Made by a program: the position numbers and the translations under genes. The notes under the pieces are model-generated. The model had not been told where the DNA came from, did not search any database, and saw nothing but the letters and a program-made list of their open reading frames with translations. A DNA stretch of 64,000 nucleotides, taken from the NCBI GenBank assembly GCA_038896535.1, contig JAWACY010000001.1:1-64000 (forward strand). The letters run 5' to 3'. Of this stretch, positions 1 through 64,000 are shown piece by piece. The stretch comes from Candidatus Anstonellales archaeon (lineage in GTDB: Archaea; Micrarchaeota; Micrarchaeia; Anstonellales; J096). Numbering within the stretch: the first letter of the stretch is position 1; the number at the start of each line of letters is the position of its first letter.

Positions 1-145
1 GAATAGAATACATAGAAAAATTATGGAGGAGGTTAGGGGGCAGGCGCAGAAGTTTATATAATTAAAAGCAAAGTATAAAAATTAATATGAAGTAAATTAA
101 TAGAGCTGGATAAATTACATAAACTTTATTGATTAGGGAGATTTT

Positions 146-1345
146 ATGCCATTCTATGCGATTGATAAAAAAGAACTTTTTTCTGAAATTGAAACGAATA
201 AAAGGAATGTAGTACTTATATTTTTAATAACATTTTCTACTTTTATTTTGGCCTTTCCTGTAGTCACTTTGTGGTTGTTTGTGCCTGCTTTAAATTATGA
301 GAAGATTGAACTTTTACTTCTTTCGCTTTTAACTTATTTAGGTCTTTTTATGTGTCTAGCAGTCATTATTTTTATTTGGAATGATCCGCTAAGGGCATTT
401 AAACTGTTATTAAATAATAGGCAGGATATAATACAACTCACAACGCCAAATACAGAAGAAGAAAAAATGTTGTCTGATATTGTTGATGAGATAGTAATTG
501 CAGGATTAGTAGAAAAAAGGCCTGAAGTCTATATAATTGAAACTGATGAACCGAATGCTTTTGCTGTTTCAAAGGGCAATGATTCAATAATAGTTGTTAC
601 GAGAGGTATAATGAAGCTTATGAATAGGGCAGAACTTTCGGCTGTTATTGCACACGAACTTTCACATATTTTAAATAAAGATTCAGAAGTCAAGCTATTA
701 ATCTTTTTGTTCGAAACCGGCTTACTCACTATAACTTTTTCACTTTTATTATCTGATGTGATTATGGGGTTGGGGGGGCGGTTTCCTTTTAGTTTAGGAC
801 CTAAAAAAAGATCGATTAGTTGGACATCCCTTCCCGCATTACTTAGTCTTTTATTTATTCTTTTATTTAGTCTTTTATTTATTTTAATTTTTGTATTTAT
901 ACCCTTCTTTATATTATTCTTCACAATGATGAGCAAGAAACAAGAAAGGAATGCGGATATTAGGGCAGTAAGGTTAACAATAGATAAAGAAGCTTTAATA
1001 AGTGCCTTAAGAAAGTTAGGTGATTATGAAAAATCTGAACTGGAAAAAGTGGCGCCTCTAATAAATGTTCTAAGAAAGTTAAATAAGTGGGTCGCATCTG
1101 AACAGGCTAAAAAATTAAAACCCGGCATAGGGTCTTCTGAGATGGTCCAAAGAGCAGCAGAAGAACAAGAAATTCAAAAAGAACCTTATGGCAAGTTTAA
1201 ACTTTATAATTTTATTCCACTTTATATGTTTTTCTGGCAACCGGAATATTTATCATATTTAAGACGAACTACATTAAGACAAACTACAACACATACAAAC
1301 ATACCAATAAATGAAAGAATAAAATACATAGAAAGTGTTTTCTAG
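146..1345 (+). CDS. htpX: M48 family membrane zinc metalloprotease (HtpX-like)
   Basis: PNAFA motif, ELSAVIAHELSH (HEXXH), E-x-x-AD motif, several hydrophobic helices. Confidence 0.8.
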   Translation: MPFYAIDKKELFSEIETNKRNVVLIFLITFSTFILAFPVVTLWLFVPALNYEKIELLLLSLLTYLGLFMCLAVIIFIWNDPLRAFKLLLNNRQDIIQLTTPNTEEEKMLSDIVDEIVIAGLVEKRPEVYIIETDEPNAFAVSKGNDSIIVVTRGIMKLMNRAELSAVIAHELSHILNKDSEVKLLIFLFETGLLTITFSLLLSDVIMGLGGRFPFSLGPKKRSISWTSLPALLSLLFILLFSLLFILIFVFIPFFILFFTMMSKKQERNADIRAVRLTIDKEALISALRKLGDYEKSELEKVAPLINVLRKLNKWVASEQAKKLKPGIGSSEMVQRAAEEQEIQKEPYGKFKLYNFIPLYMFFWQPEYLSYLRRTTLRQTTTHTNIPINERIKYIESVF

Positions 1346-1517
1346 TTTCTTAATGAATGATGGTGGGGCGTGAGGCTAGTGGGAGTTATTAGGGTTAGGT
1401 GCTGGAATAGAGTTAGGTTATATAATATATATAATTAATAGTTTGTTAATGGTGTGAATGTTAAAGCTTGTGTGTGCTGTAATGTTTTTTATTCTTATCA
1501 TTGCTATATAGTTATAT

Positions 1518-1589
1518 GCCGGGATAGCGTAATTGGTAGCGTGGAGGCCTGTGGAGCCTTAGGTCCGGGTTCAAATCCCGGTCCCGGCC
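1518..1589 (+). tRNA. tRNA-His(GTG)
   Basis: Acceptor GCCGGGA/TCCCGGC, anticodon arm GAGGC-CTGTGGA-GCCTT, T-loop TTCAAAT; CCA not encoded. Confidence 0.95.
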
Positions 1590-1663
1590 TTTTAATCTAA
1601 TTAAATACTATAAAATATAAATGAAATATCTATTACTGCACATGCAAATTTATTATGAATTTA

Positions 1664-2671
1664 TTATCTTCCTTGGTCTTTTATTAAAGCCAATATATCA
1701 TGAATGCCAGCATTTGTTCTAAATCCCTTTGTTGAGAAGTGTGTTTTTGTTGCTTCATAACCGTTTTCTCTTAATGCATTTATTATATCGTTTGTTTTTA
1801 CTTGCTTTACTTTATATGTCTTTGCTATATGCTCAGTTGAATAAAACCATAATGTATCAAGTTCCTCCTTTATTATGTCAATTATTTTATTTGCTTCTTC
1901 ATCATAGCTCTTTCTCATATTTTTAACAAACTCTTTATCTTTTATTGCTGATTTCCATATTGGGCCTATGCCATCTGCATATCCTATATTTTTTAATGTT
2001 TCCATGGCATTATAATTTCCTCTTTCAATTTTTATTATTACTCTTATCGCATGTCTATAATAAAAGCTTATTAGGGGTTTTATGCCGGCATTATGTTCTA
2101 TTGCTATTTGAGCAATCTTTTTTAGCAATGTCCTTATTGCCATTTCATGACAGAAATAATTTCTTTCTAAAACCGTGCCATAATATTTCAATGCTGCATT
2201 TTTGTTAACACCACATAATACCTGCAAATCAGTAGCATTTACTGACAGATAACTGTATTTATTTTTAACTAATGTATTTATGCAAGGCCATAAATAAGGC
2301 ACTGGACTACCAAAAGGATCAAGCTCTATTGCATTGAACATACTTCCTTTTTCAGAAATTATGAATCTGTTAAAATCTGATTTTATTACTTGTCCATCAA
2401 TATTATTGAGTAATAAATTCTTTTTACAGCACTTTATTGCTTTTTCTGATATATCTAAAAATGATACTTGACATCCTGCTTCTATGTTATATCTTATACC
2501 CCTTGCCCCTGTTGCAGTAAAACCATCGAGCACATGTAGTTTATTATTCTCCATGCTATTTATAAGCTGAAAAGCACTTGTACATATACTTCTTGATATT
2601 CGCATGTGTGGATTAAAAAAAACGCCCTTGCATAAATAAATTTTCGCTTTACCTTCAACCAGCATTTGCAT
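1664..2671 (-). CDS. trm1: tRNA (guanine-26-N2)-dimethyltransferase
   Basis: VFFNPHM, ATGARGIRY, DPFGSP, VNATD and THFS-x-x-GFRT motifs of Trm1. Confidence 0.9.
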   Translation of the reverse strand: MQMLVEGKAKIYLCKGVFFNPHMRISRSICTSAFQLINSMENNKLHVLDGFTATGARGIRYNIEAGCQVSFLDISEKAIKCCKKNLLLNNIDGQVIKSDFNRFIISEKGSMFNAIELDPFGSPVPYLWPCINTLVKNKYSYLSVNATDLQVLCGVNKNAALKYYGTVLERNYFCHEMAIRTLLKKIAQIAIEHNAGIKPLISFYYRHAIRVIIKIERGNYNAMETLKNIGYADGIGPIWKSAIKDKEFVKNMRKSYDEEANKIIDIIKEELDTLWFYSTEHIAKTYKVKQVKTNDIINALRENGYEATKTHFSTKGFRTNAGIHDILALIKDQGR

Positions 2672-2680
2672 ATTTTCACA

Positions 2681-3229
2681 CTATTTATGCAAAAGCGATG
2701 ATATGGCGTTTGCTATTTTCTCTGTTTCATCATAACTCATGTTTCGCTGTTTCTTATGCATAATATATAATATAAGTTGATGTTCCATTTCATTAAAAGC
2801 TTTTATACATACATCTTCATATACATTATGCATATAAAAATGGCCATAACCATATATGCTTCTTTTCAGCATTAATCCTTTAACATCTTCTATTGACTCT
2901 TCAAAGCCCTTATCAGGTTTTATTATATAGGTGTTTTTTATAAATACAGGCTCGGTGCCAGAAAACTTGTCTACATTAATGATATGTTCTTGTTTTTCTT
3001 TTATGTCCTGAATTATTTTAAAGTTTCCGTTTACTTTTATTGCCTTTACAATTTCATCTTTGCTTAACTTCTCACCTTTCTCGCAAAATTTTTCATATTT
3101 TATTGGCAATAAATGTCTCTTACATAAGAGATGGATATTGTCTTCTTTTTCTTTAACACTAAAAAGCTTTATGCCTATTGTTATATTTGCTATTTTTAAA
3201 AGGCCTTTCCATGATGCCTTTTCCTGCAT
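2681..3229 (-). CDS. Short prokaryotic-type Ku (DNA end-binding) homologue
   Basis: SWKGLLKIANITIGIKLFS, IKYEKFCE, DEIVKAI and YIIKPD resemble the bacterial Ku motifs WKG..FGLV.IPVKLY, IRYKRVC, EIVKGY and YYL.PD. Confidence 0.7.
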   Translation of the reverse strand: MQEKASWKGLLKIANITIGIKLFSVKEKEDNIHLLCKRHLLPIKYEKFCEKGEKLSKDEIVKAIKVNGNFKIIQDIKEKQEHIINVDKFSGTEPVFIKNTYIIKPDKGFEESIEDVKGLMLKRSIYGYGHFYMHNVYEDVCIKAFNEMEHQLILYIMHKKQRNMSYDETEKIANAISSLLHK

Positions 3230-3277
3230 ATCTAATATTAAGAATGCATTTATAAATTTAAATGCTTTATTTATTTC

Positions 3278-5767
3278 ATGAACAACGGGCTTGGTTTAAC
3301 CTCTGCTCAAGCAAAGCAATTGCTAATGAAATACGGGAGAAATGAAATAAAAATACAGACAAGGTTTTTTGAAATACTTGCATCGCAGTTTACAAACCCG
3401 TTTGTTTTATTATTAATAGGCGTTGCAATAATAAGCCTTTTATTATCCGCACATGAAGATGCTATTATAATAGGCATTATTGTAATAATACATGCTTCAA
3501 TAGGATTTTATCAAGAATATAAATCAAATAACATAGCAGTAAAATTAATGAAGAAAATATCGCATTATGCCATGGTTTATAGAGACAATAAATGGGTAAA
3601 AATACATACAACAGAGCTAGTGCCAGCTGATTACATAAAACTTGAAGTTGGAGATAAAATTCCTGCTGATGTAAAAATTTTAAAGGCAGAAAATTTTAGC
3701 ATAGATGAAAGTATATTAACCGGCGAGTCATTTCCTGTAGTAAAAAAAGAAAACGATGTTGCTTATGCATCAAGCTTTGTCACATCAGGATATGCTGAAG
3801 CAGTAGTGATTGCAACTGGTAATCAAACATATATTGGCAAGACAGCATCTAAATTGAGCAAAAGGCAGATAACAGGATTTGAAAAAAGCTTGGCTGAGTT
3901 AAGTAATAGCATAATGCTTTTAACAATTTTAAGTTCTTTACTTATCCTTATTTTAAACATCTTTATAGGCAAAAGCATAGTTGAAACATTTCTTTTTTCT
4001 ATCGTGCTTGCTGTTGGTCTTATTCCTGAAGCATTTCCAATTGTTGTTACATTCTCTCTGGCATTGAGCGCACAGGCATTATCCAAGCATGGGCTCATAA
4101 TAAAAAAGTTGTCCTCAATAGAAACGCTTGGCAATGTCGATGTCATATGTGTTGATAAAACTGGCACATTGACAGAAAATACAATAAATGTCAGCAAGAT
4201 TGTTGATTTAAATGGTAAAGAAAATGGGCAATTATCATTATTTGCATGCTTATGCATAGAAGACATAAAGGATATATTAAAAGGAAAGCAAGATAAAGTC
4301 ATGAATGTGATAGATGAAGCAATTTACAATTTTGGAGTTCATAATAATATTTACAAAAATAGAGCCAATTATGAGCCAGTAAAGGAGCTTCAATTCGATT
4401 ATGTAAGGAGAAGAATGAGCGTTATTATAAAAAATGGAAATAATAAAAAATTGCTATTAATAACAAAAGGCGCTGTTGAATCAATAATAAATATTTTAGC
4501 CGATAATAATAAAAATGAGATAAAGGATGTTGCAACAAAGTTTACTGAGCAGGGTTATAGAGTTATTGCTATTGCTTATAAAGAGATAGAGAATGAAAAT
4601 GCAACAATAGATGATGAAAGGAATATGCATTTTCTTGGTTTTATACTATTAACAGACCCGCCAAAAAAAACAGCAAAAGATTACATAAAGATGGCTAAAA
4701 CATTCGGAGTAAGTGTAAAAGTGATAAGTGGAGATCATGCAAACACAGTAAAATATATAGCAAATAGTGTTGGGATTGAAATTAATAATAATGGCATTTT
4801 GACTGGCCAAGATATAGAGGTTTTATCAAAAAATTGGGAGGAATTCAAGAAAAAGGTTGAAGAATGCTCAATATTTGCAAGAGTCTACCCTGAACAAAAA
4901 CAACTTATAGTTAAAGCATTAAAGGAAAATGGCCACGTTGTTTGCTTTCTCGGGGATGGTATTAATGATGTATTGGCTTTAAAAGAAGCAGACGTTTCTT
5001 TATGTGTTGATAGTGCATCAGACATTGCAAAGGATGTTTCACATATTATACTCATGAAAAAAAATCTTGCTAGCATAATACAAGCAATAATAGGTGGGAG
5101 AAAAACATTCTTTAACATAGTTAAATATTTAAATTCCACATTTGTCGGGAATTTTAGCAACCTCTTTATTGTAGGCCTTATATCGCCATTCATAAGATTT
5201 TTACCATTAAAAACAAGCCAGGTGCTTTTAGTAAATTTCTTAACAGATTTGCCATTGCTTTCTATAGCAACAGATAATGTTGATGATGATGAGCTTATAA
5301 AACCACAAAAATGGGATGTAAGGGGCATATTACTCATATCTGCAATATTCGGATTATTAGCAACAATATTCAATCTTGTTTTATTATTCAGCATATCCTC
5401 TCAAAATGAAGATGTTTTCAGGACTATGTTGTTTCTTTATCTCTTATTCTCTGGCATTTTCGTAATATTCAATTTAAGGACATTTAAGCATTTCTATGAA
5501 TCTGAAATGCCAAGTTTAAGGCTTATATTAGCCAGCATTGTTTGCTTAGCTCTTGGAATATACGCAGTTTATTACATGCATTCAATATTTGGTTTTACAC
5601 AGATAACAGAGGAGCAACTAATGTTTATTTTAATCATAACATTAATTTTCTTCATATCAACTGAGATAGTTAAACATTACTATTTTGGCTTGATAAAAAG
5701 AGAAGTAGTAAAAGACCAAAAAGCACTTAACATTATAAGGAAAAAAATATCAAAAGAATTGCACTAA
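3278..5767 (+). CDS. P-type cation-transporting ATPase, probably Mg2+-importing (MgtA/B-like)
   Basis: LTGES, PEAFP, DKTGTLT phosphorylation site, KGAVE, PEQK, GDGIND. Confidence 0.85.
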   Translation: MNNGLGLTSAQAKQLLMKYGRNEIKIQTRFFEILASQFTNPFVLLLIGVAIISLLLSAHEDAIIIGIIVIIHASIGFYQEYKSNNIAVKLMKKISHYAMVYRDNKWVKIHTTELVPADYIKLEVGDKIPADVKILKAENFSIDESILTGESFPVVKKENDVAYASSFVTSGYAEAVVIATGNQTYIGKTASKLSKRQITGFEKSLAELSNSIMLLTILSSLLILILNIFIGKSIVETFLFSIVLAVGLIPEAFPIVVTFSLALSAQALSKHGLIIKKLSSIETLGNVDVICVDKTGTLTENTINVSKIVDLNGKENGQLSLFACLCIEDIKDILKGKQDKVMNVIDEAIYNFGVHNNIYKNRANYEPVKELQFDYVRRRMSVIIKNGNNKKLLLITKGAVESIINILADNNKNEIKDVATKFTEQGYRVIAIAYKEIENENATIDDERNMHFLGFILLTDPPKKTAKDYIKMAKTFGVSVKVISGDHANTVKYIANSVGIEINNNGILTGQDIEVLSKNWEEFKKKVEECSIFARVYPEQKQLIVKALKENGHVVCFLGDGINDVLALKEADVSLCVDSASDIAKDVSHIILMKKNLASIIQAIIGGRKTFFNIVKYLNSTFVGNFSNLFIVGLISPFIRFLPLKTSQVLLVNFLTDLPLLSIATDNVDDDELIKPQKWDVRGILLISAIFGLLATIFNLVLLFSISSQNEDVFRTMLFLYLLFSGIFVIFNLRTFKHFYESEMPSLRLILASIVCLALGIYAVYYMHSIFGFTQITEEQLMFILIITLIFFISTEIVKHYYFGLIKREVVKDQKALNIIRKKISKELH

Positions 5768-5811
5768 TAATAAACATTTTTAATTTGTTTCGCAATAAAT
5801 TTTTATAATAC

Positions 5812-6633
5812 ATGAAATTTATTGGGGGTAAAATGGGGGCAAAAAAGTTATTAAGAAAAACTGCTCTGCTATTGCCAACTTTAATACTTTTTATGCCAAT
5901 GAAAAAAAGCATAAGCCAAAATATAGAAGAAGCAAAAAATGAATGTTTTGAAAAAGAATTTGCTTATGACATAGCAAATAACCTCGGCTTATGGAACTTA
6001 AATTATTTTATTTCTGACAGCAGGTTTTGTTTGCATAAATATCTGCCTTTCTCATTTAAAAAAGGTGGAGAAAAGCCTTATGAAGAGTACAGGCTTGAAA
6101 TGAACATATATAGAAAAGTTGATCTTGCTTTATATGCATTAAAAAAATACGAAAAACTATTTTATGCTGCTGAAAAGTATTATGGCATTGATAAATACAC
6201 TTTATCTTCAATAATAAGCATAGAAACATCGTCTGGAGCATTTTTGGGCAGTTATAAACTTATCAATGCACTCTTCTCAATGTATTATCACAGTCCAAAA
6301 AAAGAATTTTGGGCCATGCAATTGCGCATACTCGATAAAAACGTTGGATTGCTTGATCCGTTTTTGCCAAGCTCTCCTGCCGGAGCATTTGGCATATGCC
6401 AGTTCCTGCCATCAAGCTTTGAAAGATATTCAATTGATTTCAATAAAGATGGAAAAATAGATTTATTCTCATGGCCCGATGCAATAGGCAGTGTAGCAAG
6501 ATTCCTCTATGCCCATGGTTATAAAAAGAATAGAGAAAAGGCAATACATGCATACAATCCATATAATAATTATGTGAAGCTGGTTATTGAAGTTTCAGAA
6601 CTTGTTAAATATAGAACAATGCAAATAGAATGA
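5812..6633 (+). CDS. Lytic murein transglycosylase, MltB/Slt35 family (SLT_2), with N-terminal signal-like segment
   Basis: Catalytic IET, AGAFGICQFLPSS, EF-hand-like DFNKDGKIDL, DAIGSVARFL, AYN..NYV; start may be the ATG at 5833. Confidence 0.85.
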   Translation: MKFIGGKMGAKKLLRKTALLLPTLILFMPMKKSISQNIEEAKNECFEKEFAYDIANNLGLWNLNYFISDSRFCLHKYLPFSFKKGGEKPYEEYRLEMNIYRKVDLALYALKKYEKLFYAAEKYYGIDKYTLSSIISIETSSGAFLGSYKLINALFSMYYHSPKKEFWAMQLRILDKNVGLLDPFLPSSPAGAFGICQFLPSSFERYSIDFNKDGKIDLFSWPDAIGSVARFLYAHGYKKNREKAIHAYNPYNNYVKLVIEVSELVKYRTMQIE

Positions 6634-6652
6634 CATATGCATTATTTATAAT

Positions 6653-7255
6653 TCACTTTCTGCTAGTTAAGTCAATCAATAACTCTAATATTTGTATTGG
6701 ATATTCATATTCATCTGTTTTGCTTATAAGGCAATTCACATTATCTATAAATTTCCTAACAGTGCTTGTTGCCATGTTTCCCTGAGCATAGCTCTCAAAT
6801 ATGATGCCTATTAATAAAGCAATCTTTTCTGGATTTCTTTCTTCATTGCATTTTTTCAACATTGATAATATATTATTTACTATTTCCTCCTGATGCTTTG
6901 GGCTGGCCTGCACAAGCATAAACTTCAGGAATGGCCTTTTATCGCTTTGCATTGATAGGTAAATATCTAACAACATCGGGATATAAAGCTTAAAATACTC
7001 ATCAGAAACTAACATCTTGCATTCCATTATTATCTTCTCTCTTCCGCCTTCTTTAAAATCATAAAACATCTCAAGCCCATAATCAAGCATTGACAGTATT
7101 TTTGCCTTATATTCTAAATTTTCACTTGCTTGCTTTACTAAATTTATATTAGCTCCTGCTCCCCCATTCCTTTCTTCACAATTTCTTTCTTTACAATTCC
7201 TTTCTTTATTTCTTTCTCCATCTATTTTTTTATTTTTATTTATTTCTTCCAACAT
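6653..7255 (-). CDS. Hypothetical protein with N-terminal ERN(K/C) micro-repeats
   Basis: 200-aa ORF filling the gap; ERNKERNCKERNCEERN. Confidence 0.6.
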   Translation of the reverse strand: MLEEINKNKKIDGERNKERNCKERNCEERNGGAGANINLVKQASENLEYKAKILSMLDYGLEMFYDFKEGGREKIIMECKMLVSDEYFKLYIPMLLDIYLSMQSDKRPFLKFMLVQASPKHQEEIVNNILSMLKKCNEERNPEKIALLIGIIFESYAQGNMATSTVRKFIDNVNCLISKTDEYEYPIQILELLIDLTSRK

Positions 7256-7310
7256 TATAACATTTTATTAATAAAAGATTTAAAAAATATTTATTCTCCA
7301 TTAAATTGGT

Positions 7311-8357
7311 ATGCAAAAAAAGATAAATGTTGCTTTCTTCACAGATAGTTATTTGCCAAACAAAGATGGAGTAGTTTTTGTCATAGAACTGCTAAGGACT
7401 TATCTGCCATTGTATAATGTAAATGTAAAAGTAATAATATCGCCAAACGTCCTTTTTTCAGTTCCACTGCCATTTTATAAAGATTATAAGTTTGCTTTTA
7501 TTATACCATCACAAGCAGAAAAAATATTAAGAGAAAATAATATAGATGCGCTGCATAATCATGGGCTTGGCCTAACAGCTTTGGCAAGTGTTATTGCTGC
7601 AAAAAAGCTTGGCATAAAAAAGATAATAACGTTCCATACTAATGTAGTTGATGCAACGCATTATCTCGGCATATTAGAAAAACCGGCAAAATATATAATT
7701 ACAAAATATTTAAGATGGCTTTTTAACATGCATGATATTATTATAGCATTATCTGAAAAATCAAAAAACATGCTTATTGACATTGGGGTAAAGAAACCAA
7801 TCTTAGTATTGCCGACAGGTATAGAAATAGAAAAAATAAGAATGCAAAAGAAAAAAAGCCGAGCAGCAAGAAAAAAAATAAATGATAGGATAAGAATATT
7901 GTTTGTTGGTAGAGTAGTAAAGGAAAAAAATATAGATGCTTTAATTGAATGCATAAATAAATCTGCATTAAAAGATAGAATTGAGCTGCTAATTGTTGGC
8001 GATGGCCCATATATGAATGAATTGAAAGAAAAATCTCCGCCTTATGTTAAATTCTATGGCTGGCTTGATAAAGAAAAGCTAAACTATTTTTATAAAAATG
8101 CTGATGTGCTTGCTTTTCCATCTTTGTTTGATACGCAGGGCCTTGTTGTTTTTGAAGCTATAGCAAATAGGCTTCCTATTTTAGCACTTAAAGGCACTTC
8201 AGCAGAGGAATATGCAAAGCATTATGGCAGCATTTTCACTTCTTGCAATGATTTTGATATTGCACTAAAAAAAGCTATAAAAAAGAACATAACTAATATT
8301 CCAAAATTTATTGATATAAAAGAAACATGCAAAAAATATGCAGAAATTTACAAATAG
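7311..8357 (+). CDS. GT4 family glycosyltransferase
   Basis: FTDSYLPNKDGV, FVGRVVKEKN, VGDGP, FPSLFDTQGLVVFEA. Confidence 0.9.
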   Translation: MQKKINVAFFTDSYLPNKDGVVFVIELLRTYLPLYNVNVKVIISPNVLFSVPLPFYKDYKFAFIIPSQAEKILRENNIDALHNHGLGLTALASVIAAKKLGIKKIITFHTNVVDATHYLGILEKPAKYIITKYLRWLFNMHDIIIALSEKSKNMLIDIGVKKPILVLPTGIEIEKIRMQKKKSRAARKKINDRIRILFVGRVVKEKNIDALIECINKSALKDRIELLIVGDGPYMNELKEKSPPYVKFYGWLDKEKLNYFYKNADVLAFPSLFDTQGLVVFEAIANRLPILALKGTSAEEYAKHYGSIFTSCNDFDIALKKAIKKNITNIPKFIDIKETCKKYAEIYK

Positions 8358-8377
8358 AAATCTACAAATAATTTCAT

Positions 8378-9607
8378 TCAATGTTTGATTTTTAACATTT
8401 TTATTAATTCATCTAATGCTATGTATTTTTCATTTCCATTGTCCATATCCCTCAATTTCATTTTTCCTTGCTCAAGTTCTTTTTTGCCGATTATTAATAC
8501 ATAATGAAAGCCCATATAAGAAGCATATTCTAATTGCTTTGACAATGTTCTTTTTCCAAGATTTATATCAACCTTTATGCCATTTTTCCTTAATGTCCTT
8601 GCTATATCAAATGCTTGCTTGATTGTATCGTAAAAAGTTGCAATGTATAAAGTGTCTCTTCTTTCAATTTTCTTTTCATTGCTGCCTTGGCCTTTCTTTA
8701 ATGCCCAGACTCTATCAACGCCTATGCTCCCGCCAACAGCATAATCTGCTTGGCCATAAATAGAAAGCAAGTTATCATATCTCCCTCCAGCAGCTATTGT
8801 TAAATTATTGGCTTTAAACTCAAATATAATGCCAGTATAGTAATCAAGCCCTCTGACTAAATATGGGTTTATGTCAGCTTTTATATTGCTCTCATTTAGC
8901 ATATTGATTAAAGAAGATACTGTAATGCTGCTCTCTTTATCATAATTTGACATAAACGCTATTTTCTCTTCATTTTTCTTCTTATATTCATCAATAATGA
9001 TCTTTACTTCTTCATAGGCATTCGCATTTTTTAAAGCATCTATCCAATCATTATATTCCATTTTATCATGCTTATCCAATATTCTAAATACTTGTTCTTT
9101 ATTCCTCAGCCCATGCTTTTTTGCAAATGATTCTAAAAATGCTATGTTGTTTATCTCAAGCTTGGCTTCAATACCTATCTCATCCAAGCATTCCTGTATG
9201 CAATTTATTATTTCATATTCTGCTGTTTCTTCTTTTACTCCTATAATATCTATATCTGCTTGTAAAAATTCTCTATACCTCCCTCTCTGGCTTTCCTCAT
9301 TTCTCCAAGCATTTCCTATTATATATCTCTTTATTGGTTTAATTAAATCTCTATTGCTTGCTATATATCTGGCCATGCCTATTGTTAAATCAAATCTTAA
9401 CCCTATATCTTCATTTTTTATTATGAATATCTCATCCTTTATTGCTTCTCCGCTTTTTGCTGTCAAAATATCAATTTTCTCAAGGCTTGGTTGTTCCATA
9501 GGAATAAATCCATACTTGCTGAATATTGATTCAATTTTCTCTATTATTGCTTTTCTTTCCATTGTTTCTTCAAATGAGTAATCTCTAAAACCAGTTGGTT
9601 TTTGCAT
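8378..9607 (-). CDS. hisS: Histidine--tRNA ligase
   Basis: GFRD, LRFDLT, GRYREFLQAD, RGLDYYTG, GGRYD. Confidence 0.95.
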   Translation of the reverse strand: MQKPTGFRDYSFEETMERKAIIEKIESIFSKYGFIPMEQPSLEKIDILTAKSGEAIKDEIFIIKNEDIGLRFDLTIGMARYIASNRDLIKPIKRYIIGNAWRNEESQRGRYREFLQADIDIIGVKEETAEYEIINCIQECLDEIGIEAKLEINNIAFLESFAKKHGLRNKEQVFRILDKHDKMEYNDWIDALKNANAYEEVKIIIDEYKKKNEEKIAFMSNYDKESSITVSSLINMLNESNIKADINPYLVRGLDYYTGIIFEFKANNLTIAAGGRYDNLLSIYGQADYAVGGSIGVDRVWALKKGQGSNEKKIERRDTLYIATFYDTIKQAFDIARTLRKNGIKVDINLGKRTLSKQLEYASYMGFHYVLIIGKKELEQGKMKLRDMDNGNEKYIALDELIKMLKIKH

Positions 9608-9654
9608 GTAAATATTTTGCCATAGATTTTTAAATCTCTTATTAAAATCAAATT

Positions 9655-10680
9655 ATGCAAACAAAAGCATTGTTGCTTGCTGCTGGGTCTGGAAAAAGGC
9701 TTTTTCCTCTTTCAGATGGAATAAGCAAACCAATGTTTCAAATTTTTGACAGGCCAATCATAGGGCAAATTATAAAGGGGCTGAAGAATGCTGGAATATC
9801 AAACATTTATGTTGTATCGAGGCCAAATGATAGTTTCATGCATGAATATGTTAAAAAGCTTGGATGCAAAATTATTGTGCAAGAAAAACCAGAAGGCACG
9901 GCAAAGGCAGTTGAGCTTGCAAAAGAATATATAAATGGTAATTTCATCATAGCTGCTGGCGATCATTTTCTTGATTTAGAAATTTACAAAGAGCTTTCTT
10001 CTTATGAATTAGATAATGTGCTTGTTGCAAAATATATTGAAGGTGATGTAAAAAATTTTGGTTTGCTAGAAATTAAATGCGGGATTGTAAAAAACATAAT
10101 AGAAAAACCAGAGAACATTAATGAGGGATTCATTAACTTACTCATTATCAAGACTAATGATGCCATATTCGATAAAATAAAGGATGTGAAAATATCAAAA
10201 AGGGGAGAATATGAGATCGTAGATGTTTTGAACAATTTTTATGCGCATATTACATTAAGAAGGTGGTTTGACATAGGCTGGCCTTGGGCAATACTTGATT
10301 TATTACATGCATTTGAGGAATATGTTAAAATAGATGAAAAATGTGAATTGCAAAATGCATCAATAAAAAATAGTTATGTAGGGAAAAATTGTATAATAAA
10401 AAATAGCATAATAGAAAATGCAATGATTTGTGATAACTGCGTTATAAATAACTCATATATCAGCAATAGCTATATCATGCAAAATGCTAAAATTGTATCG
10501 AGTAATTTGAAAAATAGCTTTATTGGTATGAATGCTGAAATAAAAAATGTCAATACAAATCCAGTAATAAATGAAATAGCAATTCTTGATAAGATAATAA
10601 GACCAAAAATTCCAATTGGCCTTATTGCTGGCAGTAATAAAATTTTGAATGCGGGCAATTTTTCATGCCATGTTGTATGA
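9655..10680 (+). CDS. Sugar-phosphate nucleotidyltransferase with C-terminal left-handed beta-helix (GlmU/RmlA-like)
   Basis: LLAAGSGKRLFP, SKPM, GTAKA, SKRGEYEI, W.DIG.PW, hexapeptide-like C-terminus. Confidence 0.85.
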   Translation: MQTKALLLAAGSGKRLFPLSDGISKPMFQIFDRPIIGQIIKGLKNAGISNIYVVSRPNDSFMHEYVKKLGCKIIVQEKPEGTAKAVELAKEYINGNFIIAAGDHFLDLEIYKELSSYELDNVLVAKYIEGDVKNFGLLEIKCGIVKNIIEKPENINEGFINLLIIKTNDAIFDKIKDVKISKRGEYEIVDVLNNFYAHITLRRWFDIGWPWAILDLLHAFEEYVKIDEKCELQNASIKNSYVGKNCIIKNSIIENAMICDNCVINNSYISNSYIMQNAKIVSSNLKNSFIGMNAEIKNVNTNPVINEIAILDKIIRPKIPIGLIAGSNKILNAGNFSCHVV

Positions 10681-10708
10681 GTTTTGTTGTATGAATTAAG
10701 AGTTAAGA

Positions 10709-10716
10709 TTTTAAAA
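10709..10716 (+). promoter_or_regulatory. Candidate TATA box of the 16S rRNA transcription unit
   Basis: TTTTAAAA about 55 nt upstream of the 5' arm of the processing stem. Confidence 0.4.
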
Positions 10717-10772
10717 CCTTCTATGCTTATATTTTTTTACTATTCATGGATGCTCTAACTAGGGCATGACTG

Positions 10773-10803
10773 AGAAACCTCAAGGGTCAGAAGGGAAAAG
10801 AAG
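10773..10803 (+). other. 5' arm of the 16S pre-rRNA processing stem (BHB-like)
   Basis: AGAAACCTCAAG-G-GTCA-GAA-GGGAAAAGAAG is complementary to 12341-12371. Confidence 0.85.
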
Positions 10804-10835
10804 ATTCCTTTAAGTTTTTTTGCACAGCAAGATCA

Positions 10836-12323
<1,488 letters not shown>

Positions 12324-12340
12324 AAAAATTTTGTGCAAGG

Positions 12341-12371
12341 CTTCTTTTCCCTGACTTAACTTGAGGTTTCT
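12341..12371 (+). other. 3' arm of the 16S pre-rRNA processing stem (BHB-like)
   Basis: CTTCTTTTCCC-TGAC-TTA-A-CTTGAGGTTTCT pairs with 10773-10803. Confidence 0.85.
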
Positions 12372-12389
12372 AAAACAAATGGTGGTTAA

Positions 12390-12926
12390 ATGAATAAGCA
12401 AATGAATTTTTTACATGACTTAAGCAATGGGTCTGGAGATATAACGAATGTAGTAATAGAAATACCGACTGGAACAAGAAATAAATATGAGTATGAAAAA
12501 AATGAAGGTGTATTCAGGCTTGATAGAGTTTTATTTACCCCATTTCATTATCCTGTTGATTATGGCTTTATTCCACAAACTTGGTATGATGACAATGACC
12601 CTTTAGATGCTATGGTATTAATGAGGTTTCCGACATTCCCTGGTTGTGTAATAGAAGCAAAGGTTATTGGAGCATTGAGAATGGAAGATGATAAAGGCAT
12701 TGATGATAAGCTTTTACTTGTTCCAACAGGCGATCCAAATTTTAAAGACCATGATTCATTAACTGATATTCCATCTGCAGTTTTAGATGAGATAGCACAT
12801 TTTTTCCAAAGATATAAGGAACTTGAAGGCAAAACAGTAAGAATAAACGGCTGGTTCGAGAAACAAGATGCTTTGAAAATGCTTGAGCATGCAAGAAATT
12901 TATATAGAGAAAAATTCAAAAAATAA
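12390..12926 (+). CDS. ppa: Inorganic pyrophosphatase, family I
   Basis: IEIP, NKYE, DRVL, YGFIPQT, DNDPLD, DDK, FFQRYKELE. Confidence 0.95.
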   Translation: MNKQMNFLHDLSNGSGDITNVVIEIPTGTRNKYEYEKNEGVFRLDRVLFTPFHYPVDYGFIPQTWYDDNDPLDAMVLMRFPTFPGCVIEAKVIGALRMEDDKGIDDKLLLVPTGDPNFKDHDSLTDIPSAVLDEIAHFFQRYKELEGKTVRINGWFEKQDALKMLEHARNLYREKFKK

Positions 12927-12973
12927 TTAAATTAAATTAGCAAGTCTTTATTCCCTTATTATCTTTTTATTAT

Positions 12974-13046
12974 CAGCCCCGCCAGGATTCGAACCTGGGT
13001 CTCGAGGGCCAGAGCCTCGCATCCTTGGCCACTAGACGACGGGGCT
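12974..13046 (-). tRNA. tRNA-Gln(CTG)
   Basis: Reverse complement folds to a cloverleaf; anticodon arm CGAGG-CTCTGGC-CCTCG. Confidence 0.95.
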
Positions 13047-13175
13047 AAAAACAAACAACAAAAATTTAAGTAAAATAATAATAAAATAATAAAAATTAGC
13101 ATAAAAACAATTTAAAAGAATAACTAAAAGAGAAAAGAGGCATAATTTTTTAAATGCAACCAAACATATTTAGAT

Positions 13176-13484
13176 ATGGCAAAGGAAAAAACTAAAAAAG
13201 AAGAAGCGGGGAAAGTTAGCAGGAGAGAAGAAGGGTTAAAAACAACTGAGCCAATAATAACAACAACAAAAACAAAAGAGAAACAACAAAAAGAAAAATG
13301 GCCAAGTATAGAGGCTGCTCTTAAAGAAGCTACACGAAGAGCAGAAAAAGCAGAAAATTTATTGCCAAAAAAACTAGAAAAAGAGCTTCCTAATCTTAAT
13401 TATGCTAGAAAAGAAGCGGAAAAATTAAGAGAAGATCTAGATGGAACCAAAAGCCCAAAAGACCTTGACAGAGCATGGGCTTAA
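13176..13484 (+). CDS. Hypothetical charged protein
   Basis: ATG downstream of an AT-rich TATA-like box; K/E-rich ORF. Confidence 0.6.
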   Translation: MAKEKTKKEEAGKVSRREEGLKTTEPIITTTKTKEKQQKEKWPSIEAALKEATRRAEKAENLLPKKLEKELPNLNYARKEAEKLREDLDGTKSPKDLDRAWA

Positions 13485-13495
13485 AGGTGGTTTAA

Positions 13496-13864
13496 ATGGT
13501 TGAAGAAAAAGGGCCTTTTGCTGATTTGCCTGGGGATGTTAAAAAAAGGCTTATATTGATCTGGAAAAATATGAATGAAGAAGACAAAGAGCATTTTATA
13601 AATCAGGTAACATATGCCCTTGCAAGCTGGGGCATAGATGAAAAAGGAAAGGAACTTGTTGTTGTTATAATAGAAAAATTAATAGAAGATGGCTCAACAA
13701 ATTTAGCTGATTTTGGCTTGTATATAGATTGGCTATTAAAAGAAGGGGCAGCAGAACTTTATCCAGAAAGAAAAGATGGCATAAAAAAAGCAATCGAATA
13801 TGTTAATGAATATAGAATGAAATATGAGCTTCCAAACTCACCAACAAGATCAATGCTTATATAG
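13496..13864 (+). CDS. Hypothetical protein
   Basis: Preceded by GGTGG Shine-Dalgarno-like sequence; typical composition. Confidence 0.7.
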   Translation: MVEEKGPFADLPGDVKKRLILIWKNMNEEDKEHFINQVTYALASWGIDEKGKELVVVIIEKLIEDGSTNLADFGLYIDWLLKEGAAELYPERKDGIKKAIEYVNEYRMKYELPNSPTRSMLI

Positions 13865-13915
13865 ATCAATGCTTATATAAAACTAAACTTCTATAAGCAC
13901 TAATATAAGCACTAA
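13847..13915. repeat. Two short tandem duplications whose cores are mutually inverted
   Basis: AGATCAATGCTTATAT x2 (13847-13878) and TATAAGCACTAA x2 (13892-13915); TGCTTATA and TATAAGCA are reverse complements. Confidence 0.8.
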
Positions 13916-14046
13916 ATCACTATATTATTAATTCCTATATTATTTTTATTTCCAAGTTTGGATTTGAAACAAGCAACAACCAAAGGCAACAATAAGCCCA
14001 AAGTATATAAAGACACTAAACCGCTAATTATTATCTATGTTATTAT

Positions 14047-14751
14047 CTATGATTCTAAAAATTTCTTTATTTCTTTATCATTTAATGTCATGAACTTCTC
14101 CATGTCTTGTTTATAATAAACAAGTTCTATAAATATATTTTCTGCCTGCACATTTTCTTTTAATGCTTTTACTGCCAATTTTATTAAATCATTTAACTGC
14201 ATGTCTTGTTTGTAATTCTTTTCTAAATATGCATCTACTTCCTTCTTATTTTCACCTATTGATGTTGCATAATAACCTATCAATGCACCACTTGGCTCAA
14301 CTTCAAAAAGATATGGCTTATTATCTATACCCCCAACAAGCAATGAAACACCAAAAGGCCTGCCTCCGCCATATTGAGTATATGCTTGTACAACGTCTGC
14401 CATATACCTAGCAACACTTGTCACACTCGGCTTTTCTGAATATATAAGCCTATGCCTTTCAGCATAATACCTCCCATTATCAACAAGCCTTCTTGCATCT
14501 GCTATTAATCCAGCAGCAACAGCATAAATATGGTTATCTATTTCAAATGTTTTTCTTATTGTATCTGGCATAACAAGATTGCTATAAACATTTTTCACTG
14601 CTGCTAAGACAACAGAATCTCTGCCTATCAAGCCAATGCTTGTTGCTCCTTTTTTCACTGCTTCTTTAGCATATTCAACTTGGAATAATCTTCCATCTGG
14701 GGAAAATAATGTTATTGCTCTATCATATGCTTGTTGCAATCCTCCATACAT
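14047..14751 (-). CDS. psmA: Proteasome alpha subunit
   Basis: YDRAITLFSPDGRLFQVEYA signature, RPFGVSLL. Confidence 0.97.
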   Translation of the reverse strand: MYGGLQQAYDRAITLFSPDGRLFQVEYAKEAVKKGATSIGLIGRDSVVLAAVKNVYSNLVMPDTIRKTFEIDNHIYAVAAGLIADARRLVDNGRYYAERHRLIYSEKPSVTSVARYMADVVQAYTQYGGGRPFGVSLLVGGIDNKPYLFEVEPSGALIGYYATSIGENKKEVDAYLEKNYKQDMQLNDLIKLAVKALKENVQAENIFIELVYYKQDMEKFMTLNDKEIKKFLES

Positions 14752-14775
14752 GTTATCACCATGCTTATATTAGGG

Positions 14776-15405
14776 CTAAATGTTTAAAAATAAATGTGAA
14801 ACAACGCCACCAACAATAGAGCAAATAAGGTTGCTTGTTGCTTTATTACCAAATCCTCTCTCTTCAAAAAAACCAGCAATGCTATCTGCAAATGAGCCAA
14901 TGAAACCTGAGATAGCAATAATTAATGCTTGATAATTTGATAAATTAAATAAATATGCAGATATAACAGCAATTGTCAAGCTTCCTGTAAAACTTGCTAT
15001 CAATCCTAGCTTTGACACTGCGCCGCTTGCCCCTATTCTTGTTTTTTTCCATGTGAACAATTCTATTGGCTCATTGCCCAAAACGCCTATTTCAGAAGCA
15101 AACTTATCTGCTGTTATTGCTGCAACAGAGCCAGCAAATGCATATGGCATGTTAAGATAAGAGAACAATGCAGGGAAAAGGCCATTTGATAATACATTTG
15201 ACAGTCCCCTTTTATGATCATAGATTTTCATCACATATTTTTTTCTATACCCCAATGATGTTGCATGCATTGATAACAAGAAGAAAGACAGCAGTAATAT
15301 TAAATAGTTCAGGCCTCCATAATTATAGGAGATAAATGCTATTACAAGAGCAAGCAAAAACCCATAAACATCAAGGCCCAAAATAGCCATAATATAATAA
15401 AGCAA
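14776..15405 (-). CDS. DUF92 family membrane protein
   Basis: R...NVLSNG, ADKFASEIG, GASGAVS..G, DS..G motifs. Confidence 0.85.
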   Translation of the reverse strand: MLYYIMAILGLDVYGFLLALVIAFISYNYGGLNYLILLLSFFLLSMHATSLGYRKKYVMKIYDHKRGLSNVLSNGLFPALFSYLNMPYAFAGSVAAITADKFASEIGVLGNEPIELFTWKKTRIGASGAVSKLGLIASFTGSLTIAVISAYLFNLSNYQALIIAISGFIGSFADSIAGFFEERGFGNKATSNLICSIVGGVVSHLFLNI

Positions 15406-15436
15406 ACATTATAAATATAATTGGTCTTAATTTATT

Positions 15437-15694
15437 ATGGCAAAGCGCGTATTATTAAAAGGCACTATATCAATAAAGGCCGGAAGCAATTTTTTAGATG
15501 CATTGCAAAATGCCTTATCTGAATACAACGAGGAGAGATTTAAAACAGCAATAAAGAAAAGTAAAAATAGCATAACAATACATGTAAATGCTAGCGATGC
15601 AACTGCATTAAGAGCAGGTTTAAATAGTTATCTGCGCATATTACAATGCTTAAATGAGTTAAAGGTGGAAGAATGGCAACAGATGAAGAATTAG
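15437..15694 (+). CDS. pcc1: KEOPS complex subunit Pcc1
   Basis: ASDATALRAGLNSYLR; upstream of prefoldin beta. Confidence 0.8.
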   Translation: MAKRVLLKGTISIKAGSNFLDALQNALSEYNEERFKTAIKKSKNSITIHVNASDATALRAGLNSYLRILQCLNELKVEEWQQMKN

Positions 15695-16029
15695 AAAGAG
15701 AAATAGTTGAATATCAAAAAATGGAAAAGCAACTTGAAGCAGTTATGGGCCAGAGATACCAGCTTGAAACGCAAAGAGAAGAGCTGACAACAGCATTAAA
15801 GTTAATAGAAAAAACAAGTGAAGAAGTTTATAAAAGCAGCGGGGGTATTCTTGTAAAAGTCAGCAGGGAAGAAGCAATAAAAGACATTAAAGACAAGCTT
15901 GAGCTTATAGAAGTGAGATTAAAAACATTGAAAGATCAGGAAGATGGGCTGAAAAACAAGCTTGAAAGGCTCATGAAAAAATTGCAAGAAGAACTCAAGC
16001 ATAGATCCGGGCCAGGAGAAGCTGCATAA
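15673..16029 (+). CDS. pfdB: Prefoldin beta subunit
   Basis: Two coiled coils around VYKSSGGILVK. Confidence 0.9.
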   Translation: MATDEELEREIVEYQKMEKQLEAVMGQRYQLETQREELTTALKLIEKTSEEVYKSSGGILVKVSREEAIKDIKDKLELIEVRLKTLKDQEDGLKNKLERLMKKLQEELKHRSGPGEAA

Positions 16030-16042
16030 AATGCTGATTTGA

Positions 16043-17008
16043 ATGAATGCAGAGAATAAGCTTAGAGCATTTTATAGAAAATTCAAAAACAAAGCATTTA
16101 TTTTTTGTACGCACAAACATGCTGATACAGATGCTGTAAGCTCTGCTTATGTGTTATCAAAGGTTTTTCCAAAAAGCATGTTTGCGATTCCTGATGAAAT
16201 GAATAATGCTGCAATGAAATTACTGGAATATTTTAAAATAAAGCCAATGCTTTTAAGCAGTGCATTGAAAAAAAGGCATGATGCAATAATTGCTGTTGAT
16301 ACATCAAGCAAGGCATTATTCCCTTATGATGAAATGCAGGATATTGGGGAAAAAATAATAGCTGTGATAGACCATCATGAAAGGGGCAAAGATGCTTTTA
16401 ATGCTGAATACATGTTTATAAATAATGATGCAAGAGCATGTGCAGAGATCATTGCAAACACATTTAGCAAATTAAAGGGAAAATATGCTGCTTTGCTTGC
16501 TTGTGGCATATTGAGCGATACAGTAAGATTTGTAACAGCAAACAAAAACACAATAAAGGCATTCATGAATATGTATAGAAATAGCAACTATGAATATGAG
16601 AAATTATTAAGGCTTGCATTTCCAAAAAGGCCGTTGTATGAAAAAATAGCAATACTGAAAGGCTTGCAAAGAACAAAGATTGTGCAATATAAAGATATTA
16701 TAATATCATTATCTCATGTTGGCTCAAATAATGGAGAGGTTGCCTCATTGCTAGCAAATGCTGGGGACATAGCATTTGTTGCACAAAAAGAAGGAAAGGC
16801 AATACGCATATCAGCAAGGGCTAATATGCATATCGATATAGAACTAAACAAAGTAATGGAAAACGTTGCATCAGCGTTTAATGGCATGGGCGGCGGCCAT
16901 AAAAAAGCTGCTGGCTGCATAGCATATGGAAATTTAAATGATGTATTAGAATATTGCGCTAAAAAAACAAAAGACATGTTAAAAAATAATAAAAAAAGGA
17001 AAAAATAA
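16043..17008 (+). CDS. DHH/DHHA1 phosphoesterase
   Basis: THKHADTDA, VDT, IDHH, GILSDT, GGGHKKAAG. Confidence 0.9.
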   Translation: MNAENKLRAFYRKFKNKAFIFCTHKHADTDAVSSAYVLSKVFPKSMFAIPDEMNNAAMKLLEYFKIKPMLLSSALKKRHDAIIAVDTSSKALFPYDEMQDIGEKIIAVIDHHERGKDAFNAEYMFINNDARACAEIIANTFSKLKGKYAALLACGILSDTVRFVTANKNTIKAFMNMYRNSNYEYEKLLRLAFPKRPLYEKIAILKGLQRTKIVQYKDIIISLSHVGSNNGEVASLLANAGDIAFVAQKEGKAIRISARANMHIDIELNKVMENVASAFNGMGGGHKKAAGCIAYGNLNDVLEYCAKKTKDMLKNNKKRKK

Positions 17009-17095
17009 GAAAGAAAGAGGCTGGAACAATGGGCAATCTATAATATTTAATTAAAAGGCCTTAAAAACCTTTCATTTGTTTATTTTTATGTATCT

Positions 17096-18844
17096 TTATG
17101 CTTTTTTTCCAGCTTTTGATTTTTGTGCATAGAAAAGGCTTTCTATTTCCCTTAATGTTGTTGCTTCATATATATCTTTATCTTCTCTAAGCTTAAAAAA
17201 TCTAGGAAATCTTAAAGCAAATCCTTTTCCAGATTCTGTTTGCATGCCAGCAGTATGTTGCTTGCTTAATGTTATTTCATCATACATGACTTCAACTACA
17301 TATTTTAGCTTTACCCATTTATCAGGCTTTATTAAACTAACAACTCTCTCATCTGGCTTATCTGTTTCTATTTCCTCAAGCATTTTTTTGAATTTCACCA
17401 GTTCTTGTTCAGTAAATCCTGAGCTTGCTTTTGCTATTGTTTCAAATTTATCAGTTTCTTCGTTGTATATGCAAACAAGCAGACCGCCAAAACCAAACTT
17501 GGCCCTTGCTCCTGTGCCATAATAATAGCCAGCAACAACAGCATCTATTGTGTCTATTTCTTTTCCATAGCTTTTCTTTAATTTTATCCATGCAAATTCT
17601 CTCTTGCCAGCAATATATGGAGCATTCAAATCCTTTGCCATTATCCCCTCAAGTCCTCTTTTTATTGCATCATTAAACATATTTTCTATTTCCCCAGCAT
17701 TTTTTGCTATTTTCAAAGTGCTGATTTCTATATTGCCTGGCCTTTTTGCAATTGCCTTTTCAAGTATTTCTCTTCTTTTTTTGAATGGCTCTCTTGTTAG
17801 GTCTTTACCATTTAAATACATGATATCAAATAAGAAAAGCTTTAATGGATACTGCTTGCTTGCTTGTTCAATTCCGTATTTCCTTCTTCTATGCATTGTT
17901 TCCTGAAAACTAAAAAATCTGCCTTGCTTTTGGTCATATGCTAGGGCTTCTCCTTCTATTATTAACTCATCAGGCTCAAGCAATTTAATGCTTTGCTCTA
18001 TATCTGGGAACATGCCTTTCATTCTTTCTAAGCGTCTTGAAAATATTGCTACTTCATTATTTTTCTTATGTACTTGCATCCTGAAGCCATCGTATTTATA
18101 TTCTATTGCGCATGTTCCTATCTTCTTATATATCTCTTCAGCACTTGCTAATCTTTCTGCAAGAGCAGGCCTTATAGGGCGGAATATGTTTATTTCAAAT
18201 GTCTTTATTAAATCTGGGCTTTTCAATGCTGTTTCTGCAACAATGCCTATATCACTGCATAAATTATAAGCCCTTTCTATATCATCTCTCAATTCTTTTG
18301 TCCCTTTTAAAGCCCAGCTCAAGGCATCAAGTATTGTTGGCTCTCCAATGCCTGCTCTTATTTCAGCCAATAGGATTCTGGCAATGTATTTTGCTTCTTC
18401 TTTTGATGCATTATTGAAAAGCTCTGCTGTATATCTTTTCTTTAACTCAGCACTGCCCTTTCCAGAAAGCATTGCAATCTTTAGCATTGATTTATATACA
18501 TAACTTAAGTCCATTTCTTTTTTTAAAAGCGTCTTTTGTTTCTTTTTTTCTATAACATTATAAGCCAAAAGGCCTATTTCATTTATCTTTTTATATTCTT
18601 TCTCAATCTCCTCTTTTTTATAGCCGCTTGCTATTGATAAGGCATCAAATAGCATCTTTATACCTATGCCAGTCTCAACGCCATAATATGGTGGCAATAT
18701 ATAACCAGTAAGCAAATATGATAAATATTTTGCTTCTTCTGGATTTGTTTTTTTAAATAATTCTGCTAAAGCAGAGGTTATTTCAAGCCTTGATCTTGTT
18801 CTTTCAATACTTTCAAGCACTGTAACAACTTCTCTAAAAAGCAT
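17096..18844 (-). CDS. lig: ATP-dependent DNA ligase
   Basis: EYKYDGFR (motif I), EGIMAK, WIKLK, LRFPRF. Confidence 0.97.
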   Translation of the reverse strand: MLFREVVTVLESIERTRSRLEITSALAELFKKTNPEEAKYLSYLLTGYILPPYYGVETGIGIKMLFDALSIASGYKKEEIEKEYKKINEIGLLAYNVIEKKKQKTLLKKEMDLSYVYKSMLKIAMLSGKGSAELKKRYTAELFNNASKEEAKYIARILLAEIRAGIGEPTILDALSWALKGTKELRDDIERAYNLCSDIGIVAETALKSPDLIKTFEINIFRPIRPALAERLASAEEIYKKIGTCAIEYKYDGFRMQVHKKNNEVAIFSRRLERMKGMFPDIEQSIKLLEPDELIIEGEALAYDQKQGRFFSFQETMHRRRKYGIEQASKQYPLKLFLFDIMYLNGKDLTREPFKKRREILEKAIAKRPGNIEISTLKIAKNAGEIENMFNDAIKRGLEGIMAKDLNAPYIAGKREFAWIKLKKSYGKEIDTIDAVVAGYYYGTGARAKFGFGGLLVCIYNEETDKFETIAKASSGFTEQELVKFKKMLEEIETDKPDERVVSLIKPDKWVKLKYVVEVMYDEITLSKQHTAGMQTESGKGFALRFPRFFKLREDKDIYEATTLREIESLFYAQKSKAGKKA

Positions 18845-18892
18845 AAATAAATAATGAAAAAACTTTTAATAAGATGCTGTCATTATTATATT

Positions 18893-18942
18893 GTGATGAG
18901 TTTGGAGGCTTCTGATTTAGTGATGATGTGACTTGACTCTGA
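18893..18942 (+). ncRNA. Box C/D guide sRNA
   Basis: Box C GTGATGA (18893-99), 12-nt guide, D' CTGA (18912-15), C' GTGATGA (18920-26), 12-nt guide, D CTGA (18939-42); the D guide has a 10-nt match to 16S 12198-12207. Confidence 0.88.
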
Positions 18943-18997
18943 TTTGTTATTTTATCATTATTAGATTGCAACAAAATCATCATGAAACTAACTTAAA

Positions 18998-19744
18998 TCA
19001 TAATTTGACGACATTTTTAACCAGACTTATGATTATTGAAAAAAGGATGAAAAGCCATAAACCATGAATGTTCAAAGACAATTCTTTTATCTCTATTTCT
19101 GTCCTTGTAGCGTTATCATCTGTTATATGCAAGGGCAGTGAACTTGAAACATTTGCTTGTAAGAGGCTGCTGTTTTCTTCCTTTATTATGTCAATTTTTA
19201 TGTTCAGTTTATCGCTTATGTTAAAAACATTATTGATGCCATTATTTTTGCATTTATTATTACTTCCACACTTTTGCATTTCTTGTGGATAATATGCCTC
19301 ATAATATATTTCCCCTCTTAGAGATTTATCCAGCGTTTCATAATTTAAAAAATGCCTGCCCTCTCTTATATATAATATTTTTCCCTTCTCATCAATTGTT
19401 GTTTTTATATCATCCCTCTTGTTTAAATCAATATAGTCTAGCACAGAAAAAAACAAAAGAAATATAAACAAGCTTATTATAGACATCTTTAACTGCTCTT
19501 TAAAGAGAAATGGAAATTCTTTTGATTTCTCAATTTGCTTTTTATTGAGCTCATCCATTTTTTTTATGTCGTTCTTTTTTGTTGCTGTCCAGAATTCAGA
19601 CTGCAGTTTCTTCATCTCTTCATTAAATGCCCTTACCCTTTTCATATCTGTAAACCTGTTTATTGCATAAGAAGATAAAATAACATACACCAAGGCAGCC
19701 AATATATAATAAATTAAATTAACATCAATAGAACCATAGGGCAT
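18998..19744 (-). CDS. DUF106 / EMC3-TMCO1 (Oxa1 superfamily) membrane protein
   Basis: TM helix, coiled coil, further TM helices; position downstream of adk is typical. Confidence 0.7.
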   Translation of the reverse strand: MPYGSIDVNLIYYILAALVYVILSSYAINRFTDMKRVRAFNEEMKKLQSEFWTATKKNDIKKMDELNKKQIEKSKEFPFLFKEQLKMSIISLFIFLLFFSVLDYIDLNKRDDIKTTIDEKGKILYIREGRHFLNYETLDKSLRGEIYYEAYYPQEMQKCGSNNKCKNNGINNVFNISDKLNIKIDIIKEENSSLLQANVSSSLPLHITDDNATRTEIEIKELSLNIHGLWLFILFSIIISLVKNVVKL

Positions 19745-19803
19745 TATTCCACCTTTTCATTTTATTATCTTTATTACTGCTTTTATTATTCAGCTCCTTT
19801 TTA

Positions 19804-20364
19804 TTATTCTGTTTCTTTATTAAATATATCAACCAGTTTCTTAACAGCCTGCTCTTGCATGCCGTTATCATTTCTTATTATCTTAAATGGACAGAAAGCC
19901 ATTGTTGAATATGTTATTAAATATGAGATATTAACTTTTTCATGTTCTACAATGTCATCAAGACTTTCAATATCTCTTTTTCTTGACAAATCTGTATGCC
20001 TTCTTTCCCATATATGCTCTGGCTTTGCTGTTATTAAGACCATAATTTCTGGTTTTATAATCTTTAATACATCTTCATTGAAGCCCGGCATAAAACCAGC
20101 TTTTGTTTTAACAGAAAAATGTGTATCAATAATAAGGTTTCTCCCCTTTACATGTGATATGTGCCTTGCTGCTTTTTTTTGCAATGTCTTTATTGTAGTT
20201 ATTGATAATTTCCTCATCTCATCTCTGTCTTTTACAAGGCCTTTTGCATATTTTAACATGACATCTCCGAAATTTATTATGTTTAATGTTTGCACATGTT
20301 GCTTTACTAATTTTAATATCGTTGTTTTGCCTGCGCCTGGAACGCCTGCAACTATTGCTCTCAT
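19804..20364 (-). CDS. adkA: Archaeal adenylate kinase
   Basis: GVPGAGKTT, NFGDVM, RDEMRKL, IDTH. Confidence 0.95.
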   Translation of the reverse strand: MRAIVAGVPGAGKTTILKLVKQHVQTLNIINFGDVMLKYAKGLVKDRDEMRKLSITTIKTLQKKAARHISHVKGRNLIIDTHFSVKTKAGFMPGFNEDVLKIIKPEIMVLITAKPEHIWERRHTDLSRKRDIESLDDIVEHEKVNISYLITYSTMAFCPFKIIRNDNGMQEQAVKKLVDIFNKETE

Positions 20365-20484
20365 TAAAACACCACCAACTATTTTATATTATGTTTTTAT
20401 ATTATGAAGCAATATACTTAAAACGAGTCTTTTTAATAACCTATCATTACTCAATGCACTTATCTTTCTTATTTTTTCTTTCAT

Positions 20485-20682
20485 TTAACCACCAAAAACA
20501 ACTTTTATAACTTCTATTTCTTCATCTCCATTTACTTCATAATTATCTGGTTTTATTTTTCCATTTATTTTAAATATGACTTCTTGACTTGAATAGCCAA
20601 GCTTTTGCGCTATGCCTTTAAGCTGGCCTTTATAATCAAGAGTTTTTTCCTCATTCTCATGTACTATCCTGACTTTTACCAT
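20485..20682 (-). CDS. Ubiquitin-like ThiS/MoaD/SAMP family protein
   Basis: 65 aa, NG motif, C-terminal VFGG. Confidence 0.85.
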   Translation of the reverse strand: MVKVRIVHENEEKTLDYKGQLKGIAQKLGYSSQEVIFKINGKIKPDNYEVNGDEEIEVIKVVFGG

Positions 20683-20688
20683 AATATA

Positions 20689-21255
20689 TTATATGCCAAA
20701 AGTATATAAAAGGCTTACCCAAGCAGCAACAGAAAATGGCACCCATATGTTGTCATCAATAACAGCATATCTTTCCATTAACATAGCAAAAAATGCTGTT
20801 AGAAATGAAAAAATTAATGGAAAACCTATTAGTATATATGAGAACAAAAGCGGGATAAAGCCCAAAAATGACCCAATAAAACTTTTTCCTTTTGTATTAA
20901 ATGCTCTTCCTCCAAGTGTTGAAAAACCATCCCCTATTGCAAGTGCCAAACATGCTGCAATGAATGTTGATAAATTAATGTGTTGGAATGAAGACAAGAA
21001 AAGCAATGATGCAAAATAAAATACTGCGCCTTTTGCTGGGAATATGCTGTTTTCTTCCTTTCTTGTTATGTTATTAAGACGCCCAGGCCCGCCATATACG
21101 AGCACACTATTTATATAAATGAGAATCAACAACAGCAATAAAAATAGTATATAAGATGTTATTTGCAAACCCAATACAAGTGCTATAGCTGCTATTATTA
21201 TGCCAGCATATATGTGTATTATCTGCCTTATTATTTCTTCCAATACAACCACCAT
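20689..21255 (-). CDS. Dolichol/phytol kinase-like (CTP-dependent polyprenol kinase) membrane protein
   Basis: RQIIH, GDGFSTLGG, KSFIGS, DDNIWVP. Confidence 0.8.
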   Translation of the reverse strand: MVVVLEEIIRQIIHIYAGIIIAAIALVLGLQITSYILFLLLLLILIYINSVLVYGGPGRLNNITRKEENSIFPAKGAVFYFASLLFLSSFQHINLSTFIAACLALAIGDGFSTLGGRAFNTKGKSFIGSFLGFIPLLFSYILIGFPLIFSFLTAFFAMLMERYAVIDDNIWVPFSVAAWVSLLYTFGI

Positions 21256-21674
21256 ATCTCAATATTTATTAATGCCAATGCAAGGCCTGCAATAACTTCC
21301 TGTATAGTGTGCACGCCCAAAATAAGCCTTGTGAATGAAACAAAAAATGCAAAAAACATATATAACCAAAAATCTTCTTTATCTATCCTTAATAGGGCAA
21401 GGGAAAATGCAAGTGTTGCATGCCCAGAAGGAAATGCAAAATCATCAAAGCATGGAATAGGAGTATTACAAACGCGTGGAAGAGCAAATATTTGTTTCAC
21501 TATAAATGTGACAATTCCAGAAAAGAAAATGAAAAATGCACCCTTCCATTTATCCAATAAATAGGCAATCAGTATTATCAATGGTATGAATATAAAATTA
21601 TTATTTAAAATCATGGCAATTGCATATACAAATGAAAAAATAAGTGAAGAAAATGTTGAAATAATATCACTCAT
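21231..21674 (-). CDS. PAP2 family phosphatase
   Basis: K-x6-R, FPSGHA, R-x5-H. Confidence 0.9.
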   Translation of the reverse strand: MSDIISTFSSLIFSFVYAIAMILNNNFIFIPLIILIAYLLDKWKGAFFIFFSGIVTFIVKQIFALPRVCNTPIPCFDDFAFPSGHATLAFSLALLRIDKEDFWLYMFFAFFVSFTRLILGVHTIQEVIAGLALALINIEIWWLYWKK

Positions 21675-23251
21675 ATACTTATATTAGTGTTAAAATATAT
21701 AAATATTTCAGTAATAGTAAAAAATGAGAAATATATAAGTTCTGCTGTTCTATTGCTTTCCATTGTTGATATAAAAATTGCTGATAAAGAGCTTATCATA
21801 ATGAGATATGCCGGCACAATTGAAAACCTTAACAATGTCAGGAAGTTTTCATCTATTATATCAAGGCCGGATATTATTGAAAATGCAGATGATAATATAA
21901 TGGGGATTAGCAATGCCCCTATGATTAAAGAATATTTTTGAATTGATAACATGGATATTCTTTCTCTTTTTAACTCTGAAAAATTTAATATGTCTTCTGC
22001 AAGTTCTGCAAGCTTTTCAGTAACATGTTTTCCTGTTTTAAAAGAATATTCAAGTATTTCCATTGTTTTTTCAAAAAGCTCTGATTTTATTCTGGTTTTC
22101 AAATCATGCATTACTTTATCAATTGAAACGAGATTTATAATCTGCTTGTGTGCAATGCAAAATTCAGTCGAAAGCCTGCCTTTTGCATGCTTGCACATAG
22201 AATAAAAGAAGTCTTTTATATGTGCTCCCTTTGGCAATGATGAAGCCATGAGAAGGCCATCGCCAAGACTGTTTTCTATCTCTTCTATTTCCTTTCTCTC
22301 TCTATATTCTTTAATGAAATAAAATGACGATATGGCAAAAAATATTATTATTGCCAAAAACTTTAATTGAAAGTCAATGTTAAAGAAAAATAATAATGCC
22401 AATATCGATGCTGGAAGTAATGTTATTATTGACATGCCCTTATTTGCAAACATTACTGGTGGGAAAAATGCGACTGCCAATAAGATGATAAAAAATGAGA
22501 ATGCAGGCACAAGAATATCTATTATTAGTATTGCATTAAACACATTATCTGCACTGCTATTCTCTATTGTTCCAGATAATATCGTTGATATAATATAAAG
22601 AACTGGGGCAATAATTGTAAATATTATAAAAAATAGTGCAAGCATAGAACTTTTTGCTGCATAATCCTTTAACTTATGCCTTTGCATGTTAAGCATCTCG
22701 TCTCCAAGCCTTTTCAACTCTTCTCCACCGCCATGCTGATATGATGATATGATTTGCGCTATTGCTCTTTTTGTTGTATCTGTTCCAAAACGGGAAGAAA
22801 AGTCATAAAGTGCTTTTTGCACTGCAACGCCTTGTTTTATCTCTTTTATAACCGGTTTAAAATAAATTGATACTGCCCCTTCACGTGTTGCTAATTCAAG
22901 TGCATTTGAAAATGGAATGCCAATTTTCATCAATGAACCCAGTTGTCTTAAAAAAAGTGGCATTTCGCTTTCTATTTCTCTTTTTACTGATTCAAACTCT
23001 ATGAATGGCAGGGCATAAATAAAAATTGAAAAAAGAAAAAATAGCATGCCTGCATAGAAATTTAAATAAGTAAAAATGGCAGAAAATAAAATAAGAAAGA
23101 TGCATAATGTTACATATCTTTCAGCCTCAATGGGAATATGAAGATTTAAAAAAATATGTTGCAAACGCTTTACATCTATCTTTATTGCTGGCATATATGT
23201 TGCTATTTTTGCTATTTCTTTAACCAATGCCATAAAAATGCCTCTGCACAA
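21671..23251 (-). CDS. Type II secretion / type IV pilus platform protein (TadC/GspF-like, two repeats)
   Basis: Duplicated T2SSF-like segments with TM helices; adjacent ATPase; start possibly MALVKE. Confidence 0.8.
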   Translation of the reverse strand: MCRGIFMALVKEIAKIATYMPAIKIDVKRLQHIFLNLHIPIEAERYVTLCIFLILFSAIFTYLNFYAGMLFFLFSIFIYALPFIEFESVKREIESEMPLFLRQLGSLMKIGIPFSNALELATREGAVSIYFKPVIKEIKQGVAVQKALYDFSSRFGTDTTKRAIAQIISSYQHGGGEELKRLGDEMLNMQRHKLKDYAAKSSMLALFFIIFTIIAPVLYIISTILSGTIENSSADNVFNAILIIDILVPAFSFFIILLAVAFFPPVMFANKGMSIITLLPASILALLFFFNIDFQLKFLAIIIFFAISSFYFIKEYRERKEIEEIENSLGDGLLMASSLPKGAHIKDFFYSMCKHAKGRLSTEFCIAHKQIINLVSIDKVMHDLKTRIKSELFEKTMEILEYSFKTGKHVTEKLAELAEDILNFSELKRERISMLSIQKYSLIIGALLIPIILSSAFSIISGLDIIDENFLTLLRFSIVPAYLIMISSLSAIFISTMESNRTAELIYFSFFTITEIFIYFNTNISI

Positions 23252-24572
23252 AAAAGAAAAATTCTTTATAATTATCAGGGGCTTTTTTTATAAGCTCTTC
23301 CCTTCTTTTTATTTCCTCCTTTACATCACTTTTCCCCATACCAAGTCTGTTGCCAATAAAAGTATATAATGAATCAAGGTTTTTAAATTCCCATGAATCA
23401 TTTGCTATGTGATATTTTATTATATTTATAAGTTGTTCATTATATATTGACAGTTCAACAAGCCTTCTCCTCTCTTCTATTGCCCTTTTCTCTTTATCAT
23501 ATATCAACATTCTCTTTTGAACAGCAATAACATCAATTGAATTAATGTCCATTTTTGAAATGCCAAAGCTTAAAAGGCGAGATAATGCCTCATTTCCTGA
23601 CTTTGCATGGAATGTTGCATATGCCCCTCTTGCTTGGCCAGCAAGTAAAACATCTATTAATGCTCTTGCTTCCTCGGCATTTCTTATTTCCCCAACAACA
23701 ACCCTATCAGGCCTCATTCTTAAACTATCATAAACAAGGTCCATTAATGTTATTTCCATGTCCTTGCTTGCCAACAATTTAAGTTTATGCTCGTGCAATG
23801 GATTTATTTCAGGGGTTTCTTCTGTTACTAAAAGCCTTTCATTAGCAGGACAAAAAGAAAAAAGGCTGTTTAGCAGTGTTGTTTTGCCGCTTGCGGTATT
23901 GCCAGCAACAATTAAAGAAAAATCACCTTGCATAAAAAAACTAAGCAACACAGCAGCGTTTATTGGCATTGCTTTCAGATTAACAAGTTCTTTTATTGAC
24001 AAAGGCCTTTGTCTGAATTTTCTTATTGTAAGCTCTCCTTCTGATATTGGCGGCATAGAAGCATGTAATCTTGAACCGTCTGGCAGTGTAGTATCAAGCC
24101 TTGGGTGTTGCAATGTTATCCTTCTCCCCAATACAGAAGCCATTTTATTAACAACATCCATTAAATAGTCAATGCTTGTTATTTCTGCATTCGCTTTTTG
24201 CCAACCTTTGTTAGATATAAATACATAAGCTGGTTTATTTAACCCTATTATTGCTATCTCTTCTATTGAATCATCATTAAGTAAATACTCAAAAAAACCA
24301 AGGCCATATATATGCTTATACGCTATATCAGTTAAATACTGCATCTGATGTTCTTTTAACACATACCCATTATTATTACATGCTTTTTCCAATGCTTTAG
24401 TTAGCTCTTTTATAAGATCATCTTTTGATTGAAATTCCCTTATTCTTGTTATCTCTCTAAAATGGCCTTCTATTTCAATTATCAGTTCTTCTTCCTCTTC
24501 ACTCAATATTGGCATATTTATTTTGTATTGGCCTTCTTTTGTTATGCGCCAGCCTATAAGGCCTTTAGCCAT
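23220..24572 (-). CDS. Type IV pilus / secretion ATPase (CpaF/VirB11 family)
   Basis: LPDGSR, TIRKF, GNTASGKTT, LRMRPDRVVVGEIR, TFHA. Confidence 0.92.
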   Translation of the reverse strand: MAKGLIGWRITKEGQYKINMPILSEEEEELIIEIEGHFREITRIREFQSKDDLIKELTKALEKACNNNGYVLKEHQMQYLTDIAYKHIYGLGFFEYLLNDDSIEEIAIIGLNKPAYVFISNKGWQKANAEITSIDYLMDVVNKMASVLGRRITLQHPRLDTTLPDGSRLHASMPPISEGELTIRKFRQRPLSIKELVNLKAMPINAAVLLSFFMQGDFSLIVAGNTASGKTTLLNSLFSFCPANERLLVTEETPEINPLHEHKLKLLASKDMEITLMDLVYDSLRMRPDRVVVGEIRNAEEARALIDVLLAGQARGAYATFHAKSGNEALSRLLSFGISKMDINSIDVIAVQKRMLIYDKEKRAIEERRRLVELSIYNEQLINIIKYHIANDSWEFKNLDSLYTFIGNRLGMGKSDVKEEIKRREELIKKAPDNYKEFFFFVQRHFYGIG

Positions 24573-24622
24573 GTTTTATTAAATGCATTTATTTTTTAAA
24601 ATGTTCTTTATATTATTCTATT

Positions 24623-25057
24623 ATGGTAAATGGGGGGCAGGAAAAATTTAATACAGCAAACAACGGAACAAAAAATGAAGTAAAAAAGGCAGATAATGAA
24701 AGTGGGGCAGAGCTTGGAATAGAAACAAAGAAAATAAGATTTTGGCTTAAATTGTCAAAGTCATTGGTAACAAGCAGGGCATTTATAGCATTATTAAGTG
24801 CATTACTTGGTGTTGGCGGGACAGAATTAAAACACAGCTTTGAAAAACACAATCCATTGGAAGAAAGGTATATGTGCAAACCAAATATAACAATAAAAGC
24901 AGAACAAGGAAAATATGTTGAGATATGCGGGTGTTATGTAAGAGTTGAAGATATTATCAAAGCAGATGGAAAAAAAGATGGAAAAAGAGACATAGTTGAG
25001 CTAACATGCAAAGAAAAAAAGGAGAAAAATGAAAGTAATGGAGATAATGAAGAATAA
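24623..25057 (+). CDS. Hypothetical membrane-anchored protein
   Basis: One hydrophobic segment and four Cys in the C-terminal domain. Confidence 0.6.
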   Translation: MVNGGQEKFNTANNGTKNEVKKADNESGAELGIETKKIRFWLKLSKSLVTSRAFIALLSALLGVGGTELKHSFEKHNPLEERYMCKPNITIKAEQGKYVEICGCYVRVEDIIKADGKKDGKRDIVELTCKEKKEKNESNGDNEE

Positions 25058-25071
25058 ACATAATTGCAACA

Positions 25072-25317
25072 CTATTTCTTAAAAGATACTGATAAATAGA
25101 GATTTAAAAATGCTATTAAGCTTGCAACAACGTTTAGAATAAGAAATGCCATATCATTAAGCAATAAAGCATGATAAGCAAGCATTGAAGAGCCAATGGC
25201 ATATAAAAGAGCAAATGCTGGATTTATTGTTCTTTTTTCTTTTATTGCTGAATATGTTTCTGGAATCCAGCCAAGCAATATAAGTACAACACCAATAAAG
25301 CCAATGTAAGATGCCAT
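25072..25317 (-). CDS. Small 3-TM PQ-loop/SemiSWEET-like protein
   Basis: IG.IG..LIL.GWIPE followed by two more TM helices; start moved to the ATG at 25317 to avoid overlap. Confidence 0.65.
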   Translation of the reverse strand: MASYIGFIGVVLILLGWIPETYSAIKEKRTINPAFALLYAIGSSMLAYHALLLNDMAFLILNVVASLIAFLNLYLSVSFKK

Positions 25318-25339
25318 TATTAAATAATAGTGCAGAATT

Positions 25340-26362
25340 TTAAATATTACTCCAAAACCCTGTTTTATTTTCCCTGCTGTATTTACATAAAGCAGAAACA
25401 GGGCATTTATCACACAATGGTTTTATAGCTTTGCATATTGTTTGGCCATATGCAACAAATGCAAGATTAACATTTTTCTTATTATCATCATTTAGGAAGT
25501 ATAGGGCCTTTTCTGTTTCCTTTGGTTCATTTGTATTAACAATGCCCAACCTGTTTGATAAACGATGTACATGTGTATCTACTCCTATATAAGGCATGCC
25601 TTTTTCTGCTAAAAATACATTGGTAGTTTTTATGCCTATGCCAGGCAATTTCAAGAGTTCTTGCTTTATTTTTGGAATGCCATTTTCATTTACATATTTT
25701 GCTATTTTTATTAAATGCTTTGCCTTTTGTTTGTAAAATGCAACTGGTTTAATAAGATTTGCAATATTCTCTTCATCTGCGTTTGCTATTTGTTCAGCAT
25801 TTTTATATGCCTCAAAAAGTCTTTTACATGCGCTATATGTTACATCATCTCTTGTCCTTGCTGAAAGAAAGATAAAGACAAGTCTTTGAAAATCATCTCC
25901 TTTATCTATAAAAAGGACTGGTGCTCTTTTTTCCCTTCCTATGTTCAAAAAAATGTTTATGAGATAATGCACATAGACATTTAAACCGTCAACAAGGATT
26001 TTGTTATGATCAAATGCAAGTTTTGTTTTTATTGCTTTATGTAAAGGCATTAATATCGGCATTGTTTCATTACTTTTTTTTAGCATGTGCTTTGCATGCT
26101 TTGGCTTGCATAGATATGCAACACTTGCAACATCTCTTTCATCCCTTTCCTTTGAACTATAAGCCCCTATTATATTTATAATGTCTGCATCAATGCCTGT
26201 TTCTTCTTTTACCTCTCTTTTTAACGCATGTTCATAGCTTTCATAGGGTTGTAAAAAACCGCCAGGCAATGCCAAATGCGATTTAAACGGCTTTTTTTTC
26301 CTTTTTACTAATAACACATTTCCAGCAATAATAACAAGGCCATCAACAGCTGCTTTTGGCAT
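25340..26362 (-). CDS. Nudix hydrolase-endonuclease III fusion
   Basis: Nudix box LPGG...ESYEHALKREVKEETG; HhH LPGIGIKT; VDTHVHR; C-x6-C-x2-C-x5-C 4Fe-4S motif. Confidence 0.9.
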   Translation of the reverse strand: MPKAAVDGLVIIAGNVLLVKRKKKPFKSHLALPGGFLQPYESYEHALKREVKEETGIDADIINIIGAYSSKERDERDVASVAYLCKPKHAKHMLKKSNETMPILMPLHKAIKTKLAFDHNKILVDGLNVYVHYLINIFLNIGREKRAPVLFIDKGDDFQRLVFIFLSARTRDDVTYSACKRLFEAYKNAEQIANADEENIANLIKPVAFYKQKAKHLIKIAKYVNENGIPKIKQELLKLPGIGIKTTNVFLAEKGMPYIGVDTHVHRLSNRLGIVNTNEPKETEKALYFLNDDNKKNVNLAFVAYGQTICKAIKPLCDKCPVSALCKYSRENKTGFWSNI

Positions 26363-26363
26363 A

Positions 26364-27209
26364 TCACAACCTTTTTAATATTGTATTCAGTTCCTCCCCT
26401 ATTTCAACAATGCCAGCCTCTGAAATATTCAATATTCTTGTTTTCTGATCATGACTGCACATTCTGCAACCATCTATCCTTATTGTCCTTAAAATGCTGC
26501 CCATTTGTATCCCATATAATGTTTCATCATATTTTGTTGTTATTATTTTTTTATCAAATACAATGCTTCCATCAACAATATGAGCAACACCCAATCCACC
26601 AGCTGATTCAACTGTTGCCTGATCTTGGCTTGTTCTTTTTTGCGATATTAAGATTGATGTCTGCTTTTTTTGCTTTAAAAAATTATAAAGCTTCCTTGTA
26701 ACAACTCTTGCTTTTAATTCCTTGTGCTCATAAAGTCCTGTTGCTGAATCTACTATTGTTATTGTCGTTTGCTTGCTTTCTATTGCCTCATCAAGCAATT
26801 GCAAAACTCTGTTGATGTCTTCCATGATTTTTTCTTCTTGTGAGATATCAACAACAACAATATTCCTTGCAACAGTATCAAAAGGCTTTGCCATTACTAA
26901 ACATCGTTCTTTTATTGCATTATACAAGAAAGTGCCTTGTGTCTCTGTTGATAATATGCATACATTATAACCCATACTTGCCTGAAAAACAGCAAATTGT
27001 AATGAAAAAAGGCTCTTTCCTGTATCAGGGCTGCCAACAAAATTCATAACAGAGAGGTATGGCAGCCCATTTAATGTCTTTCTCATAAGTCTTCCTTCAT
27101 GCGTTTCAAAATAATAGAACATCTCATCCAGCTTTGTGCCTGTCTTTATACCAAACAGCTTTGGTGCCTTATTTCCCAGTTCGTCAAGAGAAAATATATA
27201 TTTATCCAT
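26364..27209 (-). CDS. KaiC/RAD55-like RecA-superfamily ATPase (resembles the AF_0795 family)
   Basis: GSPDTGKS Walker A, IVDS Walker B, SQKR, AGGLGVAHIVDG, IDGCRMCSH. Confidence 0.85.
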   Translation of the reverse strand: MDKYIFSLDELGNKAPKLFGIKTGTKLDEMFYYFETHEGRLMRKTLNGLPYLSVMNFVGSPDTGKSLFSLQFAVFQASMGYNVCILSTETQGTFLYNAIKERCLVMAKPFDTVARNIVVVDISQEEKIMEDINRVLQLLDEAIESKQTTITIVDSATGLYEHKELKARVVTRKLYNFLKQKKQTSILISQKRTSQDQATVESAGGLGVAHIVDGSIVFDKKIITTKYDETLYGIQMGSILRTIRIDGCRMCSHDQKTRILNISEAGIVEIGEELNTILKRL

Positions 27210-27262
27210 GATTTATATTGCTTCATTATATTTAAAACCTTATGTTATAGGCAATCGTGTAA

Positions 27263-28231
27263 TTGCAAAGGCTTTTAAATATTAACTTCGTAATTTTATA
27301 TATGTTGGGGGTTGGGGAGAGGTTAAGAAATAGATGTTTGGGCAATGTTGATAGAGAACAGAGGAAGTCATTTAGAAAGATCATGAGCAAATTAAACACT
27401 GGGCTGAAGCGCTTTAAAATGCGCTTCCTTGCATTCATAGTGCCTGCCTTATTAAGCATGTCTTCTTTATCCTGTGCTCAATTTATGCAAAGAATAAGGG
27501 TTGAAACACCATTTAGTAATCATATTGTAGCAAATAACAGCAATGATTTTAATGCTGGACAAGAACAAAGAAAGTCTGATGAAACATTAACAAGCATAGA
27601 AAGAGTTTATGGAAAAAATACAAAAAATGGCTATAATTACAAGGGCTTCTCATTATCAAGTTTCGATAAAGACAGGCTTTTACAGTTCTCACTTTCTTTA
27701 TTATCTAGTGAGCAGCATATGATAGGAAAAGATGAAAGTTCAATAACAACGCCAAAAATCCCAGAGGATATATTAAATAGCGATGAAGCCGAGCTTATTA
27801 AAAGGCTTATAGAAAACAAAGAAATTGCCAGAATAGAGAAAGAAACAAAAAGAAGAGAATTTCTTATCAGCCCTGCTGTTTATATTAACTTTTTCTCTAT
27901 TTCTTACCCTGATGATATTAAAGAAAAGTTTAGATTAAGGCTCCATATCCTTGGTGGAGTTCAATATACATACATATGGAGATTTGATACAAGCAAATAC
28001 ACAATTTATACAAAAGACATTGTTAGTGAGGATGAAAAGAATTTAGGAAAAATCAATATACCCTTTACGTCAAGCGATGATGATGAAAGAATAGACTTAT
28101 GCTTTAAAGTACAAGGAAACATTGCCCTATTAAATTTTTATATAAATAACTGCTTAGCTCCAAAACCTTCTGGCCCATTTAAATACAATCCAGAGCATAC
28201 TCTATCAATAGGCGTTGGCATAATTTTCTAA
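27263..28231 (+). CDS. Hypothetical exported protein with beta-rich character (start uncertain, possibly 27302 or 27419)
   Basis: Signal/lipobox-like MRFLAFIVPALLSMSSLSC; amphipathic strands; C-terminal LSIGVGIIF. Confidence 0.65.
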   Translation: MQRLLNINFVILYMLGVGERLRNRCLGNVDREQRKSFRKIMSKLNTGLKRFKMRFLAFIVPALLSMSSLSCAQFMQRIRVETPFSNHIVANNSNDFNAGQEQRKSDETLTSIERVYGKNTKNGYNYKGFSLSSFDKDRLLQFSLSLLSSEQHMIGKDESSITTPKIPEDILNSDEAELIKRLIENKEIARIEKETKRREFLISPAVYINFFSISYPDDIKEKFRLRLHILGGVQYTYIWRFDTSKYTIYTKDIVSEDEKNLGKINIPFTSSDDDERIDLCFKVQGNIALLNFYINNCLAPKPSGPFKYNPEHTLSIGVGIIF

Positions 28232-28249
28232 TATTGAAGTTAAACATAA

Positions 28250-28475
28250 ATAACCTTACTCCCCAACTTCCGCCACACCTCTTCCCTGCTCCTATTTTAG
28301 CCAGCTTACTCCCCTTCATACTCCTAGTTTTCTTTTTACCTACTCCTTCTGCCGCCTTTTTTCCTTTTACCGCTTTTTTGCCTGCTCTTTTGCCTCTCCC
28401 CCCTTTTCTCCTTTACCTTTCCACTTCGCCTTTCTCCCAGCCTGCTTTTTGTTTTGTTTTTGCCTTTTGTTCTGA
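28250..28475. other. Strongly pyrimidine-rich (+ strand) low-complexity intergenic tract
   Basis: About 225 nt dominated by C/T between convergent genes, followed by an A-rich tract at about 28505-28560. Confidence 0.6.
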
Positions 28476-28595
28476 TTAAGTTTATTAAGACCAGTTAAGA
28501 TTAGCAATAAAAAGATAAAAGAAAAGAAGAAAAGAAGATAAAAAAGAAAAAAGATAAAACTCCTTAACCTCAACAGCAGTTAATAACACTTAAAT

Positions 28596-31355
28596 TTAAC
28601 CGCTGAGTTGAGCAAGGAAGTCATTTACTGCTTTCACTGTGTCATCTGCTGTATAGCCAGCAACAACAATTGTTTTGCTGTCTGTTGCTTTTACAACAAC
28701 ATTGTTTTGTGGTGTTATCTCAAGTCCTGCTGCTGATAATGCATCTGCTGCTGCGCTGTTAACAGCTGGGCCACCAACAATGATCTTTGTTGCTACACCG
28801 CTTGCTTGTTCATCAGTAATAACCAATGCATCGCTTACTGGAACTCTTGTTGCTGCTTTTAATGAACTTACTTTTTCAAGTCCATCTTTGCTTACAATAA
28901 CTGCACTTAATCTATCTAATCCTGTTACTGTACCAGATCCTGCTCCTGCTCCACTAACTGTTGGTGTTGCTGTTGCATCGATTTTCTTTGCTTTTACTGT
29001 TACATCACCAATTGTTGTTGTATCTCCTTCTCTTAATGTAACTTCCTGTGTATTTGGCTGTGCACTTGCTGCTGTTGATGGTGCAAATACAAACTGTGCT
29101 GTTGCTACACTCTTTGGTATTTCTAAATTCCTTGAACTCTTTGTCCCTGTAACAACTGTTCCTCTTGGCGTAATAAATCCATCTTCATAATTTGAACCAT
29201 TCGTATAGCCGAAACCACTTAAGACATTTGATCCATTAGCGCCATTTACGGCTGCTGTTAAGTTTACAAATGCTGGTATAGCTGTTTCTGTTGCTTTTGT
29301 TGCATTGTTTAAGTAAAATGTTACACTGTCATCTTTATTGCCTGTTACTGATACTAATGCGTTCTGTGTTGAATTATAGTAGAAACCTACTACCGCAAAT
29401 ACATTATCTGAATCCTCTGCTTTCCCTATTTCTTCAACATAATATATTTCTGGCTCAGTCTTAAAACCGCCCTGGTCTCCTATTGTAGTGTTTGTTGTGT
29501 TTGCGTCTAAATACAGAGCTCCTGAATCAGTGCCAGCATATGAGAAATCTATCCTTGTTTTTGTATTGCTGTTATCTGATGAAGTATCTGCATAATACCA
29601 GTCACTACTCTTTTGGAATAAGTATGTTCCATTACCTAGTGTTATTGCTGTTGCTCCACCTGGCCCATCATCAGCAGTTGCGCTTCCAGCAACGATATAC
29701 CAAATTTCATTACCTCCACTTATTGGTTGGTATGCTGTTGATAATCCAGACGTTACATTAGCTGAAAATGTGGCAGACCCGCTTGTTATTCTCACAACCT
29801 TTGAATTTGCTGCAAATGTTACAGTCCAGCTGCTGTTTTTTAATTGTACTACATCGCTGCTTCCTCTATTTTCTAATGCAAATTCAACATTTACTGGTGA
29901 TTCTCTGTTAAGGCCATTGTACTTTAAATTATAAGATTTATATGAGGTTATATCTGCAAGATCAAAAGAGTCTCCTTTTTGAAGTGTCTTTGAAGAGCCT
30001 GTGTAGTAAAGCAAAATCTCTTTTAAATGTGTTGCTGAGCCGGCAGCTGCATTTTTATTAGTTAAGCCCAATGCAACCTTGTATTTAGAGCCAGAATCAA
30101 CAATAAATTCTTTCCCTTGTTCAAGTTCTATCTCATCTTTTAATATTGCTAATTCTGCCCATTTTTCTGTTAATGTATAACCTGGGGCTGTTTGATATAC
30201 ATGCACTCTAATATTTTTACCTCCACCAACTGGTATGTCTTTAGATGCTCCTTGAGCTATCTGGTCTTTGCTTATTAGATTTCCTGAAGGGTCATATACT
30301 GAAATTATTGCATCATGGCTATCCTGTGCTATATCACCTAATGTTACTTTATAGCCATCATCTGTTTCTAAGCTACTGCCTACATTAACAATGCCATATT
30401 TAGATTCCTTTGCCAATTTTAACTTTGTACCGGCATTTGCTAATCCCACTTTTTCATCATTTGTTAAAGTTAAGCCAGTAGTAGTCCCACTAATTCCTGT
30501 TACATACCATGTTGAACCTAAAAATTGTATTGGTACTCTTGCTGCTTCTATTCTATCTCCAGTTGAACAACTTGTAAAGTTTGTGTTTACAGATCCTGGG
30601 CACAATGGCAAACCACTTTTGTCTGGAACAAATAATACTTGGTATAGAACTTTAGATACTTTAGCTCTTACATCATGGTCTGATTCAACAAACTCTGTCC
30701 TCGCATTTAAAAATACATTTTGTTCTTCATTTAGATTTATAGAAAACTTATTCCCTTTTACATTGAAGGCTTTAAATGAATCCAAAGCTGATTTATCTAT
30801 CTTATAAGCTACATATGGGTCACTATTATAACCAGTCACACCAATAACGCCACCAACCTGGTCTTGTGTTGGATGTGCATCTGCATCAGTAAAATCTGTC
30901 TTCACTGAAAACTTATCCTCTGTTTCATATGCATTTACATCTCTATCGTTTAAACGCCTATCTGCATCTTCAGCAATCAAAAGGCCAAATGCATGTTCTG
31001 CTGTGCTTTTTACTCCTGGCACTGTAACTTCTAATGTTACTTGCTTGTTTGTTATACTGCAGCTTGCTTGGCCTCCTGAAACTGTACAAGAAAGCTGGTC
31101 TTGTCCTTGCACTTGTGCACTATATTCCTTTTCTACAAACGCGCTGTTTGCCAGCCTTTGTGCAATCTTCGCTGCTGCTACTGCATCGCTTAAAGCTGCT
31201 TTGCTTCCTACAACAACTTTTGCCACTGGTTGTCCTTGGGCATTCACTAATTCTACATTCTGGAAGCTTACTGGAGCTGCAAAGGCTATTGATCCTGCCA
31301 ATAAGGCAGATCCAGCCACAATGGCTCCAAGCTTCTTCAGATTTATTCCTTTCAT
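28596..31355 (-). CDS. S-layer protein
   Basis: KKLGAIVAG signal, VVVG..AA.SDAVAA N-terminal motif, IIVGGPAVN and IVVAGYTADDT C-terminal motifs; many N-x-S/T sequons; GAGGTGA RBS. Confidence 0.92.
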   Translation of the reverse strand: MKGINLKKLGAIVAGSALLAGSIAFAAPVSFQNVELVNAQGQPVAKVVVGSKAALSDAVAAAKIAQRLANSAFVEKEYSAQVQGQDQLSCTVSGGQASCSITNKQVTLEVTVPGVKSTAEHAFGLLIAEDADRRLNDRDVNAYETEDKFSVKTDFTDADAHPTQDQVGGVIGVTGYNSDPYVAYKIDKSALDSFKAFNVKGNKFSINLNEEQNVFLNARTEFVESDHDVRAKVSKVLYQVLFVPDKSGLPLCPGSVNTNFTSCSTGDRIEAARVPIQFLGSTWYVTGISGTTTGLTLTNDEKVGLANAGTKLKLAKESKYGIVNVGSSLETDDGYKVTLGDIAQDSHDAIISVYDPSGNLISKDQIAQGASKDIPVGGGKNIRVHVYQTAPGYTLTEKWAELAILKDEIELEQGKEFIVDSGSKYKVALGLTNKNAAAGSATHLKEILLYYTGSSKTLQKGDSFDLADITSYKSYNLKYNGLNRESPVNVEFALENRGSSDVVQLKNSSWTVTFAANSKVVRITSGSATFSANVTSGLSTAYQPISGGNEIWYIVAGSATADDGPGGATAITLGNGTYLFQKSSDWYYADTSSDNSNTKTRIDFSYAGTDSGALYLDANTTNTTIGDQGGFKTEPEIYYVEEIGKAEDSDNVFAVVGFYYNSTQNALVSVTGNKDDSVTFYLNNATKATETAIPAFVNLTAAVNGANGSNVLSGFGYTNGSNYEDGFITPRGTVVTGTKSSRNLEIPKSVATAQFVFAPSTAASAQPNTQEVTLREGDTTTIGDVTVKAKKIDATATPTVSGAGAGSGTVTGLDRLSAVIVSKDGLEKVSSLKAATRVPVSDALVITDEQASGVATKIIVGGPAVNSAAADALSAAGLEITPQNNVVVKATDSKTIVVAGYTADDTVKAVNDFLAQLSG

Positions 31356-31521
31356 GCTTTATTCACCTCTAGCATATTGTTTTGCATTCATTCATTCAGG
31401 AGTATTTTTAAATCTTTCGGTAGATATGGCAACAGCCGTTTATAAACAATTGTTTTTTATATGACAATTGCCTAAAAATCTTTCGTTTATTTGCTAAATC
31501 ACTATATTTTATAAAACAACA

Positions 31522-31604
31522 CGCCGAGGAGGGGATTCGAACCCCTGCGCCCTTTCGGGCACCGGTTCTCAAGACCGGCGCATTAACCGCTCTGCCACCT
31601 CGGC
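31522..31604 (-). tRNA. tRNA-Ser(TGA)
   Basis: Anticodon arm CCGGT-CTTGAGA-ACCGG; long variable arm GCCCGAAAGGGC. Confidence 0.95.
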
Positions 31605-31667
31605 ATTTATTATGCCTTTGTACAGCAGATTTTAAAAATATAATTTCTATCAGGTACAAAATAATAA

Positions 31668-31922
31668 TAAGAGTCCACAATAAAAAAGCGTCTGGAAGAT
31701 AATAAGAAGGCCTGTGTATACGGGTTCGCGCCTTCTTACTTCTTATAGGTGACTATAAGGGGCTGGAAGATTATAAGAAGGCCACAATAAAAGGGTTAGC
31801 GCCTTCTTAGAGGGAACAAAAAGGGGCTGGAAGATAATAAGAAGGCCTGTATATAAGGGTTCGCGCCTTCTTATGGAAGATTATAAGAAGGCCCACATAA
31901 AAGGGTTAGCGCCTTCTTATAA
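31668..31922. repeat. tRNA-3'-adjacent palindromic repeat array 1 (four 36-bp units plus a degenerate remnant)
   Basis: TAAGAAGGC-N18-GCCTTCTTA at 31703, 31774, 31838 and 31884; remnant at about 31668-31692. Confidence 0.95.
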
Positions 31923-32008
31923 TGCAGGGGGTGGGATTTGAACCCACGAACCCACTAAGGGACTAGCCCCTCAAGCTAGCGCCTTTGACCAGACTTGGCG
32001 ACCCCTGC
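31923..32008 (-). tRNA. tRNA-Leu(GAG)
   Basis: Anticodon arm CTAGC-TTGAGGG-GCTAG; long variable arm. Confidence 0.95.
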
Positions 32009-32091
32009 TATATACAAGTATAAACATTTTTGCATTTTTGCAATTCCTAATAAATATATAGTAATAGAATATATAAATATTCTCATAAAAC

Positions 32092-33099
32092 CTAATAAAA
32101 CATCAAAAATGCATTGTCATCATTTGAGAGTTTCCTTATATTCTCAACTGTAGGCTTAAATCCTGCTTCCAATGGGCAGGTTGATATAGAAAATGATGTA
32201 TTTATATTATATTCATAAATCCTCAAATCATAGACTTTAATGAGTTTTTGATTTGCCCTTTTACCATTCATTAATTGCATGTTGCTTCCTAATCTTTCAG
32301 CCTCATTTCCTATATGCAACGGCATTTTCCCACTATAAACAAACATGTCTCCTGCAATAAATAATGTGGAACATGCTGGTTTTTTTATACCAATTGCAAC
32401 ACATGCATGGTTTGGAAATATTTTTTCGCTTTGTTTTTCAATAAAATGCATTATATGATTTTTCTCTGGTTCTTGTTTGAATGTATTTGCAAAATCATTT
32501 ATTATGGAATCTGCAATAAGTGTCTTCCCATATCCTTTTGCAATAGCGAATATTAAGGAGCCATGTTTTTTCAATTCTCTCATAAATACTGATACATTTG
32601 CCCCTTGCTTTGTTTTTCTTTTTTTCTTAATTCCATATGCGATAAATCCTAAAAAATCATCTGAAATCTTATCATATGTTTTAATATTTTTCCCGTATAT
32701 AACAAAATCCTGTATCTCCAATGGCACAATGCCAGAAAGTTTAAACAAATACGGTTGAACTTTAAGCCTGAACTCCTGCCTTAAAAAATGTGATTGCTGA
32801 GAATTCCAAACATTATTAACTTGTAGTGATGCTATTTTCATTAGTAGGCTTGTTTCAAATGTTTTTGGATGAGATGAAAAGCTTCTTGCAGCCAAAAGAA
32901 TATTCTCCCTATTGATTTGTGACATAGGATTAAGGCCATTCATTAATGCAGTCATAACACACATATGAAAATCAGATAAAATGCTGGAAAAATAAACCTC
33001 TTCCTTGTCTTCTAAAACTGGCTTTTGATCCTTAAATAAATTCTCCTGTTTTTCATAATAATAGATACTGCTGTTAAACTTTGATTTTTGGGGGGACAT
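32092..33099 (-). CDS. Hypothetical protein
   Basis: 335-aa ORF with upstream TTTATAAA box; no motif recognised. Confidence 0.65.
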   Translation of the reverse strand: MSPQKSKFNSSIYYYEKQENLFKDQKPVLEDKEEVYFSSILSDFHMCVMTALMNGLNPMSQINRENILLAARSFSSHPKTFETSLLMKIASLQVNNVWNSQQSHFLRQEFRLKVQPYLFKLSGIVPLEIQDFVIYGKNIKTYDKISDDFLGFIAYGIKKKRKTKQGANVSVFMRELKKHGSLIFAIAKGYGKTLIADSIINDFANTFKQEPEKNHIMHFIEKQSEKIFPNHACVAIGIKKPACSTLFIAGDMFVYSGKMPLHIGNEAERLGSNMQLMNGKRANQKLIKVYDLRIYEYNINTSFSISTCPLEAGFKPTVENIRKLSNDDNAFLMFY

Positions 33100-33149
33100 G
33101 TTAAAAATATGAGAGAAAAATTTATAAATGTTTATACATTGTTTTAAAT

Positions 33150-33934
33150 ATGTCTTCTACAGATATTAAAGAAATCATACAAAATAGCTTATTTACTCTC
33201 CTTTATCTTATTTAGTTATTTCAATTATCATTAATATAAGAAATTTCAATGATGCTGTAAAATTAACGAACACTGGTTTTGTATTATATACATTTTCTTG
33301 TTTCATTTCAAGTTATTACGCTTATATTTATAGAAAGACAATGAACGCACTTGATAAACATGCATATTTGTTTTTCAGCATAGGCCTTTTTCTTGTATTC
33401 ATGGCACATGCATTATGGGCTTATTACATTATAATAGGGACAAATCCATCAGGGGTTTCTTATGCTGATTTCTTTTGGCTTGCATCTTATACATTTTTCT
33501 TTACTGGGGCAATAAAACTCATAAGCGCGTATAGTGTAAAGATAAACCAAACAAACATGATTACTATATTATTTATTTTACTTGCTATTTATATTGCTTA
33601 TTCAATTTTAAACAATTTTAGTTTAGGTGACTTTGTAAATGCCATTTATCCTTTATTAAACACTTACTTATTATTCTTGACTTTTAATATCATTTCAACA
33701 TTTAAAAAAATAAATATATTGACAACGCCTTACTTATATTTAAGCGCTGGCCTTGTTTTATTCTCAATGGCATCATTAATACAAGCGCTCCTATTTTTAG
33801 CAAGAAAAGATATTTTACATGGTTATGAAGCAGGCATTGCAAACACAATGTTTGGTATTGGCTATTTAATAACAATGTTTGCGTTTATGAAAATACAAAA
33901 CACTTCAATAAGTATGGGAAAAACAAGAAAGTAA
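33150..33934 (+). CDS. Multi-TM membrane protein, paralog of 33976-34806, with an apparent frameshift near 33200
   Basis: ATG at 33150 stops after 21 codons; the frame of ORF 33341 is open from 33188 and encodes two further TM helices; shares ADxFWL and YP motifs with the next gene. Confidence 0.65.
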
Positions 33935-33975
33935 GATTTTTAAATACATAAAAGAAAATAAAAAAGTGATATCTT

Positions 33976-34806
33976 ATGAGAATGAAAGAAAACGGATATC
34001 TCGCTCTTAAGATATTTGGTATAGCCTCATTACTTTTATTTGTTGGCATGATATTAATTCAATATTCTCCCATACAAGATGATTTAAAAAACAAGTTCAG
34101 AAATATCTCTTTTCTTGTTTTTGCATTTTTTGCCTTATATGGAAGTTATATTTTTTATAAATTAAAGGAATCGATAAGTGCAAGAGATAAAATATGCCTT
34201 TATTTCATATTTCTTGGCTTGTTCATGTTTTTTGTTGCTGAATCTATATGGAGTTTTTATGTAGCAATACTAAACATCGACCCCTCGCTAAATCTAACTC
34301 TTGCTGATCTGTTCTGGCTTCTTGGCTCATTGTTGCTGGCATATGGATTTTTTAAAATGCAGATGCTTCATACTATATATTTTAGCGAAAGGATGATTTT
34401 AACAATAACAGCGGCTGCTCTCATCTTGGCATTTATATTAATCTTTGCTTCAAATGAAATAAATGATATACAAACAATGGTAAATTCCTTATATCCCGTA
34501 TTTGATTTCGTTATAGCAATCCAAACAAGCTTGATATTTTATTCTTTCAGAAAGAAAAATATCTTCACATCTCATTATTTAATACTTGCTGCCGGCTTTT
34601 TTATCATGTTTGCATCTGATTTTCTTTATTATATCATATCTTCACAACTGGGAGAAAGCTTAATAACATCAAACATTGCAGTTTTATCTGATTTTCTTTA
34701 TGCTCTTTCATATATTGTTATCGGCTTGGCATTCTTAACTGGTATAGAGTCCCATGAATTTATGAATAAATTTATGGATAAGTTAATAAGTAAGGAACTA
34801 GAATAA
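33976..34806 (+). CDS. Multi-TM membrane protein (sensor-like 7-8 TM domain)
   Basis: AESIW, ADLFWL, LYPVFD, ASD..Y, D.LY motifs. Confidence 0.75.
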   Translation: MRMKENGYLALKIFGIASLLLFVGMILIQYSPIQDDLKNKFRNISFLVFAFFALYGSYIFYKLKESISARDKICLYFIFLGLFMFFVAESIWSFYVAILNIDPSLNLTLADLFWLLGSLLLAYGFFKMQMLHTIYFSERMILTITAAALILAFILIFASNEINDIQTMVNSLYPVFDFVIAIQTSLIFYSFRKKNIFTSHYLILAAGFFIMFASDFLYYIISSQLGESLITSNIAVLSDFLYALSYIVIGLAFLTGIESHEFMNKFMDKLISKELE

Positions 34807-34839
34807 GGATTTTAAATTATTTGCTATAATTAATAAAAT

Positions 34840-35217
34840 ATGATACTAAATATCAGTACAAAAGATGGAAAAAGTTATAGAGTAGAAGTACAAAAGCCAG
34901 AAGTTTTATACGGAAAAAAAATAGGAGAAAGTTTTTCTGGTAATATTATTGGCCTAACTGGGTATGAATTTCTTATTACTGGTGGCAGTGATTTAAGCGG
35001 TTTTCCTATGAAGCGGGAAATACAGGGAAACAGAAAACTAAGGATAATGACAAAAAAAAGCGTGGGAGCAAGATTAAAAAAAGGCGAAATGAAAAGAAAG
35101 GTTTTTAGAGGAAACACAATAAATGCTGATATAGTACAAGTTAATGTGGTAGTAACAAAAAACGGCAATGAAGAATTAGAAAAATTTGCAAAAAAAGCAG
35201 AGAAGAAGGCAAAGTGA
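34840..35217 (+). CDS. rps6e: 30S ribosomal protein S6e
   Basis: GKKIGE, ITGGSDLSGFPM, RGNTI..DIVQVN. Confidence 0.95.
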   Translation: MILNISTKDGKSYRVEVQKPEVLYGKKIGESFSGNIIGLTGYEFLITGGSDLSGFPMKREIQGNRKLRIMTKKSVGARLKKGEMKRKVFRGNTINADIVQVNVVVTKNGNEELEKFAKKAEKKAK

Positions 35218-35222
35218 ATTAA

Positions 35223-36395
35223 ATGGAATCTGTAATCATAAATATGCTTGGGCACGTAGATCATGGCAAAACAACACTAACAAAGGCATTAACAGGAAAA
35301 TGGACAGATACATTTAAGGAAGAAGCAATAAGAGGAATAAGCATAAAGCTTGGATATGCTGATATGGGCATTTATGAATTCAAAGATGGTTATTGGAAAG
35401 AAGAAAAAAAAGGGAATGAAAATGGAAAACTCGTTAAAATTGTATCAGTACTTGACAGCCCAGGGCATGAGTCACTGATGGCAACAGCAATATCAGCAAG
35501 TTCAGTAATTGATGGGGCCCTGCTTTTAATTGCCGCTAATGAGCAGTGCCCACAAGAACAAACAAAAGAGCATCTGGCAATACTCGAATTGTTGAAAATA
35601 AATAATGTAATAATAGTACAAACAAAAATAGATGTGGTATCAAAGCAAAGAGCAATTGAAAGTTATAAAGAAATAAAGGCATTTGTTAAAGGCACAATAG
35701 CAGAAAATGCTCCAATAATTCCAGTATCGGCTACATATAATATTAATATTGACAAACTCATAGAAGCAATTGCAAAACACATAAAGCCAAGGCAAAAAGA
35801 AGAATATAAAATAAGTCCTTTATTTTATGCATTGAGAACATTTGACATAAATAAGCCAGGCACACATATAAAGGATCTTGTTGGGGGGGTTTTTGGTGGC
35901 GTTGTTGCATCTGGCTCTTTTAAAGTGAATGACGAAATCATTGTTGCTCCTTTTCCTGAAAAAAAAGACCATATCATTGAAACGTATATAAAAAGCATAA
36001 GGGGTTATGACGGCTATTATGAAGAAGCAAAGCCCGGCATAACATTAGCTATAGCAACTGGCCTTGATCCTGCATTAACAAAGGCTGACAGACTTGCAGG
36101 ATCAATTATAACATTAAAGGAAAATAAAGATAAGATAAAAATCACTGATGAAATATACTTTAATTATGAATTGCTACAAAGGCACGACATTCCAAATGTC
36201 CCAATAAGAGAAAATGAAATCTTGCTTATTAATATAGCACACACAACAAATGCGTGCACTGTTATGAATGTTAAAAAAGGCATAGTCAATGTCAAGCTAA
36301 AAAGGCCTATCGTTTATTTACAAAATCAAAAAATAGCAATACAAAGAAGAATAGGTCAAAGATGGAGGCTTGCTGGAATTGGTAAAGTTATCTAG
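35223..36395 (+). CDS. eif2g: Translation initiation factor aIF2 gamma subunit
   Basis: GHVDHGKTT, RGISIKLGYA, DSPGHE, QTKEH, FDINKPG, RWRLAG. Confidence 0.95.
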   Translation: MESVIINMLGHVDHGKTTLTKALTGKWTDTFKEEAIRGISIKLGYADMGIYEFKDGYWKEEKKGNENGKLVKIVSVLDSPGHESLMATAISASSVIDGALLLIAANEQCPQEQTKEHLAILELLKINNVIIVQTKIDVVSKQRAIESYKEIKAFVKGTIAENAPIIPVSATYNINIDKLIEAIAKHIKPRQKEEYKISPLFYALRTFDINKPGTHIKDLVGGVFGGVVASGSFKVNDEIIVAPFPEKKDHIIETYIKSIRGYDGYYEEAKPGITLAIATGLDPALTKADRLAGSIITLKENKDKIKITDEIYFNYELLQRHDIPNVPIRENEILLINIAHTTNACTVMNVKKGIVNVKLKRPIVYLQNQKIAIQRRIGQRWRLAGIGKVI

Positions 36396-36717
36396 CCTTT
36401 ATAAAATAACGCTTTTGCTCTTCAATGTTCTTTTTTATCATCCAGCTGAATAATGCTTTTATCATTTTTTCATCTCTTTTTGTTTTTATTATACCTTTTT
36501 TCTTTGATAAAGTCATTGCATTTTTTATAACGTCTTTTTCTCTTTTCCTGTCTCTTATCTGCATTCCAATTTTTATTTTTGCTTTTGCCACCTTTTTTCC
36601 AATATCTATTCTCTTTTTTATTAAATTTATTATGCCATGATCTATTTCGTTTATTGCTCTTCTCAATGCTTTTAATGTTTTTTTATTCATTGCTTTATTT
36701 AACACTTTCATTTTCAA
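36388..36717 (-). CDS. Chorismate mutase (AroQ type)
   Basis: LRRAINEID..I..L..KR, VAKAK, IRDRKRE; follows the TyrA-PheA gene. Confidence 0.85.
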   Translation of the reverse strand: MKMKVLNKAMNKKTLKALRRAINEIDHGIINLIKKRIDIGKKVAKAKIKIGMQIRDRKREKDVIKNAMTLSKKKGIIKTKRDEKMIKALFSWMIKKNIEEQKRYFIKAR

Positions 36718-38380
36718 CCTCTACAACAGGATAAGTTCCAAGAAGTTTAAATGATACTTCATTTTTTAATTCATTTTCCATATCATTAAGCATTTTTCCA
36801 TCAATCTTTGCCTCAACATCAATAAAAAATTTATAAACACCAAGTTCTCTTCCAGACGGTCTTGATTCAAGCTTTGACAAATTTATGTTTCTCTTTGCAA
36901 AAACATCCAGCACATCCCTCAAAAGCCCCGGTCTATCTGCTGCTTCTTCTATAACAATGCTCGATTTATATGCTTTTTTATCAACATCTTTTAATTTTAC
37001 ATTACCAATAAGCCAGAATCTTGTCATGTTGTTCCTTTGATTTTCTATGTTTCTTGCTATAATTTCCAGCCCAAGCTTTTTCGCATAATCCTCTCTTATT
37101 ATTGCTGCTGCGTGCTTATTCATATTTTTTATTATGATACTGCCTGCATATGATGTGCTATTTACTTTTATCCATTTCGCATTGGGAAAATGCTCTTTTA
37201 GAAAATTAGAGCATTGTAAAAAAGCTTGCTCGTGCGAATATATAACATTAATAGAACTATGCCCTTTTAATGCTGCCAATGAATGTGATATAGGCAAAAC
37301 AACCTCCATTAAGACTGGCTTGTTAATGTTTTCTATTCCTTCAATTGCTTCTATAATAGTGCCTGTTATTGAGTTTTCTATTGGCAAAAGCATTGCATCG
37401 TAATGGCCATTAATAACATCATATATAGAATTGCATAATACTTTATTTTTTATTCCATCAATGTATGCAAAGGCATGATCACATGCCAAACTTGAGAAAC
37501 TCCCCTCTGGACCAAGTGTCGCTATTTTCAATGAAAGTTCCTCCATTATTAGGCTTGCAGCCCTGTCTGTACGTGATAAAAACAATGCCTTCTTCTTTTC
37601 ATATTCAGCATCATTTAAAAGGCTTTCAAAATGCTTGTCAATGTCTTTTTCAATGTTAGAAATGTGTAATAAAAAGTCTTTTCTTACATTTTTTGCATAA
37701 GGATTAATTTCTTGTAGTTCTGCATAAAGCTTTGGATTTTGCAATGCTATTCTTGAACATATATTCCATAAAAGCTCAAAATTCACTGAACCATATTTTT
37801 CATAATCTATGTGTTGGCGCAAAAATGTATGGCCTGCTAAAGAATAGAAATGCACAAATGCCTGAACATATGAAACAATTTTATCATGTTCATTCTCATC
37901 TCCCAGCTCATAAAACAAGGCTTTTTCATTCAAAAACGCGCTTTTTATTCTCTCATAATAATTACCTTTTTTCAAAGCTATTGAAAGTATTGGAACATTA
38001 TCAAGTTTTTTTATGCTGGGCCCGTGCATCGGATGCATGCTTGCTATCTCATTAACAATGCCTTCTTTCATGAGTTCTCTGAGCACTGGTATAACATGAC
38101 TTTTTACGCTGCAAAAATCAATAACAAGCTGGTTGCTTTTAAAATATGGAAAGCATTGCTTAATGAATGCTGGCATTGCCTTTGCTGATACTGTAAAGAT
38201 ACACACATCAGCTTTTGATATTGCATCTTCAATGCTGGCATAAGAAACAGATAACATATTTGCCTTTTGTTTAGTTTTTTCAATATCCCTCCCTGCTATA
38301 ATGACATCAAAGCCCCTGTCTTTAAAAAATGATGCATAAAAAGAACCAAAATTGCCTGCCCCTATTATTGCAATAAGCAT
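36695..38380 (-). CDS. Prephenate dehydrogenase-prephenate dehydratase(-ACT) fusion
   Basis: GAGNFG, DFCSVK, HPMHGP, EHD (TyrA); LGPEGSFS, PIENS, TRF, DRPGLL, LSKLESRP (PheA); start set at the ATG at 38380. Confidence 0.92.
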   Translation of the reverse strand: MLIAIIGAGNFGSFYASFFKDRGFDVIIAGRDIEKTKQKANMLSVSYASIEDAISKADVCIFTVSAKAMPAFIKQCFPYFKSNQLVIDFCSVKSHVIPVLRELMKEGIVNEIASMHPMHGPSIKKLDNVPILSIALKKGNYYERIKSAFLNEKALFYELGDENEHDKIVSYVQAFVHFYSLAGHTFLRQHIDYEKYGSVNFELLWNICSRIALQNPKLYAELQEINPYAKNVRKDFLLHISNIEKDIDKHFESLLNDAEYEKKKALFLSRTDRAASLIMEELSLKIATLGPEGSFSSLACDHAFAYIDGIKNKVLCNSIYDVINGHYDAMLLPIENSITGTIIEAIEGIENINKPVLMEVVLPISHSLAALKGHSSINVIYSHEQAFLQCSNFLKEHFPNAKWIKVNSTSYAGSIIIKNMNKHAAAIIREDYAKKLGLEIIARNIENQRNNMTRFWLIGNVKLKDVDKKAYKSSIVIEEAADRPGLLRDVLDVFAKRNINLSKLESRPSGRELGVYKFFIDVEAKIDGKMLNDMENELKNEVSFKLLGTYPVVEVENESVK

Positions 38381-38403
38381 GATACGATTACAGCTATAAA
38401 ATT

Positions 38404-39222
38404 TTAAATGTTTATTGCAATCCATCCTTTTAGCTTATTGTCATAATGAGAGGGTTTTATACCAGCATTATAGAGCCTTTTTGCTACACTATCCTTTATA
38501 TTTACTCTTCTATTCCTGCCAAAATAACCGGTATAATGAAAAAGCTTTGCTCCTTTTTTCATGTGCCTCTTTAACTTATCATAAAATGCTTGTGAATACA
38601 GTTCCGGGCTGTGACTGAATCTTGGCGGATCATGAATAATATAGTCAAAATCTCCCAAGTCATCTATAAAATGAAAAATATCTCCCTCTATTATTGTTAT
38701 TCTTTTGTTATTAAAAAAATCTTTACTGAATGGGTTTATTCTTGCCAAGCTTATTACCTCTCTGCTTTTCTCAACTGATATAACATTTCCATATTTTGAA
38801 AGCTCAATAGAAACATAACCAAGGCCAGCACAACAATCAAGAATATTTATGTCTCCTTTCCTTATATGCAGTGCTTTTATTATTGCTTTTGCATAATGAA
38901 ATGGCGTTTTCCATTCTTTTATTAAATGCATTCTTAACCCGTCTATTTCCAATATTGGCACTTCATTATATTGCTTTAACGCATAGAGGTGGCCATTTTG
39001 AAATATTCTAAGCGCATAACACATCTCTTGTTTTTTATCATATAGATAGACGTTTTTATCCTTCTTTTTTATTGTGCATTTTTTTGTAATGTTATATAAA
39101 TCTTGGACAAAATGGGCAGTACTCTCATTAAAACGCGTTTTTCCCAAATCTATCGTGTAAATGCCTTTTTTCCAGTAATGCTCTATTACATAATTAGACA
39201 GCAAGATATTTTCTTCCATCAA
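38404..39222 (-). CDS. Archaeal class I SAM-dependent methyltransferase
   Basis: LEIDGLRMH, LDCCAGLGY, NPFS, HDPPRFS, ELYS, FHYTG. Confidence 0.85.
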   Translation of the reverse strand: MMEENILLSNYVIEHYWKKGIYTIDLGKTRFNESTAHFVQDLYNITKKCTIKKKDKNVYLYDKKQEMCYALRIFQNGHLYALKQYNEVPILEIDGLRMHLIKEWKTPFHYAKAIIKALHIRKGDINILDCCAGLGYVSIELSKYGNVISVEKSREVISLARINPFSKDFFNNKRITIIEGDIFHFIDDLGDFDYIIHDPPRFSHSPELYSQAFYDKLKRHMKKGAKLFHYTGYFGRNRRVNIKDSVAKRLYNAGIKPSHYDNKLKGWIAINI

Positions 39223-39267
39223 CTGCAGTTTGGTAAAGGTTTTTAAAAGTTTACATTGAATGCAATC

Positions 39268-39651
39268 ATGGACTTAACAAAAAAACACTGCATTCCCTGT
39301 GAAGGCGGTTTCCCCCCAATGAGCAATAAAGAAGAAAATGAATACATAAAGAAAATAAAGGGATGGACATTAAATAGGAATGGAATACATAAAATAAGTA
39401 AATATTTCGTATTCAAAAATTTTGTTGATGCTATGGCATTTGTAAATAATGTTGCTTTGATTGCTGAACAAGAGGGGCACCATCCTGATATTCATATATC
39501 CTATAATAAAGTATTGATAGAGAGTTATACGCATGCAATAAAGGGGCTGTCTGAAAATGATTTTATACTTGCTGCAAAAATAGATAAAATTGCAGACAAG
39601 AAAAACAAGAATTTGAAAAAAAATAGAAAATTAACAAAAGGGAAAAAATAA
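39268..39651 (+). CDS. Pterin-4-alpha-carbinolamine dehydratase
   Basis: CIPCEGG, FKNF, AEQEGHHPD, THAIKGLSENDFILAAKID. Confidence 0.92.
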   Translation: MDLTKKHCIPCEGGFPPMSNKEENEYIKKIKGWTLNRNGIHKISKYFVFKNFVDAMAFVNNVALIAEQEGHHPDIHISYNKVLIESYTHAIKGLSENDFILAAKIDKIADKKNKNLKKNRKLTKGKK

Positions 39652-39675
39652 AAAATGAAATGCTGATAATAGATT

Positions 39676-41223
39676 ATGAACTACTTATTGGATACATCGA
39701 TTATTATCGACGGAAGGATCATAGAGCTTATTGAAACAAAGGAGATTGAAGGCAACATATACATTACAAAGGCCAGCATAGCCGAGCTAGAACACCAGGC
39801 AAATATGAATAAAGAAACTGGCTTCACTGGTTTTTCTGTAATAGAGAAATTAAAAAGTATGGAAGGTGCCTATAACATAAAAATAGAGATTGTAGGAGAA
39901 AGACCAACAACACAAGATGTCATAAGAGCAAAAGAGACTGGGGCAATAGATGCATCAATAAGAGCAATTGCAAAAAATCTTAATGCTACACTTATAACAG
40001 CAGATAAAGTACAGCATCTTGCAGCCATCGCAGAAGGCATAGCAACAATATATTTAAGATCAAGGGAAAAACCAGAAAAGCCTTTGCTTTTTGAGAAATA
40101 TTTTGATGAACTTACAATGTCTGTTCATATGAAAGAGGACACGCCAATAAAAATTAAGAGGGGCACGCCCGGCAATTGGAAAATGATCGTGCTTGCTGAT
40201 AAACCAACAACACATGAATTAAGAGAGATGTCAGAGCAAATAATAGAGGCAACAAAGAGAAATGTAAATTATTATATAGAAATTGATAAGCCCGGGGCAA
40301 CTGTAATCCAGATGAGAGATTACAGAATTGTAATATCAAAGCCCCCATTTTCTGATGGCTTTGAGATAACGATTGTCAGGCCAATAAAAAAATTAAAACT
40401 TGAAGATTATAAGCTTGACAAATCCCTGCTTGAAAGACTTGATAAAGAAGCAGAAGGTATCATCATTGCTGGCCCGCCAGGCAGCGGCAAAACAACATTC
40501 GCGACAGCACTTGCTGAGTATTATTTAAAAAAGGGGAAGATCGTAAAAACAATGGAAGACCCAAGAGATATGAAAGTATCAGATGAGATAACGCAATATA
40601 CACGGCTTGATGGAACATATGAAAATACAAAAGACATTTTGCTTTTAGTAAGGCCTGATTATGTATTTTTTGATGAAGTGAGAAAAACAGAAGAATTTAA
40701 TGTATACGCAGACCTTAGATTTGCAGGTGTTGGTCTTGTCGGCGTTGTTCATGCAAATAGGGCAATAGATGCAATACAAAGATTCATAAACAGAGTTGAG
40801 CTTGGCGTTATTCCACAAATTGTTGATACAACCATATTTATTTCTGATGGCAAACCAAGTAAAATTTACTTGCTGGAGCACACAATAAAAGTGCCAACAG
40901 GAATGACAGAAAGGGATTTGGCAAGGCCTGTTATAGAAATAAAAGATTTTTACACAAAACAGCTCGAATATGAGATATATAAATTTGGCGAAGAAACAGT
41001 TGTTTTGCCAATAAAGAAATTGCCAAAGATCGACAGGGAAGTAAATAAATTATCTTCATTATTCTCAACATTTTTATCAAGAGATATAAGGGTTGAAAGA
41101 CAAGTGGACAGATTTATTGTTTATTTAACTGCTGATGAGATTAAGAGGTTTTTTAAGAGTTTTAGAAAAAGATTTGAGAGATTAAAAAAGAAATTTGGCG
41201 ACATAGAAATAAGGGAAATGTAA
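39676..41223 (+). CDS. PIN-domain ATPase (PINA family)
   Basis: DTSIIIDG, ELEHQAN, GPPGSGKTTF, LLVRPD, DEVR, GVVHA, RVELG. Confidence 0.9.
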   Translation: MNYLLDTSIIIDGRIIELIETKEIEGNIYITKASIAELEHQANMNKETGFTGFSVIEKLKSMEGAYNIKIEIVGERPTTQDVIRAKETGAIDASIRAIAKNLNATLITADKVQHLAAIAEGIATIYLRSREKPEKPLLFEKYFDELTMSVHMKEDTPIKIKRGTPGNWKMIVLADKPTTHELREMSEQIIEATKRNVNYYIEIDKPGATVIQMRDYRIVISKPPFSDGFEITIVRPIKKLKLEDYKLDKSLLERLDKEAEGIIIAGPPGSGKTTFATALAEYYLKKGKIVKTMEDPRDMKVSDEITQYTRLDGTYENTKDILLLVRPDYVFFDEVRKTEEFNVYADLRFAGVGLVGVVHANRAIDAIQRFINRVELGVIPQIVDTTIFISDGKPSKIYLLEHTIKVPTGMTERDLARPVIEIKDFYTKQLEYEIYKFGEETVVLPIKKLPKIDREVNKLSSLFSTFLSRDIRVERQVDRFIVYLTADEIKRFFKSFRKRFERLKKKFGDIEIREM

Positions 41224-41233
41224 TAGTGGGAAC

Positions 41234-41824
41234 ATGAAAATTTTAAGGTTAAAGGACGAATATGACAAATGCCTAGAAGAAGCAGGAAATGCTTTACTTA
41301 ATAATGAACTCATCGTATACCCAACTGATACTGTTTATGGGCTTGGAGCAATTGCAACACATGAAGAGGCGATAAAAAAAGTCTATGAAGCAAAATCCAG
41401 AGATAAAGAGAAAAAATTAACAGTTATGGTCGGCAATTTACAACAACTTCTGCAGTATTTTTCACCTGAGCCTTTAGAAATAAGATATATTTATAGTTAT
41501 CTTCCAGGCCCTTACACATTCATCATGAAAGCAAAAAAAGAATTAATGCATATTGGGGATGAAGTTGGGGTAAGGGTTATTGATCACTATTTTTGTAGAA
41601 AACTTTGCCTTTATGTGAATGCTCCAATAATAAGCACATCTGCAAATATTAGCGGAAAAGAACCAATAACAATGTTTGAACAGCTTGACAAAGAGCTTGA
41701 GAAATTCGTATCAATAGCAATAGATGGAGGAAAATTAAAATATTCAATGCCATCTACAATAGTGAATATAAGAAAAAAAGAAATTATAAGGCAGGGGGCT
41801 GGCGATTTTAAATGGCTCCATTAG
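41234..41824 (+). CDS. Threonylcarbamoyl-AMP synthase (TsaC/Sua5, YrdC domain)
   Basis: PTDTVYGL, K-x-R, PGPYT, STSANISG, PSTIV. Confidence 0.92.
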   Translation: MKILRLKDEYDKCLEEAGNALLNNELIVYPTDTVYGLGAIATHEEAIKKVYEAKSRDKEKKLTVMVGNLQQLLQYFSPEPLEIRYIYSYLPGPYTFIMKAKKELMHIGDEVGVRVIDHYFCRKLCLYVNAPIISTSANISGKEPITMFEQLDKELEKFVSIAIDGGKLKYSMPSTIVNIRKKEIIRQGAGDFKWLH

Positions 41825-41979
41825 TCTTTTTTAGTCTTTTTATTCATCTAAAAGAAGATTGTGTTCAGCTGTGCTTTAATTCTCTATGCAGTAATAAGAT
41901 AAACAAGAGATAAACAAGAATAAGATTAAAGGGCATATATAAAAATGTAGCACCCCCCAAAACCTAATAATACAAGATG

Positions 41980-42234
41980 AAGATTATAAGAAGGCCTGTG
42001 TATAAGGGTGCGCACCTTCTTACTTCTTATAGGTTATAACATGGGGCTGGAAGATAATAAGAAGGCCTGTGTATAAGGGTGCGCACCTTCTTACTTCTTA
42101 TAGGTTATAACATGGGGCTGGAAGATAATAAGAAGGCCTGTGTATAAGGGTTAGCGCCTTCTACTTCTTATAGGGTATAATAAGGGTTTGGATGATAATA
42201 AGAAGGCCTGTGTAGAAGGGTGAGCGCCTTCTTA
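41980..42234. repeat. tRNA-3'-adjacent palindromic repeat array 2 (four units, period 71/71/70)
   Basis: Units start at 41987, 42058, 42129 and 42199; 35-nt linkers CTTCTTATAGG...GGGGCTGGAAGATAA. Confidence 0.95.
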
Positions 42235-42309
42235 TGGGCCAGGAGGGATTTGAACCCTCGACCTGCTGGTCCGAAGCCAGCCGCTCTGTCCAAGCTGAGC
42301 TACAGGCCC
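42235..42309 (-). tRNA. tRNA-Arg(TCG)
   Basis: Anticodon arm GCTGG-CTTCGGA-CCAGC; full cloverleaf. Confidence 0.95.
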
Positions 42310-42352
42310 AAAAGCAACATGTATTTAAAATGTTTCCTTTTAAAAATATTTA

Positions 42353-42688
42353 ATGAGGGCTCCTTGTTTTAAAGAATGTCCAGAATTAAGCAAAGCATTA
42401 AAACCGCTAAATATAGATTATTATGCTGTTTCATTTATATTAAGAAATTCCACTAAATTATATAACAAGTTTTCACACATAACAGAAAATGAAATGAAAA
42501 AACTTATATTGTATTATGCAAGAAATGGTAAATTACTTGTTATACTTAATGCCATTATATACAATGAACCCAATATCAATTTCTCTAATTTCAAAGAAGT
42601 TGCAGAGAAGAAAGGCCAATTAAAGTTTCCATTTAAAGTCTTTGAACCATTTGAAGAAGAAAAAATGGATAGATTTTTAAATACTTAA
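42353..42688 (+). CDS. Hypothetical protein
   Basis: 111-aa ORF with upstream TATA-like box. Confidence 0.55.
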   Translation: MRAPCFKECPELSKALKPLNIDYYAVSFILRNSTKLYNKFSHITENEMKKLILYYARNGKLLVILNAIIYNEPNINFSNFKEVAEKKGQLKFPFKVFEPFEEEKMDRFLNT

Positions 42689-42713
42689 TATAAAATAGCA
42701 TAAAGGTGGTATT

Positions 42714-42986
42714 ATGGCAAAATACCTTTTGGCAAAACAGATAACAGGAAGAATGGTAATAACCAACGAGGGAGAAGAATTTGGTAGAGTAGTGGACTTA
42801 AATGTAAATGAACTTACTGGGGATATAGAAGATCTCATAATAGATCCAAATCCTGATAACACGAGCCTCGAGCAGTTAAGGACAGAAGATGATTATGTAT
42901 TGATCCCATTTAACAGTGTGCTAGCTGTTGGAGATTATTTAATAGTAGACAAGAGGCGTCTTTTTGAAAGTAGCAGGAATAGATGA
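42714..42986 (+). CDS. PRC-barrel domain protein (possibly CdpB-like cell-division factor)
   Basis: VITNEGEEFGRVVDL, TGDIEDL, IPFNSVLAVGDYLIV. Confidence 0.88.
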   Translation: MAKYLLAKQITGRMVITNEGEEFGRVVDLNVNELTGDIEDLIIDPNPDNTSLEQLRTEDDYVLIPFNSVLAVGDYLIVDKRRLFESSRNR

Positions 42987-43575
42987 AGCTGGAAGAGGCT
43001 CTTTAATAGGGCCTATTGTTATTGCAATATTTATTACCAGTTCCCCAGAGAAGCTTGGGACATTAAAAGATTCAAAGAAGTTAACAAAAAGACAACGAGC
43101 ATTCTTATACAAAAAATTAAAGCATATGGGCGAGTTCGAAGTAATAAAAATATGGCCCACACAGATAGATGAGAGAAATATAAATTTACTTGAACTGGAA
43201 AGTATAAAGGCATTATTAAAAAAACACAAACCAGACAAAGTTTATATAGATGCATTTACAAAAGACAAAAACATTTTTTCATATCCTGGGGTAGATGTTA
43301 TAGCAGAGCATAAAGCAGACGAAAAGTATAGTGTTGTTGCTGCTGCCAGCATTATAGCAAAAGTGATAAGAGATGCTGAAATAAACAAGTTGAAAAGACA
43401 GGTTGGTGATTTTGGTTCCGGTTATCCTTCAGATCAAAAAACAATAGCATTTGTTGAAAAAAACATGGATAAACTTGAAAAAGAAAAAATAATAAGAAAG
43501 AAATGGGAGACATATAAAAGAATAAAGGAACCCAAACAAAAAAAGATAAACTTTGACGAAGTTGATAATAGTTAA
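42964..43575 (+). CDS. rnhB: Ribonuclease HII
   Basis: GIDEAGRG, DSKKL, HKAD, AAASIIAKV, GSGYPSD. Confidence 0.95.
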   Translation: MKVAGIDEAGRGSLIGPIVIAIFITSSPEKLGTLKDSKKLTKRQRAFLYKKLKHMGEFEVIKIWPTQIDERNINLLELESIKALLKKHKPDKVYIDAFTKDKNIFSYPGVDVIAEHKADEKYSVVAAASIIAKVIRDAEINKLKRQVGDFGSGYPSDQKTIAFVEKNMDKLEKEKIIRKKWETYKRIKEPKQKKINFDEVDNS

Positions 43576-44123
43576 TACAATTTTATTACAGCAATTTTTT
43601 CGTATTCTGGGCCCTCTCTTTTTAATACACTTTTAAATACAACGATCTCGCTTGCAGTAAAATGCCCAAAATCATGCGTTTTATATCTATTGACTTCTTC
43701 AAAAAACATCTTATCTGGTTTACATTTTATTCTTGCTATTGTTGCATGGCCCTTATCTGTTATGCTCCCAAATCTTACTTTTTCGCGCATTGCATTTATT
43801 ATGCCTTCTATTCCATATATGCCTGCCCATAAGACTCTTGCATAATCTAATGATGGAAAAAATCCAAGGCCCTTTACATATACGTCAGTCTTTTTTATTC
43901 CAATTTCATCTATTGTTTTTGTTATTTTCATTAAATTACTATAATCAACATTGCCGAGAAAATTTAGTGTTATGTGAACATTCTTTTTATCAACAATTTT
44001 TATACATCTAAAATCCCTTATCTTGTTTTGTATTAAAAGAAGCTCCTTTTTTATGTCTTCTGGTATTTCTATAGCGATAAAGGCCCTTATCTTACTATTA
44101 TTTAATTGTCTTTCCTCTTGCAT
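43572..44123 (-). CDS. thpR: RNA 2',3'-cyclic phosphodiesterase (2H family)
   Basis: RAFIAI, HITL.FLG, RVLWAG, HATIAR, GPEY. Confidence 0.92.
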   Translation of the reverse strand: MQEERQLNNSKIRAFIAIEIPEDIKKELLLIQNKIRDFRCIKIVDKKNVHITLNFLGNVDYSNLMKITKTIDEIGIKKTDVYVKGLGFFPSLDYARVLWAGIYGIEGIINAMREKVRFGSITDKGHATIARIKCKPDKMFFEEVNRYKTHDFGHFTASEIVVFKSVLKREGPEYEKIAVIKLY

Positions 44124-44128
44124 AAACG

Positions 44129-44860
44129 TTATTTAAACAAAATTTTTAAATCACGAACACTACCAAAATAAAAAATTGAGTCCTCTTCTATTGCATATAT
44201 TTTCATTGCATCAGTATCAATATTTTTCATCTCATCACTTAGCCAATCATTGGCTGATAGCACATTTGTTCCTTTTGTCAGGGGATTAAAAGATGGCAAA
44301 ACAAGTAATTTTTCTTTTTCCGCCCATAAATATGCTCTTAATTTTACTCTTGCCCCAACCTCATCCCTTATTGTTATAGCCGGGTGCTCGTTTCCTATGA
44401 TAAGCGTTTCATTGCCCCTTAAAATTTTTTTATGGCCGTGTGATATGATATAGTTTTCAATTTTGTAAAAATCATGTTCTTTTATATCATCTAAATCTTT
44501 TATTATATTCTTTATGTAAAAATCATGATTTCCTTTTATTAATATAATATCGACTTTTTCTCTTATAAATTCAAAAAACTGTTTTATTTCTTCCCATTCT
44601 TGTATAACGTTTTTACCAAAACCTTGCTTTATATCGCCAGCAATAACAAGCTTTTTTAACTCATATTTCTCTATACAATATAATGTCGTTTTCAGCATCT
44701 CTGCTGTTTGTAATCTTGATGTTAAAAGACTGAGTTCTTCCATTCCAATATGCAAATCAGATATGACCCCTATATTTTTGTTTTTTATTATTGCTATTGC
44801 ATATGGAGTTAATGTTATACCATCAACAACTACAATGTCATCATTTTTCATGTTTATCAT
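44129..44860 (-). CDS. Metallophosphoesterase (Lhr-associated type)
   Basis: SDLHIG, GD, GNHD, HGH, EHPA, LPSF. Confidence 0.88.
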   Translation of the reverse strand: MINMKNDDIVVVDGITLTPYAIAIIKNKNIGVISDLHIGMEELSLLTSRLQTAEMLKTTLYCIEKYELKKLVIAGDIKQGFGKNVIQEWEEIKQFFEFIREKVDIILIKGNHDFYIKNIIKDLDDIKEHDFYKIENYIISHGHKKILRGNETLIIGNEHPAITIRDEVGARVKLRAYLWAEKEKLLVLPSFNPLTKGTNVLSANDWLSDEMKNIDTDAMKIYAIEEDSIFYFGSVRDLKILFK

Positions 44861-47418
44861 TATGCTGCTTTGCTTTTTATTGCCATCATAACCTTTTCAT
44901 GCATCCGTCTTATAAATGCTTTTCTGTCCTCCATCATTATAACATCTCTTCCGCCCATAGCAACTATATTAAAAGCAAATGGTGATGGAACTTTCAGATT
45001 TTTTTCAAAATGCAATATTTTTGTACTAATCTTTTTCAAATAATCCAGTGCCTCATCAGCATGCATTGCTTCATAAAGGCATTCGTTATATGCCTCTTTA
45101 ATCAATATAAACTCCTTATCATACTGATATAAAAGTTTCAGCAACGAATCAGCTGATAACTGCTGTCTTGAAATACTTTTCTCATGTTCACCGTATCTCT
45201 TTAATATCAATAAACCTCTAACTGCAACTTGCCTAAATCTCCTTCTGATGAGCTCGCTCCACTCTATACCTTTTTTCAATGCATCCATAAATGTCTGTTC
45301 ATCACAAAAAAGTAGTTCTTTAATGTCCTCTTCATTTGCCCGTCTCCATCTTGGTAATGAAAGCATAAATCCATAATCATTAATACTTACTTTTATATTG
45401 ACGCCCTTTTTCTGGCCAAGCATGAATGCAAATGCTCTTGCAATTGCTTCATTTGCCTTTCTTCCTGCAAGTGTATGAAATATATAATTTCTAAAATTCT
45501 CATCTTCATATTCTTCAACAAGAAACCTGTGCTTATCAGGCACTATAGAATACGCTTTTTGCTCTTTTATATAGTTAAATAACGCCTCTGCGCTTCTTTT
45601 ATCTATGTTATAGTTGCTTACCAAGTATTGAAGTGCCTCTTTTCTGTCCATCTCTGCTATACGTTCTCTAAAATGCGCTATATCAAGGGCAAGTTCATAT
45701 GATAATGGAAGCATTTCAGAGAACCATGCTGGTATAGTTGGTTTCTTTTCCAGTGCTTGGTCAACATATATCCTGTTTCCTTTTGAATATGCAAATTCAT
45801 ATGTCTTTCCACCTAAAACAAATATGTCACCTTTAACAAGTTTTTCAGCAAACTCCTCTTCAACATTCCCAATATAATCACCATTTCTTAAAAATACTTT
45901 TACGTATGTCTCTTCTGGTATCGTGCCAACATTCATATAATATATTGCTCTTGCCATCTTTCCTCGTCTTCCAAATTCCTTGCCATCATACCATATTTTA
46001 CCATAAACATTCCTTGCTTCTAGCCCTTCGTATGAACCAGATAAAAATTCAAGGGTTTTTTCAAATTCTGAGAATGTTAAGTCCTTGTAAACATAACTTC
46101 TCTTTACAATGTGATAAGCTTCTTTAACATCATATTTTTTCTCTAATGCCATGCCCAATAAATGTTGAATTAAAACATCAAAAGGCTTATGTGGTAATCT
46201 TATACTATCAAACTTTTTCTTCAATGCATTGTGTGCCAATACTGTACATTCCAGTAGGTCATCTCTATCAAGCACAATAATATGGCCTGTACTTTTTTCA
46301 TGTAATTTATGTCCGCTTCTGCCTATTCTTTGCAATGCCCTTGAAACAGATTTAGGCGACCCTATTAAAACAACGGTATCTATGCTCCCAATGTCTATAC
46401 CAAGTTCCAAACTTGTTGAACAAACAACTGCTTTTAATTGCCCTCTTTTCAGTTTTTCCTCAGTTTCTAACCTTATCTTTCTGCTCAAGCTTGAGTGGTG
46501 GGTGGCTATTGAATCAATATATTTATCACCAAACTTTTGCTTCAAATGGAAAACAACGCGCTCTGTTGCACTTCTTGTATTGGTAAATATTAATGTTGTT
46601 TTATTCTTATCTATTATCTTATCTAAAATTTTATACATATTACTGCTTACAACTTCTGAATCTGTATATATAAGATCATCAACTGGACTTAATACGTCTA
46701 TTGAAATTAATTTTAGATAGTTTACATCCACTATAATACAATGCCTATCATTTCCAACAAGATATTTCGCAACCTCTTCCAAAGGGTGGACTGTTGCTGA
46801 AAGACCTATCCTAACGAAATTACACTTTTCATTCAACCTTTCTAATGATAAGCTGAGATGCGCCCCTCTTTTGTTGTCAACAAGGGCATGTATCTCATCT
46901 ACAATAACCCATCTAACATCTTGCATGTAAGAAGAAAACTTTTGAGCATTAAGCATGATGGCAAAGCTTTCTGGTGTCGTTATCAATATATGCGGGGGCT
47001 TTTTCAACATGCTAGCCTTTTCTGCCTGCGTTGTATCGCTTGTTCTAACACCAATTCTTATGCCAATATTATAACCCATTTCAGCAAGCTCTTTTAATGG
47101 ATCAAGGAGGTTTCTTTTTATATCGTTATTAAGTGCTCTTAAGGGGGATATATAAATGCAATATACTTTATCTTCAAGTTCATTGTTCTGCTTTAATGTA
47201 TAAAGTTCATTTATTATGCCCAGAAATGCAGCAAGTGTTTTTCCACTTCCTGTTGGAGAGCTTATCAATACATTTTTTTTATCGCATATCTCTTTAATTG
47301 CAAACCTTTGGGGCGGTGAGAATGTTTTATACTTATTTAAAAACCATGCTTTTATTGGGGGCTGTAATATAGCTAATATCTCATTATCGCTAAGTTCTTT
47401 TTTTGCAAAAGATATCAT
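44860..47418 (-). CDS. lhr: Lhr-family SF2 helicase
   Basis: PTGSGKT, SPLRAL, TTPES, DEIH, GLSAT, LELGID, QRIGRSGH, P.WFSE. Confidence 0.95.
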   Translation of the reverse strand: MISFAKKELSDNEILAILQPPIKAWFLNKYKTFSPPQRFAIKEICDKKNVLISSPTGSGKTLAAFLGIINELYTLKQNNELEDKVYCIYISPLRALNNDIKRNLLDPLKELAEMGYNIGIRIGVRTSDTTQAEKASMLKKPPHILITTPESFAIMLNAQKFSSYMQDVRWVIVDEIHALVDNKRGAHLSLSLERLNEKCNFVRIGLSATVHPLEEVAKYLVGNDRHCIIVDVNYLKLISIDVLSPVDDLIYTDSEVVSSNMYKILDKIIDKNKTTLIFTNTRSATERVVFHLKQKFGDKYIDSIATHHSSLSRKIRLETEEKLKRGQLKAVVCSTSLELGIDIGSIDTVVLIGSPKSVSRALQRIGRSGHKLHEKSTGHIIVLDRDDLLECTVLAHNALKKKFDSIRLPHKPFDVLIQHLLGMALEKKYDVKEAYHIVKRSYVYKDLTFSEFEKTLEFLSGSYEGLEARNVYGKIWYDGKEFGRRGKMARAIYYMNVGTIPEETYVKVFLRNGDYIGNVEEEFAEKLVKGDIFVLGGKTYEFAYSKGNRIYVDQALEKKPTIPAWFSEMLPLSYELALDIAHFRERIAEMDRKEALQYLVSNYNIDKRSAEALFNYIKEQKAYSIVPDKHRFLVEEYEDENFRNYIFHTLAGRKANEAIARAFAFMLGQKKGVNIKVSINDYGFMLSLPRWRRANEEDIKELLFCDEQTFMDALKKGIEWSELIRRRFRQVAVRGLLILKRYGEHEKSISRQQLSADSLLKLLYQYDKEFILIKEAYNECLYEAMHADEALDYLKKISTKILHFEKNLKVPSPFAFNIVAMGGRDVIMMEDRKAFIRRMHEKVMMAIKSKAA

Positions 47419-47470
47419 AATAAATATAAATAAGGGTTAGAATTTTTAATACAATAGCATAAATCTATTT

Positions 47471-48610
47471 ATGCTTACTGAAAAGTATAGGCCAAAAATC
47501 CTTAAAGACATTGTTGGAAATGAAGAAGCAAAAAAACAAGCAATTGAATGGATTGAAAAAGTTTTAAAAGGTAAAGAGAAAAAGGCGCTGTTTATATATG
47601 GAAGTACTGGCGTAGGAAAAACTTCTCTTGCTTATGCAATAGCAAAAGAATACAATCTTGAGCCCATATTTTTAACAACATCAGAAAAAAGAAATGATAT
47701 TACAATAAAAAGCATGGAGTTAAGCAATGCGTTTTCTGTTTTTGGAAAGAGGAGGCTTATTATATTTGATGATCTTGAAGGCTTGGCTTCAAAAGATGAC
47801 AGGGGAGCGATAAATGCAATAGTACACATCATAAAAGAAGCAAAAAATCCCATCATTTTAATAGCAAATGACTATTGGAATCAGAAGTTAAAACAGCTTA
47901 GGCCATTTTCAATCCCTGTCCAAATGAAAAAGCTAAATGCAATGCAAATAAAAAAAATACTTGAGTACATAGTCAAAAAAGAGAATATAAAAAATGTAAA
48001 TATAGATGAGATAGCAAAATATGCTGATGGAGATGTAAGAGCAAGCATAAACAATCTTGAAAGCAACATGGCTGCTTATAGAGATAAAAAAAGGGGCGCA
48101 TATGATGTTATTTTATCAATATTAAAGGGGAAAAATATAGATTGGGCAAGGAAAACATTAATGCAAAGCGATGACGATCCTGAGCTGATTATTGCATGGC
48201 TTGATGAGAATATAGCAGTAGAATATAAAACAAAGGAAGAGATAGCAAAAGCATATGATTATTTATCAAAATCTGATTTATTTAGGGCTAGAATCACGAA
48301 AAGGCAATATTGGGGTTTTTTAAGATATGTTACTGTATTCCTTGCTTTTATTGCGCTGGCAAAAAAACATGAAAGCCATGGGCTTACAAGATATGCTTTT
48401 CCATCTTACATAAAAGAGCTCTCTGCAACAATGGAAAAAAGAGCTAAAATAAAGTCAATAGCAGGTAAAATAGCAAAAAAGATACATTCAAATATAAGGT
48501 ATGTTATAAATAATTTCCAGTTTTATAAAATGTTAATATTAAAAAATAAAGAAATGGCAAAAAATTATTTTATGCTTAATGATGATGAAATTGAATTTTT
48601 AGGTGGTTGA
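47471..48610 (+). CDS. rfcL: Replication factor C large subunit
   Basis: EKYRP, GSTGVGKT, GDVRASIN, WLDEN; short C-terminus with no obvious PIP tail. Confidence 0.9.
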   Translation: MLTEKYRPKILKDIVGNEEAKKQAIEWIEKVLKGKEKKALFIYGSTGVGKTSLAYAIAKEYNLEPIFLTTSEKRNDITIKSMELSNAFSVFGKRRLIIFDDLEGLASKDDRGAINAIVHIIKEAKNPIILIANDYWNQKLKQLRPFSIPVQMKKLNAMQIKKILEYIVKKENIKNVNIDEIAKYADGDVRASINNLESNMAAYRDKKRGAYDVILSILKGKNIDWARKTLMQSDDDPELIIAWLDENIAVEYKTKEEIAKAYDYLSKSDLFRARITKRQYWGFLRYVTVFLAFIALAKKHESHGLTRYAFPSYIKELSATMEKRAKIKSIAGKIAKKIHSNIRYVINNFQFYKMLILKNKEMAKNYFMLNDDEIEFLGG

Positions 48611-48815
48611 AGTGGTAAAAATTATATCAATAAGAGATGATGTATATAAAAAATTATTGAATTTCAAGAGGGCCAACAGTACAAGCTTTTCTGATGCAAT
48701 AGATACATTACTTAATTTCTACAAGGCAAAAAAACCAATATCAAAGCAACTTAGCGGAACATTGAAAGAAAGTGATTTATTAAGATCAAGATTAAAGAGG
48801 ATTATGCATGGCTAA
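48603..48815 (+). CDS. VapB-like antitoxin
   Basis: K.ISIRDDVYKKL...K....SFSD.I..LL; overlaps the PIN gene. Confidence 0.8.
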   Translation: MVEVVKIISIRDDVYKKLLNFKRANSTSFSDAIDTLLNFYKAKKPISKQLSGTLKESDLLRSRLKRIMHG

Positions 48816-49194
48816 AGATAAAATAAAAATTTGCCTTGATTTAGACATTTTGCTTGATTTTCTTCTTGGCGATGAATCTGCAGTTGAAAAGATAGAGATA
48901 TATGTAAAAACAAGAGATACTGAGTTATGCATTTCTACAATAACATTGGCCGAACTTTATATTATAACGAAAAACAGGCAGATTATTGATGAAATTAAAG
49001 AAAGATTTATTATTTTGCCATTCGATGAAAATGCTGCCAAAATTGCTGGTGATGTTTATGATTATCTTGAAGAACAAGTGCCAATATCGCAAAACAGGGT
49101 TTTTGTTGCTGCAACATGCATGGCAAATAATGCTTTTTTATTGACAAAGGATAAGAAGTATTATTCCAACATTCCAAATTTAAGGGTTTTATAA
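48808..49194 (+). CDS. VapC-like PIN domain protein
   Basis: CLD.DILLDFL, ISTITLAEL, LPFD, AAT, LLTKD. Confidence 0.85.
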   Translation: MAKDKIKICLDLDILLDFLLGDESAVEKIEIYVKTRDTELCISTITLAELYIITKNRQIIDEIKERFIILPFDENAAKIAGDVYDYLEEQVPISQNRVFVAATCMANNAFLLTKDKKYYSNIPNLRVL

Positions 49195-49871
49195 TGATTA
49201 AAGTAAAAAGAAAATTTTTGGCTTTTGCTACATTGCCATTTTTTATATTCGTAATATTATTTTTTCTGGTTTTTATAAACAGCGTTTACACAAAAAATGA
49301 ATCTTTAATAGATAAAACACAGGTTTTTCAGGCTGCAATAAAAAGAGCAGAACTTGAAGAAACAATAAGAAAAGCTGGTGAAGAAGTTGTTGAAGCATAC
49401 AAAGAAGCAAAGCAGATTAAACAAGAATTAGTTAAAGCTGATGAACTGGCTGGTTGGCCTGTTTTAAAAATCCTTATGGTAGTCAATATAGGCAAAGCAA
49501 TGGATGACTACTTAAAAATAGAATCAAAGATAAACACAACGTGTTTTTGTTCTTTTTATGATTATAACGAGCTTAAACAATCTTCAGATGAATCGAGCAA
49601 TAAATCCATGATTACAATACCAAGAAATGCTAAAGTTGGCATGAACTGCAATGAGTACATTGACATATTTATAACTTCACTTGAAAATATATCAATAGTG
49701 TTAACAAAAAATAACGTAAGATTTTTTTGTATTGCTCAAAACAAAAATAGTGCTTATATTGAAACATTAAGACAGGAGATAACATTAAGGGAGACAATGC
49801 CAAAAAGAAATGACTTATTAAATGTATTATTAAATGAACTTGAAAATAAATATGGCAAAAGCATGCAATAA
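49194..49871 (+). CDS. Hypothetical membrane-anchored protein
   Basis: Basic N-terminus followed by one TM helix. Confidence 0.6.
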   Translation: MIKVKRKFLAFATLPFFIFVILFFLVFINSVYTKNESLIDKTQVFQAAIKRAELEETIRKAGEEVVEAYKEAKQIKQELVKADELAGWPVLKILMVVNIGKAMDDYLKIESKINTTCFCSFYDYNELKQSSDESSNKSMITIPRNAKVGMNCNEYIDIFITSLENISIVLTKNNVRFFCIAQNKNSAYIETLRQEITLRETMPKRNDLLNVLLNELENKYGKSMQ

Positions 49872-50915
49872 AGCCCATAAGAGAAATACATTAATAACTC
49901 CGATTATGCTTATTACATAAGCTGCTATTAATGAAGATAGGATAGCAAAAACACCAGAAAAGAAATAAAACAGACTTAAATTAAAACTTTCTTTATTGTT
50001 TTTGGTTATATAAGCCCTTGCATTTCCTTCAAACATAGCATAGGAAAGACCCATGAATAAAAAGCCAATGTACGGTTGGCTAAAATAAAAAGAAATAAAT
50101 GAGAGGAAAGAGAAAAAAACAGAAGAAAAAAGTGCTATCTTTATGTTTTTATCGCCAAATTTACCAGAAAATGGGGAGAAAAAAATAAAAAATAAGTTAA
50201 ATATTACATAAAATATTATTGATTCAAGAAATGATTTTGCAAAAAATGCTATTGGTAGCCCAATATTCAATTGCAGAAATGGAATAAATGAAACGATATG
50301 CGCTTTATTAAGTGTTAATTTAATGTTCTTATGGTTTGCTTTTTTATAATCATTTACATTAATTAAGGGCAGGACTGAAAGAAAGCCTGTCAGTGCTGAT
50401 ATAAAAAGCAGTGTTATTCCTCCCAAAAAAGAGAAAATTGCTGCAAATAAACTTCCAAAAAATGCTCCCACAGTATCAAAAGAGCGCTGAATACTAAAAA
50501 ACAAGCTTTTATGTTTGCCTGCAATGGCCCCTATTATCGAATCCCTTATTGGGTCTCTCAATGCTTTTGCCATTCTATCAACAATTATTGATATATAAAC
50601 AATAAATATTGACTTAAAAAAAATCGTGCTCAATAAAAGCAAAAGCCTTCCAAAAGCAGATATGGTATAGCCTGCCATTATAGTCATTTTAGTTGATCTT
50701 ATTGAACGTGTGTAATAATTTATTAAAGGGGCCAAAAGATCGGACAAGCCCTTTCTTATGCCCATTATTATTGTTATGTCTCTTTCATTTCCGCCGATGA
50801 TTTTTATAATAAATGGCAATATTGATGCAAGCATATCACTTGAAAAATCATTAAGCATGCTTGCATAACTAAAGGCATATAATGTATGCTTTGCTTGCTT
50901 ATGATTTTTCTTCAT
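49830..50915 (-). CDS. MFS transporter
   Basis: ND.SSDM...ILP, DR..K..R.P.RD, R.FDT.GA; about 12 TM helices. Confidence 0.85.
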   Translation of the reverse strand: MKKNHKQAKHTLYAFSYASMLNDFSSDMLASILPFIIKIIGGNERDITIIMGIRKGLSDLLAPLINYYTRSIRSTKMTIMAGYTISAFGRLLLLLSTIFFKSIFIVYISIIVDRMAKALRDPIRDSIIGAIAGKHKSLFFSIQRSFDTVGAFFGSLFAAIFSFLGGITLLFISALTGFLSVLPLINVNDYKKANHKNIKLTLNKAHIVSFIPFLQLNIGLPIAFFAKSFLESIIFYVIFNLFFIFFSPFSGKFGDKNIKIALFSSVFFSFLSFISFYFSQPYIGFLFMGLSYAMFEGNARAYITKNNKESFNLSLFYFFSGVFAILSSLIAAYVISIIGVINVFLLWALLHAFAIFIFKFI

Positions 50916-51873
50916 CTATTTCACGGGTTGCAAAATAAGCAGCGATGGCTCCATCACTTGCAGCATTTATAGCCTGTTTTAATGCACTTCTTCTACAATC
51001 ACCAGCAGCAAAAACATCTTTAACGCTTGTCTTCATCTTTTCGTCTGTTATTATATAACCCTGCTCATCTTTCTTTAAATTGAACTTTTCAGTGTTTGGT
51101 ATCATGCCAATAAATATGAATACTGCATCTATTGGTATTTCAAATGTCTTATTCTCCTTATTATTATAAAGTAAAACTGACTTAACTGTTTCATTCCCTT
51201 TAATCTCTCTTAACTCAGTATTAAACATAATTTTTATTTTTTTGTGGGCCATTGCCCTATCTTGTAATATTTTATCTGCTTTAAATTTATCTCTCCTGTG
51301 AACAATTGTAACTGAATTGGCAAAATTGTCTGCTATAAAAAGTGCCTCGTCTAATGCAGAATTGCCGCCCCCAACTACTATGACATTTTTATTTTTAAAG
51401 AATGGCGCATCACAAACAGCACAATAACTAACACCTCTGCCTCTAAACTCCTTTTCTCCTTTTATTCCAAGTTCATTCCATATTGCGCCCGTTGTTATTA
51501 TAAGTTTTTTATAATAAAATGTCCTTCTCATAATGCCAGACGTTTTTACATATTTTTGTTCGAAGTTTATTTCTTCTACATTCACCCCATAAACAATGTG
51601 CGCTCCGAATTTCTGAGCATGTTTTGCCCATGCTTGGCTTAGCTCAGGCCCTGATATATGCTCTATGCCCGGATAATCTTCAACTATGCCTGTTGTTGCT
51701 ATCTGTCCACCAGGAGCAGAATTTCTTTCCAAAACCAGTGTTTGCTTTTTTCCTCTTGCTGCATACAATGCTGCTGACAAACCAGCTGGTCCGCCACCAA
51801 TAATGATGATGTCCCAGTTATCTTTTAACTCACTAAAAGATTGTATAGAGAAGCCTAAATTGAAATCTGTCAT
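50899..51873 (-). CDS. trxB: Thioredoxin reductase
   Basis: GGGPAG, GRGVSYCAVCD, GGGNSA, HRR, AAGD. Confidence 0.95.
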   Translation of the reverse strand: MTDFNLGFSIQSFSELKDNWDIIIIGGGPAGLSAALYAARGKKQTLVLERNSAPGGQIATTGIVEDYPGIEHISGPELSQAWAKHAQKFGAHIVYGVNVEEINFEQKYVKTSGIMRRTFYYKKLIITTGAIWNELGIKGEKEFRGRGVSYCAVCDAPFFKNKNVIVVGGGNSALDEALFIADNFANSVTIVHRRDKFKADKILQDRAMAHKKIKIMFNTELREIKGNETVKSVLLYNNKENKTFEIPIDAVFIFIGMIPNTEKFNLKKDEQGYIITDEKMKTSVKDVFAAGDCRRSALKQAINAASDGAIAAYFATREIDEEKS

Positions 51874-51921
51874 AATCTATCACAACAATAATCTTTTAAA
51901 TTGCTTATGCCGATATAATTT

Positions 51922-52257
51922 TTATTTTCCAACTCCTATTATTACATAACCATAAGGTTGATCTGATCTTATAAAGGCCCCGTATTTTATATCACAATTC
52001 TTTATCCTATAATAATTATTCTCAAAATATATGCATAAGCCTATTTCTGCACTGGCATTATTTATAATTGACAGCACTTGATCATAGCTCTGTTCATAAT
52101 AAAGAGTGCCTTTTGTTTCTTTATATAAGTGTATAAATAAATCATTTGCAAGCATGTACTGCTGCTCATAATATGATGTTTCAATAACTGGCATTTGTAT
52201 TGAAGCAATAATAGAAAATGTCGCAAGAGTGATTAATGAAACTTCAAGTAATCTCAT
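51922..52257 (-). CDS. Small pilin-like / exported protein
   Basis: N-terminal hydrophobic helix; clustered with class III signal peptide genes. Confidence 0.55.
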   Translation of the reverse strand: MRLLEVSLITLATFSIIASIQMPVIETSYYEQQYMLANDLFIHLYKETKGTLYYEQSYDQVLSIINNASAEIGLCIYFENNYYRIKNCDIKYGAFIRSDQPYGYVIIGVGK

Positions 52258-52540
52258 AGCAGAACACCTTACTTCCTTGGTAGAATCTTATTACGCACGT
52301 TTGTTTTCCATAAACCTCATCACTTCTTTTATCTCTGGCGATACTCTCATATGATAAGATAAGGGCATTATTCGTTAGTGTTGTTATCCTAACATCATAT
52401 TCATATACTTTATATATTTGAAAGAATATTATCAGATGCCAAAGCAAGAGCATGAGAAATGTAAAACTTAGCATTGCATCAATCAAGAATACTGCTTTTC
52501 TTGCATTCATTTTCTTGCTCTTGCTTAATACCATTTTCAC
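52244..52540 (-). CDS. Pilin-like protein with class III-like signal peptide
   Basis: RKA-VFLIDAMLSF followed by a hydrophobic helix. Confidence 0.6.
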   Translation of the reverse strand: MKMVLSKSKKMNARKAVFLIDAMLSFTFLMLLLWHLIIFFQIYKVYEYDVRITTLTNNALILSYESIARDKRSDEVYGKQTCVIRFYQGSKVFCYEIT

Positions 52541-52922
52541 ACGCTCCTGCTATACATAAGACGCCTTTACTTGTATGAATAGAAAAAAAATCAAAACAGC
52601 TTGCTGCTTTTGCAATTACTATATCATAATGTTGGTCTATTGTCTTAATTTTTGGTAAAGATGATATAAAGATTGCTGAAGCAAAAATTAAAACTGCAAA
52701 GGATAACAGAAACTCAATACTGAGCTGGGCCCTTCTTTTGCCTATGTGTTTTTTATTCTTTAAGCAATGGTCTTTTAAGAAGGCATCTAATTCATTATAC
52801 ATTAATGCCTTATTGCTCACCCTCCCCTTTTCAGAGAACGCTTTTAATGGCATGTGTACTTTTATGCTTGCTGTCTTACTTATATTTTTTAGGCAATTAT
52901 AAACTTCTTGCAATCTTGACAT
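52479..52922 (-). CDS. Pilin-like protein with class III signal peptide
   Basis: KRRA-QLSIEFLL motif after an unusually long N-terminal leader. Confidence 0.65.
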   Translation of the reverse strand: MSRLQEVYNCLKNISKTASIKVHMPLKAFSEKGRVSNKALMYNELDAFLKDHCLKNKKHIGKRRAQLSIEFLLSFAVLIFASAIFISSLPKIKTIDQHYDIVIAKAASCFDFFSIHTSKGVLCIAGACENGIKQEQENECKKSSILD

Positions 52923-53652
52923 CCAGCTTCCTCAACTTTTCAACTACATAGATTTCTACAACTGGATAGAAGATGAAAAGTGTAAATATATTTATCAATG
53001 GTATAATAAATGTTCCCAAAGCTATTAAATAAAGTATATAGGGCCCTATAAGATAAAATACATTAGTTAGTGCAACAATAATGCTTGCTTTTAAAGCCCT
53101 TAATGCGCCAATATTTTCATATAAAACAATGGCTATAGCAGAGAAATGCAACAAATAATTAATAATAAATAATATTAATGCAATCACAAATGCACCAATA
53201 ATTTGTATTAATGTTTGTTGATTAATAAGTAATATATAAGCACTTACAATTATTGCCACATTAATAAGGACTTTAACAAAATAGATTATGAAAAACTTCA
53301 TGTTATTGCTGCTTGCATAGTTAAAGAACTGCCAGGTATCAAATCTTTCTGATGTTTTATAAGCATATGCAAAGCCCCTTATCATTGCCCCTTTAAAACC
53401 AGAAACAATATACAAACCAATAATTGAAAAAAATGCTAATACGTAATATATGTTTATATTTGCGAGTTCAAAAAATCTTGCTATATTCATATATATGAAA
53501 AGAAGAAATAATAATCCTATAAGAGAAAATGCTAAGAACGCTAGCAATGGATACCAAAAATTCAGGGGTTTTTTTGTATAAACACTATAAACGTCAGATA
53601 ATGATGCCATAAATCTTATTGAAAGAAAAAATTTAAAAATAGATGTAAACAT
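52897..53652 (-). CDS. Hypothetical multi-TM membrane protein
   Basis: About six hydrophobic helices; start probably MASLSD. Confidence 0.7.
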   Translation of the reverse strand: MFTSIFKFFLSIRFMASLSDVYSVYTKKPLNFWYPLLAFLAFSLIGLLFLLFIYMNIARFFELANINIYYVLAFFSIIGLYIVSGFKGAMIRGFAYAYKTSERFDTWQFFNYASSNNMKFFIIYFVKVLINVAIIVSAYILLINQQTLIQIIGAFVIALILFIINYLLHFSAIAIVLYENIGALRALKASIIVALTNVFYLIGPYILYLIALGTFIIPLINIFTLFIFYPVVEIYVVEKLRKLDVKIARSL

Positions 53653-53733
53653 GTAAGCATGTAAATATATTAAATGTTTTGATCTAACAATGATTAGGAT
53701 TTTTAATAACTACTATGTAAAGATAATGATATT

Positions 53734-53807
53734 GGGTCCGTAGCTCAGCCTGGCAGAGCGTCCGGCTTTTAACCGGTAGGCCAGGGGTTCAAATCCCCTC
53801 GGACCCG
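53734..53807 (+). tRNA. tRNA-Lys(TTT)
   Basis: Acceptor GGGTCCG/CGGACCC; anticodon loop CTTTTAA. Confidence 0.95.
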
Positions 53808-53844
53808 ATGATAACATTCATGAAAAAGCCATTTAAGGAGAGTT

Positions 53845-55059
53845 TTGTATATGGAGTTCGATGTTTTAATAGCTGGCGCAGGCCCTGCAGGCAGTTCAAG
53901 TGCATTGTTTCTAGCCAAAAAAGGTTATAATGTTGCTGTTTTTGATAAGGCAAAATTCCCGCGGGAGAAAGTTTGTGGCGATGGTTTAAGTGGAAAAACA
54001 TTAAAATTGTTAAAGGAGCTTAATATAAGTGAATTAGATAAAAATATTGCAATGTTTGCAGACGGAGTTATATTTAGTTCCCCTAATAGAGAAATACTTG
54101 AAGTAGAAATACCAAAAGAAAAACTGAATGAAGTACATGGTTATGTATCAAGAAGGGAAGATTTTGATAATGTTTTATTTAATGAAGTGAAGAAACAATG
54201 CACAGCATTTGAAAATGCCAAAGTGCTTGACATAATAAAAGATAAAAATGACCATGTTAAAGGACTAAAGGTTGATATAAACGGACAAATAAAGGAAGTA
54301 AATGCAAATGTTGTTATTGGGGCTGATGGAGCAAACAGCATAGTTGCTACAAAAACAAACGCTGAAAAAATAGTTGATGAACATGTATTTGTTGCTGTGA
54401 GAGCTTATTATGAGAATGTTGATGGCATGAAAAATAAAATTGAACTGCATTTTACAGAAGATGTATTGCCTGGTTATTTCTGGATTTTTCCATTGCCAAA
54501 TAAAAAGGCTAATGTTGGCATCGGCATGCTTTTAAGTGATTTGAAAAAAACAAGAAAAGATCTGAAGGCTTTAATGCAAAATGAGATAAATAGTACATTT
54601 AAACATAGGTTTAGCAATGCAAAACAGATAAGTGAAATAAAAGGTTGGAGCTTACCATTAGGAAGTAAAAGAAGGAAAGGTTATGGGAATGGGTACTTGC
54701 TTGTTGGAGATGCATGTTGTTTGATAGACCCATTCACAGGCGAGGGCATTGGAAATGCATTACTTTCAGGAAAGCTTGCAAGCATAGCAATAGATGAAGC
54801 ATTTAAAAAACAGGATTTTTCAGCCAATACATTAAAACTTTATGATGAGCTTTTAAGAAAGCATTTGGATGATGAGCTAATGACAATGTACAGATTACAA
54901 AAATTAAGCAGGTATAAATGGCTATTTAACACCTTAATAAAAAAAGCTAACAGGAATAAAGAGCTCAAAGAGTTAATAACTTCAACATTAATTGATACAA
55001 AAAATGAAAGGGCCAAACTTCTTAATCCATTCTTTTGGCTAAAAGTCCTTATATCATAA
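53845..55059 (+). CDS. Geranylgeranyl reductase family flavoprotein
   Basis: GAGPAG, FPREKVCGDG, GADGANS, PGYFWIFP, VGDA...DPFTGEGI. Confidence 0.9.
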   Translation: MYMEFDVLIAGAGPAGSSSALFLAKKGYNVAVFDKAKFPREKVCGDGLSGKTLKLLKELNISELDKNIAMFADGVIFSSPNREILEVEIPKEKLNEVHGYVSRREDFDNVLFNEVKKQCTAFENAKVLDIIKDKNDHVKGLKVDINGQIKEVNANVVIGADGANSIVATKTNAEKIVDEHVFVAVRAYYENVDGMKNKIELHFTEDVLPGYFWIFPLPNKKANVGIGMLLSDLKKTRKDLKALMQNEINSTFKHRFSNAKQISEIKGWSLPLGSKRRKGYGNGYLLVGDACCLIDPFTGEGIGNALLSGKLASIAIDEAFKKQDFSANTLKLYDELLRKHLDDELMTMYRLQKLSRYKWLFNTLIKKANRNKELKELITSTLIDTKNERAKLLNPFFWLKVLIS

Positions 55060-55095
55060 GGTTATATACATCATAAAATAATATTTATAATATCA

Positions 55096-55713
55096 TCAAC
55101 ATCCAAATTTATTGTTTATTGGGCATGCTGAACTATGTGTGTTATTATTTCCTTTATATGTGCCGGGCTCTTTGCCTTTTGCTATATAGTCTTCAACATT
55201 CGTAATATTCCACTCATGCTCATGATTCCATAAATTCCAGAAATAACGCCATTCATTCCAACCAATGCCAAGATGTTTTACATATATGCCATGTTCTGTC
55301 AGCATTAAGCCAATTTTCCTACCAGTCATGCAAGGCATGCTATAGCAATAAACAATAATGTCTTTTCCTGGATTTTTTGCAATAAGCTCTTTAAATTGAT
55401 TTACAATTCTTTCTCTTGCCCCATAATCAGGTGTATCTTTATCTTTGTATGCTGGTATATTCACTGCTCCAACAATATGCTCTTTATTGTATTCTTCCTC
55501 ACTTCTTAAATCAACAAGCACAAAATTTTTATCTCCCTTTTGTATAGCTTTCCTTAAAGAGTGTGGACTCACATAAACTGCATTTTCAACTTCATAAAAT
55601 TCTTTTATAAGCTGTTCGTTCGATTTTTTATCTAAACTATTAAAAACAAGGCTTCCAATAAAACCTGCAATAAACGCAATTAATGCCACAACAACAAGGT
55701 ATTTTAGATCCAT
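55096..55713 (-). CDS. Membrane-anchored rhodanese-domain protein
   Basis: N-terminal TM; LVDLR..EEY..EHI.GAVNIP, IVYC, L..GW.EW. Confidence 0.85.
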   Translation of the reverse strand: MDLKYLVVVALIAFIAGFIGSLVFNSLDKKSNEQLIKEFYEVENAVYVSPHSLRKAIQKGDKNFVLVDLRSEEEYNKEHIVGAVNIPAYKDKDTPDYGARERIVNQFKELIAKNPGKDIIVYCYSMPCMTGRKIGLMLTEHGIYVKHLGIGWNEWRYFWNLWNHEHEWNITNVEDYIAKGKEPGTYKGNNNTHSSACPINNKFGC

Positions 55714-55736
55714 ATAGTTTCACCTTTAAGCAAAAA

Positions 55737-55830
55737 TCCCGCCGGGCGGATTTGAACCACCAACCTACCGGTAACTGCTTATAGCAGTATCAAACTACAG
55801 CCGGTCGCTCTACCGTTGAGCTACGGCGGG
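55737..55830 (-). tRNA. tRNA-Tyr(GTA) with a 22-nt intron at 37/38 (55773-55794)
   Basis: ACCGG-CTGTAG-[TTTGATACTGCTATAAGCAGTT]-A-CCGGT; CUGU/GCAG central helix with AGU and UUA bulges forms a BHB. Confidence 0.95.
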
Positions 55831-55940
55831 TATTTAATATAATGTATTTAATATAACGTATGATAATAATTAAAAACATATATGAAAATGAAAATTAAAA
55901 ATCATAAAATGAACTATTTAAAATGTATTTAATAATAATT

Positions 55941-57110
55941 ATGGCTCCTATTATTGGTCTTGTAGGAAAACCAAGCTCTGGAAAATCAACGTTTTTTTCA
56001 GCTTGTACAATGCAGACAGTTGATATAAGCCCAAGGCCATTTACAACGATAAAGCCAAATGTTGGCATTGCTTATGTAAGAGTTGAAGATATTGGCAATG
56101 AGTTTGGTGTCATCTCACAACCCAGAGAAGGTTTTATAAAAGGCAAATACAGATTTTTGCCATTTCAGCTTATAGATGTTGCTGGCTTAATCCCAGGCGC
56201 ACATGAAGGCAAAGGCCTTGGTAATCAATTTTTAAATGACCTAAATCAAGCAGAAGCTTTGATACATGTCGTTGACTTATCTGGCAGTACAGATGAGCAA
56301 GGAAGGTTTATAGGTTATGGTAAACATGATCCTGAAAAAGACATTCAATTCCTTGAAACAGAACTTGATTATTGGTATAAAGACGTTATAGAGAGAAACT
56401 TAGAGAAGATAAAGCGCCTTATTAGGAGCGGAAAAGACGAACAGGAAGCAATATCTTCAATATTGTCTTCATTCAGAGTAAGTAAAGATATAGCAAATGA
56501 TACAATAAAAAAATTCGGCCATATAGATGAATGGCAATTACTTGAAGTAGCGTCATTTTTAAGAAAAGAAACAAAAAGGATTGTTATTGCAGGAAATAAA
56601 ATTGATCTCCCATATGCCAAAGAAAATTTCGAGCGCTTGAAAAATAAATATGACATTATTCCAGTAAGTGCTGAAATAGAACTTGCATTAAAAAAAGCAG
56701 CAAAAAAAGGACTCATAGAATATATAGAAGGAGAAAATGATTTTGAGATAAGGGCAGATTTAAACGAAGAACAAATACATGCATTAAAAAAAATAAAGGA
56801 AATAATAAAAACATTTGATTCTTCTGGTGTGCAAAAAACACTGGAACATGCAGTATATGATATACTTTCATATATTGCTGTTTTTCCAGCTGGTTCAAAA
56901 TTAATTGATAAACATGGAAGAGTATTGCCAGATTGTTTTTTAATGCCAAAAGGCTCAACTTTGATTGATTTTGCAGAAAAGATACATGGGGATATAGCAA
57001 AAGGTTTGCTTTATGGCATAGATGTAAGAAAAAAAATAAAACTGGCAAAGGATTATGTATTAAAACATAGAGACGCAATAGAACTCGTAAGCACTACAAA
57101 ATTAAGATAA
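55941..57110 (+). CDS. Obg-family GTPase/ATPase (archaeal YchF-related) with TGS domain
   Basis: GKPSSGKST, PFTTI, DVAGL, GLGNQFL, NKID, FAEKIH. Confidence 0.9.
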   Translation: MAPIIGLVGKPSSGKSTFFSACTMQTVDISPRPFTTIKPNVGIAYVRVEDIGNEFGVISQPREGFIKGKYRFLPFQLIDVAGLIPGAHEGKGLGNQFLNDLNQAEALIHVVDLSGSTDEQGRFIGYGKHDPEKDIQFLETELDYWYKDVIERNLEKIKRLIRSGKDEQEAISSILSSFRVSKDIANDTIKKFGHIDEWQLLEVASFLRKETKRIVIAGNKIDLPYAKENFERLKNKYDIIPVSAEIELALKKAAKKGLIEYIEGENDFEIRADLNEEQIHALKKIKEIIKTFDSSGVQKTLEHAVYDILSYIAVFPAGSKLIDKHGRVLPDCFLMPKGSTLIDFAEKIHGDIAKGLLYGIDVRKKIKLAKDYVLKHRDAIELVSTTKLR

Positions 57111-57129
57111 AAAACAAGATATTTATTAC

Positions 57130-57588
57130 TTATTTAACTTCTGATGACTCAACTATTATTAATTTGCTTCCCTGAAGTGATAATGCTCTTGCTTTTTCTT
57201 GGATGTTATAGTTATAGCACTTTCTTATCTCTTCTATAAGTTTTCCTACTTTAAATTTAACGCTGACTGGTTTATCATTTCTAAAAAAGTACACTTGAAT
57301 GTTTTCTTTACTTTCTCTTTTGCCCAATTCATGTAAAATGCTCTCTAATTTTTGGGCATCATTCTCGCATATTCTTTGTATTGCTGCTTCTTTTCTTCTA
57401 TCTTCTCTGATAGCAGTCAATTCCCTGAGCATGAATAGATAACCCCCAGCTAAATAGATGATCAATGCCACTCCAAAAAGAGCTTTCTTATCAAAAAACC
57501 CTTCTAATTCTTTATGCATTGGTTGCTTACTTCTTTGCTCTTTTTCTCTAGAGTGTATCCTTCTAAAAATCCCAAATCCCATAAACAT
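57130..57588 (-). CDS. Tandem paralog 1, single-TM protein with EAAIQRICENDA motif
   Basis: Core motif shared with the next three ORFs. Confidence 0.8.
   Translation of the reverse strand: MFMGFGIFRRIHSREKEQRSKQPMHKELEGFFDKKALFGVALIIYLAGGYLFMLRELTAIREDRRKEAAIQRICENDAQKLESILHELGKRESKENIQVYFFRNDKPVSVKFKVGKLIEEIRKCYNYNIQEKARALSLQGSKLIIVESSEVK
57295..57397. repeat. 103-bp exact repeat shared by paralogs 1 and 4 (other copy 58933-59035)
   Basis: Direct comparison of the two segments. Confidence 0.9.
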
Positions 57589-57682
57589 AACATATGGTGA
57601 TAATATTTATAAATCTGCGTTTTTCTACTTTTCACCACATGATCTTATCAGTATGTTGTTATAATTAAAAAAGAATAAAAAA
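57562..57682. repeat. 121-bp promoter/5'-end repeat shared by paralogs 1 and 3 (other copy 58662-58782; partial copies about 58138-58182 and 59214-59234)
   Basis: One mismatch (57641 vs 58741); contains a TTTATAAA TATA-like box. Confidence 0.9.
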
Positions 57683-57705
57683 CATAAGGCTATTTATATT
57701 TAACC

Positions 57706-58119
57706 CTAATGACCAGTTTCTTCATCAAATAAAGCATTGCCCCTTTGTTTAACTTCATAACATTTTGCTATTGCTTCTATGAGTTTTTTTGTAGATTGAA
57801 CCACAACTGGGTTACTACTGTTATTACCATATACTTGAATTGTTTCGCCTTTTTCTGTCACCAATTTATCTAAAATGTTTTTGAGCTCTGCTGCATCATT
57901 CTCGCATATTCTTTGTATTGCTGCTTGTTCCCTTTTATCTGTAGCTGCTTTTATCATTGCGTATCTTATTGATAACACACTTAGTAAAAGTAAAGTTGCA
58001 AAGAAGGAGTCTATTATAACATTTTTATAACTTTCTTTGCTATCCAATTCTTTAGAATGTTGCTTACTCCTTTCTTCTTTTTTTCGTTTTTTAAAAATTT
58101 CAGAAAATTTACTTTCCAT
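57706..58119 (-). CDS. Tandem paralog 2
   Basis: QAAIQRICENDA; start set at the ATG at 58119 downstream of the shared TATA box. Confidence 0.8.
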   Translation of the reverse strand: MESKFSEIFKKRKKEERSKQHSKELDSKESYKNVIIDSFFATLLLLSVLSIRYAMIKAATDKREQAAIQRICENDAAELKNILDKLVTEKGETIQVYGNNSSNPVVVQSTKKLIEAIAKCYEVKQRGNALFDEETGH

Positions 58120-58220
58120 AATATAATATTGGGGGATATATTTATAAATCTGCGTTTTTCTACTTTTCACCACATTATCTTACAGCACACATATAAAAAT
58201 GGGGAGAATAAAAAATAGGG

Positions 58221-58688
58221 CTATTTAACCTCTAATGTGCCTGTGTTTTCATCAAATAATAGCTCTTCATTTTGCTTAGCTTTATAACATTCATCTATCC
58301 TTTCTCTAAGTTCTTTTATCTCAAATTCAGCTTCTACTGCTTTGCCATTGTTTGAGTGGTATCTTACCCAGATAGTTTTCTTACTACCCCTCTCTTCTTT
58401 ATATCTTTCTCTTAATCCTTTTAAAATGTTTTTGAGCTTTGCTGCATCATTATTGCATATTCTTTGTATTGCTGCTTCTTTTCTTCTATTTTCTTCTTCT
58501 TTTAGTCCTTTTAAGATTGAATACCCCATAAGGGCTGGAATAATAACTGCGGCCCCTATTAAGGTTGCTAGACGTTCTTGTTTTTTTATTCTATTTAATT
58601 CTTTAAACTGTGGTATTTTACTTTTTTCCTTTCCCTCCGCTTCCTCAGTCTTTTTCCTTTCTCTAAAAATCCCAAATCCCATAAACAT
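58221..58688 (-). CDS. Tandem paralog 3
   Basis: MFMGFGIFR start; EAAIQRICNNDA. Confidence 0.8.
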   Translation of the reverse strand: MFMGFGIFRERKKTEEAEGKEKSKIPQFKELNRIKKQERLATLIGAAVIIPALMGYSILKGLKEEENRRKEAAIQRICNNDAAKLKNILKGLRERYKEERGSKKTIWVRYHSNNGKAVEAEFEIKELRERIDECYKAKQNEELLFDENTGTLEVK

Positions 58689-58794
58689 AACATATGGTGA
58701 TAATATTTATAAATCTGCGTTTTTCTACTTTTCACCACATTATCTTATCAGTATGTTGTTATAATTAAAAAAGAATAAAAAAGTATCTTGTATT

Positions 58795-59235
58795 TTATTT
58801 AACTTCTAATGTGTTGCCATCAAGTGATAACCCTCTTTGTTGAAGTTCATGACAGTTAGCTAGTGCTTTTATAAGCTCTCCAACATTAAATTTAATCTTA
58901 ACTGCTTTGCCATTATTTGTATAGTATATTAATTGAATGTTTTCTTTACTTTCTCTTTTGCCCAATTCATGTAAAATGCTCTCTAATTTTTGGGCATCAT
59001 TCTCGCATATTCTTTGTATTGCTGCTTCTTTTCTTTTATCCTCATCAGCTTTTATGACTACATATACTATAAAACCAGTATAAAAAAATGAAGCCAATGT
59101 CATTGCAAGAAAAGTCTTATCCAGAGACCTTTCCTTTTTTAGTCTATTTAATTCTTCAAAAGGCGACTTTTCTTTTCTTTCTTCTTTTCTTTCTTGTCCA
59201 AGTTCTTTCCCTCTTCTAAAAATCCCAAATCCCAC
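58795..59235 (-). CDS. Tandem paralog 4
   Basis: GTG start (M)GFGIFRR; EAAIQRICENDA. Confidence 0.8.
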   Translation of the reverse strand: MGFGIFRRGKELGQERKEERKEKSPFEELNRLKKERSLDKTFLAMTLASFFYTGFIVYVVIKADEDKRKEAAIQRICENDAQKLESILHELGKRESKENIQLIYYTNNGKAVKIKFNVGELIKALANCHELQQRGLSLDGNTLEVK

Positions 59236-59256
59236 AAAAACATATTGTGATATTCT

Positions 59257-60390
59257 TTATAAATGTATCTTTTTTTCCCAACATTGTTTTGCTAACATGC
59301 CATTATACAAATAAAGGTCTAGGTGTTTTTTTACTTCTTGTCTTGCTTTTTGATGCTTGTTCAAAAATTCATTTATTCTTTTTACAGCATATTCTTTAAG
59401 CTCCCCTGTAAGCAGTTCTCCTTTTCTGTATGCTATTTCAATTTCATTAATCTTTTTGTCATCTGGTTCAAAGATGATTTTTAGATACTGAAATGAAACA
59501 TCTACTTCTGGATTTCCACCTTTCTTTTTGTGCTCCTCCACTGTTGGTTGTCCACCAGAGAACGCATATTTCATTATTTTTTTCCTAACTGTTTGTTCAT
59601 CATCAGATAAATAAATGGCGCTTTCTTCTTCACTCGAACTCATTTTTCCTTCCATCCCTAGCAATGGCGGTAAAAATTTACTATGCAAAACTGCAGTCTT
59701 ATAAAAACCAAAACTTTCTGCTATGTCCCTTTGTATACGCCAATATGGGTCTTGATCAATTGCGCATGGTATTAAACATTGTTTCCTTTCAAAAAAAGTT
59801 GGCAATATCTGGTATGCTGGATAAAAAATTGCTCCTATATTTGTTTCATTGGTAAAACCAAATACAGCACGGGCAGTTGAAAACGTTATCTTTTTCGCAA
59901 TCTTTAGTAGGGGTTTATATGCTTTTCCTATGTATTCAGTATCCCTAAATATAAATGTCTTATGGGGTTTAAAACCAAGGGCAGCTATATCCAATATGTC
60001 TTCATAAGCTTGTTTTTCAATGTCGTCGAGTGCAATTTCTCTTTTAAATAAAAATTTTTCATCATCTGTTATTTCAATATAAACATTAACATCAAACATA
60101 TCTTGAAACCATTTTGATATTATAAAAGGTATAAGATGACCTATATGCATTTTTCCGGATGGTCCCCTGCCAGTATAAATAAAAAACCCTTTCCCATTTT
60201 CATAACTTGACAAAGCTTTATCAAGATCCCTATGGCTAAAAAAATGCCCTCTTGATATCATAAAATGTACATTACCAACCAATTTCTTTATTTTTTCTAT
60301 CTCTTTCTCAGTTATTTTGCTAGTTCCAAATTTCTTTATGAGTTTTTCATAATCAACTTTTCCTTTCACTTCCCATGGAGTAATATGCAT
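59257..60390 (-). CDS. trpS: Tryptophan--tRNA ligase
   Basis: TPWEV, YTGRGPS, HIGH, DQDPY, KMSSS, AFSGG. Confidence 0.97.
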   Translation of the reverse strand: MHITPWEVKGKVDYEKLIKKFGTSKITEKEIEKIKKLVGNVHFMISRGHFFSHRDLDKALSSYENGKGFFIYTGRGPSGKMHIGHLIPFIISKWFQDMFDVNVYIEITDDEKFLFKREIALDDIEKQAYEDILDIAALGFKPHKTFIFRDTEYIGKAYKPLLKIAKKITFSTARAVFGFTNETNIGAIFYPAYQILPTFFERKQCLIPCAIDQDPYWRIQRDIAESFGFYKTAVLHSKFLPPLLGMEGKMSSSEEESAIYLSDDEQTVRKKIMKYAFSGGQPTVEEHKKKGGNPEVDVSFQYLKIIFEPDDKKINEIEIAYRKGELLTGELKEYAVKRINEFLNKHQKARQEVKKHLDLYLYNGMLAKQCWEKKIHL

Positions 60391-60420
60391 AATAAAAATA
60401 ATGAATAAGCATTTAAAACA

Positions 60421-60780
60421 TTATTTATTTTTCTGAGGGGCCTCATTTATTTTTTGGCCCTTGTGCAATTGCTCTTTGCTCCCAACATCTTTTTTTGATA
60501 AATGTTTATTTGTATGCTCTAAATGTTCATCCAATGATTTTTTCATAAGTTCCATGTTAAATGCGAAAATGCCAAAATCAACATTATTCTTCATGCAAAA
60601 TTCCCTTAACATATTCTCCCTTGTTTTATACGGCTTGGACAAAAAATCCTTGAATTCCATTTTATTTAAATGAAGCCATTGTTTGAATAGCATTATGTAA
60701 TGTCTCGCTTTTTGTTCATCAATTCTGCTGCACAAGATATGGAGTAACATTTCAGTCAATTCTTTATCAGCCAGTCGCAC
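60421..60780 (-). CDS. Hypothetical protein
   Basis: 119-aa ORF filling the gap; GTG start. Confidence 0.5.
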   Translation of the reverse strand: MRLADKELTEMLLHILCSRIDEQKARHYIMLFKQWLHLNKMEFKDFLSKPYKTRENMLREFCMKNNVDFGIFAFNMELMKKSLDEHLEHTNKHLSKKDVGSKEQLHKGQKINEAPQKNK

Positions 60781-60863
60781 ATTTATTTATGTTTAGTAAA
60801 GTTTTTAATGATGTATGGAATTGTAAGCGCCCTATATAAGCGCATGTTGGTTTAGCCTGTTCT

Positions 60864-61172
60864 TCACCTTGCTTCCTCCTCTATCTCTTTCCTGAATTGC
60901 TCTGCTGTTTTAGGAGTGCATTCGACAACCTTTAAGGTGCCATTATATGCACTACAAAGTTTAACTGCTTCATCATTGCAGTTTTTTATGACATCTTGAG
61001 GGGTTTCTCCACCTATTGAAGAGTTTATTGGCGTGTCTGCAATACCAAAATCTGTCTCACATTGACCGTGGCAGTAGCAAACATATTTTCCTGGTTTAAC
61101 ACTTGGTGAAATGCAGCCAAAAGCAGTAAAAAACATTATGAATAAGAGAACCAAAACCTGTTTTTGGCGCAT
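60864..61172 (-). CDS. Small Cys-rich putative lipoprotein
   Basis: MRQKQVLVLLFIMFFTAFGC lipobox-like signal; six further Cys. Confidence 0.7.
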   Translation of the reverse strand: MRQKQVLVLLFIMFFTAFGCISPSVKPGKYVCYCHGQCETDFGIADTPINSSIGGETPQDVIKNCNDEAVKLCSAYNGTLKVVECTPKTAEQFRKEIEEEAR

Positions 61173-61220
61173 GTGAATTTTATAGAATAACAATTTAAAA
61201 ATATTGCACAAAACCCCTAT

Positions 61221-62240
61221 ATGGATACTACAGAAAAAAGGAAAGAAGAACACATAAAATTGGCTATGTCTGAAAACGCACTCTATGCTAGCGGAAACGG
61301 CTTTGATTTTATTGAACCGCTACATAATTCATTGCCTGAGCTTGATTTTTATAAAATTGATACAAGGATAAGATGTTTTAATAAACTCTTCTCAATCCCA
61401 CTTGTAATAACTGGCATGACAGGAGGGTTCAGCAAAGCAAAAGAAATAAATATAAAATTAGCACTTGCGGCAGAAAAATATGGCATATTATTTGGACTTG
61501 GAAGTCAAAGGGCTATGCTTGAAAACAAAAAACTAAAGGATACATATGCAGTCAAAAAATATGCTAAAGGGGTATTTCTTATAGGGAATATTGGAGGTTA
61601 TCAGCTCAAGACATATAATATAAAGAGAATAGAAGAAATGGCAAATGACATTGAGCTAGATGCTCTTGCAGTGCATTTAAATCCATTGCAAGAGTTAATA
61701 CAAAAAGAAGGGGACAAAAACTGGGAACATGTAGAACAAAAAATAGCAGAACTTGCAGAGGCTTTGCGTATTCCAATAATAATAAAAGAAACTGGGGCAG
61801 GGATAAATGATAACATCATAAAAAGATTAAAGAAATATAACATTCATTGGTTTGACATATCTGGAAAGGGCGGGACAAGTTGGAGCAAAATAGAATACAT
61901 GAGGTCAAGCTTTGTTAAAGGTTTTGAAGAGTGGGGAAATCAAACTGCATTATGCCTTGCATTGTGCGCTGGAAAAGCGAATATTATAGCAAGTGGTGGT
62001 ATAAGAAATGGCATTGATGGGGCAAAGGCATTAATGCTTGGGGCAAACTTATTTGGAGCAGCAAGACCTTTTTTAATTGAGGCAATGAATGGTAATCTTG
62101 ATGGCTTAATAAATGAATGGCATGTTCAATTAAAATCATTTATGTTTTTAACTGGCAGCAAAAATATAAGTGCATTAAAAAAGGCGAGATACATAGTAAA
62201 GAGCTGTTGGCTTTCGAGATATTTAAAAGATAGATTATAA
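61221..62240 (+). CDS. fni: Type 2 isopentenyl-diphosphate delta-isomerase
   Basis: RKEEHI, GMTGG, GSQR, HLNPLQE, KETGAG, GKGGTSW, ASGGIR. Confidence 0.95.
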   Translation: MDTTEKRKEEHIKLAMSENALYASGNGFDFIEPLHNSLPELDFYKIDTRIRCFNKLFSIPLVITGMTGGFSKAKEINIKLALAAEKYGILFGLGSQRAMLENKKLKDTYAVKKYAKGVFLIGNIGGYQLKTYNIKRIEEMANDIELDALAVHLNPLQELIQKEGDKNWEHVEQKIAELAEALRIPIIIKETGAGINDNIIKRLKKYNIHWFDISGKGGTSWSKIEYMRSSFVKGFEEWGNQTALCLALCAGKANIIASGGIRNGIDGAKALMLGANLFGAARPFLIEAMNGNLDGLINEWHVQLKSFMFLTGSKNISALKKARYIVKSCWLSRYLKDRL

Positions 62241-62253
62241 ACCCATCACAAGA

Positions 62254-63423
62254 TTATATTACAAAACGCATTATTCTTATTACTGGTTTATTGCTGTCAG
62301 GCATTTTATTAAAACCAAGCAATTTTGCATGTGTTTCTGATACATGATATTTGCAAGCCCCCTCTTCTTTAAATACCACCTTTGTTTCAGTTATTTTATT
62401 AAAGTGTTCATCATATATAAAACCAATGGGCAGTAGGCTGTGACCATATTTAATAAATGCATTCAAACTTGGGCTTTTTGTTATTCTCATGATCTTCTCA
62501 GCTTTGCTCTTATCTATAATGATTGGACTTGCAATGTAAATTTTCCCATTGACATTAAAGATTGAATACATCGAAATGCCGTGTTTTTTTAATATATTTT
62601 TTATTCTCTGTAGCTTCGTTCCTTGTTGCATTATCAGAATGTGTTTCCCTTTACCAGCTATTTGTGAAGACAATGCATGAACAAAATACGTGCCAGAAGG
62701 AAGGCCAGCGCTTCCTTCTTGGCCTGTTTTTCTCGGCATGTTGCGAAGCAACGTCATTGCTATGCTGCTCTTTGCTGGCAATTTCATTTTCGGAATATAT
62801 TTTAATAAATCTTTTGCTTTAATTTCTAGCTCGTATGGTCTTAAAGGAACGCACATATAACCGCTTTTAAAATTATAAGTAAATGGTAATCTAACAATCC
62901 TTCTTGTATCAATAAAAACGCCTTTATCAATATTGAAACGTTCAAATTCTTTGTAAAGTTCTTTTCTGTTATTTAAAACAGCCTCTTCCCTTTTTCTCGG
63001 ATTTTGTTCTTTAAATTCTTGCTCATCTAAACAGCTTATATGGAACCCTTTTGAACCAGAGAATGCTATATAATTTATTTTATAATCGTGCTGTATTAAA
63101 TAGTCATAAAGTTGTAATGCCCTTTCTCTTGCTATATCAATATTTTCAATTAAACTACCTTTACTTACATCAATATCAAAAAATATATCAGATTTAAGAA
63201 AAACTGTATCATACTCTTTTTCTTTTTCCCTCTTTCCCAGTAATTTTGGGTTTAACCAATAAGAAATAGAATAATAGCTATCGTATGCTTTATTCTCTTT
63301 CAAGAATTCTAACAATGATTTGTAATGAAAAAATTTCTTTGTTGCTTTCTTGAACAGCCCAAATTTATTTACAAACCTGATATGCCTAAACTTTAATAAT
63401 GGTATTATTTCAGCAAAAAAGGG
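62254..63423 (-). CDS. Archaeo-eukaryotic primase (PriS-like) catalytic protein with C-terminal extension; 5' end uncertain or frameshifted
   Basis: YYS, FDID, FSGSKGFH, D..RIVRLP motifs; frame is open upstream of the TTG at 63315 to 63423 with no ATG. Confidence 0.8.
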   Translation of the reverse strand, partial: PFFAEIIPLLKFRHIRFVNKFGLFKKATKKFFHYKSLLEFLKENKAYDSYYSISYWLNPKLLGKREKEKEYDTVFLKSDIFFDIDVSKGSLIENIDIARERALQLYDYLIQHDYKINYIAFSGSKGFHISCLDEQEFKEQNPRKREEAVLNNRKELYKEFERFNIDKGVFIDTRRIVRLPFTYNFKSGYMCVPLRPYELEIKAKDLLKYIPKMKLPAKSSIAMTLLRNMPRKTGQEGSAGLPSGTYFVHALSSQIAGKGKHILIMQQGTKLQRIKNILKKHGISMYSIFNVNGKIYIASPIIIDKSKAEKIMRITKSPSLNAFIKYGHSLLPIGFIYDEHFNKITETKVVFKEEGACKYHVSETHAKLLGFNKMPDSNKPVIRIMRFVI

Positions 63424-63704
63424 CTATCCCTATATGCCCTCTTCTTTATGTAATTCCTCAATGCTTTTGCCATTCTCTTGTCTTTTTTACTTAACTGCCT
63501 TACCAATTTATCAAATTGACTCTTTAATTCATCTTCGTCAGATGTTGGTTTTATTTTGGATGAAAGCCAACTTTCAAGTCTATGATAAGTTGGCGTTAAT
63601 CTTCTTGCCTTCTTTATTCCTTGTGGTTTTGCTTGTTGTTTCTCTTCTTTGCCAAAAAGAATACTTTTAAGCCAATCTAAAAATGCCATAAATAATAATC
63701 TCAT
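63405..63704 (-). CDS. Short ORF, possibly the N-terminal part of the primase-like protein
   Basis: Its stop lies just after a CCCTTTTTT run where the primase frame opens. Confidence 0.55.
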   Translation of the reverse strand: MRLLFMAFLDWLKSILFGKEEKQQAKPQGIKKARRLTPTYHRLESWLSSKIKPTSDEDELKSQFDKLVRQLSKKDKRMAKALRNYIKKRAYRDSPFLLK

Positions 63705-63747
63705 GTATTTTTAAATATTCTGCTTTTGTACTGCCTTACTTAAAAAG

Positions 63748-63819
63748 CGCCTCGGCCGGGATTCGAACCCGGATCGCCGGCGTGACAGGCCGACATGCTT
63801 GCCATTACACCACCGAGGC
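63748..63819 (-). tRNA. tRNA-Asp(GTC)
   Basis: Anticodon arm TCGGC-CTGTCAC-GCCGG; acceptor GCCTCGG/CCGAGGC. Confidence 0.95.
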
Positions 63820-63949
63820 TTAACAATTATATGCTAACAACATAAGAACATACCAACATATACAAACGCATCAATGCCAATGTTCTTATATAATTAGTAA
63901 TAAAATTTATAAATCACTATTTTTTGTTTTGAAGTGTTTATTTTATTTT

Positions 63950-64000
63950 CCTTCTTATATAAGAAGGCCCGTGTAATAGGGTTAGCGCCTTCTTACTTCT
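63950..64000. repeat. Third locus of the 36-bp palindromic repeat, cut by the window end
   Basis: TAAGAAGGC-CCGTGTAATAGGGTTAGC-GCCTTCTTA at 63960-63995, followed by the linker start CTTCT. Confidence 0.92.

Follow-up and report, generated by a model that had tools for sequence, protein, structure and literature searches.

The window, as we call the whole stretch of 64,000 nt analysed here (positions 1 to 64,000 of contig JAWACY010000001.1), is archaeal DNA, in which the SSU rRNA gene is of archaeal type and one of eight genes for tRNAs bears an intron. On its reverse strand, the gene for tRNA-Arg(tcg) at 42235..42309 (Rfam RF00005, 67.1 bits, and ARAGORN) is directly followed, in tRNA sense, by an array of four units at 41987..42234 of the same strand, which was delineated by pattern search, from the sequence itself and by matches to R1, a covariance model of the unit. 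As the earlier note had stated, the hairpins that head the units begin at 41987, 42058, 42129 and 42199, and the pattern search gives spacings of 71, 71 and 70 nt. Counted from the tRNA, the hairpins occupy 42199-42234, 42129-42164, 42058-42093 and 41987-42022, the second of these (unit 3 of that note) being one T short, as described, with the T missing in the right arm. The end of the unit nearest the gene, 42234, does touch the discriminator base at 42235. The tails between the hairpins are C-rich and 35 nt long, or 34 nt after the first hairpin, and the R1 matches fall at 42168-42240, 42098-42170, 42027-42099 and 41958-42028. The 35-nt stretches had been regarded as linkers, a view that we abandon, as they are repeated sequence too and form part of the unit. 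A degenerate last tail (41950..41986, reverse strand, from the sequence and a table of T runs) is followed by a T-rich stretch, with a T5 run 41 nt beyond the array end.

A second array of four units, at 31703..31919 of the reverse strand and again in tRNA sense (pattern search; R1 matches), lies 3 nt from the gene for tRNA-Leu(gag) at 31923..32008 (reverse strand; ARAGORN; Rfam, 53.4 bits), which bears out the earlier claim of such an array at tRNA-Leu. Its hairpins are found at 31884-31919, 31838-31873, 31774-31809 and 31703-31738, with tails of 10, 28 and 35 nt. The last tail, at 31673..31702 on the reverse strand, lies upstream of tRNA-Ser(tga) and contains a T6 run that is likely an archaeal terminator. 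The copy reported at 63960 exists (63960..63995, reverse strand); however, it is not a lone copy beside tRNA-Asp, but the distal, fifth unit of an array that passes the window end and reaches tRNA-Arg(cct) at C1:64261-64335 of the genome. Altogether, the window holds nine copies of the 36-nt hairpin when searched with a pattern of two 8-nt arms with 20 nt in between, as compared with 0.03 expected, and none of 100 shuffled sequences reached nine. The proposed spacing of 18 nt and the motif GGGT(T/G)(A/C)GC hold in all nine of these copies, while genome-wide the inner part of the hairpin measures 17 or 18 nt.

Housekeeping genes flank the window arrays (Sua5/YrdC, PIN-ATPase, PRC barrel, RNase HII, LigT-like and S-layer), and Pfam matches to the ten flanking window ORFs include no cas, integrase or transposase gene, as had been noted before. 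A partly palindromic 36-nt repeat that returns every 71 nt resembles a CRISPR array. Yet the arrays stand behind tRNAs, have no adjacent cas gene among those ten ORFs and no leader, and their "spacers" are themselves repeated, being identical between the units at 41987 and 42058; because these inter-hairpin stretches are repeated, the arrays are not CRISPR. In type III toxin-antitoxin systems, with their ToxI-like repeats, the toxin lies directly downstream, whereas the downstream neighbours here are housekeeping or convergent genes. An Rfam scan of both window arrays with E-values up to 10 returned only tRNAs and noise, so that the array stretches match no Rfam family. Neither C nor D boxes are present in the 67 units, whichever strand is read; as 0/67 units have a C box, the repeat is not a C/D box sRNA.

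The repeat unit thus consists of a hairpin and a C-rich tail and measures 71 nt in the window, the prevailing lengths in the rest of the genome (G000 in the following) being 66 and 48 nt. Among 67 scored units, 41 have a loop of type A, 18 of type B and 8 of type C, and the internal tails range from 10 to 35 nt, the commonest lengths being 30 nt (23 cases) and 12 nt (9 cases). The arrays have a mosaic make-up, in which the three loop types are mixed with several tail types. In G000 the arms hardly vary, stem positions 1-9 being in Watson-Crick pairing in 60-69 of 69 copies. Folding of the hairpin yields -9 to -11.2 kcal/mol and z-scores from -1.7 to -6.1. The tRNA-sense strand shows no excess of G-U pairs and the complementary strand folds slightly better, with a mean of -12.7 vs -11.3 kcal/mol and the advantage in 38 of 49 distinct variants, although these copies share ancestry and are not independent cases. 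Several readings of the repeat that were based on short resemblances seen by eye were dropped, namely the complementary-strand loop as a T-arm mimic, a TATA-like promoter in the loop, and H/ACA, K-turn, ribozyme, retron and integron attC readings.

The G000 assembly has 751,790 bases in five contigs, with about 32% G+C and a completeness of 91%; across the assemblies, completeness is 77-94%. The pattern matches G000 65 times at one mismatch or fewer, and the reversed control pattern not at all. Once inner parts of 19 or 20 nt were also allowed, 69 hairpins in 17 arrays were obtained, all of them intergenic. The true number of arrays is probably 16, since contig C2 ends and contig C4 begins inside an array. 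ARAGORN finds 43 tRNA genes, 13 of which carry arrays. In agreement with the earlier suggestion that the placement at tRNA 3' ends is not random, 12 of the 16 arrays start 0-5 nt past the discriminator base on the same strand as the tRNA, and one more starts 85 nt past tRNA-Leu(taa), in a spacer that contains an inverted and a direct copy of the T-loop. All 13 tRNA-linked arrays are in tRNA sense. For a single array, the chance of lying within 5 nt of a tRNA end and on the right strand is 1.7e-4, and the probability that at least 11 of 16 arrays would do so by chance is about 1.7e-38. Tolerance alone does not explain this base-exact junction and the sense orientation in 13 of 13 cases in G000.

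The arrays are not distributed evenly over the tRNA genes. They are carried by 5/5 genes for Leu, 2/2 for Ile, 3/4 for Arg, 2/3 for Thr and 1/2 for Lys, and by none of the other 27, an isoacceptor pattern which suggests that related tRNAs, nearly identical in their 3' halves, guided the spread. No tRNA accompanies three of the arrays: one stands behind a co-directional gene, one between divergent genes, and the third is antisense to both neighbouring genes. An array contains from one to eight units, and all units within each array share one orientation. The 12 units of a subfamily with a distinct tail start are all found in the three arrays at C1:31-64 kb, and the 50 units of the main type all lie outside this region; an array is therefore more like its neighbours on the chromosome than like arrays that follow a tRNA of the same kind. 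We also considered the repeat as an insulator between convergent genes and rejected this, as a convergent downstream neighbour is found for 7 of 12 arrayed tRNAs vs 13 of 30 others, with no enrichment.

With regard to transcription, the tRNA-sense strand of 11 of the 17 arrays is free of T runs of 4 nt or longer, and this in a genome of 68% A+T, while such a run lies within 12 nt of the end in about 12 of 30 array-free tRNAs. The missing oligo-T makes read-through of the tRNA transcript into the array likely, and because most arrays have no such terminator, a trailer RNA released by RNase Z, one of the options of the earlier note, is compatible with the anatomy. GTGG or GTAG stands before 22 of 67 copies and RG before 49 of 67, and those that lie directly behind tRNAs are preceded by TAG, TGG, TTA or nothing. 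In RAYT-associated REPs, the tag that is conserved at one end reads GTAG or CGTC. According to the accessible parts of one study, bacterial REPs bear a GTAG head (PMC3733652), to which the 22 copies with GT(A/G)G may be compared.

Turning to relatives, the exact G000 arms have no copy in three genomes of the same genus, and the exact element gave single, chance-level matches in 4 of 40 relatives. A metagenome scan for the exact arms returned 69 single, unrelated palindromes with neither arrays nor the loop signature, and viral contigs held no element: the tail motif had one match, without a hairpin, and the loop motif had none. The idea that arms and spacing are conserved in relatives thus fails for the exact arms, which are species-specific, but a homologue with different arms does exist in other genera. 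In G006, which belongs to another genus of the same family, a hairpin follows the tRNA discriminator after 2-6 nt, and the unit has a G-rich stem of 7-8 bp, a loop of 18-20 nt and a C-rich tail, with loop and tail motifs that match those of the G000 units. When 19 G000 units and 12 G006 units were aligned, the same columns were found to pair in both, with five of the nine stem pairs changed on both sides. Pairing is realized in 88.5% of the cells of this alignment, as compared with 78.1 +/- 1.2% in shuffles (0/500 reach the observed value), and when the pairing partners are slid, only 35-66% of the cells pair. The G006 element is thus a homologue of the G000 repeat with compensatory replacement of the stem, whose sequence is completely exchanged and yet pairs. 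The element occurs in both orientations in G006, where some units also carry a 3' part of a tRNA, in the order inverted and direct T-arm, acceptor strand and then the next hairpin, and where R1 units harbour another, separate element, about 85 nt long and with inverted ends.

Run on 19 genomes of the family, the R1 model found 65 copies in G000, 49 in G006, 12 in G010, 9 in G013 and 3 in G011, and none in the other 14, G001-G003 included. In 132 genomes of 11 other families of the order it found none at E-values up to 1e-5 and with stricter filters, a count that should be taken as a lower bound. In G031, from another of these families, single R1-like units that the model missed were recognized by eye after 2 of 29 tRNAs; these two units apparently extend the repeat beyond its family. 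Loop and tail motifs alike persist from genus to genus, and apparently into the family of G031, which would fit a functional RNA or cis-element as well. The tRNAs that R1 follows in G010 and G013 are those for Ala and Val, a Leu-like one and one other. In G011 the loop is like that of G000 but the stem is a third variant, and neither of the two loci seen adjoins a tRNA; G009 has no arrays behind its 31 tRNAs.

The position behind the tRNA is also used by other repeats. A different hairpin family, unrelated to R1 and with short loops, co-varying stems and then an ATC motif, is found at tRNA tails of G001 and G002. In G001, which is of the same genus as G000 at about 54% protein identity, this hairpin stands behind 3/3 tRNA genes for Ala and 2/2 for Pro (5 of 43 tRNAs), and in G002 a family related to it stands behind 3/3 for Ala, 3/3 for Val, 2/2 for Pro and 1/2 for Ile (9 of 44). 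Synteny around Sua5 was followed in five relatives, in which the gene has no adjoining tRNA, so that no orthologous empty site is found among them.

The homologue in G006 is not confined to trailers. Several R1 copies in this genome abut the antisense of a T-loop half, and in silico removal of inserts from the T-loop restores full-length tRNAs in ARAGORN for Thr(cgt), with an insert of 136 nt, Gly(ccc), 138 nt, Leu(gag), 169 nt, and Ala(tgc), 51 nt. R1 is present in antisense inside two of these inserts (Thr cgt and Gly ccc) and the R1 tail motif in the Leu gag insert; visual inspection alone suggests that the inserts form a helix from end to end. In archaea, related tRNA introns are known to recur at different positions, and "intron transposition" has been described in Thermoproteales. 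Our repeat resembles these intron families in that one sequence family occurs in different tRNA genes, is part of T-loop inserts in G006 and would, as inserted sequence, be removed by tRNA processing. It differs from them in that the G000 element is a 3' trailer array; all copies in this genome lie outside the tRNA and never form an intron. In the accessible parts of a paper on Micrarchaeum ARMAN-2, T-loop introns at positions 53/54 and 59/60 are described together with a splicing endonuclease of broad specificity, and these parts make no mention of trailer arrays of an intron-related repeat (PMC3239211). The route by which archaeal tRNA introns arrive is called open in the portion of a 2026 preprint that was available to us (10.64898/2026.10.13.758758).

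The earlier note had also proposed to look for a recombinase or HUH nuclease as a partner of the repeat, and here the outcome is negative: G000, at its 91% completeness, has no match to the Y1 transposase domain PF01797, none to the TnpB domain PF07282 and no tyrosine recombinase. Among the 19 family genomes, PF01797 was represented only by a sub-domain fragment of 31 positions in G008, which was not among the genomes examined for arrays, and the tyrosine recombinase domain PF00589 by none; a control search with PF01797 found matches in 6 of 14 known genomes. Reverse transcriptase (PF00078) is present in three of the 19 genomes (G005, G008 and G012), none of which is a known array carrier. Nor does G000 have a near-identical multicopy gene, as comparing its 728 ORFs all against all yielded 87 pairs, of which the best has 74% identity over 110 residues. 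Palindromic elements derived from IS200/IS605 (PATE) have TnpA (Y1) or TnpB as partner, and neither domain was found in G000.

Bacterial REP elements and their clusters (BIMEs or REPINs) are mobilised by RAYT Y1 transposases, and it is these that our repeat resembles most. The likeness comprises an imperfect palindrome of about 36 nt with many extragenic and often clustered copies, mosaic clusters of a few types of hairpin and linker just behind transcription units, and copies that are uniform within a genome and divergent between species. Nonetheless, the differences are considerable: the host here is an archaeon, the units are direct while REP/BIME clusters alternate in orientation, the G000 loop is 17-18 nt long with conserved motifs, the placement behind tRNA genes is exact to the base, and no RAYT or Y1 enzyme is found in G000, with one fragment only across 18 relatives. 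In the literature on tRNA-linked palindromic or tandem repeats in archaea or Micrarchaeota, as far as its accessible parts go, we found no description of the element.

The best-supported reading is that the R1 unit is a non-coding palindromic repeat, REP/BIME- or MITE-like in its behaviour, of one DPANN archaeal family. Among the options of the earlier note, the REP/BIME-like non-autonomous element at tRNA ends is the one that fits best, in view of the uniform copies, the patchy occurrence in relatives, the mosaic arrays, the neighbourhood subfamilies and, in G006, the two orientations and the copies in tRNA introns. More specifically, we give a probability of roughly 0.5 to a non-autonomous, lineage-restricted palindromic repeat that persists in those parts of pre-tRNAs that are removed and that is spread by recombination or by a strand-specific route. 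Its niche would be the segment of a tRNA gene whose transcript is trimmed from the precursor, namely the 3' trailer in G000 and, in G006, also the intervening sequence of the T-loop. In G000 this segment starts no more than 5 nt from the discriminator base, where RNase Z cuts. The array, most likely co-transcribed with its tRNA because no oligo-T terminator lies between them, would be removed by RNase Z during maturation of the 3' end, and as it is removed in this way, an insertion would be cheap for the cell and presumably neutral. Unequal recombination or slippage between units would let arrays grow, shrink and shuffle. New tRNA genes may be reached by recombination aided by the near-identical 3' halves of isoacceptor tRNAs or, alternatively, by a strand-specific insertion activity; the element itself would encode nothing. 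Such a selfish repeat is supported by arms that are uniform within a genome and turned over between genomes, by the patchy distribution among relatives, by the neighbourhood-specific composition of the arrays with their variable unit number, by sets of arrayed tRNAs that differ between species, by the unrelated hairpins at the same position and by R1 in T-loop inserts. What counts against it is that neither a mobilising enzyme nor a pair of empty and filled sites was seen in the genomes searched, besides the base-exact junction, the strict sense orientation in G000 and the motifs kept in loop and tail. The likeness of tails to tRNA 3' ends, on which spread by recombination would draw, is also weak (P of about 0.02 to 0.2 per variant).

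The alternative that survives best, to which we assign a minor though substantial probability, is that the hairpin array is a functional trailer RNA or cis-element, made in the pre-tRNA and having a role there. It might shield the 3' end of the precursor from exonucleases, set the RNase Z cut or the extent of read-through, or be released as stable small RNAs of unit length, with a protein or a second RNA as binding partner. The start of the arrays at the RNase Z site, their sense orientation in all 13 tRNA-linked cases and the lack of oligo-T in most of them, A+T-rich as the genome is, would all be expected of such an RNA, as would a pairing that survives change of the stem sequence and loop and tail motifs common to both genera. 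There is also a precedent, since the accessible parts of a study on Nanoarchaeum describe a small structured RNA whose gene directly follows that of a tRNA and which RNase Z is proposed to cut from it (PMC3491384). The G000 units differ from this tRNA-linked sRNA, however, in being tandem, in having no C/D boxes and in giving no Rfam snoRNA match above noise. Moreover, a functional trailer does not sit well with arrays at only 13 of 43 tRNAs and with a set of tRNAs that differs between species, nor with arrays of one to eight units of mosaic make-up, three tRNA-less arrays, one of them antisense to both neighbours, and both orientations in G006. On the RNA itself, the absence of a G-U excess on the sense strand and of any Rfam match, and the slightly more stable complement in 38 of 49 variants, argue in the same direction.

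A bolder version of the mobile reading, which we hold doubtful, would make R1 a tRNA-gene-specific mobile element of DPANN archaea, free of a classical transposase, integrase or reverse transcriptase, and the donor of the non-canonical T-loop introns of Micrarchaeota. It might move by strand switching on its hairpin as template where tRNA genes lie, or make use of the machinery of tRNA end-processing and ligation, and the trailer arrays of G000 and the T-loop inserts of G006 would then be two landing sites of one element. This would offer a concrete, testable route for the arrival of introns in archaeal tRNA genes.

Another known case of repeats behind a tRNA gene is E. coli tyrT, where tandem repeats of about 178 bp (rtT RNA) lie directly behind the gene and are co-transcribed with it. 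By analogy, the units could have arisen, and could go on multiplying, by tandem duplication that included the 3' part of a tRNA gene, with the tails being decayed tRNA ends, and the tRNA linkage would then reflect origin and not targeting. In both cases tandem units begin directly behind the tRNA, and some G006 units copy the tRNA 3' part clearly at their ends; the inverted and direct T-loop copies behind tRNA-Leu(taa) of G000 point the same way, as does the likeness of the best G000 tail variants to the tRNA-Leu tail (P of about 0.02). We consider this origin improbable, though, as the likeness of tails to tRNA ends is weak in G000, with P-values of 0.08-0.2 for the other variants, which are most of them, and a whole-tail score of 9.7 vs 7.6 +/- 1.3. 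The units are also shorter (48-71 nt), and one unit family serves 13 different tRNA genes, which belong to five amino-acid families and differ in their tails. The window arrays have no Rfam match, rtT included, and the tRNA-less arrays and the copies in T-loop inserts would be left unexplained.

Least supported, and in our estimate very improbable, is the earlier option of arrayed sites for a dimeric DNA-binding protein with the two 9-bp arms as half-sites (which might, for example, organise the chromosome, block replication or transcription, or serve recombination): arms that are nearly invariant within the genome while loops vary, and that differ between species, would suit a sequence-specific reader and co-evolution with it, but it is pairing and not arm sequence that is kept across genera, and the joint change of both arms in five of nine pairs points to a single-strand hairpin and not to duplex half-sites, while the half-site centres, about 27 bp apart, would not be whole helical turns from each other, conserved loop and tail motifs lie outside the arms, and no candidate protein was found, the tyrosine recombinase being absent from all 19 genomes.

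If the preferred reading of a selfish repeat in removed pre-tRNA parts is true, REP/BIME-like repeats exist in an ultra-small archaeal genome and do so without their bacterial mobilising enzyme, and both the T-loop and the sequence right after the discriminator would serve small repeats as refuges or landing pads where intergenic space is nearly nil. One repeat family in both trailers and introns would, in addition, be a candidate donor for the gain of tRNA introns. New here are the cross-genus homologue, the copies in T-loop inserts and the unrelated hairpins at the same tRNA-tail position. The repeats also have practical consequences, as the arrays break assemblies, with one contig ending and another beginning in the repeat, and mislead tRNA finders in relatives. 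In one contig of run X2, one 71-nt unit is missing, which may be an assembly collapse, as both units are identical.

The R1 repeat, a hairpin followed by a C-rich tail, lies in this genome mostly behind tRNA 3' ends, in tRNA sense. When the array abutting tRNA-Arg(tcg) (41987-42234) and all other arrays were folded, the strand complementary to the tRNA was predicted to fold a little more stably than the tRNA-sense strand for 38 of the 49 distinct variants, owing to extra G-U pairs that adjoin the core stem. For the identical units at 41987 and 42058, the predicted hairpin of this strand has 15 bp and is paired almost throughout. Outside the window, an 85-nt spacer (genome contig C1:207430-207513) separates tRNA-Leu(taa) from its array and carries the T-loop region of the tRNA as an inverted and then a direct copy, thus forming a small palindrome of tRNA sequence. 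The repeat also broke the assembly, as contig C2 terminates (240145-240444) and contig C4 starts (1-92) within identical 66-nt R1 units, at which the two are probably joined.

In two relatives of the same genus (G001 and G002), the arrays directly 3' of all Ala and all Pro tRNAs are built from another hairpin family, unrelated to R1, in which the loops are short, the stems co-vary and an ATC motif follows each hairpin (G001 loci L015, L019, L025, L035 and L117; G002 loci L126, L128, L130, L132, L137, L139, L143, L151 and L157). In G002, the family is additionally found behind every Val tRNA and one of the Ile tRNAs, and its arrays contain extra modules with TATA-like stretches.

In G006, which belongs to another genus of the family, some R1 units are interrupted immediately past the 3' arm by an approximately 85-nt element whose ends are inverted (loci L174, L178 and L179, and also L217 and L218). 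Its insertion is apparently accompanied by a 4-nt duplication, and it looks like a further small mobile element, nested inside R1. The tRNA genes of this genome are themselves interrupted by T-loop inserts of 51-169 nt (loci L181, L226, L218 and L178). As only 22 tRNAs were detected with Rfam although the genome is 93% complete, many tRNA genes are probably concealed by such inserts.

A search for tyrosine recombinases (PF00589) matched none of the 19 family genomes, while the same search matched all 14 reference genomes used as a control. Even a Xer-type recombinase seems to be absent from these genomes or too diverged.

Within the window, the 16S rRNA gene (10836-12324) stands alone, with no 23S or 5S rRNA gene found by Rfam in the whole 64 kb, and the rRNA genes therefore appear to be unlinked. 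Four ORFs that adjoin arrays (42353-42685, 32095-33099, 33341-33931 and 63350-63667) matched no Pfam family at E ≤0.001. A gene for a LigT-like 2'-5' RNA ligase/phosphoesterase and that for RNase HII (43575-44123, minus strand, and 42964-43572, respectively) are found less than 2 kb from the tRNA-Arg array, a proximity that is probably coincidental.
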